From positions 84,630,001 to 84,694,000 of the forward strand of contig OX638150.1 of the NCBI GenBank assembly GCA_951804945.1: a stretch of 64,000 nt of DNA, in the 5' to 3' direction. Below the pieces are notes generated by a model that saw nothing but the letters and a program-made list of their open reading frames with translations, did not search any database and was not told where the DNA came from. Shown piece by piece: positions 1 to 64,000 of the stretch. The position numbers and the translations under genes are program-made. Origin of the DNA: Podarcis cretensis. Lineage: Eukaryota. The number at the start of each line of letters is the position of its first letter. The first letter of the stretch is position 1.

Positions 1-13
1 CATGTTGGTGAAG
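1..13 (+). CDS. FLNB: FLNB exon, 3' end only (HVGE)
   Basis: cat gtt ggt gaa g|gtatgt; phase 1 joins the next exon to give E-A-C-S-P-N. Confidence 0.75.
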
Positions 14-2280
14 GTATGTGTTTAGGGCAGACGTATAACTATTTAACCATATTACTGGATACATGTGCACATTAAGTGCAGTATCTATGAGACTCTCTAA
101 ACGTGGGAATTTAGTCTTTTGGCTTGGATAAAGCAGTTCAATTCTTGCATGAAAGTCATTTCCCCAAAAAAGGACTTTTAAGTGTTAGTATCTTATCACA
201 TTTAACTAACTGGGTTTTATCAGTCTTGTCATCCTAAATGACCGCATTGCTCCTTCTTACACTTTTAGAATTGAGCTTTCTTGCTGTGTCTCTTTAAAAC
301 CAACTATATTCACTTTATTTTGTATCACAACTCTCTTCCCTTCTTGAACTGACACTTGGCTTTCTATTCCATCCTTGCCTGCTCCTGTGCTTTCAGACCT
401 CTGCTCACCTCTCCTGAGCTCCTTTCAATTTGTGAGATGTTGGACTTCACTGCTATTGGCTTCATAGTTGGGCAAGCTCTGTCGGTAAGAGGGTGTGCAG
501 GGTGAACTTGTGTTGCTGCGCTTTTTTCTAAACACCTAGTCAGCAGGCAGGTTTGCAGCCCTAAGCAGAAGTGGCTGGGTTGTATGAAAATGTTGCAAGC
601 GGCAGGTCAGGCTTCAGGCAGTCTCGCAAGAAGTCAAACGGCTTAACCACAAACTGCCAAACTTTGTTGCAAGGAGCTTGAAACTGAACTTCGGCTTGCT
701 GCTACATCCCTGGTTTGCTGCATCTACAGATGGATGTAGAACTAGTCAGTGCAGATTGGCTGGGGGTGAGAATTCCCTGCATGCTTGCAGCAGGACAGCT
801 TTTCGTGGGATGAATTGGTTTTCCCTCCAAGGAAATGGTTGCCAACTCCAGAAGGAAATGCATGGAGTTGAGCTGTTGGGAGCCCAAGCCTGCATGCCTC
901 ACAGTCCAATTTCATGGCTAGGCCAAATACTGACAACTGTGAGCCTGCTTATCTCCTATAAATCATCATTCTGTATGTGGTCTTTTTCACAGTGTGTATC
1001 CAGTGGTTTCTGCATACAGACCTGCTTTCCCTAATGGTGACGGTGTTCAGGAAAGCATGTTTAAACTCTTGCGTGTGAATTATATTTCCCCACCTCCATG
1101 GTATTGTTCATTTCAGGCACACCTGCATGCAGCTTCCTCTGGGGGATTAAATTTGCTAATTTAGGGGCAATAGCAGGATCAGCATAGCAACACTGTCTCA
1201 ACAATGCAAGGTGCAGCATCTCTATGAGATGCTCCCTGTCTCATGCTATGTTTCACTTCTTGCCCTCTTCTTCACCCCCCACCCCTTGAAACCTGAGACT
1301 TCACTGGGGGAAAAAAAGTCTGGTTCAAACTGGAAGGTTTCATCTGCATGCATGCCCTAAAGCAATATGCCCTCCTAAGTTTGAAACTGTGAAAATGAGG
1401 ATACTTTGCTCCTTTTACTATTGTAAGACCAAAAACACTTTCCTTTTCTTTTTTAAAAAACAAGTTCCTGCAGTTCCCCCCATCTTTCATGCTGTTGTAA
1501 ATTTGTTAGGAGTTTAGTTCATTTAAATGAGACTTAGGTTTGTACATAGTGAAGCACGTGAAGCAAAAAAAACTGCAACCCCGAGTTTTATGTTAATATA
1601 ACGTGCATTGACAGCCTCAGTCTTGCCTCCTTAAGATTGCAAAATGGTGTTCAGGTTTTACATTTCATAAACTTAAAATCTCATCCATCTTAAAGCAAGC
1701 TGAGAGAAACCGTTCCAGACTAGCTTGGCTAAGTTAAATATCTCTAGGAATCAAAGGCTGTATTGATGTCTGTCTGCAATTCGCTTGCAGCGTGCAGTCC
1801 AAATGCCTGCCGTGCCAGTGGTAGAGGCCTCCAACCTAAAGGAGTTCGGATCAGAGAAACCGCAGACTTCAAGGTTGATACTAAAGCCGCAGGGAGTGGA
1901 GATATCCATGTGGCAATAAAAGGACCAAGTAAGTGCTCGGCTTCTTAGCATTGCTGGGGCTTTGGGGTGGGGCCAGGGAAGTTTGCAAAGGGCTTAAAAG
2001 TGTAATCCATCGCCTTGTGATTCTGGTATCTGTATGTTGACTTTATCCCCTGGGGAAACTCCAGAAGTGAAATGGAGCCGCTCTTTTCTCTCTCATATCT
2101 AATTGCACAAGAGGAGACTAGGTAAACATGGCTGGAAATTTGAAATGACTGGTTCTTTGGGTGTGATAACCACCTTGTTTACCTGTTTATACAGAAGTAA
2201 TCTGAGCTGTGCAACTGCTTTAGTGGGTTTGGAAAGGCTTGAACTTCTACTTCACTATCTATGGTGCAAAGCTCTTGGAC

Positions 2281-2324
<44 letters not shown>

Positions 2325-5300
2325 CAAAAAACATTCAGTAATAATGTTTCATGACAACATTGCTCAAGAAATGTGAAGCAAACATGCAAAAGGGGAAGAA
2401 AGGTTAGGCCAAACTAGACAGGATGATATCAGGTGCCTGCATTTCTTTGCTTATCTGCCTGAATGGAATATAAATAAGAGGCTGTGTGTCAAACTGATAA
2501 CCAAATGAGATGTGTGGCTGAGGAGTTCCCCTCTGTTTCAGAAGTGGTTTACCTGGGGAAGTCTAAATACTGGAAACTAATGGAACTTGTATTAATTGTT
2601 TGAAATACTCCTCAGCTGCTTGAGGTAACTTGGACATGATTTGTCAATTTTTGTGCAACTTAACTTGACTGTTTCAGGATATCAGACCGTCATTCTTTTC
2701 CTTGTCTCAGACTTGGTAAAAAAATAAGTGAAACTTAGCATTTCAGGATACTACATTTTACACATTTTGGGGAGTTCTGACCTTAAAGATGGGTATTCCA
2801 AACTGAACCCCAGGATCATTTTCCCTCTGCTTCGCTTTAGCAAGTTAATGCTCCATTCAGGAGTCATAATGGACAGAAAGTCCCCCGCTGGCTTGCTGAT
2901 CATACGGCAGACACCTTTTTCTACTCTTGGATCACAGTACGCCTTGAAATAGATGCAGGGCTTTGTTACCTTCTGGCCCCAGATCAAAATGAATGGCAAT
3001 CCTTTTCAGCCTTGTACAAATTGGTGGGGATTCTGGTGGGCCTCTTGCGAGCTGTAATGTGCTTAAAGCGTTGGCTACGGCAGGGTTGCCAACTGTGCAC
3101 TGTTAAAGACAATAGTCTTGTATCAACAAACTTAGGCATATTTAGACTGTTGCAGGAAAATTAAATCAAGTAAGCATTCCCCAAATACTTGTGGTCATGA
3201 GGTCTGATGAAGCTTAAGCTTCCCTTGTTTTAACATGACACGCATAATTCTTTAGACTAAGGAATAACATAAGGGAATGAGTTAAGCGAGGTAACGTAAC
3301 ACTTTCACTCATCGATCTCTTCTGGAAATATTTATGCCATCTTTCTTGCATGACAACTTGGAGGCCATTTCTCCTCCTTGCAAACTATTTCTGGTGGGGG
3401 GGGGGATGACTTCATTCTTAGCAATTTTTCTTAAAATACTGGAAAGGGGCAAAATTGCCTGTAACCAGAGGATTGAGGCTGTAACTATGGAAGGCTAATG
3501 CTAGATTGATGATATTTCTGCAGAAGGTCTGGAGGAACTTGTGAAACAAAAGGAGTATGTGGATGGCGTGTATGCTTTTGAATACTATCCAGTAACCCCA
3601 GGAAAATACATTGTGACAATCTCATGGGGAGGCCACAACATCCCTAAAAGGTGAGTTAGAACATCCATTTCAGGTTTGTTTGTTTTAAGCAATGGATGTG
3701 TATTCCCTACCAAACACGTTGGAACTGCTTAAGTTTCCACATCTGCCCAGAGCAAATTAACGGATGGTAGTACTGTTGTTCGGTCCCAGCTCCTGCCCAC
3801 TTAGCAGTTCAAAAGCATGTCAAGTGCAAGTAGATAAATAGGTACCACTTCTGGTTCGCCAGAAATAGCTTAGTCTTGCTGGCCGCATGACCCAGAAGCT
3901 GTCTGTGGACAAACGCCGGCTCCCTTCACCTATAGAGTGAGGTGAGCGCGCAGCCCCAGAGTCATCCACGACTGGACTTAACGGTCAGGGGTACCTTTAC
4001 CTTTTAGTGTCTAGTACAAGGGTACTACCCTGTTTGGACAAATTGTATATTTCAATTTCTGAAGAGGGAGACTTATGTCTGCTGCATTAAAAAGAAATCA
4101 AATCCTGTGGCACATTAAAGGCCAACAAATTCTTGTGGCACAAGCTTTCATCTGTATTTCTAGGTATCAGATTACTATTTGGTAGCACCAAGATTATTCA
4201 GATTTTATTTAAAGAGTGGAATTTATTGTAGGCAACCTTTGGAATATCTGCCATATTTTAGCTTTCATTGGTCCCTGTCTGTTTTCCAAGTGATGCACCA
4301 CATAGAGGTTAGGCTCCCACTTCATCTATCTGTAGCTCCCGGTCTTTTAGCTGGACAGAGGTGATTGCACAGTAAGCTCTGCCTTGTTCTGGATTCAGGC
4401 TGTAACTGGAATCATTGACAGCGTAGGGAAGGATAGTGGTGACCATTGCTGCTTTCAGTCCCAAGCTTTTCCTAGAGTCCCAGGTGCATCATATCCTTCC
4501 TCTCCCTACCCAATCTACCTGATCTGATTCCAGTGGCAGAAATGGAAAAGAAAGGAAGAGGTTTTTTGACGTCTGGATCCAACCCAGGAGGCACTTACAA
4601 AAATGCATGAGGACAATGTTTCTAGTTAGCTACATCTCTGTGGCTCTACTTGAGCCCATCTTTAGTATCTGATATTAATTGCTCCTAATCCTGCTTTCTG
4701 GTGTTTCTGTCATAGCCCATTTGAAGTTCAAGTAGGCCCTGAACCTGGTCCTCAGAAAGTAAGAGCCTGGGGGCCAGGCCTTCATGAAGGCGTTGTTGGT
4801 AAATCTGCCGACTTTGTGGTAGAATCCATTGGCCCAGAAGTTGGATCCTTAGGTAAGAACTTGCCTGGCTTGCCCTGCTTTGCTAAATGGTTATTGCATT
4901 TATGTGATGCCTAGCTAACTTCACATGGAGAAAGTCTCTCAACATCACATTGCAGTGGGTGTGGAACCACATCCAATTGGATTTAAAAGAAATTGATTTG
5001 TATAGCACTTTTGACAAGAACAATGATGACACTGTCCTCCACCCAGTTTTAGCATGACAGGCAGTAAATGTTGGCTGATGCCTTTGATTCTCATGATTTT
5101 GTGATGGTTACGATGTCTCTGGTAACTTCATTATTGGCCCTGCCTTTTAGCAGGCCCCAGTGCTATAACACCAAGGGGAAGGACTTTTAAAATTAATTAG
5201 TACATTTATAAGCCATTTTTTCCTCCTAGAAGCTCAAGTTGGCACAAATTAGTCTTCTTTGTCCCACTTACACCCCACTCTAACTTCACAACAACCCTGT

Positions 5301-8300
5301 GAGGCTGAGAGACTGTGACTAGCCCCAAGGCCACCCAGTCCAGCACTCTAACCGCAACACTAAACTGGCTTCTGACAAAAGTGATGAGAAATTCAGCACA
5401 CGGCCCCTGAAGCACAGTAACTGCAGTGAGTTTTCTGGTTTGCTTTGCAATAGATGGTTTCAGTTCACATAAGGGTTACCTCAAACAAAACCTGCTTAAC
5501 AGGCTTTAATGCTGTGGATTTAAAAAATGGTTTTGAACAGGCAACCCAAGGTCTTTGAGTCCTACTAGCTAAAGCATGGCACCTCTTAACAGCACTGCTA
5601 ACATGTTTGCTTCTTTTAGGTTTTGCCATTGAAGGCCCATCTCAAGCCAAAATTGAATGTGATGATCAGAATGATGGCTCGTGCGATGTGAAATACTGGC
5701 CCAAAGAGCCTGGTGAATATGCCGTTCACATCATGTGCGATGACGAAGATATCAAAGACAGCCCCTACATGGCGTTCATCCAGCCTGCTTCTCCAGGCTT
5801 CAACTCTGACAAGGCAAGTATCTGAGGAGCTGCCTCTCTCTCTCAAAAAAGCTGTTAATCTGTCAGGCTTCTGTATAAACTGTGCTAGATGGTATTCAGG
5901 GTCAGGATTTAGCCCCAATTTAAAGGAAACTCACGGCAACACCAGATATGAGTCTGTCCCAGGTTAGAAGTTCATTACAGGAGAAACTCCTTCCATTGAG
6001 GACTGTTGTAAATTTAGGCACTAGTGCATGTATGCGTTGCATTGTGAGATGTTCCCAAGAACATCAAGTGGAAAACTATTTATTTTAGCAGTGACATGCA
6101 AGGTATATCCAGGTATCTCACTCAAACAAACTTTGGGCATTGTAGTCTGAGCTATTAACAACCTGTAAAGGTATGTTGACATATTCTCTTATGTTTCTGC
6201 TGATCTTTCTTAGGTAAAAGCTTACGGTCCAGGGCTGGAGCGGACTGGCTGCATTGTGAACAACCCTGCAGAGTTTACAGTTGACACAAAGGAAGCTGGG
6301 AGTGCCCCTCTGAGGATCTATGCACAGGTAAGGTCCAGAGTTCCAGGCTGCATTTGCTTCTCACTAAGTCATCTGGAACTGTAGCCTTGGAATTGTGTTC
6401 AGAAGTTGGGATTTTTCTTCTTAAGGGTATTAGTCTGACGGGCAGAAATACTTAAGATGCCATATGGCCACAGACAGGCATCACAGGATGCTGGACTTGA
6501 TGGGCCATTAGCCTAGTCCTGGCACTTGCCATATTGGCAAGTGTGAATATGCCCTGAGCCCAAGTCCTTCTAAGATCCAGGATCAGGTTAATTCCTTGAT
6601 AGGAAAGAATTGCACTATTGGTCTTGTCAGCTTGCACTAAAGACTCTTGACTCGCCATCATTTGTGGTAAAACCAGCAGTGATAGGATTCCAAAACCATG
6701 TTGGTCTGTATGTCGCCCCTCTTAAGAGGATCTACATTCTTCCTTTTTTTTAACAGGATGCAGAAGGGAATCCTATTGACATCCAAATGAAAAGCAAGCC
6801 AGATGGTATCTATGCCTGCTCTTACAATCCAACAAAACCAATCAAGCACACACTTGCTCTTACTTGGGGAGGAGCTAATGTGCCCAATAGTCCTTACAGG
6901 GTAAGTTTTAAAAGCAGCTAAATAGCTGCAGCTCTTTATCCTCCAGTTGTAGCATGTCTTGCCATGTCTTATGCGCAAACCCTTGCTTATGTTAACTGGC
7001 ATTTAGTTGGTAGTATTACACTAAGCCCAGAGGTGGAAAACTGGATCCATCTGGCAGGCTGGATCTTTATGTCCCTCACCTGCTTGCAGGCCAAGTTTGA
7101 CAAGTGGGTGGTGCCACCTGCCCGTCAGTCACCTGATACCAGGTGACCAGTTTCTTTAAAAGAAAAACGTGCTTGCAAGACCCAACAGAGTTTTGCTGCT
7201 GCTGCTGAGCAGTGCCTGAAAATTCTCTTTCAGCCCTATTCCCCAAGCACTCTTGACATCATATGAGGCTGTAGGGCAGGTCTGTGTGGTTTAGGCCAAA
7301 ATGGTCTTGTAGGCCAAATGGAGAAGCCTGGTGGGTCTGATTTGGATGTTCTCCACCACTGCTGTAACCAAAAGTTCAGTTGCTTTGTGCTATCATTGCA
7401 CATCTTTATGTGCCAGGCAAAAATATTCCTCTGTATCGAGGCCTTTGGCCATTAAACAACCTATGGTCTGTTAAAGCTTGGGTGGGGAAAACTGTTGTTA
7501 TGACTATTTGATTATTATGCTGTTTGTCATTATGCTTTTTATCAAGTTTTTATAATTATGCTCTGTAAAATGTGTTCTTAATGTTGTGCACCGTCCTAAG
7601 ATCTTTTGATAAAGGGTGGTATATAAATTGAAATAATAATAATAATAATAATTAATAATGCACCATTAAAGATGTAAATGAGATTAGGAAAAGTTATGAC
7701 CAGATTCAGAAATACTCATGTTTTCTGGTCCTCTCAGTTCTTAAATTCATTTTTAACTTTGGGGTTGCCTCAGGTTTTGTTATCTTGTATTTAGGTCCCT
7801 GTTCATGATTTTATTTTGTCTCCACATTGTCGAATACTTACTGTAAGCCTTCCCTTTTATGGAGTGGCATACAAATGTTGTAATAAATAAAGGGCTTGTG
7901 TAATCAAAGTGGCTCCTCCTTTAATTGGATGAAATGTCCCCCCCCCAGGTCCAGATTGGGCAAGGCAGTCATCCCCAGAAGGTGAAAGTTATTGGACCTG
8001 GGGTGGAGAGAACTGGTCTGAAAGCCAATGAACCTACTCACTTCACAGTAGACTGCACGGAGGCAGGAGAAGGTAAAACCAGAATCACTAACACCGTTAA
8101 CCTAAGCTCTATTTGCTGCTGTTCCAGTGGAATTGTTCTAGAAAGAAATGTGCTAATGGAAGTGGCTGACAAGGCTGTTAAGTCTGTGTAAATGTGTTAA
8201 GCAGGAGTAGAGAGCCTTGGGCTCTCAAGATGTTGCTAAAATGCAACTCCTATCAGCTTTAGCAAACATGACCAATGGCCAGGGGTAGTTGGTAGTTCAA

Positions 8301-11300
8301 CAACATCTGGAGGGCGGAGGGTTCTCCATACTAGGGGTCAGGCCACAACTACTGATATGAGGGAGCAATTGTGAAGTCATTTTACTAAAAATTGATACTT
8401 TTGTTTTCTTCCTAGGTGATGTCAGTGTGGGCATTAAATGTGATGCTCACGTATTGAGTGAAGAAGAGCAGGACATAGACTTTGGCATCATACATAATGC
8501 TAATGATACATTCACGGTTAAATACACACCCCCTGCAGCTGGGCGTTACACTGTCAAAGTGCTGTTTGCTGGAGAGGTATGTAGTTATGATGGTGGAGGG
8601 GGGGAGTTGAGATGCCATTTTATATTGCTCTCTGGTTAGCTGAAGCTTCTGTATGTATGACATTATTGTATGACTGATTCACACCTGAAGGTCCTCAGGG
8701 TGGTTTATGATGAAGAACAGCAATTATAAAAACGTATCTGATAATATATAGAGATGGTTGTAGCAGATAAAAAAACACTTAATGGGCTCTTGATTTCATG
8801 TTCTGCAGTTGTTTCTGACTCCCTTGCAGTTGTCACTGGTCAGCTTGCTCTTTAGAAATGAAACTTGTTTAATGCACAGATAATACAAAAATGGATAATA
8901 AATTTGATGTTCTCTTGCTCTGTGGCCAAGGGCTGATTGTAGTCGGAACTGATTCCAAACAAGAGTCCTTACAAGTTTCTCATTTAGCATCAGTTAAATA
9001 AAAATTTAGGGCACTTCTAAAAGGCACACACCAAGAAATAGGAATGCTCGTTAAACCAATGGCAGAAAAGATACCATGCAAAGCATCACTTCCTCTCTGT
9101 ATGGCACTGTGGCATTTGTTTGAATGACCACTTGAAATGTCGCATGATATGTGCATTTAGGCCAAGGGTGGTCTAAGCAGGATCAGCATTTGCCTTTTGA
9201 CCTTCTGGAGCAGAAGATTAGATTAATAATGGGGTTTCTGGAGTACACACAAAGAGTTGATTACTTAAGGTGGTCTCTGCCACAAAACGTTGATTTTATT
9301 TTGGTATTCTTTGTAAATAGAAGGAAGTCAATAACTTCATAGTCTGGTGTATGTTTGAATATATATATTTTGGAAAGATGCCCCGGGTGTATCATGAGCT
9401 AGTTTTTTTGTATTTTCTTACTTGAAAAGAAAACTTACATTGAAACAAAGCTTTTTTTGTCTTGAAGGAAATCCCTACAAGCCCTTTCAGAGTGAAAGTG
9501 GAACCATCACATGATGCAAGCAAGGTGAAGGCTGAAGGGCCTGGACTAAGTAAAACAGGTGAGAGTTCATCTTAACTTGGTGAGTGTGGAAGTTTGTCAT
9601 GACAGCTGTTTGCTTGTTTCTTTTGTCTTCATATTAAAACAGAGCAATACCCAGTTTGCACATACTCCTTGTGCAATGGACTCCCACTTAAGCAGAAGGG
9701 ACTTCCTTTTCCTCTCCTCCCTCGCAGCTCCTTGCATGTGTCCAAATCCAAAATGTGTTCTTTAGCCTTAGGGGACTGCAGTGGGAAGGAGAAGGAAGGG
9801 AAAATCCACTAGGACACTGTTGGATCTCACCTCTACAATTCTGTATTTAGGAGAGATCAGTCCATTGATACAAAAAAACTTAATCACAAAGAGTTCAGTT
9901 TGGTATTAGCCTGGCGTCTTCATTCTGTTAAAAGAAAAAGAAAGCATGGCACACCTTCTTTCTGAATATGCCTTAAGGGGTGATGATGATCTACTTTTTC
10001 TCCTACTTAGGTGTGGAAAATGGGAAGCCAACACATTTCACCGTGTTCACAAAAGGTGCTGGAAAAGCCCCTCTGGATGTTCAGTTCAGTGGACCGATGG
10101 CAGGAGATGCTGTCAAAGATTTGGACATAATTGACAACTATGATTATTCACACACCGTAAGATACACTCCAGTACAGCAGGTAGGATTTCCTATAAGAGG
10201 TATTAATGTGATCTCTTCTGTCTCATGGCTTAGCCCCAGGCAGCATGATAGCAGCAGGACCAGAGGAGGAGACCGTGATCTCCTCTCCCAGGGATGGTTT
10301 GGCTGAACTATCACTTTATGTTTGAAATGATGTTACGAGCTGCAACTTTCATTTTTGCCCCTAGTAGTTTAAGTATAGTGACTGCTGTGTAATCCTGCTC
10401 TTCTTGTGATCCCTTCCTGGTTTCTGCACTGCCGGGCATCTGTATTGGTCCATTGATACAGGTGGTCTTTCATCTAAGCCATGTTCATTTTTATACCGAG
10501 ATGATCCTTTGGGTATTTTGTGCAACTTTTAGGTGTCCATAATTTGGAGTAGCTGGGTTCTATAGGCTTTTGTTTTAGTTGGATCTCGGTAGCAGAAACT
10601 TCAATGCCAGCTTTCTCTTTGGCATGCCGCTCGTGACACTGGCTGGTGTAAATAGAACTGGAGTTTATGACTTCGGAAAACAGTGGTGCTGTGTACTATC
10701 CTCCAGCAACTTGCAGCAAGTTTGCAAGTGGTGGGGTGCATTTGAGGGACTGTCTTCAAAATATGGCTGACGCTTGTTGAATGTGTTCTTTGGAGGCCAG
10801 TTAACTGTTCCTGGCTTGCTTACACCTCAGAAAGTACTAATTTTTTCCTATGCTTACCAAATCCAAGATACACACGGATGACAGCTAAGCCATTTTACGC
10901 TTGATTCCTTACAGAATTGTAGAATTGTGGTTTCTACCCATTTGCATAGAGCCTTGTTTGTAAATGCTTCCTCGCATAAAAAGTTCACCGCATGTCCCAA
11001 GAACATCCCTGCTGGTTCAGGCCAAAGGCCCGTTTCGTCCAACATCCTGTTCTCACAGTGGCTGCAAATGGGACTGGAGTACAACAGCACTTTCCACAAT
11101 TCAGATTTCTAGCAACTGGTATTCAGAAGCATGATGACTTTGACAGTGTAGGCAGTACCTAGCCATTGTGGCTAGCGGCCAAGAATAGCCTCATCGTCCT
11201 TTAAAGTTATCCATGTTGTGTGTCATAAACTAGCACATTTAGGAGAAGACTACACTGGACCTTAATTCACAGGTGATGCTGAATTATTTTGTGCAGGGAA

Positions 11301-14300
11301 CCTCTTCTGCATGGAGAGCATTCAAAAATGCGACCTGCTTTCTGGGTACAGTGTAGAATATTTGGCCCATGGGCTCCCAGCTTAGATAAAGGAAGCAGAG
11401 GTAAACTCAGGAAACTGAATGCTGGCATTCTGCCAGCACTCTGTCAGGGGTTGAAAATTATAGTAGGTGGTGGCACTGTTGAGAAATACTGCCATATTTG
11501 AACACTGCACCATATGTACATTGCATTTTTGAAGCAAACGTTGATAGAGGTTCTGGAGGGGGAAGGGGAGAGCGAGCTGGTTAAAGTGAATAAGGGGTGG
11601 AGTAAGCAAACATTGCAGTCTGCTCTTTTGCTCTGTCAGTCTGTAAACATAGCAGTGACAAATACTACTTATCAAACATTAAACTGCTCCGGGCCCTGTG
11701 AAAATGTAACTTCCATTCCCAAATGCCTTATCCAAGGGATTAATTTCCAGAACTGCCACATTATATGCACCTTAGTCACAGGGAGTTAACATTCTATGCT
11801 TTGCTGGCCCGTGCCCAACTAGCTTAACTGAAAAATCTGAATTTCAAAGTCTCTTCTCTATAGCCTGCCTCTGTTCCTTCAAATTTATTAGTGTTCTATA
11901 GCAAATGAACAAAGGGAGGCTGAAGATTCTGGATGCATTAATCTTGTGCCCATATGGGAACATTGCAGACGAATGCATGGCAGTTTCTAGGCAGCAAATG
12001 CTTCGTTTCTTGGCACCTAATTTAGCTGTTTTACAGAATCAAAAGTGAAGTTGACTGTCTTGTGGTGTTAATAGGTGCAGCTCAGACTGTAACGGACGAA
12101 TGGGAAACTGGGAAAGCAGGTTGCAGCCAACATATGGGTGGCCTGTTTTGATGTTGTTGGAAATACCTTAGATACAGAATGTTGGATTTTGAATGGGTCT
12201 GTTAGGTTTAAACTATTGGAGTTGATATATAAAACACCCTTTGCCATACACAAAGGTTTTATCAGCTGAAGATTTCTTACATTTCCATTAGTGGGTTTTT
12301 CTTTTGCCCTTCCTGTATCTCTTATTTGTAGATTATAAATTTGATAGTTACGGACTTGGGAGTATACATACACAGTGTAGACATCCATGTAGAGGTCAGG
12401 AGGGTGGCAACACAAGAATGGGCCTTCTCTGCAGTGGCTTCCTGTCTGTGGAATGCTCTCCCCAGGGAAGTTTGTCAGGCACCTTCACTATACATCTTTA
12501 GGCACCAGACAAAAACATTCCTCTTCAACCAGGCCTTTGCCTGACCTGACATCCTATACCCTTTTTTAAAATGCTGGCTCTTTTCGGGGGTGGGGGTGGG
12601 TCTGGTTTTTGTTTTGATTTTATGTAAGTGATTTTTAATGTGAACCACCCTGAGACCTTCAGGTATAGGGCAGTATAAAAAGGCAAAGGACCCCTGACAG
12701 TTAAGTCCAGTCGTGAACTACTCTGGGGTTGCGGTGCTCATTTCGCTTTACTGCCCGAGGGAGCCGACGTTTGTCTGCAGACAGTTTTCCAGGTCATGTG
12801 GCCAGCATGACAAAGCCGCTTCTGGCGAAACCAGAACAGCGCACGGAAATGCCGTTTACCTACCCGCCAGAGCGGTACCTATTTATCTACTTGCACTTTG
12901 ACGTGCTTTTGAACTGCTAGGTTGGCAGGAGCAGGGACCGAACAATGGCAGCTCACCCCGTTGTGGGGATTCAAACCGCCGATCTTCCGATTGGCAAGCC
13001 CTAGGCTCAGTGGTTTAGACCACAGCGCCACCTGCGTCCTTATAGGGCGGTATAGAAATAAAACTGTAGAGGACCCCAACAGTATTTTTACACATCTATA
13101 AGAAGGGTAAAACAGCAAACCTTAACCTGCAGAGTAGTCGTCGTGTTATTTCTGATGTTTTGCCTAGTATTAAGCCCTTGCAGATTAACTGTAGTTAACT
13201 GATTTACAGTATCCTTGGTTTAAAAACTTGTATTTTGCTGAAATTTGTAAAAAATAGATTAGTTTGAAACACAGTAGGCTTAAGAGTGAAGCTAGCAAAA
13301 TACGGGTCCTTATAGGGCATGACTGGGCACAATTTCATCTATAACAGGGCAGAGCATCTTGGTACCCTAGTAAAAACATACTAGTATTTTAGCCTTTAAA
13401 TGCAGAACTTCTAAAAGCTTCATGCCAAGGCTGCATCTGCACAAAACCTGCCAATTGGGATTTCTCCTACTTGCCTCTACAACTTTGCTTGTATATACTG
13501 CCGAACAATTTTAAGTAGAACTCTGGAGGTTTGGGATAAGCTTTTGCTTCCTGGTGTCTGAAGATATGCACGATGCAGTATTAGGGGGCAGTTGTATGTC
13601 AGACTCTGCTGCTGTAGTTTCTGGCTTGTAGCAAATATCGAAATAAGAAACAATGTTTTCCAATCTGTCCAATCTCTCTAGGGTAGCATGAATGTTCAAG
13701 TGAGCTATGGTGGTGATCCCATCCCCAGGAGTCCTTTCACTGTAGGTGTTGCTGCTCCACTTGACCTAAGCAAAATTAAAGTTAATGGCCTGGAAAACAG
13801 TAAGTAACTTAAGTAACGTGAGCTTTTTTTTTAAAACTCATGTACAGAATAAACTATCTGGACTGGAGGTCAGGATGCCAGTAGACACCTGAATTGACAG
13901 ATATTACTGTTTTGTGTGTTGTGTAGAACTTCTGAGTTTGTTCAAACCTGAGAATTTTGGGTGGAGAAGGGTGTATGTATATGTTCTCGCTGTTAAACTG
14001 AAATTTGGCTGTTCTCTGCTTTGGAAAGAGCAGCCCATTTAAGGCAAGTACTTGAAGCGAGAGTTCTCCGTTCTACTGAGTCTCCGTTCTACTGAGTTTG
14101 AGTGTTAACTCTGAGGTTGGCTTGCAAAATGAAATAGTAACTGTACAAATTTTGGAATGTACAGTCTCCCTATGTCGTTGTATTGATAGCTGGTATGAAT
14201 TTTGTTCTGAATATGACCTATGGTCAGTGTAGAGAAAGAGAACATGCCATAACTGAGTCTCCTTTCCTTTCTGAAGGAGTCGAAGTAGGGAAGGATCAAG

Positions 14301-17300
14301 AATTTCTAATTGATTCGAAAGGCGCTGGTGGACAGGGCAAACTCGATGTGAACATCTTCAGCCCCAGCAAGCAAGCCGTGCCATGTCTTGTGGAGCCTGT
14401 AGTAGGCAAAGAGTGTAGCACTGCAAAGTATATCCCACGGGAGGAGGGCCTTTATCTAGTTGATGTCAATTATGATGGGAATCCAGTCCCAGGAAGCCCT
14501 TACGCTGTGGAAGCCACTCTGCCACCAGATCCTTCCAAGGTAAGCTGTTGCTAACCCTTGCTACATGGGTGGGTGAGATTTGGATGCTTCCATTGCTTGG
14601 CAAGTTGTGATGTATGTGCATTACACTGTTGAAAAGTGTGGCAAGTGTTATCTTTTAGCAGAAGCCCTTAGACGCAAATTTGGGGCATGGGCCCACAGAC
14701 ATAGATGTGCATTTGCTAACCTTACATGAGTTTGAATTCAAATTTCACAGAATCTTAAACTTATTAACCTCCCAAATTATTTAATTTGCACTCTCTCAGA
14801 TCACCCCAGAGCACTTCCTCTTCAGTTAATTTGACCCAGTTTCCTAGCAGATCCTCCTTCAAATCAAATTACAGTGGTGCCCCGCAAGACGAATGCCTCG
14901 CAAGACGAAAAACCCGCTAGACGAAAGGGTTTTCCGTTTTTCGAGGTGCTTCGCAAGACGAATTTCCCTATGGGCTTGCTTCGCAAGACGAAAACGTCTT
15001 GCGAGTCTTGCGATTTTATTCACTTTCCCCCCCTTTTTCTAAGCTGCTAATAGCCGCTTTGCCGCTAATAGCTGCTAATAGCGCTAATCCGCTAAGCCGC
15101 TAATAGGGTTGCTTCGCAAGACAAAAAAACTGCAAGACGAAGAGACTCGCGGAACGGATTCTTTTCGTCTTGCGGGGCACCACTGTACCCTTATGCTATC
15201 CCCATTCATTACCCCTTCAAATAGCCTATTGATATTTACCCCCACCATTCAATTTCCCTCAAATTCATTATGGACTCAGAACTGTTCCAGAAGAGGTACA
15301 GTAATAGCCATGGATCTTAATTGTTTTCTCTCTTGGCGTTCTCATATATTACAAATTGGTAAATTTGTTAGATTGTGCAGTGAGTTGATATAAGACATTA
15401 CAATTTACTCAGAATTATTTTGGATCATCTGTGATTACGCATTAATGTCTGGCATTTTGGTAACGATCTAAGCTTCTACGTTATTTTAATGCATGTTGAG
15501 CCTTGTAATTGCTGGCAGGATTAAAAGGCCTATTTCTTTCGTAGTTCCTGTTGAAGAAATGTTGGCAATTTCTGAAGAAGTTAATGATAAATCACATGGG
15601 ACCGTTTTAGCTCTTGTTTTCCTTTGTGCTGATTGGGTCAGCTCTCTTGCTTTCAAAACAGATTAGATTAATGAGAATCAAGTTGGCAGCAATATGCTAA
15701 TTAGGCCAACTGTTGTGCAATGTCGCTACATTTTCAAAATCGAAGAAAAAAATGTTGAGCTTGAAATCTTGCTGACTTGTGATAATGATAACTTGTGATA
15801 GTGATGATAACAGTGCCTTTGAACAATAGAAATACTGTTTGGTTCTTATACATCTATTTAGTGACTGCAGACCACTAACATAAGAGAACTCTAGAACTGG
15901 CTCCGATCCCTTTCTGGTTAAATACTTAATTCAGCACTTGTTCTTCCCAGGTGAGAGCCTATGGTCCAGGTCTTCAAGGAGGCCTTGTTGGAAAGCCTGC
16001 TGAATTCACAATAGACACCAAAGGAGCTGGAACTGGTGGTCTGGGGTTGACAGTCGAAGGCCCGTGCGAAGCCAAGATAGAATGTTCCGATAATGGGGAC
16101 GGCACTTGCTCAGTCTCCTACCTGCCTACGAAACCTGGCGAATACCTTGTGAACATCCTCTTTGAAGACGTCCATATTCCTGGCTCTCCTTTCAGAGCAG
16201 ACGTTGAAATGCCTTTTGACGCTTCTAAAGTAGTCGCCACAGGCCCTGGGCTTGAACATGGCAAAGTGGGGGAAGCAGGCTTGCTACATGTAGACTGCTC
16301 AGAAGCTGGGCCTGGGACTCTGGATATGGAAGCTGTGTCTGATTCTGGCTCCAAGGCAGATGTCGAGGTTCAGGATAACAAGGATGGAACCTACGCAGTT
16401 ACATACGTCCCACTTTCTGCCGGGATGTACACACTCAAGATGAAATACGGCGGAGAACCAGTGCCAAACTTCCCTGCACGGGTCAAAGTTGATCCGGCTG
16501 TGGACACAAGTCAAGTCAAAGTGTTTGGGCCAGGAATTGAAGGAAAAGGTATGCCTCCCTTAGTTTCTCTTTAGGTTTGTAGCACTTGTAGAATCTAGTT
16601 GGAAGGTACCCAAGAGTCATCTAGTCCAACCCCCTGCAGTGCAGGAATCTCAGCTAGAGCATCCATGACAGATGACCATCCAACCTCTGTTTAAAAACCT
16701 CCAAGGAAAGAGAGTCCACCACCTCTCATGGGAGACTATTCCACTGCCAAACAGCTCTTACTGTAAGAAAGTTTTTCTGAATGTTTAGTTGGAATCTCCT
16801 TTCTTGCAACTTGAAGCCATTGGTTTGAGTCCTACCCTCCAGAGCAGGAGAAAACAAGCATGTTCCCTCCTCCATGTGACAGCCCTTAAGATATTTGAAG
16901 ATGGCTATCATATCTCCTCTGTCTCCTCTTTTCCAGGCTAAACATAGCTCCTTTAAGCGCTCCTCATAAGTCTTAGTTTCCATACCCTTGATCATCTTGG
17001 TTGCCCTCCTCTGCACATGTTCCAGCTTGTCAACATCCTTCTTAAATTGTGGTGCCCAGAATTGCACACAAAATTCCAAGTGTGATCTGTCTAAGGCAGA
17101 CTAGAGTGGTACTACTTCCCTTGATCTGTATAAAAAAATTAAAAAATTGTCCAGTAGCACCTTCGAGACCAACAAAGTTTGTTCGTGGTATAAGGTTTTG
17201 TGTGCATGCACACACTATACAGTGGTACCTCGGGTTATAAACACGTCGGGTTACAGACTCTGCTAACCCGGAAGTAGTACCTCGGGTTAAGAACTTTGCC

Positions 17301-20300
17301 CCAGGATGAGAACAGAAACCGCATGCTGGCGGCACGGTGGCAGCAGGAGTCCACATTAGCTAAAGTGGTACCTCAGGTTAAGAACGGACCTCTGGAACGA
17401 ATTACGTTCATAACCAGAGGTACCACTGTACTTTTGTTGTCACTCGCATGACTCTTAACCTGCATATCCCAGTACATGCTTAGATGTGCCCCTGGCAGTT
17501 CACAGTGCTTTCCAGGAAAGCACCCTTCCCGCTACCAAATCACATGGCTCACTTCCTCATTTCTGTGGGTTGATAGTGACTCATGAGACTGTAGGAAAGC
17601 ACCTTGGCAAAATATGGCATAGGTGAGCAGGTTTGCGGGAAACTGCTTGGTTGGGATCATTCTTGCATGATACCATTTGGGTCTCTGGAGTACCATTGCT
17701 GTCTCAGAGCGGCTGAACCTATTTCCATGCAGAAGCATGGAATTCTTGCACATGGTTCTGCCCAAAACAAAGCTGTTTCCCAACTTTATTTCATAGATGT
17801 TTTCCGTGAAGCCACCACCGATTTCACCGTAGATGCTAGACCCTTGACCAAGACTGGCGGAGACCATATCAAAGCTCAGATTGCAAATCCCTCTGGAGCT
17901 TCCACAGACTGCCTCATCAAAGACAATGCCGATGGGACATATGCAGTAGAGTTCACACCCTATGAAAGAGGTAAAGTCTGCTAGTTGCTACTGACTTTGG
18001 GAGAATAAGGGAGGAAATAGATCGTACTAAGTGGCACCATTCTATTTTACCATACATCGAAGAGCAGGCTTGCTCCAGGACAAGGGTAGCCAACTTGATG
18101 GCCTCCAGATGCTGCTAGACTAAAACTCCCATCTTCCCTGACCATAGGCTGGCAGAGCCATAGCTAGGTGATCTTGTGCCCCTGGCAGAACCGCCCAGAT
18201 TGTGCCCCCTAGCCATGGACAAATAAGCTCTTCTTTCTGCCTCTCCTCCAACCCCCCACTTTCCACCCATTCAATTCACCATGAATTTGAAACCATTTAT
18301 TATGAGGCAGTAATCAATATTTATATTTATGGACATATTTCTTGCCAATTTTTCACTCACCCACCCAAATCGCCTGCGCCCCTGGTGGGGGCCCACCTCA
18401 CCAACCCCTAGCTATGGTCCTGCTGGCTGGTGCTCGTGGGAGTTGTAGTTGAACAATATGGGGAAGGCACTACATGTTCTAGAGCAGGCACCCCAAAACT
18501 CGGCCCTCCAGCTGTTTTGGGACTACAACTCCCATCATCCCTAGGTAGCACAACCAGTGGTCAGGGATGATGGGAGCTGTAGTCCCAAACATCTGGAGGG
18601 CCGAGTTTGGGGATGCCTGTTCTAGAGTAAGCTCTCTTGCATTCTGAAAATAGTTAATTCAAATAAGGTGGAGACTAATGGTCAGACACCTGTGATGTAA
18701 CTTTTGCAATGCTTCAGAGACTTCTCCAGTAAACGTTCATCTTCTCCTTGCAGGTCCTCACACTGTTGAAGTAACCTATGATGATGTTCCTGTACTAAAC
18801 AGCCCTTTCAGGGTTGATGTTACGGAAGGATGCCATCCTTCTCGGGTGGTGGCCCAAGGAGCTGGGCTACAAGAAGCCTTCACAAATAAACCAAACCCAT
18901 TCACTGTTGTCACTCGGTAAGTATGATGGACTGTATTCTGATACATTAATGTGGGCAGAGTAAGCTGTGTATTTGTAAAATAAAGTTAGAAGATCTGACT
19001 GTAGATGCATGATGCAGAATTGCAGGTGTCCTTGCCTCTCCTTCCAAAGTAGCTGATTGACAGGGACATGCCATGGGCTAGGTACAAATAGCAAGAAGCA
19101 ACTTAGAGATCTTGACGTTACCACAGGCTTAAACATTGTCATCTTCCTTACAAACCCGCCCACACACCTTCAACTCATTGCTTTGATTCTTGATGACTTT
19201 CCCCAGACTGTCTTTGTGTGATTCACACGCCTGCCAAGTAATGTCCTCACCAATGACTTCAGAATTCCCCAGGCTAAATTGGACTTTAAACTGAAGAAAC
19301 CATTAATCAATCAACATGTAGACCTACCTGCATTACAGGTTCTTATTCTTCTCAACTGTCTAGTAGGCTACTGTCATTCTGAGAGAATGCAGCAGAGAAC
19401 AATTAGTTGCAGTCATGCAAAGCAAAGTGGGATCTTGAGTTTAAAATGCTGTAATAGAAACATGTTAACTGTTTTTTCTCCTTAAATGCTTGCAGAGGGG
19501 CTGGAATTGGCGGCCTTGGAATAACTGTTGAAGGACCCTCAGAATCCAAAATAAGTTGTAAAGATAACAAGGATGGCAGCTGCAGTGCAGAATATATTCC
19601 TTACGTTCCAGGAGATTATGATGTCAACATAACTTATGGGGGCGAACACATCCCTGGTAAGACGGCTTGTATCCTGAGGTTGGATTCAAAGTAAAAGCCT
19701 GTGAACTGACTTTCATGTTGGAGAACACTTTCTTTTTTCTTTTTAAGGATTTTGTAATATATAATAAATAATGTGTGTTGCATTTGAAAAAGTCAACATA
19801 TCACGCTTTTGCAAGAAAATTCCCAGTGGGAATCAGGGTCTCATAGCAGAGCCTTTAGATTTTTGGGAATACAAAGCAAATAGCCTTATTGACCTATAAC
19901 ACAATAGTAGTATATTTTGCTGCTGCTGCTCTTTGACCACTACATAAGAATTTGTCTTACAGAGTCCACCTAGTTCAGTGTTGTTGACACTGGCAGCAGC
20001 TCCCCAGGTTTTGAGTTTGGGGGTATCTCCCAGCCCTACCTGGATTGTCTGGAGATTGAGAATCTGGGATTTCTTGCATGTGAAGCTGATGCTCAGCCAC
20101 TGAGCCACTGCTCTATCCCAAATGTATCTAAAGATTTTGTGGTGGGTGCTAGAACCAACTTTCAGTGCCCCAAAACATATTTTTCTCACCTCATTAGAGC
20201 ATCAAGTTCACATTGCATACAGTCCCATTTCAATTAAAATTTAATCCTTGTCCATCTCAATAGCCAGTATAAATCTGATTTAAGTTGCCCAATTTTATCA

Positions 20301-23300
20301 GGATAGTCATCAGTGGGGGACCAAGGGAGCAGTGTGAGAGGAGCTGGGCTCCTTAGGGATGGCTGTTGATGCACCTTTACACAAGTTGCTACATTCCCCT
20401 TTGTACTGAGCTAGCACTTTCTTCATTGGCAGGCAGTCCATTTAAGGTTCCTGTAAAAGATGTTGTTGACCCCTACAAGGTGAAAGTCTCTGGACCAGGC
20501 CTGGGAACAGCAGTCCGTGCCGGAATTCCCCAGTCGTTTACTGTAGATACCAGTAAAGCTGGGGTAGCACCACTTGAGGTTACAGTAACAGCGCCCAGAG
20601 GTAATGTGTTTCACTGCAATTGCTTGATATTTCTTTTAAATGAGTTGTATAATTAGCAGAAGTCATCACTTGGAAGCACCTGAGTGGTATCTGGTAAGAG
20701 TTGTTGAATTGGAGGTACTAAGAAAAAGTAGCGTCGTGTACAGTTCTGAAGTGCAAAGTTTTGGGTACTGCTGATATAGCTGTTACTCTGTAGTGCTTCA
20801 GAAAGTTGGGAGCTTCAGTAATCAAGGTGCTCCTTTATAACTCAGTTGGGAGTCTTCAAGGCAAGTCTAGTGTTTAAACAGACATGGGAGGACAGCAGTT
20901 TGAGTACATTTGTATCTTGGAAGCTGAATGGAATACATTCCGGAAGTCCGTTCGACTTCCAAAACGTTCGAAAACCAAATTGAAGCTTCCGATTGGCTGC
21001 AGGAAGCTCCTGCAGCCAATCAGAAACTGTGGAAGCCCCATCAGACGTTCGGGTTCCAAAAGAACGTTTGCAAACTGGAACTATCACTTCTGGGTTTGCG
21101 GTGTTCAGGAGCCAAACGTACGAGTTCCAGGGCATTCAACAACTAAGGTATGACTGTACATGAAACTTGGAGTGGAGCATATCTGGTCATTGAACGAACT
21201 TCTTGCACTAAGACAATATGGTGTTCAACCAACAATCCCGCTAACAAGTCATTGTAATCAAATCTTGCATAGAAAGCGGCAGACAGGAGTATTAATATTT
21301 GATTGTTTTCATGATGTATTGATTTGCATTTTTGTTCTGTTGTGAGACGCTATGAGAATATAAATTTAAATAATAAAAACAAATGGTACACACTGATCCA
21401 AATATATTAATGTTGGTTTTTTTTTTTAAAAAAAAGCAAGGTAGCTCAGGTAAAAATAGTACTGTATCTCGTAGGGTGGTGAGAAATGGCCTAGGATCAT
21501 CTGACAGCTGAATGGGGGGGGGGGGATCTACGTTTTGAAACACTTCTTGGCTACCTTGAAGGGCTGCTTACAACCTGTTAAAGATACAACCTGTTAAAGA
21601 TACAACCTGTTAAAGATACACCATGTTAAGGTGGTTATCTCTTTGGCAACGAGTTCATTGAGCTACCCTTGGTCCTATCCACTCCTGTGAGACGCAAGTG
21701 TCTGGCTGCCTTCTCTGTGAAGTGCCCTGATCCTTGATAAGAGCATGTAGAAAGATTGAGGGAGGAAAGGGGACAGAGGTGAAGGCCTGAGGAAAGCGCT
21801 GTGAGGGGGTGGCTAGGAAACAAGGGTTGGAAGAAGGAACAGCCTGGTGGGATGAAGGCTAGTGGAAGAAGCCCAAAGCAATTCTGATGTTACTAGATGC
21901 TAAGCACTCTTGCGTGTCAACTATATAACATTGCCAGATACAGAATGCGAATGCATTGAACCTCAGATGAATGAAACCCTCCCCCCCCCTCCACAAATTG
22001 TAGTTGGGTCCCCTCTCTTACCTCATTCTTCCAGTTACTGAAGACCTAACAGGCTTTTATTTAATGTGTTCTGAGTACTGCAGACTTATGCAAGAATACT
22101 TGAGTACGTAAAATACTTCTTGGAGCAAGTACGTTTCAACTGTTGGCAGATCTAATTCAGCTTCATCTTAAGAAGTCTTTCTTCACTGAAGTTGTGAAAG
22201 CAAGGGCCAGGGGAGGCAATGGCATTTGGAATTAAATTGCATGTACACTGCACACCGTGAACCTATGCTGAATGGGATGCACTTTGTCTAACGTAGCCGT
22301 TGCATGAATAAACCACCTTTTGTGTAATTGGTTTTAGGGCAAACATGTCTCAAGGGACAACTGACAGAGCTCTGATTTTGTATTACTAAGTTAATAGCTT
22401 TTTAATTCTAGCTGATGAGCCGGATACCCAGTCATGGCGCAGTCCGCTGAAAGCAATTTCAGAGTTCTTTAAAGGTGACCCACAGGGTGAATCTAATGAG
22501 ACAGGTTTGAACTTTTACTAACTAATTACCTGTGCCTCCAGCAAATCCTCTAAACTGTATAAAGTGCTGCTGTGAATGAGCCTAATTGAACTTCTGTGCT
22601 TAACTGCTGCTGTACTATTAATTCTCCACTGAGTTATCCTTTTTACTAAACAATTCCTTGTTTGATTTATATGCACACTTACTTTGGTCCTTGATCTAAA
22701 TTGTAACTGCAGGCAGTTCTAATCCTGTTTGCAACTAATCTTGTGAAATAGCTGCATGTGCAAATCCACATATCTTGATTTTCTGGGAATAGGTCCTTGG
22801 AGCTCTTCTTACCTTGAACTAGCCGATCATAACACTTGTTTGGCAGCACCAAATTTTGTTGACTGCGCTCAACTTCTCAATGTCATACTGAGGGGTAGAG
22901 CCTAAAGAAGGCAGGGTATTTTTTTCCATTCTGCACCAGTTTTCATATATTTATTCATATGTCAGTTTGATCCCATTTCTACATTAATCTGCATTTTTAA
23001 TATAAAAAAGCATGAGCATTTGTATTCAAATACATATTGTCATAATAAATACTTTAAAATGCATATTTTATCAGTTTCTCAACCTTTTAAATGCTAAAAT
23101 ATGCAGTTTAATTTTTTTTACACATTTTGCTGTTTTTGAGAAGTGTATTGCAAAATTTGGAGAGCTGTTCTGATCTTTGTATTAATCTGGGAGGTGCAAA
23201 TTGATTTGGTTTGCTCATCGATGCAGACCAAATAAATCTCTCCTCCATGCCTGGGTTATAACGAAAGTTACTAACTATTCCTGACTAACACGCAGTACTG

Positions 23301-23619
23301 AATTGGATGTTGAGCCTAATCAGTAGTAGTGTTCAAATAAAAAAAGTCTTCCTTTTTCTGGAAGCTTATATTTAAATGTGCCCGATAACTGACCTAACCA
23401 GCTGTATAATTTTGGAACAATAAATCACTCCAACCCCTATTTGATGGGGGTTTCTTAGCTTACAGCCATTGGAGTTGAGCCAGCCAAGGAACTGCTAGTG
23501 ATTTCACCTCTCTCTAATTGATGAGGTCACAGACTGGGAATGATAGGAATAAATTGGCTTATCTGAACAGACCACAAAGCAGATGTCTCTGCAGATTTCT
23601 TGCAAAGCTTTAAATCAGC

Positions 23620-23657
<38 letters not shown>

Positions 23658-26600
23658 GGTGCTCAAAGCGGCAAAAATTGCTCGTGTGTCATTGAGGCCT
23701 TTGATGAGAAGGTGGCCAAAGGAATTGAAATGTGGTCTTTTTACTACTTAGGTTTGGCAGAACCTGTAAATATAGTTGACAATGGCGATGGCACCCATAC
23801 AGTAGCCTACACACCTACGAAAGAAGGTCCCTACACAGTGGCAGTAAAATACGCAGATGAAGAGATTCCTCGCAGGTAAGAGTGGGGTGCAGGAAACAAA
23901 GCTTATTGTGCAAACTGCAGTGCTGTTGGTTGGCCTCCAAATTTGAGGTGGGTTGCATTGTTGTTCATGAGCTTAGTCTTTGCACTTAGTTTTGGTAAAG
24001 AGGTTTTAAAGAAATGCTTCTACAGCAAGGACTTGGTTCCTCCTGGTGGTTGTCAGAGAGGGAGAAGAGGCTACAAAGTGCTGTGCATTTCCTTGAACTG
24101 TAGAATCTAGCAAACATTCTGTAACTAGCCCAGTGTTTGCTTCTGCCAAGGACCAGCTTGTTTATTTATGTGCTGCTATTATTGCTTGAATGCCAAAATA
24201 GGCTTCCGAGAAGATTTACAAAGCACCAAAACGAGTTACACAAGCATTAAAATGCAAATGCCCGTCGCTGAAAGGCACAATGAAACAACACAGCAATTAA
24301 AAACAGGGGTCAAAAGATCTCTAGGGAATGCCTGTGTAAACAAGGGTGTCTGTCCCACTTTGTTCCCCAAATGTCTAGTAGCTTGTACATATAGTAATGA
24401 GTGGTTCCCTAACTCCTACATCAAAAAGGTTCAGTGACTAATCCAGTGTCTGGCCTTCAACAGTAATCTTGTACCTTTGTTTAACCTTCATGCCGGTGAG
24501 GCATCTACTTACATAAACATTCATGATCTTCAGTGCTGAAATAATGTCGCTCTGTTCTTTCAACAGCCCGTTCAAAGTTAAGGTGCTTCCAACATACGAT
24601 GCCAGTAAAGTGACGGCGAGTGGGCCAGGGCTAAGCTCCCATGGGGTTCCTGCCAGCATGCCCACTGAGTTTGCTGTTGATGCTAGAGATGCAGGCCAAG
24701 GACTTCTCTCAGTGCATGTGACCGTAAGATACAATTTCTTCCTACTGTTGACCGTTTAACACGGGAGCTGAATCTTCACACGCTGAACTCAAAGACCTCT
24801 GGTATTTTGAGTAGGAGAACTAGAATGTTTCCTTCTGGTGCACTGCTGAGCATCACGGGGGGTTCAACAGGGCAGACCTCCATTCAGCAGTGCCCTTAAA
24901 GCTTACCTTTAAAAGTATCAGTTGGCAAACTTCGCTCGCTTTATATATCACCCAAATTTAGCAAGGCTACTGTGTGCCGACTATTTCTAGGCAAAGCTTG
25001 TGGCTCCTAATAGATAGAGGGTGCCCTGGACATAGTACAGTGCTTTTTGATGTGAACTATTCCTAGCCTTTTCAGATCCCCAAAAACTAGGCCAGTCTGC
25101 AGTTTTCACCATGAATGAACATAGACAAGGTTTTGTGGAAGAGCCAGTACATACTTCAGAGGTAATCATAGCTGTTCTGGGCTCTGTTTCAAGGCAGCTT
25201 TGTCATGAGCATTTGCAAAGACAGACCTTGGTTTCGAGGGATACTAGTTAACCCCCACAGCGCATTAAAGCTGTTAAAGCAAACAATTATGTATTAGCCA
25301 GAATAATGCATGGTGCCCCATTCCCCTGTCTAATAAGCAGTGCTATGAAAACTTTTTATAAAAAAATAATGGAAGAGTAGAGCTTGCATTTTACCCAGAG
25401 GACCTTTGACTTGCAGCTATTAGTCAAAAACTGCACAGATACAACACCTAAAAGCTGTCTGGTGGCATTATGATATGCAATAGTCTTGCATTAGACTCCT
25501 GTTTCAGTATAAACCTAAGGTAAAGGTAAAGGTACCCCTGCCTGTACGGGCCAGTCGTGTCCGACTCTAGGGATGTGCGCCCATCTCACTTAAGAGGCCG
25601 GGGGCCAGCGCTGTCCGAAGACACTTCCGGGTCACATGGCCAGCGTGACGAAGCTGCATCTGGCGAGCCAGTGCAGCATACGGAAACGCTGTTTACCTTT
25701 CCGCTAGTAAGCAGTCCCTATTTATCTACTTGCACCCGGGGGTGCTTTCGAACTGCTAGGTTGGCAGGCGCTGGGACCGAGCGCACCCCGCCGCGGGGAT
25801 TCGAACCGCAGACCTGACGATCGGCAAGTCCTTGGCGCTGAGGTTTTACCCACAGCGCCACCCGCGTCCCTGATAGTATAAACCTAGACCATTCTTAATC
25901 AAGAAGAAACAGGTTAACAAAAATGACTGCTTCCAGTGTAACATGGAAAGTGTTTGCATTACCCACAGAAGCAAGCCAATTGCACATTGCTCATCCAAAG
26001 CCTGTGATATTTCTTGCAGAATCTAGGCAATGTGGATATTTACTGCCAAGTCGTGTCCTAAGGATTTTTTCTTGTCACACGATTGGCTTTTACAGGCAGC
26101 AACAAATCACATTTGTTTGAACTTCCATGTCACCCTCAAACTGCCCTTTGATTGCTTAAATACCAGGTCCCCTTGAAAATAAAAAACAGCATGTTATAGA
26201 AACTGTCAGGTTCAGGGTAGATGTAAACCTGAACATCTTTGTGATTGAGGTTTTCTTGCTGATTGTGGCTTCGCTTCTGGCATTTAGGACCAAGAAGGCA
26301 AACCAAAGAGGGTTGACGTCCAAGACAACCAAGATGGCACTTATGCAGTGACTTACCTCCCTGACAAGACTGGTCGCTACTCAGTTGGCATTAAATACGG
26401 TGGGGATGATATCCCCCTTTCTCCATACCGAATTCGTGTGTCACCAGCAGGAGATGCTAGCAAGTGTCAGGCAACAGGTAAATTCGTTCTGTTTTCTCAC
26501 TGTAAGCAAGTGTTTTATAAGAGTACCGGAGCCAGGCAAGCTATGCAAACTGCTCTCCTAAAAGCCTTTGTACAGATATATTGACGTGAAATGGGCTACC

Positions 26601-29600
26601 TGCCCTATATGATCAGCACACATACTTAAACAGTAACTTTTAAAATCTGCATTTTCCAAGATAGCATTTTGATGTACAGCCTTTAAACAAACAAAATGCT
26701 TTGCACTAGGTCTGACTTTTGGTTCATCTAGCTTAGTTTTGCCTTACACTGGCTGGCAGTGGTTTCATGTAAAGGGCCTTCTCAGTCCTACCTGGAGATG
26801 CCAGGGATTGAACCTGAGCCCTTCTGCATGCAAAGCAGATGCTCTACCACTGAGCTGCACCCCTTCACCATGCACAGTGAACTCCCCTTGGTGATTGCAG
26901 TTTGATGCAAGAATAAGTTGAGCCCAAAAGTCTGCTGCAGAACTAGTTCAAAGTGGAGCCTGTGGCCAGATGCCAACCATGGGCCCCCAGTAGGCATCTT
27001 TCAAGCACAAAGAATGTGGAAGTGTTGGTAAGCATGCCAGTCTCTTAGGAAAGCATCCATTACAGCCTGAAGCAAAGCTCTAATACTAGAGCCTAGGGTT
27101 GACTGCAGGGAAAGACCATGTTTGCACCAAAGGAGTGACTGCATTGTTGCCTTGGTCCACAGCGGTCCGTTTCTGGTAGGGTGCATGTTGTGACATCTTC
27201 TGGTTGTTTAAAGGCATTAAGGGGGCACAGTGGGCTTCAAGGGAAAGAGCAGCTGTATCTGCTGCAATAACCATCTACTTCTTTTCACACTCCCCACCTT
27301 ACAACCAGCAACCTGTCGTTTGAAAGCTGACACAAGGATCATGCTTTCTGCATGAATAAAGCTTTGTGTTGCTCATGCAGATGGCAAGTCATGCAGGGCT
27401 CCTTTAAAGTTAAGCCAAACTACTTTAGTGTTCACAAACTTACAGACCTCTCCTTATCAAAGTATGCTGCGGTGCCCTGATAAAAATTCTCATCTGTAAA
27501 ACATTGCTGTCTTGTGTGAAAAAATGCTTTTGATGTGTTACAAGTGCCAGATAAAGGAGAAATGGATCTGGAGGTGCAAATGAATCTCTTCCCCACTAAT
27601 CCACCTCCACATGCACCCAGGGGAACCTTACGCTACAGCTGGGGTGGTTTGCAAAGGTTTCATGACAAAAGCCTGGTTTAGGCTTGCTTGTCTGCAAAAG
27701 TTTGGATTAACTTGCTGTGTGTTTCATAATGCAGGTGTCCAAAAGGAAACTGCACAGAACTTTCTTGGCAGAAGATATGAGAATCTGCTCTGATGCTCAC
27801 CATACCATTTATCTCCTAGGTCCTGGCATTGCAGACACAGTGAAGTCAGGAGAGGAAGTTGGCTTTGTGGTTGATGCTAAATCTGCAGGCAAGGGCAAAG
27901 TGACATGCACTGTCCTGACACCAGAGGGTACAGAAGTCGAAGCAGAGGTCATTGAAAACGAGGATGGAACATACGACATCTATTACACAGCTGCTAAACC
28001 AGGAACCTATGTAATTCATGTCCGCTTCGGTGGAGTGGACATTCCAAACAGCCCCTTCACCGTCATGGTAAGATACCTGGCTTTTGGTTTTGAAACCCTT
28101 TGCGTGAACTTAAGAGTAGACTGATAAGTAGTGAGCATGTTAGCTTTAATAAGTCACATGAAGTTTGACACAGTCGTTTGCAGCCTGTTAGTCCAATCCT
28201 TATCAAGAGTAATGAGAAGAAGGTTCTGATGAGTTCAGTAGGACAAACGCACAGGTAAGTGGCGCTAGGATTGCAGCCTAAATTAGCATTTGGAGTGAGC
28301 TGAGTGTTTTGCCTATGTGGTTCTTGTGGACAAAGCAGTGTTTTTTCAGCTATGAGAAATACTACCTCACAAAACCCTAGTGTCGGATGCCATTCTTCTG
28401 TTCAGATCTGCTGTTATACCACTTTCCCCCTTCTTCAGGGCTCTTCGCCGTTGTGGTCCCAGCTAGTTGGGAACTGTGAGCAAGAAGTCAGCCCAACGCA
28501 GAGTGCGTGCGCAAGAATGGAGTTCCGTCACAAAGGGCTTTGGGGCACATTCTTGTTTCATGCGGAAGAGAGGGAAGGTGGCTAGCTTGGAAGTGCCATG
28601 CAACCCTTGCATTCTGCTTCTGGTGTAGCGGCTTTCACCACTCCCACACTGCGTACGCCACAGAACCCTATGCATATGTAACCTCTAAGTTGCGATGTTT
28701 TTATAAGCTCTATGAATGAAGAGGGTTTTTAAAACTATACCTTGCCTTTTGCCACTAACTAGGCTACAGATGCAGATGAAGTTGCAGTGTTGTCTCAGGA
28801 GCCACTAAATGCAGCATGTCCCCCTGGATTCCATCCCTGGGTACCTAGTTTTGTTTTTTTACACTGTCTTCCGTGTTCCATGCAAGAGTTGACATCCTGC
28901 CTCTTGGGTCTGTTTAAGCTTGCTTTCTTGTCATATCTTACTGGTGATCAAAAAGCTACTTTGGGGCAACTTGGGTTTGATTCAGAACCTTCCTTCATAT
29001 ATATTTAACAACTCTTAACATCACAATCATTTTAAACGGTGCATCTGTGGTACTTTGTCCTTAGGGAGCTATTTTCTTCTTGACTTCAGATGGTGAACGG
29101 CTTCTTCCTAGAGTATTGTCACTGACCATGTTGCTCTGGCTTTATGTTTTGGTTTCTCTTCTGCTTTAAAAAAACCACAACTTTCTTCCAGACCATAGCC
29201 AGCTTCAGTGTTCCTTTGGACGGAGCTATCCTTGCATCTTTTACTCTTCCATTTTGTATGTTTTTAAAACTCTCTTCTGAATGTTTTTCACGTTAAACAA
29301 TGAATGGGAGCGAAGCTTTGTGTGGTGGTCAACAGTCTGCAGTTGAGTGGTGTCTTCATTCTAGATGCAACTGTCTGGACTGACCAAAAATAGCTAAGCA
29401 AACTGTTTTGTGCTAGAATGACAATAACTTTTTCTCCACAATAGGTCACGGAAGAAGCTTATGTTCCTGATGGTGACATGAATGGTCTTGGGTTTAAGCC
29501 TTTTGATATGGTCATTCCTTTCGCAGTAAGAAAAGGAGAAATAACTGGTAAACAAGCTTTCAGCACACAGTTGATGACTCTCTTTAAAGCAGTTGTGAGG

Positions 29601-32600
29601 ACCCTGTGGCCCGCCAGATGTTGGGCTCTTAACTCCCACAGTCCCTGACTGCTGGTTGGGGCTGGTGTGGGTTAGAGGCAACATCTGGAGAGCCACAGAG
29701 TCTCCAAACCTTAGTTAATGTCAAGGAAAATGCCTTTCCCCCACCTGTCTTTTGGGTGCCCCTTGCATGGCTCAGTAGTTTAGCTTTGTAATACATTGTA
29801 ATAGAGGCATATATTTCACCCTGCAAGATACTCTTTCAAAAAGATGGTGCTATTGTTTGGCCTTAGCAGAGCTGGGAGGAGATAAAAATGAAGCCCTCCT
29901 AGAGTAGCCATGATTCTCCTGTCCTTGTGCCCCTTTGCGCAAGTCTATTTAATCTGCTCTTAAGCATCATCCAGAGCAACAGCTCTTCATTGGGGCCTTC
30001 GATTATTATTTCTTCTTCTTATTTATTGAATTTCTATATTGCCCTTCATCCGAGGATCATGGAGCGGTTCACAATATAAAAACACAAAAATACATACCAT
30101 AACAATTAACATTATTATTTATTGAATCTGTATACCACCCTTCATCCGTAGCTCTCAGGGCTGTTCACAACAAACACAAGAAAAAGCCTTGCACAAAATG
30201 CTAAAACCAAAGTGCCTGAAAATAATATCCCACCCCTACACTGTTAAAAAGGCCATAGATTGTTTAATTTGCCAAAGGTCTGGTTGAAGAGGAACATCTT
30301 TGCCTGGTGCCTAAAGGTGTTCCAATGAAGGTGCCAGGCGAACCAACCTGGGGAGAGCATTCCACAAGTGGGAAGCCACTACAGAAAAGACCTTTCTCAT
30401 GTTGCCACCCTCCAGATCTCTTATGGAGGAGACACACAGAGGAGGGCCTTTGGTCATGATTGCAAGGTCTGGGTAGGTTCATATGGGGAAAGGCTGTCCT
30501 TGAAGTATTGTGGTCCTGAGCTTGAAAACAGTCAACTTTGGCAGGCCATGGCAAACTCTATAGAGAGTTGTAGATGCCACCAGACCTGGATGGCTTTATG
30601 GATTTTGTCTGTCTAAGCCAACCTTCAAGGACACGACTTGTGTTAAAGAATATTAGCGCGTTATACTCTGGTCATTATCAGAAGAATAAATGGATCTCCA
30701 AGCCTTAATGCAGGAGAATTTTTGGAAGTGCTTTCAAAGAAATGCAGGGAAACCTTTGCACCTTTGTATAACCTCCCCCTCCCCTGTTTATATGAGTGAA
30801 AGGGAGGGCCCCAATACCATGCGGATTTGAGTGTGAAAACACCAAAACACATGGCTTTGCTTTTTGAAGTATTGTGCAGTTTGAATTCAGTTTGAGCCTT
30901 GTGTTTTCAGGGGAAGTTCACATGCCCTCAGGGAAGACTGCACCAGCAGATATTGTTGATAACAAGGATGGCACTGTAACCGTCAGCTATGCCCCTGTTG
31001 AGGTTGGATTGCATGAAATGCATATCAAATACATGGGCAGTCATATTCCAGGTGAGTGCCAGCTGATCTCAGATCAGCGCTATGTTATGTTACAAGAACT
31101 CAGCTGTTGTTGATTTGCTGCATTTGCCGTTGTTGAGGGCTTCATTTATTCACACTTTTTCTTCAATTGTGGACACTTCAGTCCTATGAGTTGCCTTGGT
31201 CTAGGGTTGTATTGCATGCCTCGTATGGCGATGGCAGCTGAGTGAAGGCAGGAGGAATTCTTAGTGGGTTTACAGCCTGTGCCAGACTTAAAACAGATTT
31301 GGCTTTTGTGGACAGAGTTTTGTGGCCTTACTTTTGCAGTTAGCTTGAAACTTATAATTAACTTATTTTAGTGAGGAGGTACTACAACTGGAATTGAGAA
31401 AAAGTTTTGAAATGCATGTGTAAAATATTAGGCCTCCTTTGCTTAAACTATAATCTGTGGAAAGGATCAAGCTATAAAGAGCTCAGCCCAATTTCCTAGT
31501 GAAGTACTTACGCTGCCAGTTTTGACTGCCTGTGCCACTTTTGCTGGCTGACTCACATGCATCGTCTTCATTGAGAAGCTGTAAAAATGAAATCTGAATA
31601 CAGTCCATCTGGCTCCCCCCCCCCCCGCCTCCTCTCTTAAGCCAACACAATTAGCTAGCTTAAGGTTTACTACTTGGCAAGAATTCTCAATTAATTCTAT
31701 CTGGGAAAATGGACAAATCCCTGGTAGTTCAGCTTTTGCATACATATTCTCCTGGCTTACTGGTATTGATACAACCAAGAATTCTGCATGGATATTTTTC
31801 CTCTTTGGCATGCTGGTGCTTCAGAGGTCACACTCAGTGCCTTTCCGCACCTTTAGTGCGCTGCTCAAATAATTTTTATTACATCACTTAGAGTTTTGTG
31901 ACTAAGCAGCTTTCTAAATAAATAGAAAGAGGTGGATATCCTGTTCCATACTACCTGTGTGTACAGTTCCCTATCTACTCTTGGAAGTGGCATTGCAGGT
32001 TTCTGCCCATGTCAAAAGGGGCTTTTTGTCCCTTGAACTGGGGCACATCTAGACAAACTGGAGCCGGCTCATAGCTTTTGGGGAGAGGGACGCATTCAGC
32101 TATTTCAGCTTTGAAGCCTGTGGCAGAGCTAGAAATAGAAGCGCTAGTTAAGTCCCAGCCACAAGAACAGTCTCTGTATAAATCTGGACTTTTTTTATTA
32201 TTAAAAAAATAGCATTGGCTTTTTTTATGAGCTCCGCGATGACTGGCTTAGTGACCCTGTGGCAAACTCAAACTTCACTGGCAGCAACCAGTTGATAAAT
32301 TTGTAAGGAATAGGATCCTTAACATGGGCATGACCGAGGACCTGCTATTTGCTTGCTGGTAGAAAGCAACTGCACGGGACGGTTGGAGTCCCTGCTGTGT
32401 GGATGTATAAGCTGGGAGGTGTAAGGCAAATTCCTGTGGGAGACTTTGATGGAGGGTTGGGTGCTGCATGTGTTCATTATTTGCAGTAGTAGGCTTTCTA
32501 GAGTGCTCTAGTACACTTTGGGGCGGTGAATAAATGTGAAACCTAAATGGAAACTGGTGAAACACTGAAATCAGAGGAGGATAAAGTTACTGGAACTGAG

Positions 32601-35600
32601 CAGGATGCTTGAAAACTTTCCTAAATGCTCATGATTGACAGTGGATCTTGCATTTAATTTCTTGCAAGGCTCTCCAGCTTCAGAGGCATCATGCCTCCAT
32701 ATATGAATGGCTGGACAACTGCAGCACAAGAGAGCGATTGCCCCCATGTCCTGCTGCTTGTGGGTTTCCTAGATAAGCATCTGGTTAGCCATTGTGGCAA
32801 ATGGATGCTGGAGTAGATAGATCTTGGTCTTATATAGCAGGGGTCTTAATACATAGCATTCTCTGTCATACGGAAGGGAATATAGGGAGGGACTGAAAAT
32901 AAACTCTGTGTGTGCAAGCTTAAGACGTATTAAATTGCTGAGTAAACACACAAATTTATATTCGTTCTCTTTTGGAGAGATGTACAAAAAGATGTTAAAA
33001 TAATTTAAATATCCTACATCATGTTTATGCATAGTTTTTCAACCTTTGCAGAGAGCCCTCTACAGTTCTATGTGAACTATCCCAACAGTGGAAATGTAAC
33101 TGCTTATGGACCTGGCCTTGTCTATGGTGTAGCAAACAAGCCAGCAACCTTTACCATAGTCACAGAAGATGCTGGTGAGGGTAAGTAGTCTATTCTGTAG
33201 TCTCTGAAGAATTTACTTGACATGAATCCTGTTTGATTTTTGGTGGAATATTTAACTTCCATGTAAGCACACCCCAAAATTTACATTCCAAGGCAGATGC
33301 TATAATCAGACTTCGTAGAGGGTGAATAGAAATAATTCATCATTTTCTTCAGTTCCCCAGTAACTTTAGGGATCCATAAATATACCAGTGCATGATTCAA
33401 CATAGCATCACTAACAGATTGTACTTCTGAAGCATTTTGCAGATTACATGATGTGTTACAACTGCCCCATCTAACATTATGGTCACCCTAATGATGGGTT
33501 AGGCTGAGAGCTACCCAAAGCCATGAAGTGAGCTTTAGGCCTGAGCTTGGATATGTACCTGCAAGTCCAAATACGATTCTGGACATTGAACCCTCCTTTA
33601 GGAGAAAGGTAGATTTTTCTGTATAGAGCCATAGATTTGGGACCCAGCGTCTTACTGCCCTTGTATATAGTCCAACCCCTTGTTTGCAGCAGGAAATTCA
33701 GAGCTGATTACAGTCAGTTTGACACAGACTTAATTCCCTTAATTCAAAGTTGCTTGCTTTCACTCCCAATAAAACATTTTTGAAGATAACTTGAATATGA
33801 CAAATTAAATCTTCAGAGGGCTAGCCATGATGCTCAATCCAAGCAGGGCCCCCCACATCTGGAACTGAAACTTGGTTCTTAATTGAAGTTCACTGATTTT
33901 TATTTCAGACCATGTCTTGAAAAATGTAAGTTTGAGAATTCTTGTGGCTTTTTTCTCCAACATGACAGGTGGCTTGGACCTAGCAATTGAAGGTCCCTCC
34001 AAGGCAGAGATCAGTTGTATTGATAACAAGGATGGCACTTGCACCGTCACTTACTTGCCAACTCTTCCAGGAAACTACAGTATATTAGTCAAATACAATG
34101 ACAAACACATCCCAGGAAGCCCATTCACTGCCAAAATCACAGGTACGAGGAGCACTTGAAACAGCTACGATGGGCCTAAAAGCTTTGTGTTTGCAATCCG
34201 TTGCATTTAGTATAAATTTACATAAAGAAAAGACTTGCCTTTAACACGCATACTCTGTGTAGACTGCAAACGGAGAACTAACAGCTTGTTTTTAACCATG
34301 TGGTGAAGTCATGTTGTGTTTAGCTGGCTTTTGCCCGGTAATTTAGTATGAACTGCAGAAACAAAAGGTTTCCTGCAATAACTTCTGAGCTTTCAAGTGT
34401 TGTCCAGTTACTGTCCACTAGAGTCCTGGTTTCGTGGAGCATAAATTTCCATTTGTAAGCAGCACACATGTCTTCTGATTCTCATCGATGCTTTCTTTGT
34501 AAATTTAAGTGGAAAGACATTTGGATGGTTTGACCAGAATGTTAAGATCCAGTAATGTTAATATCTAGTAGTGTTTTAATCCAAAATCCTAATGGGAAAT
34601 TTTCCTTTTTAAAGATGACAATAGGAAGCAATCTCAAGTTAAACTGGGCTCTGCTGCTGACTTCCTGTTGGACATTAATGAGACTGATCTTAGCCTCTTG
34701 ACAGCCAGTATTAAAGCCCCATCTGGCCGAGATGAACCTTGTCTTCTGAAAAGGCTACCCAATAACCACATTGGTAAGTCTTAATCATCTTCTAGGGAGG
34801 CTGCTGTATTGGTTGTGTGGTTCTGGCAGGGTGGTCTTGGGGAAGCTTGTGAACCTGGGCCACAATTGGAATCAAATAATACTTTTAATTTGTGGCTAGA
34901 GTGGGATTTTGATGCCACAAATATTTAATGCCAGCTATCTTCCAGGGACGCGGGTGGCACTGTGGGTTAAAACACAGAGCCTAGGGCTTGCCAATCAGAA
35001 GGTTGGCGGTTTGAATCCCCGCGACGGGGTGAGCTCCCATTGCTCGGTCCCAGCTCCTGCCAACCTAGCAGCTCGAAAGCACGTCAAAGTGCAAGTAGAT
35101 AAGTAGGTACTGCTCCAGCGGGAAGGTAAACTTCTCTGGTTCGCCAGAAGCAGCTTAGTCATGCTGGCCACATGACCCGGAAGCTGTATGCCGGCTTCCT
35201 CAGCCAATAAAGCAAGATGAACGCTGCAACCCCAGAGTGGGTCACGACTGGACCTAATGGTCAGGGGTCCCTTTACCTTTACCTTTTACCTTTACCTTTA
35301 CCTTTACCTATCTTCTAGTTCTGTATTGTGATTTGACAGTGTGTGTGGAGGGGGGGCCAAAAAGATAAAGTGTGAAGTTACAAATTTGTCTCGCTTCTAA
35401 CCTCTGTCTGGCAGGTATCTCATTCATTCCACGGGAGGTGGGAGAGCACCTGGTCAGTATTATGAAGAATGGGAGCCATGTCCCCAACAGTCCGGTGTCC
35501 ATTATGGTGGTCCAGTCTGAGATTGGTGATGCGAGCAGAGCAAGGGTTTCTGGACGTGGCTTAGTCGAAGGACGCACGTTTGAAATGTGTGACTTCATTG

Positions 35601-38600
35601 TAGACACAAGAGATGCAGGTCAGTACTGGGATTCCTAGGCTGCCAGAAAGTATCTAAGGGATGCCTGTGGGCTGCGGGTTGCCCACCTGTGATGTGGTTG
35701 ATCTGCTGTTGTTGTTCTGAGTCGCAGTTGTTCGATCATCACAGCTACTGAGCAGAGCAAAATTGCCTGACTTGTAAATTGTGGTTGCCATGATGTGGAA
35801 CAAGTTTGGATGCTCTGTCAATCTGCTAATTTATATAGGTTAAAACTCACAGCTCTGTACCACAAGCAGCATATCAAGCAAAATCCCATATGTGACCATG
35901 AGCTGAAACGGCTGGCTCACTTGGAATGGTTAATATACAATGACTGCAGTCCGTAAAGCTGTCCATCAAGATTTAGGCGGTGCTCATTGAAGCTCTTTAC
36001 AACTGCTTGCACTCATCCCAGCTGCTTTCTTTTCTAGGTTATGGTGGGATATCGCTGGCAGTTGAAGGACCTAGCAAAGTAGATATCCAGACAGAAGATC
36101 TAGAGGATGGAACTTGCAGAGTTTCGTACTTTCCAACTGTACCTGGTGTCTACATAGTATCTACTAAGTTTGCTGATGAGCACATCCCAGGTAAGAGAAA
36201 AGGAGCCTACGTAAGCGAGCCATTGCTGGTCCACTTCCCCATCAGCGCTGACCTCTTGTAATAAGTGCAGTCTATAGGACACCATCTAGGCTTCCCACCA
36301 GGGCCTTCATGTTCTGAAAATGCCTGAAGATGCTTGATTGCTAAATTTTGGAAGGCAGGATAATAAACTTCTTGCGCACCTTGAAGATGCTTTTGTTTGA
36401 GGGGTTGTCTCCTGCTGCAGTGTAACACTTATCTCTTTGCTAGTCAAACTAGAATATTGGTTTGGTACAGGTGACTCTCAACATACGTGGGGGTTGCGTT
36501 CTAGGGTGTAGCTTGCAAAGCCAAAATCACGTATAGTCAAAATACAGTGGGGTCATAGGTGGGTGGGATTGCCAAAGCCCTTTTTTCCAGGACACCTGCC
36601 CCACCTTTAATTTATTTAAAATTCGCGAAGCATGTAAAGCTGAATGTGTGTAAATAGCAAGTTAATCTGTGTAGGAAGATGGGGTTTCCTTGATAGTCAT
36701 TGGTGATAAGTCTCATGCTTAATGTGCTTAGTTAACAATGCAGTGGTCCAGCCTTCCTCAGTGGGAAAGAATTCTAAGATGGTAGTGGAAATAACTATTA
36801 GTAGACCATATGTTACTTTATTGCCTGTGAAAGTCTTTGCTTCCTGTACTGATAGATGGAACTCAGTGTTGTTTTGTCTCTACTAACTACAGGGAGCCCA
36901 TTTACTGTGAAAATAAGTGGTGAAGGAAGGGTGAAGGAAAGCATTACACGTACTCGGCGGGCTCCTTCTGTGGCCACGGTTGGAAGCTTGTGTGATCTTA
37001 ACTTAAAAATTCCAGGTAAGTTAGTTCTACTGTTTTGGAAACCATAAACCAATAAGGCATTGAATCTTCTGGGCATTCTTTGCAATCCGATTTAAAAATG
37101 GAATATTTTCCAAATACTTCTAGAGATCAGGGAAGGCATTCTTATTTAGATCGGGGCTTTGCATGGTAGGACTCACACCAATTTCTTCCTTGGCCCCATG
37201 AAGCATCAGTGGCATTTAAATTTTGCTTTCTAGCACATCACCCACTGACTCAGTTCTAATAACAAGTGACCTGGTTCACATGTAATGCTAAGCCAAACCT
37301 GGACTTAAGGTGAATGCATAGGCTATTCAAAATGATATCATTATTTTTGCCTCTTAGACCTTCCTCCTGTTGCCTGTCTACCTGAGTCTAAGCCACAATT
37401 TGACTTAGCACATGGCTGAACCCAGATTTGTTTTATTAACCAAGGTTTTTTCCTGGTTTCACAGTTTATGGTTTGTCTAGAGGAAACAAACCATGAGCTT
37501 GAGTTTGGGCTACAAGTTAAGCCAAACCATGGCTTAACTCACTGTAGCACAGCAGTACTGGATGAAGAACAATATGCCCAAAATTTCTGTTCTGGGAATT
37601 CATGCATTCATGCTATGTGTGAAGTACGGGTGTTAGGATGATCTCAGAAGGTTGTACTTGAGTCACTGTGATGCTTGAGCCATATTTTTGGAAGGGTAGG
37701 AGCGCAGTTGCTGCTATAGAGATCTGTATCATGTGGATCTCACTGGGGGAGACACATAAAATAATTGGCTGGTTAAAGAATAAATGCTATCTTGCTCATA
37801 GAGTGCACTAATATACAGAATATATTCAGCATGCTGCTTCAGTTTAATACATATTCTGACATCTGTTTTTATCTCTTTCTCTGCTGCTCTAATCAATCTT
37901 GGTCTTCCTGTCTTCTGTTCCTTTCTTTCCCTCTATTGCCTTCTCATAGTTACATGGTTCCAAATGGCTATATGTCTGGAGAGATTGTCCCGTGTTTCAC
38001 ACCAGTTCATTCCCACTTTCCTGTGTGTTGAGCAGAAGGAAAACTGCCAGACTCAATTGAGAGAATCTTGGTGTCCTAGTTTCACAAAAAAACCAGCCAA
38101 CATCAGACAACAATGTTTCCAATCGGTCCTTCTATGGGATCTACAGATGTATTACATACCTGGCTCCTTAGGGGTAGTGGGTACGTTGTAGTACTGAGGT
38201 TGTTCTATAACTGCATTACATACTTCAATAAAATCTGCTTTAAGGCGCAATGCATGGCAAGTCAGCAGCAAAAGTATTTGTTACAAAGACCTGTAACAAA
38301 CCCTCAGTCAGTAATGGAGCCTGTGGCCCTCCAGATATTGTTGAATTCCAATTTCTATCAGTTCTTAGAATGGGTGATGTTCACTGCACTAAATCCAACT
38401 CTGTTCCCAAATAAAAATAGCTTCTTCCTTTCCTTTCCTTTCCTTTCCTTTCCTTTCCTTTCCTTTCCTTTCCTTTCCTTTCCTTTCCTTTCAAGAGAAC
38501 GTCAAAGAATCTTAAGCACAACCCCTCCTGGACATATTTGTCTGTAACTTGGTAGATTTGATGTCCTCTGTTGTGGGGGGAGTGTATTATGCCTGCAAAT

Positions 38601-41600
38601 TCCATCCTCTTCTGTCAACAGGAAAAGGTCGGGGGTTTTTTACTTTCCAGTAGTTATTGGCGTGGGGGATGAAGTGGACTTAAGTTGGGTGATTCAGTTC
38701 TTGATTCATTTGTCAAGTGCTTCAGAAAGAGGCAGACTGCTTTCTGAATTGTGCACCTGCTGTATACATTGATCAAGTAAACATTCAAAAAAAGGGGGTG
38801 AATGGGCTCAAATTTAACTCATCCCCCACACTTGAATGCCTGTGACTCAGTGTGAGTGCAGTTGAGGCTCCATCCCAATTCCATATTTGCAAGAAAAGGG
38901 AGCTGCTTAATATGCTTAAATCTTTTGAAGTATTCTCTTTTCGTTTGAGAAATTCTATAGCTTCAAAAATGGATGGTTGGGGCTCAAAGAGCAATGTATT
39001 GATTTCTCATTACCTGCTGCAAGCTCTCTTAACTCTGCTTTCTGCAGTCAATGGAGACACCGTGACTTGCTTGTCAAGGGTGGTGGGTGACAAAATAATT
39101 GGATTTGTGAAGATTCTTGGTTTTTGAGGTGAACTGATAAGTATGTGCTCGTCCCTAATATATATATCTGACACTCTGCATGCACAGGTGAATGCTTGGT
39201 ATGCACTCACTTAATCGTCAGTTATGTTTTGCTGGTTGCAGTTCTGGGAAGTTGAGTTCCATCAGGTTCCCAGCAAATGTCTGCCAGGTAAAAGTGTTTT
39301 GGTGTATGATCTATAGACGAATGTGCACTCAAGGGCCACTTTGCATGTAAGGTTTGAGGGCATCTCAAACATCTGAAAGCAGCTGACTTTGGAACTTCCT
39401 ATAGATCCCAAGAACCTCAGTTGTATAGTCAACTAAACTTGGTGTCTGGGTTTCCTATGGGGAAGGTTTCAAAACAACTGAAATACTGGGGAGCTCTGCC
39501 CTCGTGCACTGGGCATTGTGTGACAGAGTAAGATGTTTAGAAACCGAATCTACCTGCTCCCCATTAATGGTCAGTTTATTTCTTTCTTTTTTAGAAATCG
39601 ACATTGGTGACATGTCAGCTCGGGTCACTAGCCCATCTGGGAGAATGACAGATGCAGAAATAGTAGAGCATGATAAAAACACGTACTGTGTCCGCTTTGT
39701 ACCACAAGAAATGGGGGTCCATAATGTGGATGTGAAATACAGAGGGCAGCATGTGCCAGGCAGTCCATTCCAGTTTACCGTTGGGCCGCTTGGTGAAGGA
39801 GGGGCCAATAAGGTCAGAGCTGGCGGTCCAGGACTTGAAAGAGCAGAGGCAGGCATCCCAGGTAAGACCTTCACTAAATTTCATCTGAATACATGGGCAT
39901 GGGTCTAAGGGCCTTGCAGTGAGAGGGGACAATAGCTGTAATCTTGGAACAGGGTACTTATACCTTGTAACACTAGAACACATTTCTGGAAGCCTAGTGA
40001 CCCTGCCTTGTGTTGCAGAGCCCCATATCACAAAGGGATTGGAGGGCCACTTGCCTGCTTCTAATTCCTGGGTGGTGGTTGTTGTTGTTAACAGCTGAGT
40101 TCAGCATCTGGACAAGGGAAGCTGGAGCTGGAGGTCTTTCCATTGCAGTAGAAGGACCAAGTAAGGCAGAAATTGCTTTTGAAGACCATAAAGATGGATC
40201 GTGTGGTGTATCATACACTGCTCAAGAGCCTGGTATGGATATCTTAAGCATTAGCAAGTTGAAATGAAGCAAAACACCACAAAAACAATTCCTCCTTGCT
40301 TAGCAAAGTTCTTATTTCTTCCAGGTAACTACGAGGTGTCCATCAAATTCAACGATGAGCATATTCCGGAAAGCCCTTACCTGGTTCCTGTGATTGCTCC
40401 TTCCGATGATGCTCGTAGGCTCACTGTTATGAGCCTTCAGGTGAGACATAAGGAAGCATCTCCCATAGCCTACCACAAGCTGATACCATCCTTGTGCTCA
40501 AGCTCCTTAAAATTATTACTTGCTCACTAGCTACACTTCTTCAGAGGAGATCCCTTGGCAAGCATGTAGGCCTTCCAAGTTAGGAAACAGCATCTGAAAA
40601 GGGGTGACTGTTTCCTAGTGCTATTCAGCTAAGGAACAACCATGGCCTCCATTCTCCCCACACAGTGGCACTAAGCAGTTCTATAAACCTTGCTGTTAAT
40701 TTTCTCACAAGGTTTGTCTATGTATGACAGTGTTCAGCAATGAAGCCATACTAAGTGGGGTAAGTTGGCTTGCATGATTGCATGCTGACAAGGCAGTTAG
40801 GCTAACATGCAACAATTTCAGCTTGGCGTATGCTCCAAGAATGCACATGCTTGAACAAATGAGGCTCTGGGGTGAGCACAGAGCAGTAATTCACACATGT
40901 GCAGATGTTGCAAAACCACAAGCTTGTACTTTAAATGATTCTTAAACAGCAGCCAAAGTCTGAGTGGATTCCAGACTTCTAGTGGCTTGAGTTTGTACAT
41001 AGTCCTGACTTTTTCGTGGTGTGCATCTAGCAACATTTTTAAGTGACTGTCTTTAATCTAAAATAAGAAGCCTGGAAGTTTCAGATTAAGCGTCATCCAG
41101 CCCATGATGTGTAGATTTGCTGCAGCTTGAGGCAGCAGTATTGGTTAAATTGCACTGCTTTTCAGAACTATGGTTTTATAGACTGACATTTGGTGTAACT
41201 TTCTAGCCAGAGCTGAACTTAAAACAAGGAGTTACAAGGACGATAATTAGCTGCTGTGGTACTGATGTTTTTCTTGTGTTTCATTTAAAGACTCTTGACA
41301 GAATGTGTGGTGTCAGCTGACTTAAACCCTGAAGAGGGAAATAAAACTGATATTTTTTTTGGGGGGGGGAGGAGTAATCTTTTTACAAAAGATGTCTTTT
41401 GGCACTCCATAAAAAACTTCCTTGGTGTATTTTAGCTGCCTGTTTCAGTTTATTTCTCTCTTGAGGATAAAACTGTTAAGTTGAAATTAAGGTAAGCTCT
41501 GCACTGAAAGCAAAAGCTCAGCATTCCAGTGACCCTCCCCCCCCCCGATGGAACTTCAATTTTCCAGTGGCTGGGGGCGGGAATCACACATGCATAACAC

Positions 41601-44600
41601 CAGGAGACTCTGTTTTTTTGTATGTGTGGTGACCGCTACTGGGGAGCAGGTGTTCATTGATATATACTTTTGGTTCCACCTTTGCTGGCATGTTAACAGA
41701 AATCTCCAAAACGTTGTATTTGTTGGCATGGGGTGAAACATGCTTTGCTTAATCAGAAAGCTCCAGGCTTAATTGTCGGTGCAATATGGAAATTTGTTTT
41801 TAGCAGCATATTAATGAGTTAGCTACACAATTAGGAAAAGAGATTTCAAGTGATTTTGGGAGTATGGCAAAGCAAATTCAGCCCAGACAACCATAAAGAT
41901 TTGGGCAGCGCAAGCATTTTGTTTTAAAGCTAATGCATTTGATGATTTTGGGGCTGGCATCCTACATTTGTAGCAAAATGATGACCTTGCATACTTATAG
42001 TCAGACCAGAAAAAAGTGTGTGGGTAGACAAACTTAACCAAGCCCACACTTTGGGAATGTATTGTACTGCTGTTNNNNNNNNNNNNNNNNNNNNNNNNNN
42101 NNNNNNNNNNNNNNNNNNNNNNNNNNNNNNNNNNNNNNNNNNNNNNNNNNNNNNNNNNNNNNNNNNNNNNNNNNNNNNNNNNNNNNNNNNNNNNNNNNNN
42201 NNNNNNNNNNNNNNNNNNNNNCCCTGCCCTCCCTGGCCAGAACCGGGATCAGGGTGCTAACACCAATCAAAATTACAATAAAACATAATGGGGGGGGGGG
42301 GAAACAGTTAATTAAAATACAGGTTAAAATACCATTTAAAATGCTACCTCATTTTAGTAGTAGCCCATAAATCAAAACTATAAGGGGAGGGACACATAAG
42401 GGTCAGACTGAGTCCAAACCAAAGGCCAGGCGGGACAGCTCTGTCTTGCAGGCCCTGCGGAAAGATGTCAAGTCCCTCAGGGCTCTAGTCTCTTGTGACA
42501 GAGCGTTCCACCAAGTTGGGGCCAGTACTGAAAAGGCCCTGGCCCTAGTTGAGACAAATCTAACCACCTTGCGGCTCAGGACCTCTAAAGTGTTGTTATT
42601 TGTGGACCTTAAGGTCCTCTGCAGGGCATACCAGGAGAAAAGATCACATCACTTAGTGGTATCTGGAACCCTCAGAACTAGAAAGTTAAAAATAAAAAAT
42701 ATTCCTAGTTTTAAGACTTGAGAATACTCAGTTGAGAAGAGCATAACATATAGCAGGGTTAGGGGTGCTTGTCAGACACATTTTTGTAAATAGTGAGACT
42801 GATAACGTTTTTCCACGGCCATAACTTCCGTGATGCAATAACTTTACATTTGCAAATGTGGTACAGGGCTACCACGTGTCAAATATTGGTTCTGTGTTAG
42901 ACAAAATATGCAAAGCTGCTGCTATATTTCGGAGACAGTAAAAGACCGAACTGTTATATATTCCTTGCAAGCCAAATGTCAATATGTATGTGAGGATCTT
43001 ACTATTGCGTTGTTAGGAGTCTGGGTTGAAGGTTAACCAGCCAGCATCCTTCGCTATAAGGCTTAACGGGGCAAAGGGCAAGATTGACGCTAAAGTGCAT
43101 AGCCCAATTGGAGCTGTAGAAGAATGCCATGTTTCTGAACTGGAGCAAGGTAAGGATGTGTCGTAAACTTGGTACTCAAAACTGCTTTAAATATGTAAAC
43201 AGTCAAAATGGTTGTAAGAATTAAACAGGAGGTGGCCATTTCAGTTCATGCCAGTATAGAAACATGTTCAACAGTGATTAGATGCTTATTGTACAAAGGA
43301 CTGTGTTCCACAAAGGAGTTTAGTAGTACTTCCTTGGTGGTAAAAGGAAAAAAGGAAGTACTGAACAAAATACTTCCGCATAACCCATTTTAAGGCTAAT
43401 TGGCATGTGCACTTTACCACAACCCCAGTTGTTGTTTGTTTGTGCAGAGAGGAAGTCCTGTGAACAGAGGTGTGCATGAGGTTGCATGTGCTAATAGCTC
43501 AGTTGAATGGCTGCATATGCATCTTTCTGCACATTAGAGAGATTGCTTCACAACTTTTAGCTAAATTGTGGACCAAGGAAAAGTTATAATCCTACATAGG
43601 GCAGGTACCTTCCTCAACCTCAGCCCTCCAGATGTTTTGAGACTACAATTCCCATCAACCCTGACCACTGGTCCTGTTAGCTAGGGATCATGGGAGTTGT
43701 AGGCCAAAAACATCTGGAGGGCTGAGGTTGAGGAAGCCTGCTGTAGATATTTCAACTCTAGCTACCTGAAATGGCTCCTGTCTTTCCATCCTGCCCTATA
43801 CATTTTCGTTAACTCTTTCTCCCCTCATCCTTCACTTTTGAAAATACATGGTATACCTATAGGCTGATTCCAACAGGGTCTCATCTGATGCTGGTGCCAA
43901 TTTGTTTAAATTGGCCTTACATTTTTGATAGCCATTTCTAGCTACTTTTAACCATGCAGATTTACCATTCTAGTATTCTATGTTTCCTAGACAGTTTTCA
44001 GACTAGTCACTGATTAAAAGGAACAAGCTATACTCAATTGTGCTATAATTATAATATTTGCTGTATAATAAAGAAATGCAGTTTTCTACCAGTGCAAGTG
44101 GATAACCATTTTGCAGCACGCTGGTGGTTAAAGCAATAAGAACGGATTTTAAAGTGACAGCTCCAACTCCTATGCATGTTCTCCACATGAGGATTGCATT
44201 TCAGAGGCTTTGCTTCTTCTCCTCAGGCATGTTCCATGTGCCACCTTCCCATGGCCCAGACATGGCAGTCATAGAAATAGTTTTAGATGCTGTGTGCTCT
44301 GCTTTTTAACATCAAGTTCTCAACCTAAATTTATGATGATTTGCCTGTATATGTATTGCAGATAAATACGCTGTTCGGTTCATCCCGCGTGAAAACGGCA
44401 TTCATTCTATTGATGTGAAGTTCAACGGTAGCCATGTGGTAGGCAGTCCTTTTAAAGTTAGAGTCGGGGAACCAGGTCAAGCAGATAGCCCAGCTCTTGT
44501 CACCGCCTATGGGCCAGGCCTTGAGAGTGGCGTAACAGGTGAGTGGTTTCCTCTTTCTGCATTAGAATTCTGAAAAATAGGATGGTCTTGACCCAGAGAT

Positions 44601-47385
44601 TGCCTTTGTCTCACTAGCTAACACTCTTCTGTCTGGTGTGTACAATTGGGCTATACCTTTAATAGGCTCAGCCAATATGTTTTGAAATGGGTGGTGGTCT
44701 CGGTTCATTTCAGTTAAAACAGGGAAAAGCTAATATGCAAGAAAATGCAGAAATGGATGCTGAACTGATTTGAACAATTCAGTTTAGCAGTTTATCACAC
44801 AGTCGCATCATTCCTGTCCATTGGTCATGTTGGCTGGGGTTGTTGGGAGTTCCACAACATCAGTTGGGGGGGGGGGCACAGCCTCTCCATCTCTGGCCTG
44901 TGTAGTTTTCAGTGGGTCACATGGGAGTAGTGCTTGTTTATATCTCCCGAGGCCCTTGGAGGGAGAAATTAACTGAAATTCGACAGATGAGTTGTCAGTA
45001 TTACCGGCAACATACCCATTCGCCAGCGCTGATGCTTAACATTTTGGGCTGGGTCCTTGCTATTGATCAAGCTGTAATGGATTCCACACAGCCAAACATT
45101 ACTTACTGATGGTCTGGCTGCACTTAGGACTCAGCTATACAGCTGCAAATAAAACATTGTACAATGTGACACTAGATGGCAATGGTGAACCTTATGGAAA
45201 ATTCAGTGTATTTTTAAAAACGCTTTAAAGGAAAGCATTTTCAGAACGTTTTATATGTGTGTAGATTCCACCTTAGAAGAAGCATTCATCAGTCGTTCTG
45301 GGTTTTGTTTTACTTTTTGCTTGTCTTCACACACTTGCCCAGGCATCCCCAACCTTCAGCCTTCCAGATGTTTTGGACTACAATTCCCATCATCCCTGAC
45401 CCACTGCTCCTGTTAGCTAGGGATCATGGGAGTTGTAGGCCAAAACATCTAGAGGGCCCCAGGTTGGGGGTACCTGCACTTGACTGTGCAGCAGCATGGG
45501 AAAGTGTGAAATTTGTGATCGCAAGGCATCAAAGAAAGGGCTGCTTTTATTAGGAGGTGGGACAAGTTTTTTCTAAATCTTTTGGAGTATTTGCTTTTTT
45601 GATGGATTAGTGGTCGTGACTCACTTTGGGTATTTCTTGAGAAAGTGGTCTGGTTTTTTGTTTTTTTGTTTTAATTAAAAAAATACACAATTTGCAATGG
45701 CAAATTGTTGCGGGGTGGGAGGCTGTATCCATGACATATACTTGGCAAACAAGATTGCTGCATGAAAGTGTGAAGTGACAAACAGTCTTGGAACTCATGC
45801 TTCCTATTTCTCCTTTGCTTTCCAGGGTTACAATCGGCATTTACTATAGACACCACCAAAGCAGGCCCTGGAACCCTTGCTGTTACAATCGAGGGGCCGT
45901 CAAAGGTGAAAATGGATTGTCAAGAAGCTCTGGAGGGCTACCATGTAATGTACACACCTATGGCCCCAGGGAACTACTTAATTGGAATTAAATATGGAGG
46001 GCCCAATCACATAGCGGGCAGCCCTTTCAAAGCAAAAGTGACAGGTAAGACTCTGAGCCAGTATTACCTACCTGGTTGTGTTCTCAGTGGGAGGGTGGGT
46101 GCAGAGAGATGGACTTTCCCAAGGTGGCACAGTGTCTGACTTGACTGGCATCTAGTTGGCGGTAGCTATTGAGCTCTTGAACTTAGCAGCAGGGGTACTG
46201 CCATACTGTTTAAACTGTGCTCTGGTTATCTTGCTCTGTAGGCCAGCGGCTGGTTAGCCCAGGTGTGTCCAATGAAACATCCTCCATCATGGTGGAATCT
46301 GTGACCAGGTCAACAACGGATACCTGCTATAGTGCCATTCCCAGATCTTCATCTGATGCAAGCAGAGTGATCTCCACGGGAGCAGGGCTCTCTAGAGCTT
46401 TTGTGGGCCAGAAAAACACATTTTCTGTCGACTGCAGCAAAGCTGGTAACTTCCTTTTTTTAAAAAAATAATAAATGTGGGTTTCTATTACTGGTCCAGT
46501 GACCAAAGACCTTGTAAGTGTCCACTAAATCTTTAGTGCCTCTTTCGCCCCAGAGAAAAGTATTCAGTTGCCATTGGCAGTGGAATGTTGGATCTCCCAC
46601 CGCTTTACAAAGCATTTAAGAGCATCTAAAGCAGGCTTTCCCAAACTTGGGTCTCCCGTCTGTTTTTGGACTACAACTCCCATCTTCCCTAGCTAGTAGG
46701 TCAGGGATGATGGGATTTGTGTTCTAAAAACAGCTGGAGACGCAAGTTTGGGAAAACCTGATCTAAAGATGAACTGCTAAGACAAGAACTAGAATTCTTT
46801 GTCTTGCACAGGAGTCAGCAAGGTTTACTTGATGAATTTTGCCCAGTGCTTTTTCTCTGCAGAAATAGCTTGCCCTGCAAATAGCATTATCCTCCATGAG
46901 CAGCATGCTATTAAAGACTACTGACCGTAATGGCTGTGTTCCACTGTGGGAGGCAGTATGTCTCTGGACCCAAGTAAGGGACTTTCAAATGGGGAAAGTG
47001 CTGTGAATTCAGATTCTGCATCCCAACTTCCCATAGTCACCTGTTTGGCGAAAAACAGGGCGCTGGGTTAAGTGAACCTTTGGCCTGATCTAGCAAGGCT
47101 CTTAACTTTAAGTCTGATTGGTCAAAATATTTAGGAAAGCTGGATTGGAGCTGCTTGAATTTGGGGTGTGGTAGTAACGCTCTTCATTCTGCTTTAGGTT
47201 CAAATATGTTGTTAGTTGGTGTCCATGGACCTACAACTCCTTGTGAAGAAGTATCTGTGAAACACCTTGGGAACCAACAGTATGGTGTAAAGTACATCGT
47301 CAAGGAGAAGGGTGACTATATCCTAGCCGTGAAGTGGGGTGAAGAACACATTCCTGGAAGCCCCTTCCACGTTACAGTTCCCTAA
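1..47385 (+). CDS. FLNB: Filamin B, multi-exon CDS, 5'-truncated by the window (Ig-like rod repeats, hinge 1, hinge 2, C-terminal Ig24)
   Basis: Spliced exons encode tandem filamin Ig repeats (e.g. KVxAxGPGL...FTVDT..AG.G.L...GP...DNxDGT..V.Y.P...G.Y...V.....IPGSPF). FLNB-diagnostic segments: hinge 1 '[17 protein letters not shown]', 31-aa insert '[17 protein letters not shown]', C-terminus '[14 protein letters not shown]'. Exon phases are consistent throughout. Confidence 0.97.
1791..1928 (+). CDS. FLNB: FLNB exon ([18 protein letters not shown]...IKGP)
   Basis: ttgcag| ... |gtaagt, 138 nt. Confidence 0.95.
2287..2322. repeat. (GT)n microsatellite
   Basis: Direct reading. Confidence 0.95.
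3524..3650 (+). CDS. FLNB: FLNB exon ([23 protein letters not shown]...HNIPK)
   Basis: ctgcag| ... |gtgagt, 127 nt, manually translated. Confidence 0.93.
3775..4005 (+). mobile_element. 5'-truncated Sauria SINE
   Basis: cggtcccagctcctgcc...gtgcaagtagataaataggtacc... body with a (ccttta)n tail; same family as the 34945 copy. Confidence 0.8.
4716..4852 (+). CDS. FLNB: FLNB exon ([22 protein letters not shown]...VGSL)
   Basis: tcatag| ... |gtaaga, 137 nt. Confidence 0.93.
5620..5813 (+). CDS. FLNB: FLNB exon ([14 protein letters not shown]...FNSDK), GC donor
   Basis: ttttag| ... aag|gcaagt, 194 nt. Confidence 0.92.
6214..6327 (+). CDS. FLNB: FLNB exon ([13 protein letters not shown]...IYAQ)
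   Basis: tcttag| ... |gtaagg, 114 nt. Confidence 0.93.
6757..6900 (+). CDS. FLNB: FLNB exon ([11 protein letters not shown]...NSPYR)
   Basis: taacag| ... |gtaagt, 144 nt. Confidence 0.93.
7949..8072 (+). CDS. FLNB: FLNB exon ([14 protein letters not shown]...EAGE)
   Basis: ccccag| ... |gtaaaa, 124 nt. Confidence 0.93.
8416..8576 (+). CDS. FLNB: FLNB exon ([11 protein letters not shown]...LFAGE)
   Basis: tcctag| ... |gtatgt, 161 nt. Confidence 0.93.
9468..9558 (+). CDS. FLNB: FLNB exon ([30 protein letters not shown])
   Basis: ttgaag| ... |gtgaga, 91 nt. Confidence 0.92.
10011..10180 (+). CDS. FLNB: FLNB exon ([12 protein letters not shown]...TPVQQ)
   Basis: acttag| ... |gtagga, 170 nt. 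Confidence 0.94.
12390..12677 (+). mobile_element. L2-like LINE 3' fragment
   Basis: Encodes a degenerate '[14 protein letters not shown]...[10 protein letters not shown]' ORF2 C-terminus; similar to the 30250 and 49665 copies. Confidence 0.6.
12678..13040 (-). mobile_element. Sauria SINE, near full length, nested in the L2 tail
   Basis: Reverse complement of the 34945 element; TSD tatagggc(a/g)gtata at 12664 and 13041. Confidence 0.85.
13682..13799 (+). CDS. FLNB: FLNB exon ([19 protein letters not shown]...GLEN)
   Basis: ctctag| ... |gtaagt, 118 nt. Confidence 0.93.
14277..14539 (+). CDS. FLNB: FLNB exon ([10 protein letters not shown]...PDPSK)
   Basis: ctgaag| ... |gtaagc, 263 nt. Confidence 0.94.
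14872..15185. mobile_element. Tc1/mariner (pogo/Tigger-like) MITE
   Basis: 22-bp perfect TIR cagtggtgccccgcaagacgaa, TA target duplication. Confidence 0.85.
15951..16548 (+). CDS. FLNB: FLNB large exon ([11 protein letters not shown]...GIEGK)
   Basis: tcccag| ... |gtatgc, 598 nt, about two Ig repeats. Confidence 0.96.
16585..17127 (-). mobile_element. CR1 LINE 3' fragment
   Basis: ORF 16726-17079: '[29 protein letters not shown]...WNSLP', the CR1 ORF2 C-terminus. Confidence 0.9.
17220..17428. mobile_element. Tc1/mariner (Tigger-like) MITE
   Basis: TA|cagtggtacctc ... gaggtaccactg|TA; related copy at 59354. Confidence 0.85.
17797..17970 (+). CDS. FLNB: FLNB exon ([10 protein letters not shown]...TPYER)
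   Basis: tcatag| ... |gtaaag, 174 nt. Confidence 0.94.
18485..18619. mobile_element. hAT-type palindromic MITE
   Basis: TIR caggcacccca/tggggatgcctg; perfect 8-bp TSD ttctagag. Confidence 0.88.
18754..18916 (+). CDS. FLNB: FLNB exon ([14 protein letters not shown]...FTVVTR)
   Basis: ttgcag| ... |gtaagt, 163 nt. Confidence 0.93.
19496..19656 (+). CDS. FLNB: FLNB exon ([18 protein letters not shown]...EHIP)
   Basis: ttgcag| ... |gtaaga, 161 nt. Confidence 0.93.
20433..20600 (+). CDS. FLNB: FLNB exon ([14 protein letters not shown]...TAPR)
   Basis: tggcag| ... |gtaatg, 168 nt. Confidence 0.94.
21568..21620. repeat. 16-bp tandem repeat (tacaacctgttaaaga) x3
   Basis: Direct reading. Confidence 0.85.
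22412..22504 (+). CDS. FLNB: FLNB alternative 93-nt cassette exon ([31 protein letters not shown])
   Basis: ttctag| ... acag|gtttga; phase 1-1, 31 aa; matches the recalled 31-aa insert of the long mammalian FLNB isoform; absent from the ORF track. Confidence 0.88.
23622..23655. repeat. (GT)n microsatellite
   Basis: Direct reading. Confidence 0.95.
23752..23875 (+). CDS. FLNB: FLNB exon ([14 protein letters not shown]...EEIPR)
   Basis: acttag| ... |gtaaga, 124 nt. Confidence 0.94.
24567..24723 (+). CDS. FLNB: FLNB exon ([16 protein letters not shown]...VHVT)
   Basis: caacag| ... |gtaaga, 157 nt. Confidence 0.94.
25518..25874 (-). mobile_element. Sauria SINE, CpG-rich (young) copy
   Basis: (aaaggt)n tail, head ...cacccgcgtccc; 12-bp TSD agtataaaccta at 25506 and 25875. 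Confidence 0.88.
26288..26477 (+). CDS. FLNB: FLNB exon ([11 protein letters not shown]...KCQAT)
   Basis: atttag| ... |gtaaat, 190 nt. Confidence 0.94.
26785..26862 (-). mobile_element. tRNA-derived SINE head (Squam3-like)
   Basis: Reverse complement reads gggtgcagctcagtggtagagcatctgctttgcatgcagaagggctcaggttcaatccctggcatctcc; similar copies near 20030, 49307, 50000 and 56385. Confidence 0.65.
27820..28067 (+). CDS. FLNB: FLNB exon, Ig15 ([16 protein letters not shown]...PFTVM)
   Basis: tcctag| ... |gtaaga, 248 nt. Confidence 0.95.
28763..28840 (+). CDS. FLNB: FLNB hinge-1 cassette exon ([26 protein letters not shown])
   Basis: aactag| ... tgg|gtacct; 78 nt, phase 0-0; resembles the recalled human H1 'ATDGEVTAVEEAPVNACPPGFRPW'. 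Confidence 0.9.
29445..29547 (+). CDS. FLNB: FLNB exon ([34 protein letters not shown])
   Basis: caatag| ... |gtaaac, 103 nt. Confidence 0.93.
30250..30520 (-). mobile_element. L2-like LINE 3' fragment
   Basis: gggagagcattccacaag...gccactacagaaaagacc, as in the other L2 copies. Confidence 0.55.
30911..31051 (+). CDS. FLNB: FLNB exon ([10 protein letters not shown]...GSHIP)
   Basis: tttcag| ... |gtgagt, 141 nt. Confidence 0.94.
33052..33180 (+). CDS. FLNB: FLNB exon ([14 protein letters not shown]...EDAGE)
   Basis: ttgcag| ... |gtaagt, 129 nt. Confidence 0.93.
33969..34142 (+). CDS. FLNB: FLNB exon ([15 protein letters not shown]...AKIT)
   Basis: tgacag| ... |gtacga, 174 nt. Confidence 0.94.
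34615..34773 (+). CDS. FLNB: FLNB exon ([17 protein letters not shown]...NNHI)
   Basis: ttaaag| ... |gtaagt, 159 nt. Confidence 0.93.
34945..35309 (+). mobile_element. Sauria SINE, full length
   Basis: tRNA-like head gggacgcgggtggcactgtgg, (accttt)n tail, approximate TSD ctatcttc. Confidence 0.88.
35415..35618 (+). CDS. FLNB: FLNB exon ([12 protein letters not shown]...TRDA)
   Basis: tggcag| ... |gtcagt, 204 nt. Confidence 0.94.
36038..36190 (+). CDS. FLNB: FLNB exon, Ig19 ([15 protein letters not shown]...DEHIP)
   Basis: ttctag| ... |gtaaga, 153 nt. Confidence 0.94.
36893..37015 (+). CDS. FLNB: FLNB 123-nt exon at the Ig19/Ig20 junction ([41 protein letters not shown]); the 41-aa segment skipped in filamin var-1
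   Basis: ctacag| ... |gtaagt; 41 codons, phase 1-1. Confidence 0.94.
37950..38180 (+). CDS. FLNB: Putative alternative FLNB exon homologous to the filamin-C Ig20 muscle insertion ([24 protein letters not shown]...PGSLGVV)
   Basis: Long polypyrimidine tract ending ctcatag|; donor tgg|gtacgt; 231 nt = 77 codons, phase 1-1, no stop; WFQM...ERLxR motif at the same junction as the FLNC insert. Confidence 0.7.
38424..38492. repeat. (TTTCC)n microsatellite
   Basis: Direct reading. Confidence 0.95.
39595..39861 (+). CDS. FLNB: FLNB exon, Ig20/21 ([16 protein letters not shown]...AGIP)
   Basis: ttttag| ... |gtaaga, 267 nt. Confidence 0.95.
40095..40232 (+). CDS. FLNB: FLNB exon, Ig21 ([24 protein letters not shown]...AQEP)
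   Basis: taacag| ... |gtatgg, 138 nt. Confidence 0.95.
40325..40440 (+). CDS. FLNB: FLNB exon ([15 protein letters not shown]...RRLTVMSLQ) ending in the Q/R editing codon
   Basis: ttccag| ... cag|gtgaga, 116 nt. Confidence 0.95.
42075..42221. other. Assembly gap (147 N) in a FLNB intron
   Basis: Run of N; no FLNB coding sequence appears to be missing (Q|E junction 40440/43017 is contiguous). Confidence 0.98.
42222..42640 (-). mobile_element. L2-like LINE 3' fragment
   Basis: agagcgttccaccaagttggggccagtactgaaaaggccct motif, shared with the other L2 copies. Confidence 0.6.
43017..43149 (+). CDS. FLNB: FLNB exon, Ig22 ([18 protein letters not shown]...ELEQ)
   Basis: tgttag| ... |gtaagg, 133 nt. 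Confidence 0.93.
43602..43740. mobile_element. hAT-type MITE (family of 18485)
   Basis: ccctccagatgtttt...actacaattcccat...atgggagttgtag...catctggaggg palindrome. Confidence 0.8.
44362..44538 (+). CDS. FLNB: FLNB exon ([15 protein letters not shown]...ESGVT)
   Basis: ttgcag| ... |gtgagt, 177 nt. Confidence 0.93.
45340..45476. mobile_element. hAT-type MITE
   Basis: Same family; TSD cacttgcc/cacttgac. Confidence 0.82.
45826..46044 (+). CDS. FLNB: FLNB exon, Ig23 ([16 protein letters not shown]...KAKVT)
   Basis: ttccag| ... |gtaaga, 219 nt. Confidence 0.94.
46242..46445 (+). CDS. FLNB: FLNB exon, hinge 2 and start of Ig24 ([21 protein letters not shown]...CSKA)
   Basis: ctgtag| ... |gtaact, 204 nt. 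Confidence 0.94.
46632..46760. mobile_element. hAT-type MITE
   Basis: Same family; perfect TSD atctaaag. Confidence 0.85.
47198..47385 (+). CDS. FLNB: FLNB last coding exon, Ig24 dimerisation domain ([12 protein letters not shown]...PFHVTVP*)
   Basis: ctttag| acceptor; stop TAA at 47383-47385. Confidence 0.96.
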
Positions 47386-48770
47386 GTTTGTATTGTTTCA
47401 AAACATTCAGTTCTGTTCAAGTGAAATCTGAACAATTCAATACTGTGAGCATTCCTGTGAGAAAGAGTATACCTTCATGTATACAGAACACATTTTTTAA
47501 TGCACCCCAACTTAAATTCTGCAACTTTTTAAAAGTGTTCTATTTGTCTTAAGCATCCCTCCTATACAAATGTAAACCAATGTACCTTTTGGATCGATAT
47601 GCAATCATGTAACAAGGTCACTATCCTTTTTTGTGGATTTTAGAATTTACATGTTAAACTGGAATTTGTGTTTGATAATTGGGTAGCTTAAACTACTGAC
47701 TTTTGATGGACATTTTTTAGACTGGAAACTTTTTAAATTTAGCTGTAGAAAATCACTTTGGCTATTGCCAGTTAAAGTTCTTCTGTAAAGAAAATGAGGT
47801 AAAACTGGTACTTACTGTGCCTTTTGTATACTTGATTTTTTTTAAAAAAAACGTAACATTGAAAACTCTCAAGCGTTACAGCTAAACACTAAAACACCAT
47901 AACAGAAAGCTTGGCGGTTTACATTAGCAGAAAATGAAAACTGCAAGGGGTATCAAACTGTTTCTGGAAGTCTTTGCCTCTTTTGCTGTGTACAGTTACG
48001 ATGCTAGCTTACTTTAACCATGATTGTTGTGATTGACGGGATGCCAAATTAGCTGATATTCTGCCACAGGTGCGTTTTGCTGGGTGCTTGGTCGGTTGTG
48101 TGACACACAGTAGGTGCAACATGCAGGAACTCAGTTTCTCCCAAGAGTTACCTACTTGTTTCTGCACTCAGTGTAAAATTCATGCTTGTGCAGCTCACAC
48201 CTTGGCTATGCTAGAAAGACATTTATCTCCAGCACACGAGGCTCTTAGTTGAGTAACAAAAAGTAGCTTCTGACTTGCTCATCGTGTCCCTGATCATGAT
48301 GATGTGAAAACTAGCCTAGTCAGTCAGACAATATTAAGTGTACCTCTGAATGTTTCTGCTAATGGTGCGAGTTTATTGAGCCTGTTCATGCACAAAGTGT
48401 TTATCCCCTTCATTGTTTTGGGATAAGGGAATGAGCACGCGGTCATTCCAGATTTCAAAAAACATTCCAGGTATGCAACTAATGGTTACTACAAAACTCC
48501 TGTGGCTTTTAGCAGATTTTCTCTTTCTCAAAGAGCTTTAAATGTGCCTAATGGAAGAAGAGACTTGATGGAAATTCGTTCCCTCTGTTTAGAGAAAGAT
48601 TTCTACTTGGTCAGCTTTATTTTTGTAGTAGTATGTCAGTGCACTAAGTCTGAGCACAGCTTCTTGGAGGAGGAGCTTGAGTAACAAGACATCCTTTTTT
48701 CTTTTTTTTTACTGTGCTCTGTGCCTTAATGTGAAATGCTCACTACATTGTAAACTATAAGGAAAAGCAG

Positions 48771-48852
48771 AATAAACTGGAATAATTGCAAGATTGTAAT
48801 ATTGTATCCCATAACTTATTAAAAACCATGAATGTTGGCTTCATGAAATAAA
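48771..48852 (+). terminator. FLNB polyadenylation signal cluster (AATAAA 48771, ATTAAA 48818, AATAAA 48847)
   Basis: Hexamers ~1.4 kb past the stop, followed by a T/GT-rich tract near 48890-48905. Confidence 0.6.
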
Positions 48853-49306
48853 ATGTGCATGTTAAAAACAAACTCAGGTGGGCTTTAAGTATTTTTTTTG
48901 GTTTTGCCATGACTCATGTCTGTCTAAATGGACCAACTTTGAAATAGCATAAGGCAACAAAGTGCCTTACAATAGTACGGAGATCTTGAACATGGACCAT
49001 AATTGGCAGTGGTAAAAGCAGATGTGGTCTTTCGTTCATCATGCATGATTTTAAGCATACAGGCTCCCTAGCTCTCAAGACTGTCTCTGTGGCTGAGTTA
49101 GGTATGCTTTGTCTTTTCCACAGATTTTTACACTAAATATTCTAGGTCTTGTGCTGTGAAAACAAGCTAGCCCTTGGTCAAGTATTTAGCTCTTAAGCCT
49201 CCTACTTGTTTGCATGGCTCTGCCGAAGTCTACCCCTAATCCCTAAAATCATTTGGTTCTTGCCATGCCATTGAAAGGCACCCTGGAGATATGAATTTTT
49301 GGGAGG

Positions 49307-49380
49307 GGGTGTAGTTCAGTGGTAGAGTATACACTTTGCATTCAGAGGAACCCAGGTTCAAATCCTGGCTTCTCCAAATA
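49307..49380 (+). mobile_element. tRNA-derived SINE head (not a tRNA gene)
   Basis: A-box tagttcagtgg, B-box ggttcaaatcc, degenerate stems, multiple copies in the window. Confidence 0.6.
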
Positions 49381-49479
49381 AAGACCAGGTAGCAAATTAT
49401 GTAAAATGCTTCTTTTTTCAGAGCTGCTGTCAGTTGACCGTAGCCAGCTTTCCCCTAACCCAGTGCCTTCCTGTTTTTT

Positions 49480-49510
<31 letters not shown>

Positions 49511-49664
49511 GAGCACTCAGTGCCTTCCTGTTTTTTGGACTACCAACTCATATGCACCCCAGTTATCATGGCCAATGGTTGGGATGGTGGGAGCTGGTAA
49601 TCCAAAACATTGGGAGGGCACCAGGTTGAAAAAGTCTGAGCTGTGTTGACATAAAAATTTATAA

Positions 49665-49955
49665 TAATAATAATTTATTATTTATACCCCGCCCATCTGG
49701 CTGGGCCTCCCCAGCCACTCTGGGCGGCTTCCATAAAAACCAAAAATACAGTAAAATATCACACGTTAAACACTTCCCTGAACAGGGCTGCCTTAAGATG
49801 TCTTCTGAATGTCAGGTAGTTGTTTATCGCTTTGACATCTGCTGGAAGGGCGTTCCACAGAGCGGGGGCCACTACCGAGAAGGCCCTCTGTCTGGTTCCC
49901 TGTAGCTTTGCTTCTCGCAATGAGGGAACCGCCAGAAGGCCCTCGGCGCTGGACA
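49665..49955 (-). mobile_element. L2-like LINE 3' end with (AAT)n tail
   Basis: ORF 49759-49956: 'RAFSVVAPALWNALP...FRRHLKAALF'. Confidence 0.75.
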
Positions 49956-51431
49956 TGGAAGCAGCTCATCAGCATTTTATTCAGAAGTTTTTCCAACCTG
50001 CTCTGGAAATGCCAGGAATGGAACCCAAGATTTCTGCTTGCATAGAATGCACCCTTCTTCTGAGCTATGGGTGATGGGGACAGTGTATGTGGAATTTATC
50101 AGTCTTTGTAACTAGTGCTACCATCGAACCAGAAGTAATGATTGCTGTTTTTGTTTTGTTTGCAATGTTCTTTTTTCGGTGCTAATATTCTTCCACTGTG
50201 GCCCTCGCTTAAAAGGGCTGTGCCATGTTTTCTAATAGATGTCAGATTCTCACATCTGTGGGCAGTTAATAGCTAGAGCTACATACAAAAGCTTTCACTG
50301 TTTTCCATGCCACTCCTAGGCACACACCACAGTTTCAAAGTTCAGTGTTATGAATTTCTTCAGAATATTCTCTCTCCTCTTTATATTAGTTTACTCACTA
50401 TGTACTCTTTGAAACTTGGGTGGAGGCCTGGCATTTGAATCTTATAATTTATGGCTTAACTCCAGAGGTCTAAAACTTTCCCATTTCTTTATGGGTGTGG
50501 TAGTTCTTGCATTGCGATGAAAGCATTAGAGGAGGAAACCAAATGGCTGGCATGGAGTTCATCTCTATACAGCTGCCTTACCCATCTCTCTGCTACAAAT
50601 GCTTTTGATTCTGTTATTTTAAGATGCTTTGCTTTTAAAGGGCAACTGCTCAAATTAAGACCATGGGACAAGAAAGATAGAGGGAGTACCTTTGCATGCA
50701 TTTTAATTTCCTCTCTGTAGCTGTGTGCTATATACATTTCTCTGAAAAAGATTTATCCCCCTACTGTGCTACCTTTCAGCTATCACTATGACTACTGCGT
50801 TGTAAGGCAGGGGGCTTTTAAGAAGGTGTTTGAATTCTTTGTGTAACACACAGAGAGCCAGTCAAACCTTGCCTGCTTTGGGGCTGTATTACGCACCCAA
50901 ACCCCAGGGTGGGTTTTGAGCAAGGGCACACAGCCAGTTTTGTGGTTTCAGAGAGAGAAATCACAGGCACCACATGGAATGGTAGCCAATCTAACTTTTT
51001 GTGGCTTCCGCTGAGTTTGGCTTTGATTTTCTTTGGGTTGAGTCCAATGCAACTTAAAATTGGGGAAATGAAGATTGGCAAATCTCCTGCTTGCTTGTGC
51101 ACAACTTGCATTCAAGATGGACTGCTAACTTCCAACCAAGTGTTTTTGTTTTGCAGCAATTGTAGCTGCAAAGAAGCCCACCTAAGGTTTTCAACATTTC
51201 ACCAAAAACAAACCCTTCCAATGCAGCTTTATGCCTTGTAGTCACCTAGTTGCAGGAGGTGTGAGTGTCAGAGGGAGAGTGAGAGCGCACACAGGCCCTG
51301 TTCAGAGGCTGTAATTTGAGAATAGCTTCACTGGCCCTTTTGTGTATGTTTCCTTGGACACCAGAGGCAGGAAGTAACATTTGCCGAGCACACGGTGGTC
51401 ACCACACAGACTCTGCCATCTCTCTGGGGCT

Positions 51432-51891
51432 ATGAGGGGCCTGCTGACCACGCGGGAGCAAGATGGCTGGAGGGAGCTTATTAACAAGGAGGCCTCCTGC
51501 AGGGTCAACTGGAAGGCAAAATACGGTCACAAATACCCCAGGCGCGTGACTGACTATGGGGTCACCAAAAGGAAGTGTTTCTTGCCTGCCATCTGCCCTC
51601 CTGAGAAGAGTGCAAGCTCCCTCCGGTGTCAAGAAGTAACTCTACAAAAAGAGGACAGGCGGCAGCTGTCAGGGAAGGAGGAGAAGCAGGAGGAGGAGGA
51701 AGGCCCAAGCCTTCAGGAGCCTCTTCCCGAGATGAGGGTTCCCACACCACAGACAACTCAGCTGCTATACCAGGGCTTTTCCCATGAAGGCAAAGGGAGG
51801 CATCACTACCTCAAGCAGAGGAAGATGAAGAGCCCTGAGGAGAAATTCTGCTACCCAGTGCTGTCGTCGTGGGAATATGGCTGGCGCTTAG
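51432..51891 (+). CDS. SPMIP1/ATP6V1FNB-family protein, coding exon 1 (MRGLLTTREQDGWRELINKE...LLYQGFSHEGKGRHHYLKQR...YPVLSSWEYGWRL)
   Basis: Motifs W.E...KE...R..W..KY, LLY.G.SH...GR..YL..R and P.E....P...S..YGW.LG are typical of the family (recalled); donor ag|gtaaga. Confidence 0.85.
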
Positions 51892-53110
51892 GTAAGAGTA
51901 ATGAACCAGTAATGGCTATTGCATGGATCCCAGAGCATGAGAGGCATGCAGTAGGCTTAAGAGAATGCTTCACCAGTGACGACGAAATATTTCAAGTTGC
52001 TTCTGCCTCCCCTGCTTTAATTGTCTTTGTGAGGGGAAATTATTATGGTGGAATGCAGTGTAGCGCTGTCTGTTGTCCATATGTAATCTCCCCCACCATG
52101 ACATGCTTAAATTTGTTGTAGGACTTCCCCTGATCTCTAGCAGATTTGGGAAGGCACAGGGCACTAACAGGATGTGTCCCTGACAGCTGTCTGTCTTTCC
52201 TTATGCACACATGCCAGCTCCTGAACAGTTTTAAATATGGTGTCCCACTTACACATTGGCAAAAAACCCGAGGAAATGTATCTCCTCAAAAGAGGCCAGA
52301 AATCAGCGCAGTATTTAGCATAAGGTAATTTATATGTTTGCAAATTTGACAATAATTAGTATAGGTCAAATGGGAAGACTGTGACCAGGTATCAGTTGTT
52401 GATTGACAACTCTATTGATGTCTGTCTCTTTTGGAGCAGACTGTTCTTCAGTAGAGGACTGTCCTCTGGAAAGTAGACCACATGGTCACCCTCCCTTTTA
52501 AGCTTTGTTCAGAAATGCTAAATTGTGCCTTCCGCTTGCTCTAGTTGCCCTATTCCTGCCTTTCTATCTGTTACCACTTAGCAGCCTTCTTATTTCATTC
52601 TGCATAAGCCCCCAGCAAACCACTGAATTGCCAGCTAAGCATTATTCCGTGAGTCACGGTGACAGAAGCCAATCTAGTTCTGTATGCCAGAGTCTGAATA
52701 ATGTTTCATTTGCTTACATGGTGACTTTGCTCTGAGCGTAAGTGTTAAGAAGAAATACAAAACAGCAAGAACTAAATAAAGTGAAGCACAAGCTGGTGGT
52801 GTTTGCCTGGGATGACGCCACCTTTACAGAACCCACTTCAGAGTCCAAATCCCCACGCAGTCATGAACCTTTGGTCAGGCACCATCTTTCAGCCTAACCT
52901 GCCTCAGAGGGTGGTTGCGAGGATAAAATGGAAGGAGGGGGAAGCCACATTTCAGCTCCTTGGAGGAAATGACTGCCTGCCTGCCCCCTGAATGGTAGAA
53001 ATTAGGCAGGTAAGGCTTTTAAGATAAAATGAGGGCAAGGGTGCACCTGCTGAATTTCTGTATAGTCTGCTGCTTTTACAGACAGGGAAAAAGTTTGCCA
53101 TCATCTAAGC

Positions 53111-53246
53111 CAGGCATAGGCAAACTCTGCCCTCCAGATGTTTTGGGACTACAACTCCCATCATCCCTAGCTAACAGGACCAGTGGTCAGGGATGATGGG
53201 AGTTGTAGTCCCAAAACATCTGGAGGGCCAAGTGTGCTTATGCCTG
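53111..53246. mobile_element. hAT-type MITE in the SPMIP1-like intron
   Basis: Same family; TSD atctaagc/agctaagc. Confidence 0.83.
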
Positions 53247-53860
53247 AGCTAAGCATTTATATCTTTTATTAATGGTGGAACTAAGCTGCTGTTTTGTGCA
53301 TTATTGTTTTATGGAGCAGAGTTTTGTTCAGTGGGAGCTATAAAGCACTGCAGCTCTTCAGATCTATCAGCCTCATTCCAAAAGACCCAAACAGGTTTTA
53401 GTGCTTTCTCCTTCAGTTAAGAGCACATGCTGTAAACGCAGGCAACTGAACGATAATCTTGGTCATTTGATTGCCCTTTTTACCCATTGTTGTCTTTTTA
53501 ATTGTATATATTGCTTGTTTTATGTTGCTATGGCCGTTGGCTAATGCGAGTAAAGTTTATCTATCTATCTACAGCATAGGCGGAACTACCTGAGCAGCCC
53601 TGGGAAGGCGATGTAGTCATCACAGCTACAGGTGGTGAACTCATGATGATTTGTATGGCAGTCAGTTAAATGCCTGGTGATGATTTCACCAAATCCAGGA
53701 AATGGATGACAGGTTTATACTGCTCCTTGCTTATCAGTTTACAAATTGTGACTGTTCTGTAAGGGAATCTGAAAATCACATCATGTGGCAGCTGGCATTC
53801 TGCTTTAGGTTATCTTAGGCATGCAAATTTTAACGCACAATTACACATTTATTTTTCCAG

Positions 53861-53979
53861 GAGACGTGGTTAAGGACATGAGGACACCAATCCATGGCAA
53901 ATCCCGAATTGTAAAGGATACTTTCTACTTCAAAAACGGAATTTTCTATCATCCATCAAAAACTGACAAGCTGTCATGA
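53861..53979 (+). CDS. SPMIP1/ATP6V1FNB-family protein, coding exon 2 (GDVVKDMRTPIHGKSRIVKDTFYFKNGIFYHPSKTDKLS*)
   Basis: tttttccag| acceptor; phase 1 matches exon 1; family C-terminal 'F..KNG.F' motif; total 192 aa; absent from the ORF track. Confidence 0.83.
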
Positions 53980-55975
53980 ATATTATTGCTAAGTGACATG
54001 TGGAAATGTTTGTGCAATGTTGCCTAGCATGGATATTTGTTGTGGTATTGGATCAGACAACCCTCTATAATTACTTCCCTCCATAATTACTCCATCAGAT
54101 TTAGTACTTGCTTCTAGACTTCCTTTCCCTGTAGCATGTAGCACTGCTTCTTGTGTAATAGATGCACAGCACCTATCATTCTGGCAGAGTAACTTACTGG
54201 GTTCTGTGTCAAGGATGTGTATACAACCTTGCATACATTTGGAACCAGAGTCTGATTTAGAGCCAATTAATTCATATGGCTGTTGTGATGTTTCTTGTGA
54301 TAGTTTCCTTTTGTGGTGACACCTTGAATGAAGACCTGCCATAGGCTGATTTTTTTTAAAAGCACCTATCAGTTTATACCAAGATGAAATTAGAGAACTG
54401 CTTTGAAATTCAAAAAGGGTGCAGGTTTGTAACAAAAACTTTTGTGACAGAGTATTCCCAGTTCTCCAGGTAGTGGATCTATGAAAGACCTTTGACTGAG
54501 GCCTTGGAGGGCAACTGGCAGTCAGAGTAAACAGTATAGGACTAGATAGACCAAGTCTGCTCCATTAGTGATTGGGTACATTATCGTATTCTTCCCTGGA
54601 GGTTGTGTGAGCTGTTGTATTGGTTCTTAGTCGTGGGGTGGAGTACCACAATGACTTTACTATTTTCACTCATGGGAACGAACCCATCATTCACTTGTAT
54701 AATAAAGGTAGACCATGAGGAATTTATAGCCGCAATTATGTGTATGTCAGACATGGGTATGCTGATCAGCTGATCAGTCATGGAGACAACGAACTAATGG
54801 TGAGCAAAAATTCACAGGACACAGCCCTCGGAGACGGGTAGCTCTGTGGTTTTTGCTATTTTTCCTAGAGCTCTTCAGACATGGATGTGAATGACTTGTG
54901 AGAGTACCCTGGTTTCTTCAAAAGATCATGTGAGAAAGCCATGCTTTGCTGTCATATCCACAGCAAAGCTCAGATTGAGCAGGAAATTGATCCATGAGCC
55001 AAGGTTGCTGCCTGCAGGGGACAGAGGCCCCCAAGTGAGGTGAACCTGGGGCTACCAGAATTCCCTTGTTTTTCTAAGGGTTATTTTCAGATACGTGATT
55101 CCCCACTCCATAGAATAGTCATGACTGCCTCAGAATGCCCCTTGTTTCGAAAGCTTTTTGCTGACAGGCCTCCATTGCTCCCAACTGCTGCGTTACAGCC
55201 AGGAGAGTGAACAAAAGCTCTGTTGTTACTCGCAGCTCGAACAAGCCTGGCTGAAAAACATGAGATTTAAAATTAAAATGGGGGTTTGTGTGGGTGCTCA
55301 TGCTTTTAAGGGTGCATAAGGCAGGCATGCTTTTCACGGTTGTCTCCACAGCTACGACATACACGTATTTTATATGAAAATTGAGATACCCGAAAAATTG
55401 AAGGTGCTCCCTGGAGCCAAGACAAACTGTGCTGCTGCAACTCACAGCTTGTGTTACACTCATTCTATATACACTCATACAATGGACTTTGTAACTTCAG
55501 CTACTCTCCCTATTTGATCCGGAACCAGGGTGGTGATAATTTTTCTTTCTTTCTTGGCTTTGTTTGCTTGAGAAGTCGAAGAGATCCAGTGACTCACTGC
55601 TCCACAGAGACCACTTGACTAGAACAAAATAGCATAAAACAAAAGAGCTGCAAAATAAATTTAGTGAATAGAACCATAAATTTATGTGTGCTAATGTATC
55701 TAAAAGGTGGCTCTTTTTCAAGTATATGTGAATAATTTCATAGTGTCTTATGTCTCACTTGACTGAAATTTGATAGTAACATGAAATATACTTTCAGTGT
55801 TGTGATTTACTACAGGAATGTTGTCCAATGGGCCAGCAGGGAATAAGGGATGAAAATTTCAGTCCATGTGTGATATATATTGCTGATATTTTATCTGCTC
55901 TCAGTAAAGCCACAACTTAGTCCTGCGATTCAGCTTATGCCGATCCATGGACTGAATAACAGGCTGCGTCTAGAC

Positions 55976-56111
55976 CAGGCACCCCCAAACTCGGCCCTCC
56001 AGCTGTTTTGGGCCTACAACTCTGATCATCCCTAGCTAACAGGACCAGTGGTCAGGGATGATGGGAATTGTAGTCCCAAAACAGCTGGAGGGTTGAGTTT
56101 GGGGATGCCTG
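55976..56111. mobile_element. hAT-type MITE
   Basis: Same family; perfect TSD gtctagac. Confidence 0.88.
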
Positions 56112-57761
56112 GTCTAGACCAATACTTACTCCATTTCATTTTGGTTTTAGGCTTCACCATCTCTTTGCATTTCTCTGGACAGGGCTCAGGATGGATAGCA
56201 GTATGATAATTATTCTACACCCTCCCTGACTAGCAAATAACAATTTAATAAAAACATCTTCTGGAGGTGTATATATGGACGTAGGAAGCTGCCTGAATTC
56301 AGATCACTGGTCCATCTAGCTGAGTATTCTCTGCACTGGCTGGCAGCAGCTTTCCAGGGTTTCAGACGTTACTTTTTTCTAGCTGTACCTGGAGATGTCA
56401 GAGATTGAACATGGGAATTTCTGTTATGCAAAGCAGAAGTTCTACCACTGAGCTATGGCCCTTTCTCATGCTTGGCCATTGGAAATCTCTTCCCCTAAAG
56501 ACTCGCTTCCTCTAAAGACCCCTAAAGTTAAGGAAAAGCCACAGGGAGCCCCCTCTTTCTGTGCAAAGTCAGTGAACTTAAGAGAACACATCAATTTCTG
56601 GGAAGGCAAGTGTAGGATTTTATTTTCCCCTGCAATTTCTATATGTGCATACACATGAAGGATGAATTAATGATTCACAGGAAGACCCACAACCACCACA
56701 CAAGCAAATCAGGATTAACACTGTCATATAACTGCCCTGCGAACGAAGTGGAACAAAAGCAGGATGAATGTCCAATAAGCCGGTTGTCTGAATGAGCCCC
56801 ACATCTGAAACTGCGGCTTGCCTTCTGTGGTTATGTTACCTTAGGCAGCATTTCAGCTAGGAAATGACATCTACATTACACATAGATTTTGTATTTGAGA
56901 GTGCAATATTATTTTGATGATGGCAAATAAACAAGGTGATCTGTAAATTAAGCACAGCTTTCTTTGGAGATCCCTTCAGAAATACGGACCAAGGAGGAAG
57001 CAGCATGATGGGGCCAAACTATTTTTTGGCATCCTAATCTACAGTGAGCCATCTATTTTAAAAGGTTATCAAAATAGCTTCACTGAAACTTGCTTGCTTA
57101 TTTGTTTTATCTTCCCAGAATTGGTAGTATTTCCTGCACAGGAATTTTTAAGCAGAAGCAGGCCTTTATATCAAATCCTGCAATTAATTTGTCTAATTAG
57201 TTTACATAGAAGCTATAGCAAATATGCTTTTTAGTATTTTAGCCTCATTTCATAAAATAGCACATGCATGAACATTTAGAGGTGAGGGCTTGAAGCTGTG
57301 CTAATTTGTACAGGAGGAAGGGCGTTGTGAAGAGTCACTAGTAGAATGACAGGAGTGTTGTCTTTGGATGTGGTTAGCCAGCTTTTTAATCCCCCTTTAG
57401 CTATGAAGCTGCATGGGAGGCTTAGAAATCAGACTAGTCAGGAAGCCAGAGAAGAAAAGCAGCAAGAGGAAACTCCTGACTCTGTCCAGACACAACTAAG
57501 CCTAGTGCCACCTAGTGACTAAAGGTTATATTCAAAGAAGGGCTAAGTCATGTCCCTATTAGTGCAAGGATTTCTGCTTGAACTACAAAACTCACCCTGT
57601 GTGCCCCTTAAATTTGTGCTAGGGGTTCTGTCAACACCCTGGAGCAGATGTGGGGAGGGGGTGGGGGGGTGGGGAGAGGGGGAAAGTCCCACTGCCCAAA
57701 TAGATACCCATGCACTGTAGAGACACATTTATTGCAGACCACCCTACAAAAATAGAATATA

Positions 57762-57980
57762 CAGTGGTACCTCCAGTTGTGGACGGGATCCTTTCCGGAG
57801 CCCCAGTCAGATCTCGAGGTTTCTGCAACTGGAGGTGCCGCTTCTGCGCATGTGCATGGCGCGAAAAAGCGCTTCTGCGCATGCGCACATGGCGAAACCT
57901 GGAAATATACTTCTGGGTTTGCCGTGTGTGTATCCCGAAGGATACGCAAGAAGAGGTGCACGTAAGTAAAGGTACCACTG
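57762..57980. mobile_element. Tc1/mariner (Tigger-like) MITE
   Basis: TA|cagtggtacct ... aggtaccactg|TA. Confidence 0.82.
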
Positions 57981-59353
57981 TAATCCCCAGCATGAGGTTT
58001 ACAGTGAGTTTGTAATTTGAAAGTAAAACCTATAGTCTAGAACGCTCATACACAATTAAAACAAACAAACCACTATTCTCTTCTGTGTTAACAATGATCA
58101 AATATTTGCACAAAGAGAATGGGAGAGGTTTAGAGGCATTTTAAACTTCACATAGCATAAACATTCCCAAGAATGTGAGCTGAGAACTAAGTGGTTGAAA
58201 TGTCACAACTATAAATTGCACTAGGGGTGTCTTAGGCCAGGCACGATCTTGCAGCCTCAGCTTCCCCATGTGGACTGTGGGGATAATACTGACCTGGCCT
58301 ACGTAACAATAATCCTCTTACAGAGCAATCTTTTAGTTTGATGGGACTTATTAATTTGCTCATTTAAGATTGCAGCCTTAGCTAACCTGCTTCACAGGGT
58401 TGTTGTGAGGCAAAATGAGAACTGAGTGTACACTGCACCGAGCCATTTGAAGGATACAGGTGTGACACATAATGCTGAAGATGGGATAGTTTCAATACAG
58501 AAAAAGGAATATTGCGATTTTACTCAGACAGACTTAATATTTGTACCACATTGTGGAAAAGTTTGGGGAATTATTCTGATCCTCACACCTGTGTTCATTC
58601 CAATGGCTCATTCATTTTTATCTGTATACATTTTTAAAAGACTATATGTTATTGCAGGACTGTGAAAAAGATGTGGTTAGAAATCTGTGCACTAAATATG
58701 GCCACAGCCTGAAATAAGAACCTGGGTGGTATTAGCAGCAGCCAGCCATAAAATCAACACCACCTTTCTCAATGGCCACAGAAAGATTTTTCTTCTTCAC
58801 TTTCCCCCACCCGCTTAATGCATCAGGATGTATACAATTTGTGGAGGTGACATATTTCAGGTATCTACAAGGGGCATGTAGGTTACGAACAGAAAAGCCT
58901 GGGTGAATCCTTGACATTTCTGCTCTAGCAAAAAAAACAAAACAAAACACTTGTGTTTACTTTGGCATTACAAGATATACTTACTTTTTGCTTGTTTTTG
59001 TCCTCATGGGCTATGCTGAGCTATAAATGGCAGGAGGACAAGGGGGCACATTGTGGCTGGGTGGCTAAAGGCCAAGCAGTTGAAAAGTTATGGTTTTGAT
59101 TTAAATTGACAAGTTAACACTGCTTAGTTTTATTCTTCTCATTTCTAATTGTTGTGGTTTGTTTTTTTTAATTCCCGCTTCAGAAACAGGGATTTGAGCT
59201 TTCAGATCTGGCATAAGAGGAGGGGGGTCCTCAGCTTCCTCCAGACTCTTCTAGTCTCTCTTGCTTGTTATTCTCCACTTTGGTGGTCAGGCAACCCAGA
59301 GTGAGAAATCAGAACTTGTTCCATTATTCGGCTGAATATACATTACAATGTTA

Positions 59354-59572
59354 CAGTGGTAACATATGCTTCGGGTTACATACGCTTCAGGTTACAGACT
59401 CCGCTAACCCAGAAATAGTACCTCGGGTTTAGAACTTTGCTTCAGGATGAGAACAGAAATCGTGCGGCAGCGGGAGATCCCATTAGCTAAAGTGGTACCT
59501 CAGGTTAAGAATAGTTTCAGGTTAAGAATGGACCTCCGGAATGAATTAAGTACTTAACCCGAGGTACCACTG
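59354..59572. mobile_element. Tc1/mariner (Tigger-like) MITE
   Basis: TA-flanked; interior similar to the 17220 copy. Confidence 0.82.
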
Positions 59573-60631
59573 TACTTCAAAACAGGAGAATAAAATTTAA
59601 AACATGGCAAAAATTGTTTTATGGGAGGCGGATTAATGATGTCACATCTACAGCCCCATCAGCACTAGAGATGGAAGGATTTGTCAATTTTGTTTCTTTC
59701 GATTTCTCATTTTTTCATTCTTAAATTCAATCATGCAGCAACTAGCAATTTGAAAAAAATAAATCATGAAAATTATTCAGCATTTTAGTTTGAATTTCTC
59801 CTAAGACACATATTTGTATACAGTTTTGAATAATGTATGCATTTTTGCTAGTGATTTCTCCTAATACAATGCACTTTAGTACATAATTTCCAGCAATAGA
59901 TGCATTTTTGTAAATATTGTTTGGCTGGAGAACTCCTTTGAAAAATTCAGATAAGTGCAGATTTCGATGGCTATACTTTTTTGGTGCTGACATTGTTTTG
60001 GAATGTATGAAATCAATTGTACTTTAATGAAACTGAATTGAAATCTCTCCCTTTCTTAACCAACTCTACACAAATGACTTCTGCTGTAGAGTGAATTGGG
60101 ATTCAGCTACACGGCTGCAAATAAAACATCTTAAATGTTTTGTAGAGTGCAATATACAAATGTGACACTAGATGACGAAAGTGAGCTATGTAAAATTCAA
60201 TGTGTTTTTCAAAATGTTTTTTTTAATTAAAAAAAGCATTTTCACAGCGTTTTTATCTATGTGTAGATTCCACCTTAGTTTCCCCTGAGCTTGATCCAGA
60301 AGATATGATTGTTTAGAAATGCAAACACAGTGAGTTGCACTTCCACAGTGGGTTGTTCATTGCTAAAATAATTGACATCTGAATATAATGCTTTTCTCTG
60401 CAAAGATGCACAATGAGGTCATACCAAAACTTTAAATGTATCTCTTTTATAGGCCAATTTGGCTTACCCTGAAGAATCATGGGAATTATAACGACTGTCT
60501 ACTCAAACTAGACTCACTGAAATGAATGGACTTCAGTTAGCCATGGTCATTCATTTCAGTTGGTTTACACTGAGTGAATATGACCCATAGCTTGGTGGTG
60601 TGATGAAAACATAGCAAAGCTTATGCTGGGA

Positions 60632-60700
60632 TTCCTTCCTTCCTTCCTTCCTTCCTTCCTTCCTTCCTTCCTTCCTTCCTTCCTTCCTTCCTTCCTTCCT
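60632..60700. repeat. (TTCC)n microsatellite
   Basis: Direct reading. Confidence 0.95.
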
Positions 60701-61361
60701 TTGATTTATGAATGCCTCAAATCTTTTTCGCATTGTGTAGTTACATTATTCTGCCCACCAAACCTAGCTACAAATGGACAGTTATTTATTTTCCAGTTAG
60801 CCAGTGAAGTCAAGGGCAGACAGAGAACAAACAAGGAGCTTTTCAACACAATGCAACATAGACAAAAATATATAAACAATCCCAAACATTGATTTGAGTG
60901 AATAAACAAAGAAACGAGACCATGGCAAACAAGCAGAGAAACCCCATGGAAGACAAACGGGAGCCACATCAACCTCACTTGTTTGTTTTAAAATGTGAAT
61001 GTATTTCACTGTGGGGACCAAGAGTTGATAGCTTTTTGATGGAAAGAGAGGTGCGGTTGTGTATTTCTGGCTTCTTCGGAGTGGAATGAAGCCATTTTAG
61101 AGGAATAATTTCATTGTTGACACACACAAAATTCTGTAAACCATTATCTGTGGATATTCCCAGACGAGTCACAAGGAAATGACTTCACTAGAGAAAATGG
61201 GAGTTTGTCCTGAGTCAGAAGTACTGAGCCCTCAGTTTTTCCTATCTGAGCTCTGTATTTGCTCAGCTAGGATTGTTCTAATGAAAACATGGCTGTCATC
61301 TTGGGCTTGGCCAGCGAGGCTTCAGAGGACAACTGGGCTTGTAAAAGCGTGCTTTTATCCA

Positions 61362-61367
<6 letters not shown>

Positions 61368-61401
<34 letters not shown>

Positions 61402-61416
61402 CACACACACACACAC
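61368..61416. repeat. (GT)n(GC)n(AC)n compound microsatellite (self-complementary, Z-DNA prone)
   Basis: Direct reading. Confidence 0.9.
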
Positions 61417-61782
61417 TTGTAGAGCTTGAAAAATAAATCTCAGGGGAACCTGAAGTAAACAAAACGCAGACCAAACAAATATTCCTGAATTTTTGTCAGA
61501 AAAATAAATCAAATGCTTTCTATCTGAATCATTGCCTTGTTTTCAACAGCAAGGACTTCATGCTCCCCCTGGTGGGGAAAATGTGATACAAAAATATATA
61601 TAAAACAAAATGTAGAAATGCTCCTGCTTTTGAGAGCTGTAAGGAAATAAGATAAGATTTTTAAATTCATTTAAGTTTTCTTCCCACAATGCCCTCCTAA
61701 AGTCTCAGGAAGGGCTTCGACCAAAGGTTGCCAAACGGTGGTTGGCCTATTTATTAATTAATTATCATTGTGTATTACGCCT

Positions 61783-62152
61783 TCATGGATCACTGCCTTG
61801 TTGTGGCAAAGTGGCTTGAATAACTCAGAGAAGCAAGAAGATCAAACCTATCCATTCTGAAGGAAATCAGCCCTGAGTGCTCACTGGAGGGACAGATTCT
61901 GAAGCTGAGGCTCCAATAGTTTGGCCACCTCATGAGAAGACAAGACTCCCTGGAAAAGACCCTGATGTTGGGAAAGATGGAGGGCACAAGGAGAAGGGGA
62001 CGACAGAGGACGAGATGGTTGGACAGTGTTCTCGAAGCTACCAGCATGAGTTTGACCAAACTGTGGGAGGCAGTGGAAGACAGGAGTGCCTGGTGTACTC
62101 TGGTCCATGGGGTCACGAAGAGTCGGACACGACTAAATGACTAAACAACAAC
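61783..62152 (+). mobile_element. RTE-BovB LINE derivative
   Basis: ORF 'MRRQDSLEKTLMLGKMEGTRRRGRQRTRWLD...WCTLVHGVTKSRTRLND' is the BovB ORF C-terminus; (caa)n tail. Confidence 0.9.
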
Positions 62153-62371
62153 TTTGTTTATTAAATTTATATACTGAAGATCACATGGTGGGTTACAGCA
62201 CAATTCTTTAGGGTAGAGAAGCCACTGGCAAATTTAAAAGCTACCCTCTGCTGAAATATGAGAACAAAATAAATCTCTTGTCCTAGACCAATAGTACAGG
62301 GAATAATTGAGTTCTTGCTTGGTTGCATTTTCACCAGAAGCAGGCAACGTCCCATCTGAAGCAAACATGTA

Positions 62372-62699
62372 CCGTATTTTTCGCTCCAAAAATTAAGGGG
62401 AAATGTGTGTGCATCTTATGGAGTGAATGCAGGCTCCTTGGCTTCAGCGATAGCAACGCAAAGCCTCCGAAGCACAGTGGGAGAGCTCCCGCTGCGCTCC
62501 GGAGGCTTCGGGTTCCTTTCGCTGAAGGGTAGGTGCCCCTTCAGCTAAGCGGGAGAGGAGAAATGGAAGGGGCTCCGTTTCTCCTGCCGCTTCACTGAAG
62601 GAGTGCTGCGCAGAGAGGGGGAGATTTTTTTTTTGTTCTCCCCCTCTAAAACAAGGTGCGTCCTATGGTCGGGTGGGTCCTATAGAGCGAAAAATACGG
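62372..62699. mobile_element. Tc1/mariner-type MITE
   Basis: 15-bp TIR ccgtatttttcgctc, TA flanks. Confidence 0.8.
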
Positions 62700-64000
62700 T
62701 ATTTTGATTGCAATACAGAGCCTTTGCCGCCCTGATCACACAAGAGGGGAACAGTAAGTACTGCCCTTTCTCTCAAATTCATGGTGCATAGTACCCAAGG
62801 CTGGTCCAATTATTTTTGGCAGAAAATTTGGTCACAGGGTCTCTTCCCAGTAATAAAACTACAGCAGTAATAAATGAAATCACAATTTACTACCATTGCA
62901 TCCAAAATCAGCTGCCTGGACAACAAACTTACTCCACCTAGTGGTGTGATCAGTCCTTCTAGTATATCACAGCATGATTCATCATGAAATACCTCTTACT
63001 CTGACCTTTGACACCTGAAATGTGTGTTTTCAGGACCCACCCTAGTCCTATGACTGTCATTTAACTGTTTTTTTTTTAAATACTGAACTTTAAATTGTTG
63101 TAATGGGACATACTGGTGAAGGGTGTGTAAGAAATGAGGTGGCAGTGATTATGGCAATATTTTATATGCAAGCAGGTCCTGCTATCTGCATGCTTGCTAT
63201 GCGAAAGGTCACTTATCCAAACATAATTATCCCCAAACTTTACTATACACTCCAGGTTCTGATTCTGATATCCAAACAGACAGTTGGCCCACTTCCTTAA
63301 TTTCTTGCTTGTTTCTGCTTTGCTGGTCGGTGGCAGCCATTTTTGGGCAGAACGCATTCAGGGAGGGGAAGATTGGGTGAAACAGAGAGCAGGAGCTATT
63401 GGAAAAATAAGTTCCCCCCTTTGTCTGTCTTTGTTGGTTGGCTGTAGACATTTCAGGAAGAAACCACTGGAGGGGAAAGTGGGGGTGGGGAGATCGGAGC
63501 AATCCCAAATTAGAAATGTTCCCATAGAAATCAATGGACACTGTGGACTCGTTATGCAAACACTTGTCTACCAAATGATTGTGGGAATGGATTGTGTTCA
63601 GTAAGCAGGACTTGCATGTACAGTGCATTTAAAGTTACATCACACATAATATCTCCGTTATTTGTACAACAGACCTGTAATTATCTCCATATTGCTAATT
63701 GATGGCAGTGGAGAGAAGACTGAGGCTGAGAAACTGATGGCATACCTATGACTCCTAGTAAATTTGTGCCTACAGTAAGATTTGAATCGGGGGCTTGGGA
63801 GCTCACTACACCCGTTTTCATTGGATTGTCGTTTCTTGAGTGATATGCATATAGCTTCTTTCTGATAGCCTCTAAGAAACCCTGAACGTCTCGTCAAGTT
63901 TGATTCATGTAGAACATGTGCTCTAACTACCGAGTCCTTTCCCTGTCTCAGAATCCTATTTTTCCTGGAATGTTCCTTTCCTAAGGGAGGCCAACCCCAC

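What the first reader, a model, noticed from the sequence alone, without database searches (positions are those of the whole stretch)
37950..38180. Hidden filamin-C-type muscle Ig20 insertion exon inside reptile FLNB
Seen: between the exon ending ...LNLKIP (37015) and the exon starting EIDIG (39595) there is a long pyrimidine tract ending ctcatag|, a 231-nt stop-free segment and a good donor (tgg|gtacgt). It is phase 1 at both ends, so inclusion keeps the frame and adds 77 aa: [77 protein letters not shown]. Established (sequence recalled): filamin C carries an ~81-aa insertion at exactly this junction ([40 protein letters not shown]...FPAV...GSFG...), linked to Z-disc targeting and Xin binding and usually described as unique to FLNC. 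Without gaps the two share WFQM, ERL.R, T23, E28, E31, T35, E39, F57 and V60, then GS.G with one gap. Inference: the insertion exon predates the vertebrate genome duplications and survives in squamate FLNB, possibly giving a sarcomeric FLNB isoform. Several FLNC Arg positions read Gln or Cys here, a CpG-decay-like pattern, so selection may be relaxed.
Basis: partly seen in the sequence, partly recalled or inferred. Interest (0 to 1): 0.9.

Follow-up and report, generated by a model that had tools for sequence, protein, structure and literature searches.

The report
FLNC-type insertion exon inside lizard FLNB
An intron of this reptile's filamin B gene holds an intact but strongly diverged copy of the extra exon thought to be unique to muscle filamin C, so that exon predates the split of the two genes; whether it is still spliced into mRNA could not be tested.

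Summary
At 37950-38180 (+) lies a 231-nt stop-free segment bounded by AG and GT. It is phase 1 at both ends. It sits in the filamin intron that splits Ig20 after ...LNLKIP, which is where FLNC carries its extra exon. The gene is FLNB: its exons are 69-100% identical (most 82-100%) to a skink FLNB model.

Homology to the FLNC insert is real. I slid tool-derived FLNC insert sequences, without gaps, over all 127,762 six-frame positions of the window. The best position is 37949(+) for all but one reference/length combination tried. The score is 48 against a runner-up of 19 (exact P 2.9e-9 per position, E 3.7e-4 for the window). Against a fish FLNC exon all 77 codons align in register without gaps (17 identities).

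Several features argue for long-term selection as a coding cassette exon:
- the open frame (1.3% of intron positions are stop-free over that length);
- the in-frame length;
- an 86-nt pyrimidine tract;
- a 105-nt AG-free zone upstream.

Other features argue for relaxed constraint:
- weak splice-site scores;
- intron-like CpG depletion;
- Arg replaced by Gln or Cys;
- loss of the FLNC basic, strand-prone motif;
- no trace of the exon in another sauropsid FLNB locus;
- absence from the skink gene model.

My verdict is a true paralogous exon, probably still splice-competent. A FLNC-like sarcomeric function is not supported.

The parts
36893..37015 (+). Upstream FLNB exon (41 aa, ...[41 protein letters not shown] + first base of the next codon), with donor CAG|gtaagt. 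It corresponds to the cassette that is missing in the hit named 'FLNB isoform 12, partial'.
37843..37947 (+). AG-free zone of 105 nt. It contains an 86-nt pyrimidine tract (37862-37947; 82.5% C+T over 80 nt) that ends at the acceptor, and a possible distant branch point (ctaat, near 37890).
   Evidence: Only 3 regions of the window reach 82.5% pyrimidine over 80 nt. The 27 real FLNB acceptors reach at most 68% pyrimidine and have AG-free zones of 8-48 nt.
37948..37949 (+). Acceptor AG of the candidate exon.
   Evidence: the PWM score is low (better than only 3 of 27 real acceptors; top 16% of intronic decoys)
37950..38180 (+). Candidate cassette exon: 231 nt, phase 1/1, 77 codons, stop-free. 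It is a paralogue of the FLNC Ig20 insertion exon.
37955..38068 (+). Best-conserved N-terminal part (WFQM....ERL.R......T....E..E...T...E): 13 of 40 residues identical to FLNC, 45% nucleotide identity over the first 45 codons.
38181..38186 (+). Donor gtacgt. It is weaker than most real donors (better than only 2 of 27) but lies in the top 3.2% of intronic GT decoys.
38251..38256 (+). TGCATG 71 nt downstream of the donor. This is an RBFOX-type motif, but the hexamer is common in this window (52 copies), so it is only suggestive.
38425..38492 (+). (TTCCT)13.6 microsatellite, a second pyrimidine block downstream of the exon.
39595..39861 (+). Downstream FLNB exon ([14 protein letters not shown]...AGIP), the rest of Ig20 and the start of Ig21.

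Best explanation
The segment is a genuine paralogue of the FLNC Ig20 insertion exon, retained in the orthologous intron of FLNB in this squamate-type genome. Shown: it has the same intron and the same phase (1/1), its length is a multiple of three, and its N-terminus matches FLNC (WFQM-x4-ERL-x-R). It is also colinear without gaps with a fish FLNC exon over all 77 codons. Inferred: it has been kept as a translated cassette exon for most of the time since the FLNB/FLNC split. It is most likely still splice-competent as a weak, regulated alternative exon. The weak splice sites, the very long pyrimidine tract and AG-free zone, and the second pyrimidine block downstream fit the architecture typical of PTB-repressed, tissue-specific exons. 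Inclusion would insert 77 residues into Ig20, right after the strand-bearing segment encoded by the 41-aa upstream cassette, as in FLNC. The peptide itself is under relaxed constraint. Only the N-terminal motif and a few hydrophobic and Gly positions survive, and the FLNC basic, phosphorylated, strand-forming core is lost. It therefore probably acts as a spacer or linker, or has a weak function, and not as a FLNC-like Z-disc targeting module.
For: Gene identity: the window's exons are 69-100% identical (most 82-100%) to Lerista edwardsae KAJ6668349.1 (P0225), which carries FLNB-type sequence such as ...[24 protein letters not shown].... The region matches FLNB-named fragments better than FLNA or FLNC ones.
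Homology: the ungapped scan puts 37949(+) first among 127,762 positions, score 48 against 19. The exact tail probability is 2.9e-9 per position, E=3.7e-4 window-wide. 37949(+) is first in 11 of the 12 reference/length combinations tried; only the 77-residue L006 reference fails. BLASTP against P0153 aligns the peptide to the residues directly after LNLKIPGN, 25 bits, E=7e-5. The tblastn top hit in the window has E=0.004. The C-terminal 32 residues are in register with the fish FLNC exon, with 5 identities and shuffle p=0.001.
Position: the FLNC insert is a single extra exon of 243 bp inside Ig20 (PMC2192634). The FLNC exons in L006 (249 nt) and L004 have the same phase.
Constraint: 76 stop-free codons occur at only 1.3% of intron positions. 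The pyrimidine tract is one of only 3 such regions in 64 kb and abuts the AG. The AG-free zone is 105 nt against 8-48 nt for real exons. Two of the three CpGs in the exon and its donor lie in the conserved Arg15 codon and at donor position +5.
Against: No protein in the large collections contains the peptide, though length limits and clustering make that a weak negative.
The skink FLNB model lacks the insert.
L001, another sauropsid-type FLNB locus, has only a 573-nt intron with no trace of the exon.
The donor and acceptor score below nearly all real sites.
CpG o/e is 0.18, which is intron-like.
Arg positions read Q/C/W, and the peptide is rich in Cys, Trp and Gln.
AlphaFold gives pLDDT 45 for the peptide against 76-85 for the FLNC core.
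A profile HMM of four FLNC inserts ranks the exon first in the window, but only at E=0.49.
Confidence: 0.55

Rival explanations
1. Recently dead fossil. The exon was a functional FLNB cassette for most of vertebrate history, but it is no longer spliced, or only at noise level, in this lineage. It is decaying and simply has not yet acquired a stop, a frameshift or a splice-site lesion.
For: Splice-site scores are weak. CpG o/e is intron-like and GC content is close to intron level. Arg codons show a CpG-decay pattern. The FLNC strand-forming basic core is lost and the fold confidence is low. The exon is absent from the skink gene model and from the L001 FLNB locus, which shows that FLNB can do without it. 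No protein with this peptide was found.
Against: There is no disabling lesion at all: the frame is open (1.3% by chance), AG and GT are intact, and the length is in frame. The register is ungapped over 77 codons. The exceptional pyrimidine tract and AG-free zone are still in place.
Confidence: 0.38
2. The exon is not an inheritance from the genome duplications. It was copied from FLNC into FLNB by an ancient gene conversion or exon transfer.
For: None specific. The data show only homology plus the same position and phase.
Against: The position and phase are identical within the homologous intron. Nucleotide identity is only 45% in the best part and at background level beyond it, so any transfer would itself be very old. 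FLNA introns at this site are tiny and empty (read-through ORFs P0022, P0078, P0134 and P0135), which fits loss and not gain.
Confidence: 0.05
3. A chance open reading frame with chance resemblance to FLNC.
For: HMMER with a four-sequence FLNC profile gives only E=0.49. phmmer against 1.84 billion proteins found no filamin.
Against: The segment is the unique best position in the whole window for both FLNC references and for 11 of the 12 reference/length combinations tried. The exact E is 3.7e-4 for the window, before counting that it lies in the one expected intron, on the right strand, directly after an AG and in the right phase.
Confidence: 0.02

Closest known systems
FLNC (gamma-filamin) Ig-like domain 20 insertion exon (243 bp, 78-82 aa by different counts; van der Ven et al. 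2000, PMC2192634)
   Same: It lies in the same intron of the filamin gene (after ...LNLKIP, before E..DM.A.VTSP) and has the same phase 1/1. Its length is a multiple of three (231 against 243-261 nt). The N-terminal motif is shared (W-F-Q-M-x4-E-R-L-x-R plus T23, E28, E31, T35, E39), as are F57, V60, L65, G72 and G75 against the fish FLNC exon. One fish FLNC locus (L004) also has a very long pyrimidine tract upstream (87.5% over 80 nt).
   Different: It sits in FLNB, not FLNC. It is only about 22% identical, whereas the first ~50 residues of the FLNC insert are virtually invariant from fish to mammal. It lacks the [17 protein letters not shown] basic, phosphorylated core, is rich in Cys, Trp and Gln, has no confident predicted structure, and has weaker splice sites. 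Its expression is unknown.
FLNB/FLNA 'var-1' cassette (the 41 aa between repeats 19 and 20)
   Same: It is also a regulated cassette in the same Ig19-21 mechanosensory region. In the window it is the exon immediately upstream (36893-37015), and it is skipped in the hit named 'FLNB isoform 12, partial' (P0013).
   Different: That cassette removes the strand that masks Ig21. The candidate would add 77 residues after it. var-1 is well conserved and well documented, and the candidate is neither.
Canonical FLNB and FLNA as described in the literature ('insertion ... missing in FLNA and B', PMC7216277)
   Same: The flanking exons here are ordinary FLNB exons.
   Different: This FLNB intron is 2.58 kb and carries the extra exon. 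FLNA introns at this site are 27-44 codons long and empty, and the L001 FLNB intron is 573 nt and empty.

Membership tests
FLNC-type Ig20 insertion exon | A separate exon inside the intron that splits Ig-like domain 20 (after ...LNLKIP) | tested here: met
   the candidate lies between the exon ending at 37015 and the exon starting at 39595
FLNC-type Ig20 insertion exon | Phase 1 at both ends and an in-frame length of about 240 nt | tested here: met
   231 nt, phase 1/1. The FLNC exon in L006 is 249 nt with the same phase; the human exon is 243 bp.
FLNC-type Ig20 insertion exon | Sequence homology to the FLNC insert | tested here: met
   Unique best position in the window, E=3.7e-4. BLASTP E=7e-5. 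C-terminal part in register with fish FLNC, p=0.001. The profile HMM alone was not significant, E=0.49.
FLNC-type Ig20 insertion exon | The conserved basic T/R-alternating core with Ser phosphosites ([17 protein letters not shown]), predicted to be strand-rich | tested here: not met
   The candidate reads [17 protein letters not shown]. AlphaFold gives pLDDT 45 and no strands for the candidate, against three strands at pLDDT 76-85 for the FLNC exon.
FLNC-type Ig20 insertion exon | Inclusion in mRNA, especially in striated muscle | not testable with these tools
FLNC-type Ig20 insertion exon | Z-disc targeting and binding of myotilin, Xin or aciculin | not testable with these tools
   This needs experiments. 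Only the N-terminal motif is shared.
FLNB orthologue (host gene) | Exons closest to FLNB rather than FLNA or FLNC | tested here: met
   Exons are 69-100% identical (most 82-100%) to the skink FLNB model P0225 across aa 361-2496. The junction region matches FLNB-named fragments P0013 and P0231 rather than FLNA (P0124) or FLNC (P0153, P0141).

The most novel reading that the evidence does not exclude
The Ig20 insertion is not a FLNC invention. The ancestral vertebrate filamin already had this cassette exon, and FLNB of squamates (perhaps of other non-mammalian vertebrates too) still makes an insert-bearing isoform through a PTB/RBFOX-type regulated weak exon. The description 'unique to FLNC' would then be a mammal-centred view.
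Probability: 0.45. Interest if true: 0.65.

Novelty: new member of a known kind. Interest (0 to 1): 0.5.

Why it matters
Every review describes the Ig20 insertion as unique to filamin C and as the reason for its Z-disc targeting and muscle disease links (PMC2192634, PMC7216277). A paralogous exon at the same place in FLNB dates the insertion to before the FLNB/FLNC split. It also shows which residues survive about 450 million years of divergence: W-F-x-M, E-R-L-x-R and a few hydrophobic and Gly positions. Those residues are candidates for the ancestral core of the module. The element is also a natural example of a cassette exon that keeps its frame and its splicing architecture while its peptide drifts. 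If it is expressed, it would define a new FLNB isoform in reptiles.

Tried and rejected
**Searches with the peptide.**
- The search for homologous proteins found no candidate. Its length filter excludes full-length filamins.
- phmmer against 1.84 billion cluster representatives gave only three repeat-protein artefacts and no filamin. Clustering at 50% identity can hide insert-bearing isoforms.
- The PDB search gave nothing.
- Pfam gave only sub-threshold noise.
- Rfam on 36800-39900 gave nothing.
- No copy of the intron exists elsewhere in the window, so it is not a repeat or transposon.

**Homology tests that were weak.**
- A profile HMM of four near-identical FLNC inserts ranks the exon first, but at E=0.49.
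- Gapped local alignment of the C-terminal half against the L006/P0191-type FLNC insert was not significant. Similarity appeared only with the fish reference, which lacks the extra Gly residues.
- The RBFOX motif is not significant, because TGCATG is frequent in this window.

Exons were searched one by one, by reference.
- Some protein hits (P0008, P0013, P0134, P0153 and others) may come from human or primate material. They were read only to label paralogues. No contig of theirs was fetched or searched.

Full report
**Observation.**
- A pyrimidine-rich stretch ends in ...cttctcatag, with AG at 37948-37949.
- A 231-nt segment follows at 37950-38180.
- A donor tgg|gtacgt follows, with GT at 38181-38182.
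The other two frames contain stops.
- The upstream exon ends at 37015 with ...LNLKIP plus one base, G. The downstream exon starts at 39595 (AA ATC GAC..., giving EIDIGDMS).
- Inclusion therefore reads G+TT = V at the start and G+AA = E at the end, and keeps the frame.
- Both flanking exons are filamin repeats (PF00630, E=7e-17 and lower).

**Host gene.**
- tblastn with a full-length skink protein found through cluster look-up (Lerista edwardsae KAJ6668349.1, P0225, 2496 aa) maps 36 colinear exons in the window. They run from residue 361 to the C-terminus, at 69-100% identity (most 82-100%).
- The junction region matches fragments that their sources name FLNB (P0013, P0231), not FLNA (P0124, P0126) or FLNC (P0052, P0141, P0153).
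- The gene is therefore an FLNB orthologue in a squamate-like genome. The species itself was not identified.

**What is known.**
- van der Ven et al. [quoted passage not shown]
- Reviews state that the insertion is missing in FLNA and FLNB (PMC7216277).
- My paper searches found no report of an FLNB counterpart.

**FLNC reference sequences, taken from tools and not from memory.**
- Searches around the conserved flanking exons returned a mammalian-type FLNC fragment with the first 38 residues of the insert (P0153) and a genomic read-through ORF with nearly the whole insert (P0191).
- A metagenome scan returned host-DNA contigs with complete FLNC insertion exons. These are L006:547-795 (249 nt) and L004 (fish type, starting at 146).
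- The first ~50 residues of the FLNC insert are virtually identical from fish to mammal; the C-terminal part varies.

**Homology test.**
- I slid the first 40 residues of the FLNC insert, without gaps, over every one of the 127,762 six-frame positions of the window.
  - The best position is 37949(+), the exon start in its reading frame, with BLOSUM62 score 48.
  - The next best score anywhere is 19. The null distribution has mean -42 and SD 13.8.
  - An exact convolution gives P=2.9e-9 per position, or E=3.7e-4 for the whole window. The same null model predicts 2.3 positions at or above 19, so it is calibrated.
- The result does not depend on the length I chose. With the L006 reference at 20-60 residues, and with the L004 reference at 20-77 residues, 37949(+) is always first. 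Only the 77-residue L006 reference fails.
- BLASTP aligns the peptide to P0153 directly after LNLKIPGN (25 bits, E=7e-5).
- tblastn of that FLNC fragment has the exon as its top hit in the window (E=0.004).
- The signal sits in the single intron, strand, phase and AG-adjacent register where a homologue is expected, so chance is excluded.
- Weaker results:
  - a profile HMM of the four near-identical FLNC inserts ranks the exon first, but only at E=0.49;
  - phmmer against 1.84 billion representatives found no filamin.
- Nucleotide identity to the L006 FLNC exon is 45% in the first 45 codons and 27%, the background level, beyond that.
- Against the fish FLNC exon, which lacks two Gly residues, the C-terminal part is also in register. 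F57, V60, L65, G72 and G75 are identical, with shuffle p=0.001-0.005. All 77 codons thus align without a gap, with 17 identities.

**Signs of selection as an exon.**
- Only 1.3% of intron positions in this gene give 76 stop-free codons.
- The length differs from the FLNC exons by multiples of three, and the register is ungapped over the whole exon. Neutral DNA this diverged would carry indels.
- The 80 nt before the AG are 82.5% pyrimidine.
  - Only three regions of the 64-kb window reach that level.
  - The 27 constitutive FLNB acceptors reach at most 68%.
- The AG-free zone upstream is 105 nt, against 8-48 nt for the real exons.
- A long AG-free zone with a distant branch point, weak core sites and pyrimidine blocks on both sides (a (TTCCT)13.6 array lies at 38425-38492) is the architecture I know from PTB-regulated tissue-specific exons. 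That link is inference from general knowledge.
- One fish FLNC locus has an equally long tract (87.5%). Another FLNC locus (L006, 56%) does not.

**Signs of relaxed constraint.**
- The donor scores better than only 2 of 27 real donors, though it is in the top 3.2% of decoy GTs. The acceptor core scores better than only 3 of 27.
- CpG o/e is 0.18, compared with 0.26 for introns and 0.35 for exons.
- FLNC Arg positions read Gln, Cys or Trp in 5 of 8 cases, against 4 of 37 other positions (Fisher p=0.004). Four of the five CGN Arg codons in the L006 FLNC exon read CAR or TGY here.
- The peptide has 9 Gln, 5 Cys and 3 Trp. It lacks the basic alternating core [17 protein letters not shown].
- Single-sequence AlphaFold gives three long strands at pLDDT 76-85 for the FLNC exon. 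For the candidate it gives pLDDT 45 and low-confidence helices.
- The skink FLNB gene model has no 77-aa insert. It has an odd GEFRPS at the junction.
- L001 is a second FLNB locus. In the downstream exon it is 97% identical to the widely sequenced P0009/P0014 group and 86% to the skink. It is probably an archosaur, but that is not proven.
  - Its intron at this site is only 573 nt (9476-10048).
  - The intron has stops in all frames and no similarity to the candidate or to FLNC.
- FLNA read-through ORFs show tiny, empty introns at this site.
- The exon is therefore dispensable for FLNB in other lineages.

**Interpretation.**
- An element that is still colinear with FLNC codon for codon, open, in frame and equipped with AG, GT and an exceptional pyrimidine tract cannot have been neutral for long. 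It must have been a translated cassette exon through most of the lineage's history.
- No disabling lesion is visible. I therefore favour a still splice-competent, weakly included, regulated cassette whose peptide is only loosely constrained (0.55).
- The main rival is a recently inactivated fossil (0.38).
It remains untested.

**Limits.**
- Protein hits that may derive from human or primate material were not followed up.

Noticed in passing
window 36893-37015: This 41-aa exon directly upstream of the candidate is the cassette missing in the hit named 'FLNB isoform 12, partial [Pan troglodytes]' (P0013 joins ...ADEHVP directly to EINSSDMS). Two cassette exons would therefore sit side by side in the Ig19-20 region.
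   Followed up: partly
P0225 (Lerista edwardsae KAJ6668349.1), residues ~2011-2016: The skink FLNB gene model has six odd residues, GEFRPS, between LNLKIP and EIDIGDMS. This could be an annotation artefact or a micro-exon at the same junction. The locus could not be fetched.
   Followed up: no
L006:549-794 (FLNC insertion exon): Single-sequence AlphaFold predicts a three-stranded beta unit (strands 7-18, 21-33, 39-49; pLDDT 76-85) for the FLNC insert.
   Followed up: no
L001:9476-10048: An FLNB locus from host DNA in a JGI metagenome (97% identical in the downstream exon to the P0009/P0014 group) has a 573-nt intron at this site without any exon relic. The length is close to the human FLNC total of 136+243+196 = 575 bp, which is probably coincidence.
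   Followed up: partly
window 38425-38492: A perfect (TTCCT)13.6 microsatellite lies 245 nt downstream of the candidate exon. It is one of only three regions of extreme pyrimidine content in the window.
   Followed up: partly
window 10181-14266 and 42075-42221: Residues 828-863 of the skink FLNB found no exon between 10180 and 14267. A 147-base N run lies at 42075-42221 and was left untouched.
   Followed up: no
L004:146-~405: The fish FLNC insertion exon reads NWFHM instead of NWFQM and is 87 codons long. Its short upstream intron is very pyrimidine-rich (87.5% over the last 80 nt) and its downstream intron starts with a (GT)n run.
   Followed up: partly
window, + strand: TGCATG occurs 52 times on the + strand of the 64-kb window, about three times the uniform expectation. 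Single RBFOX-type motifs near exons are therefore weak evidence in this genome.
   Followed up: no
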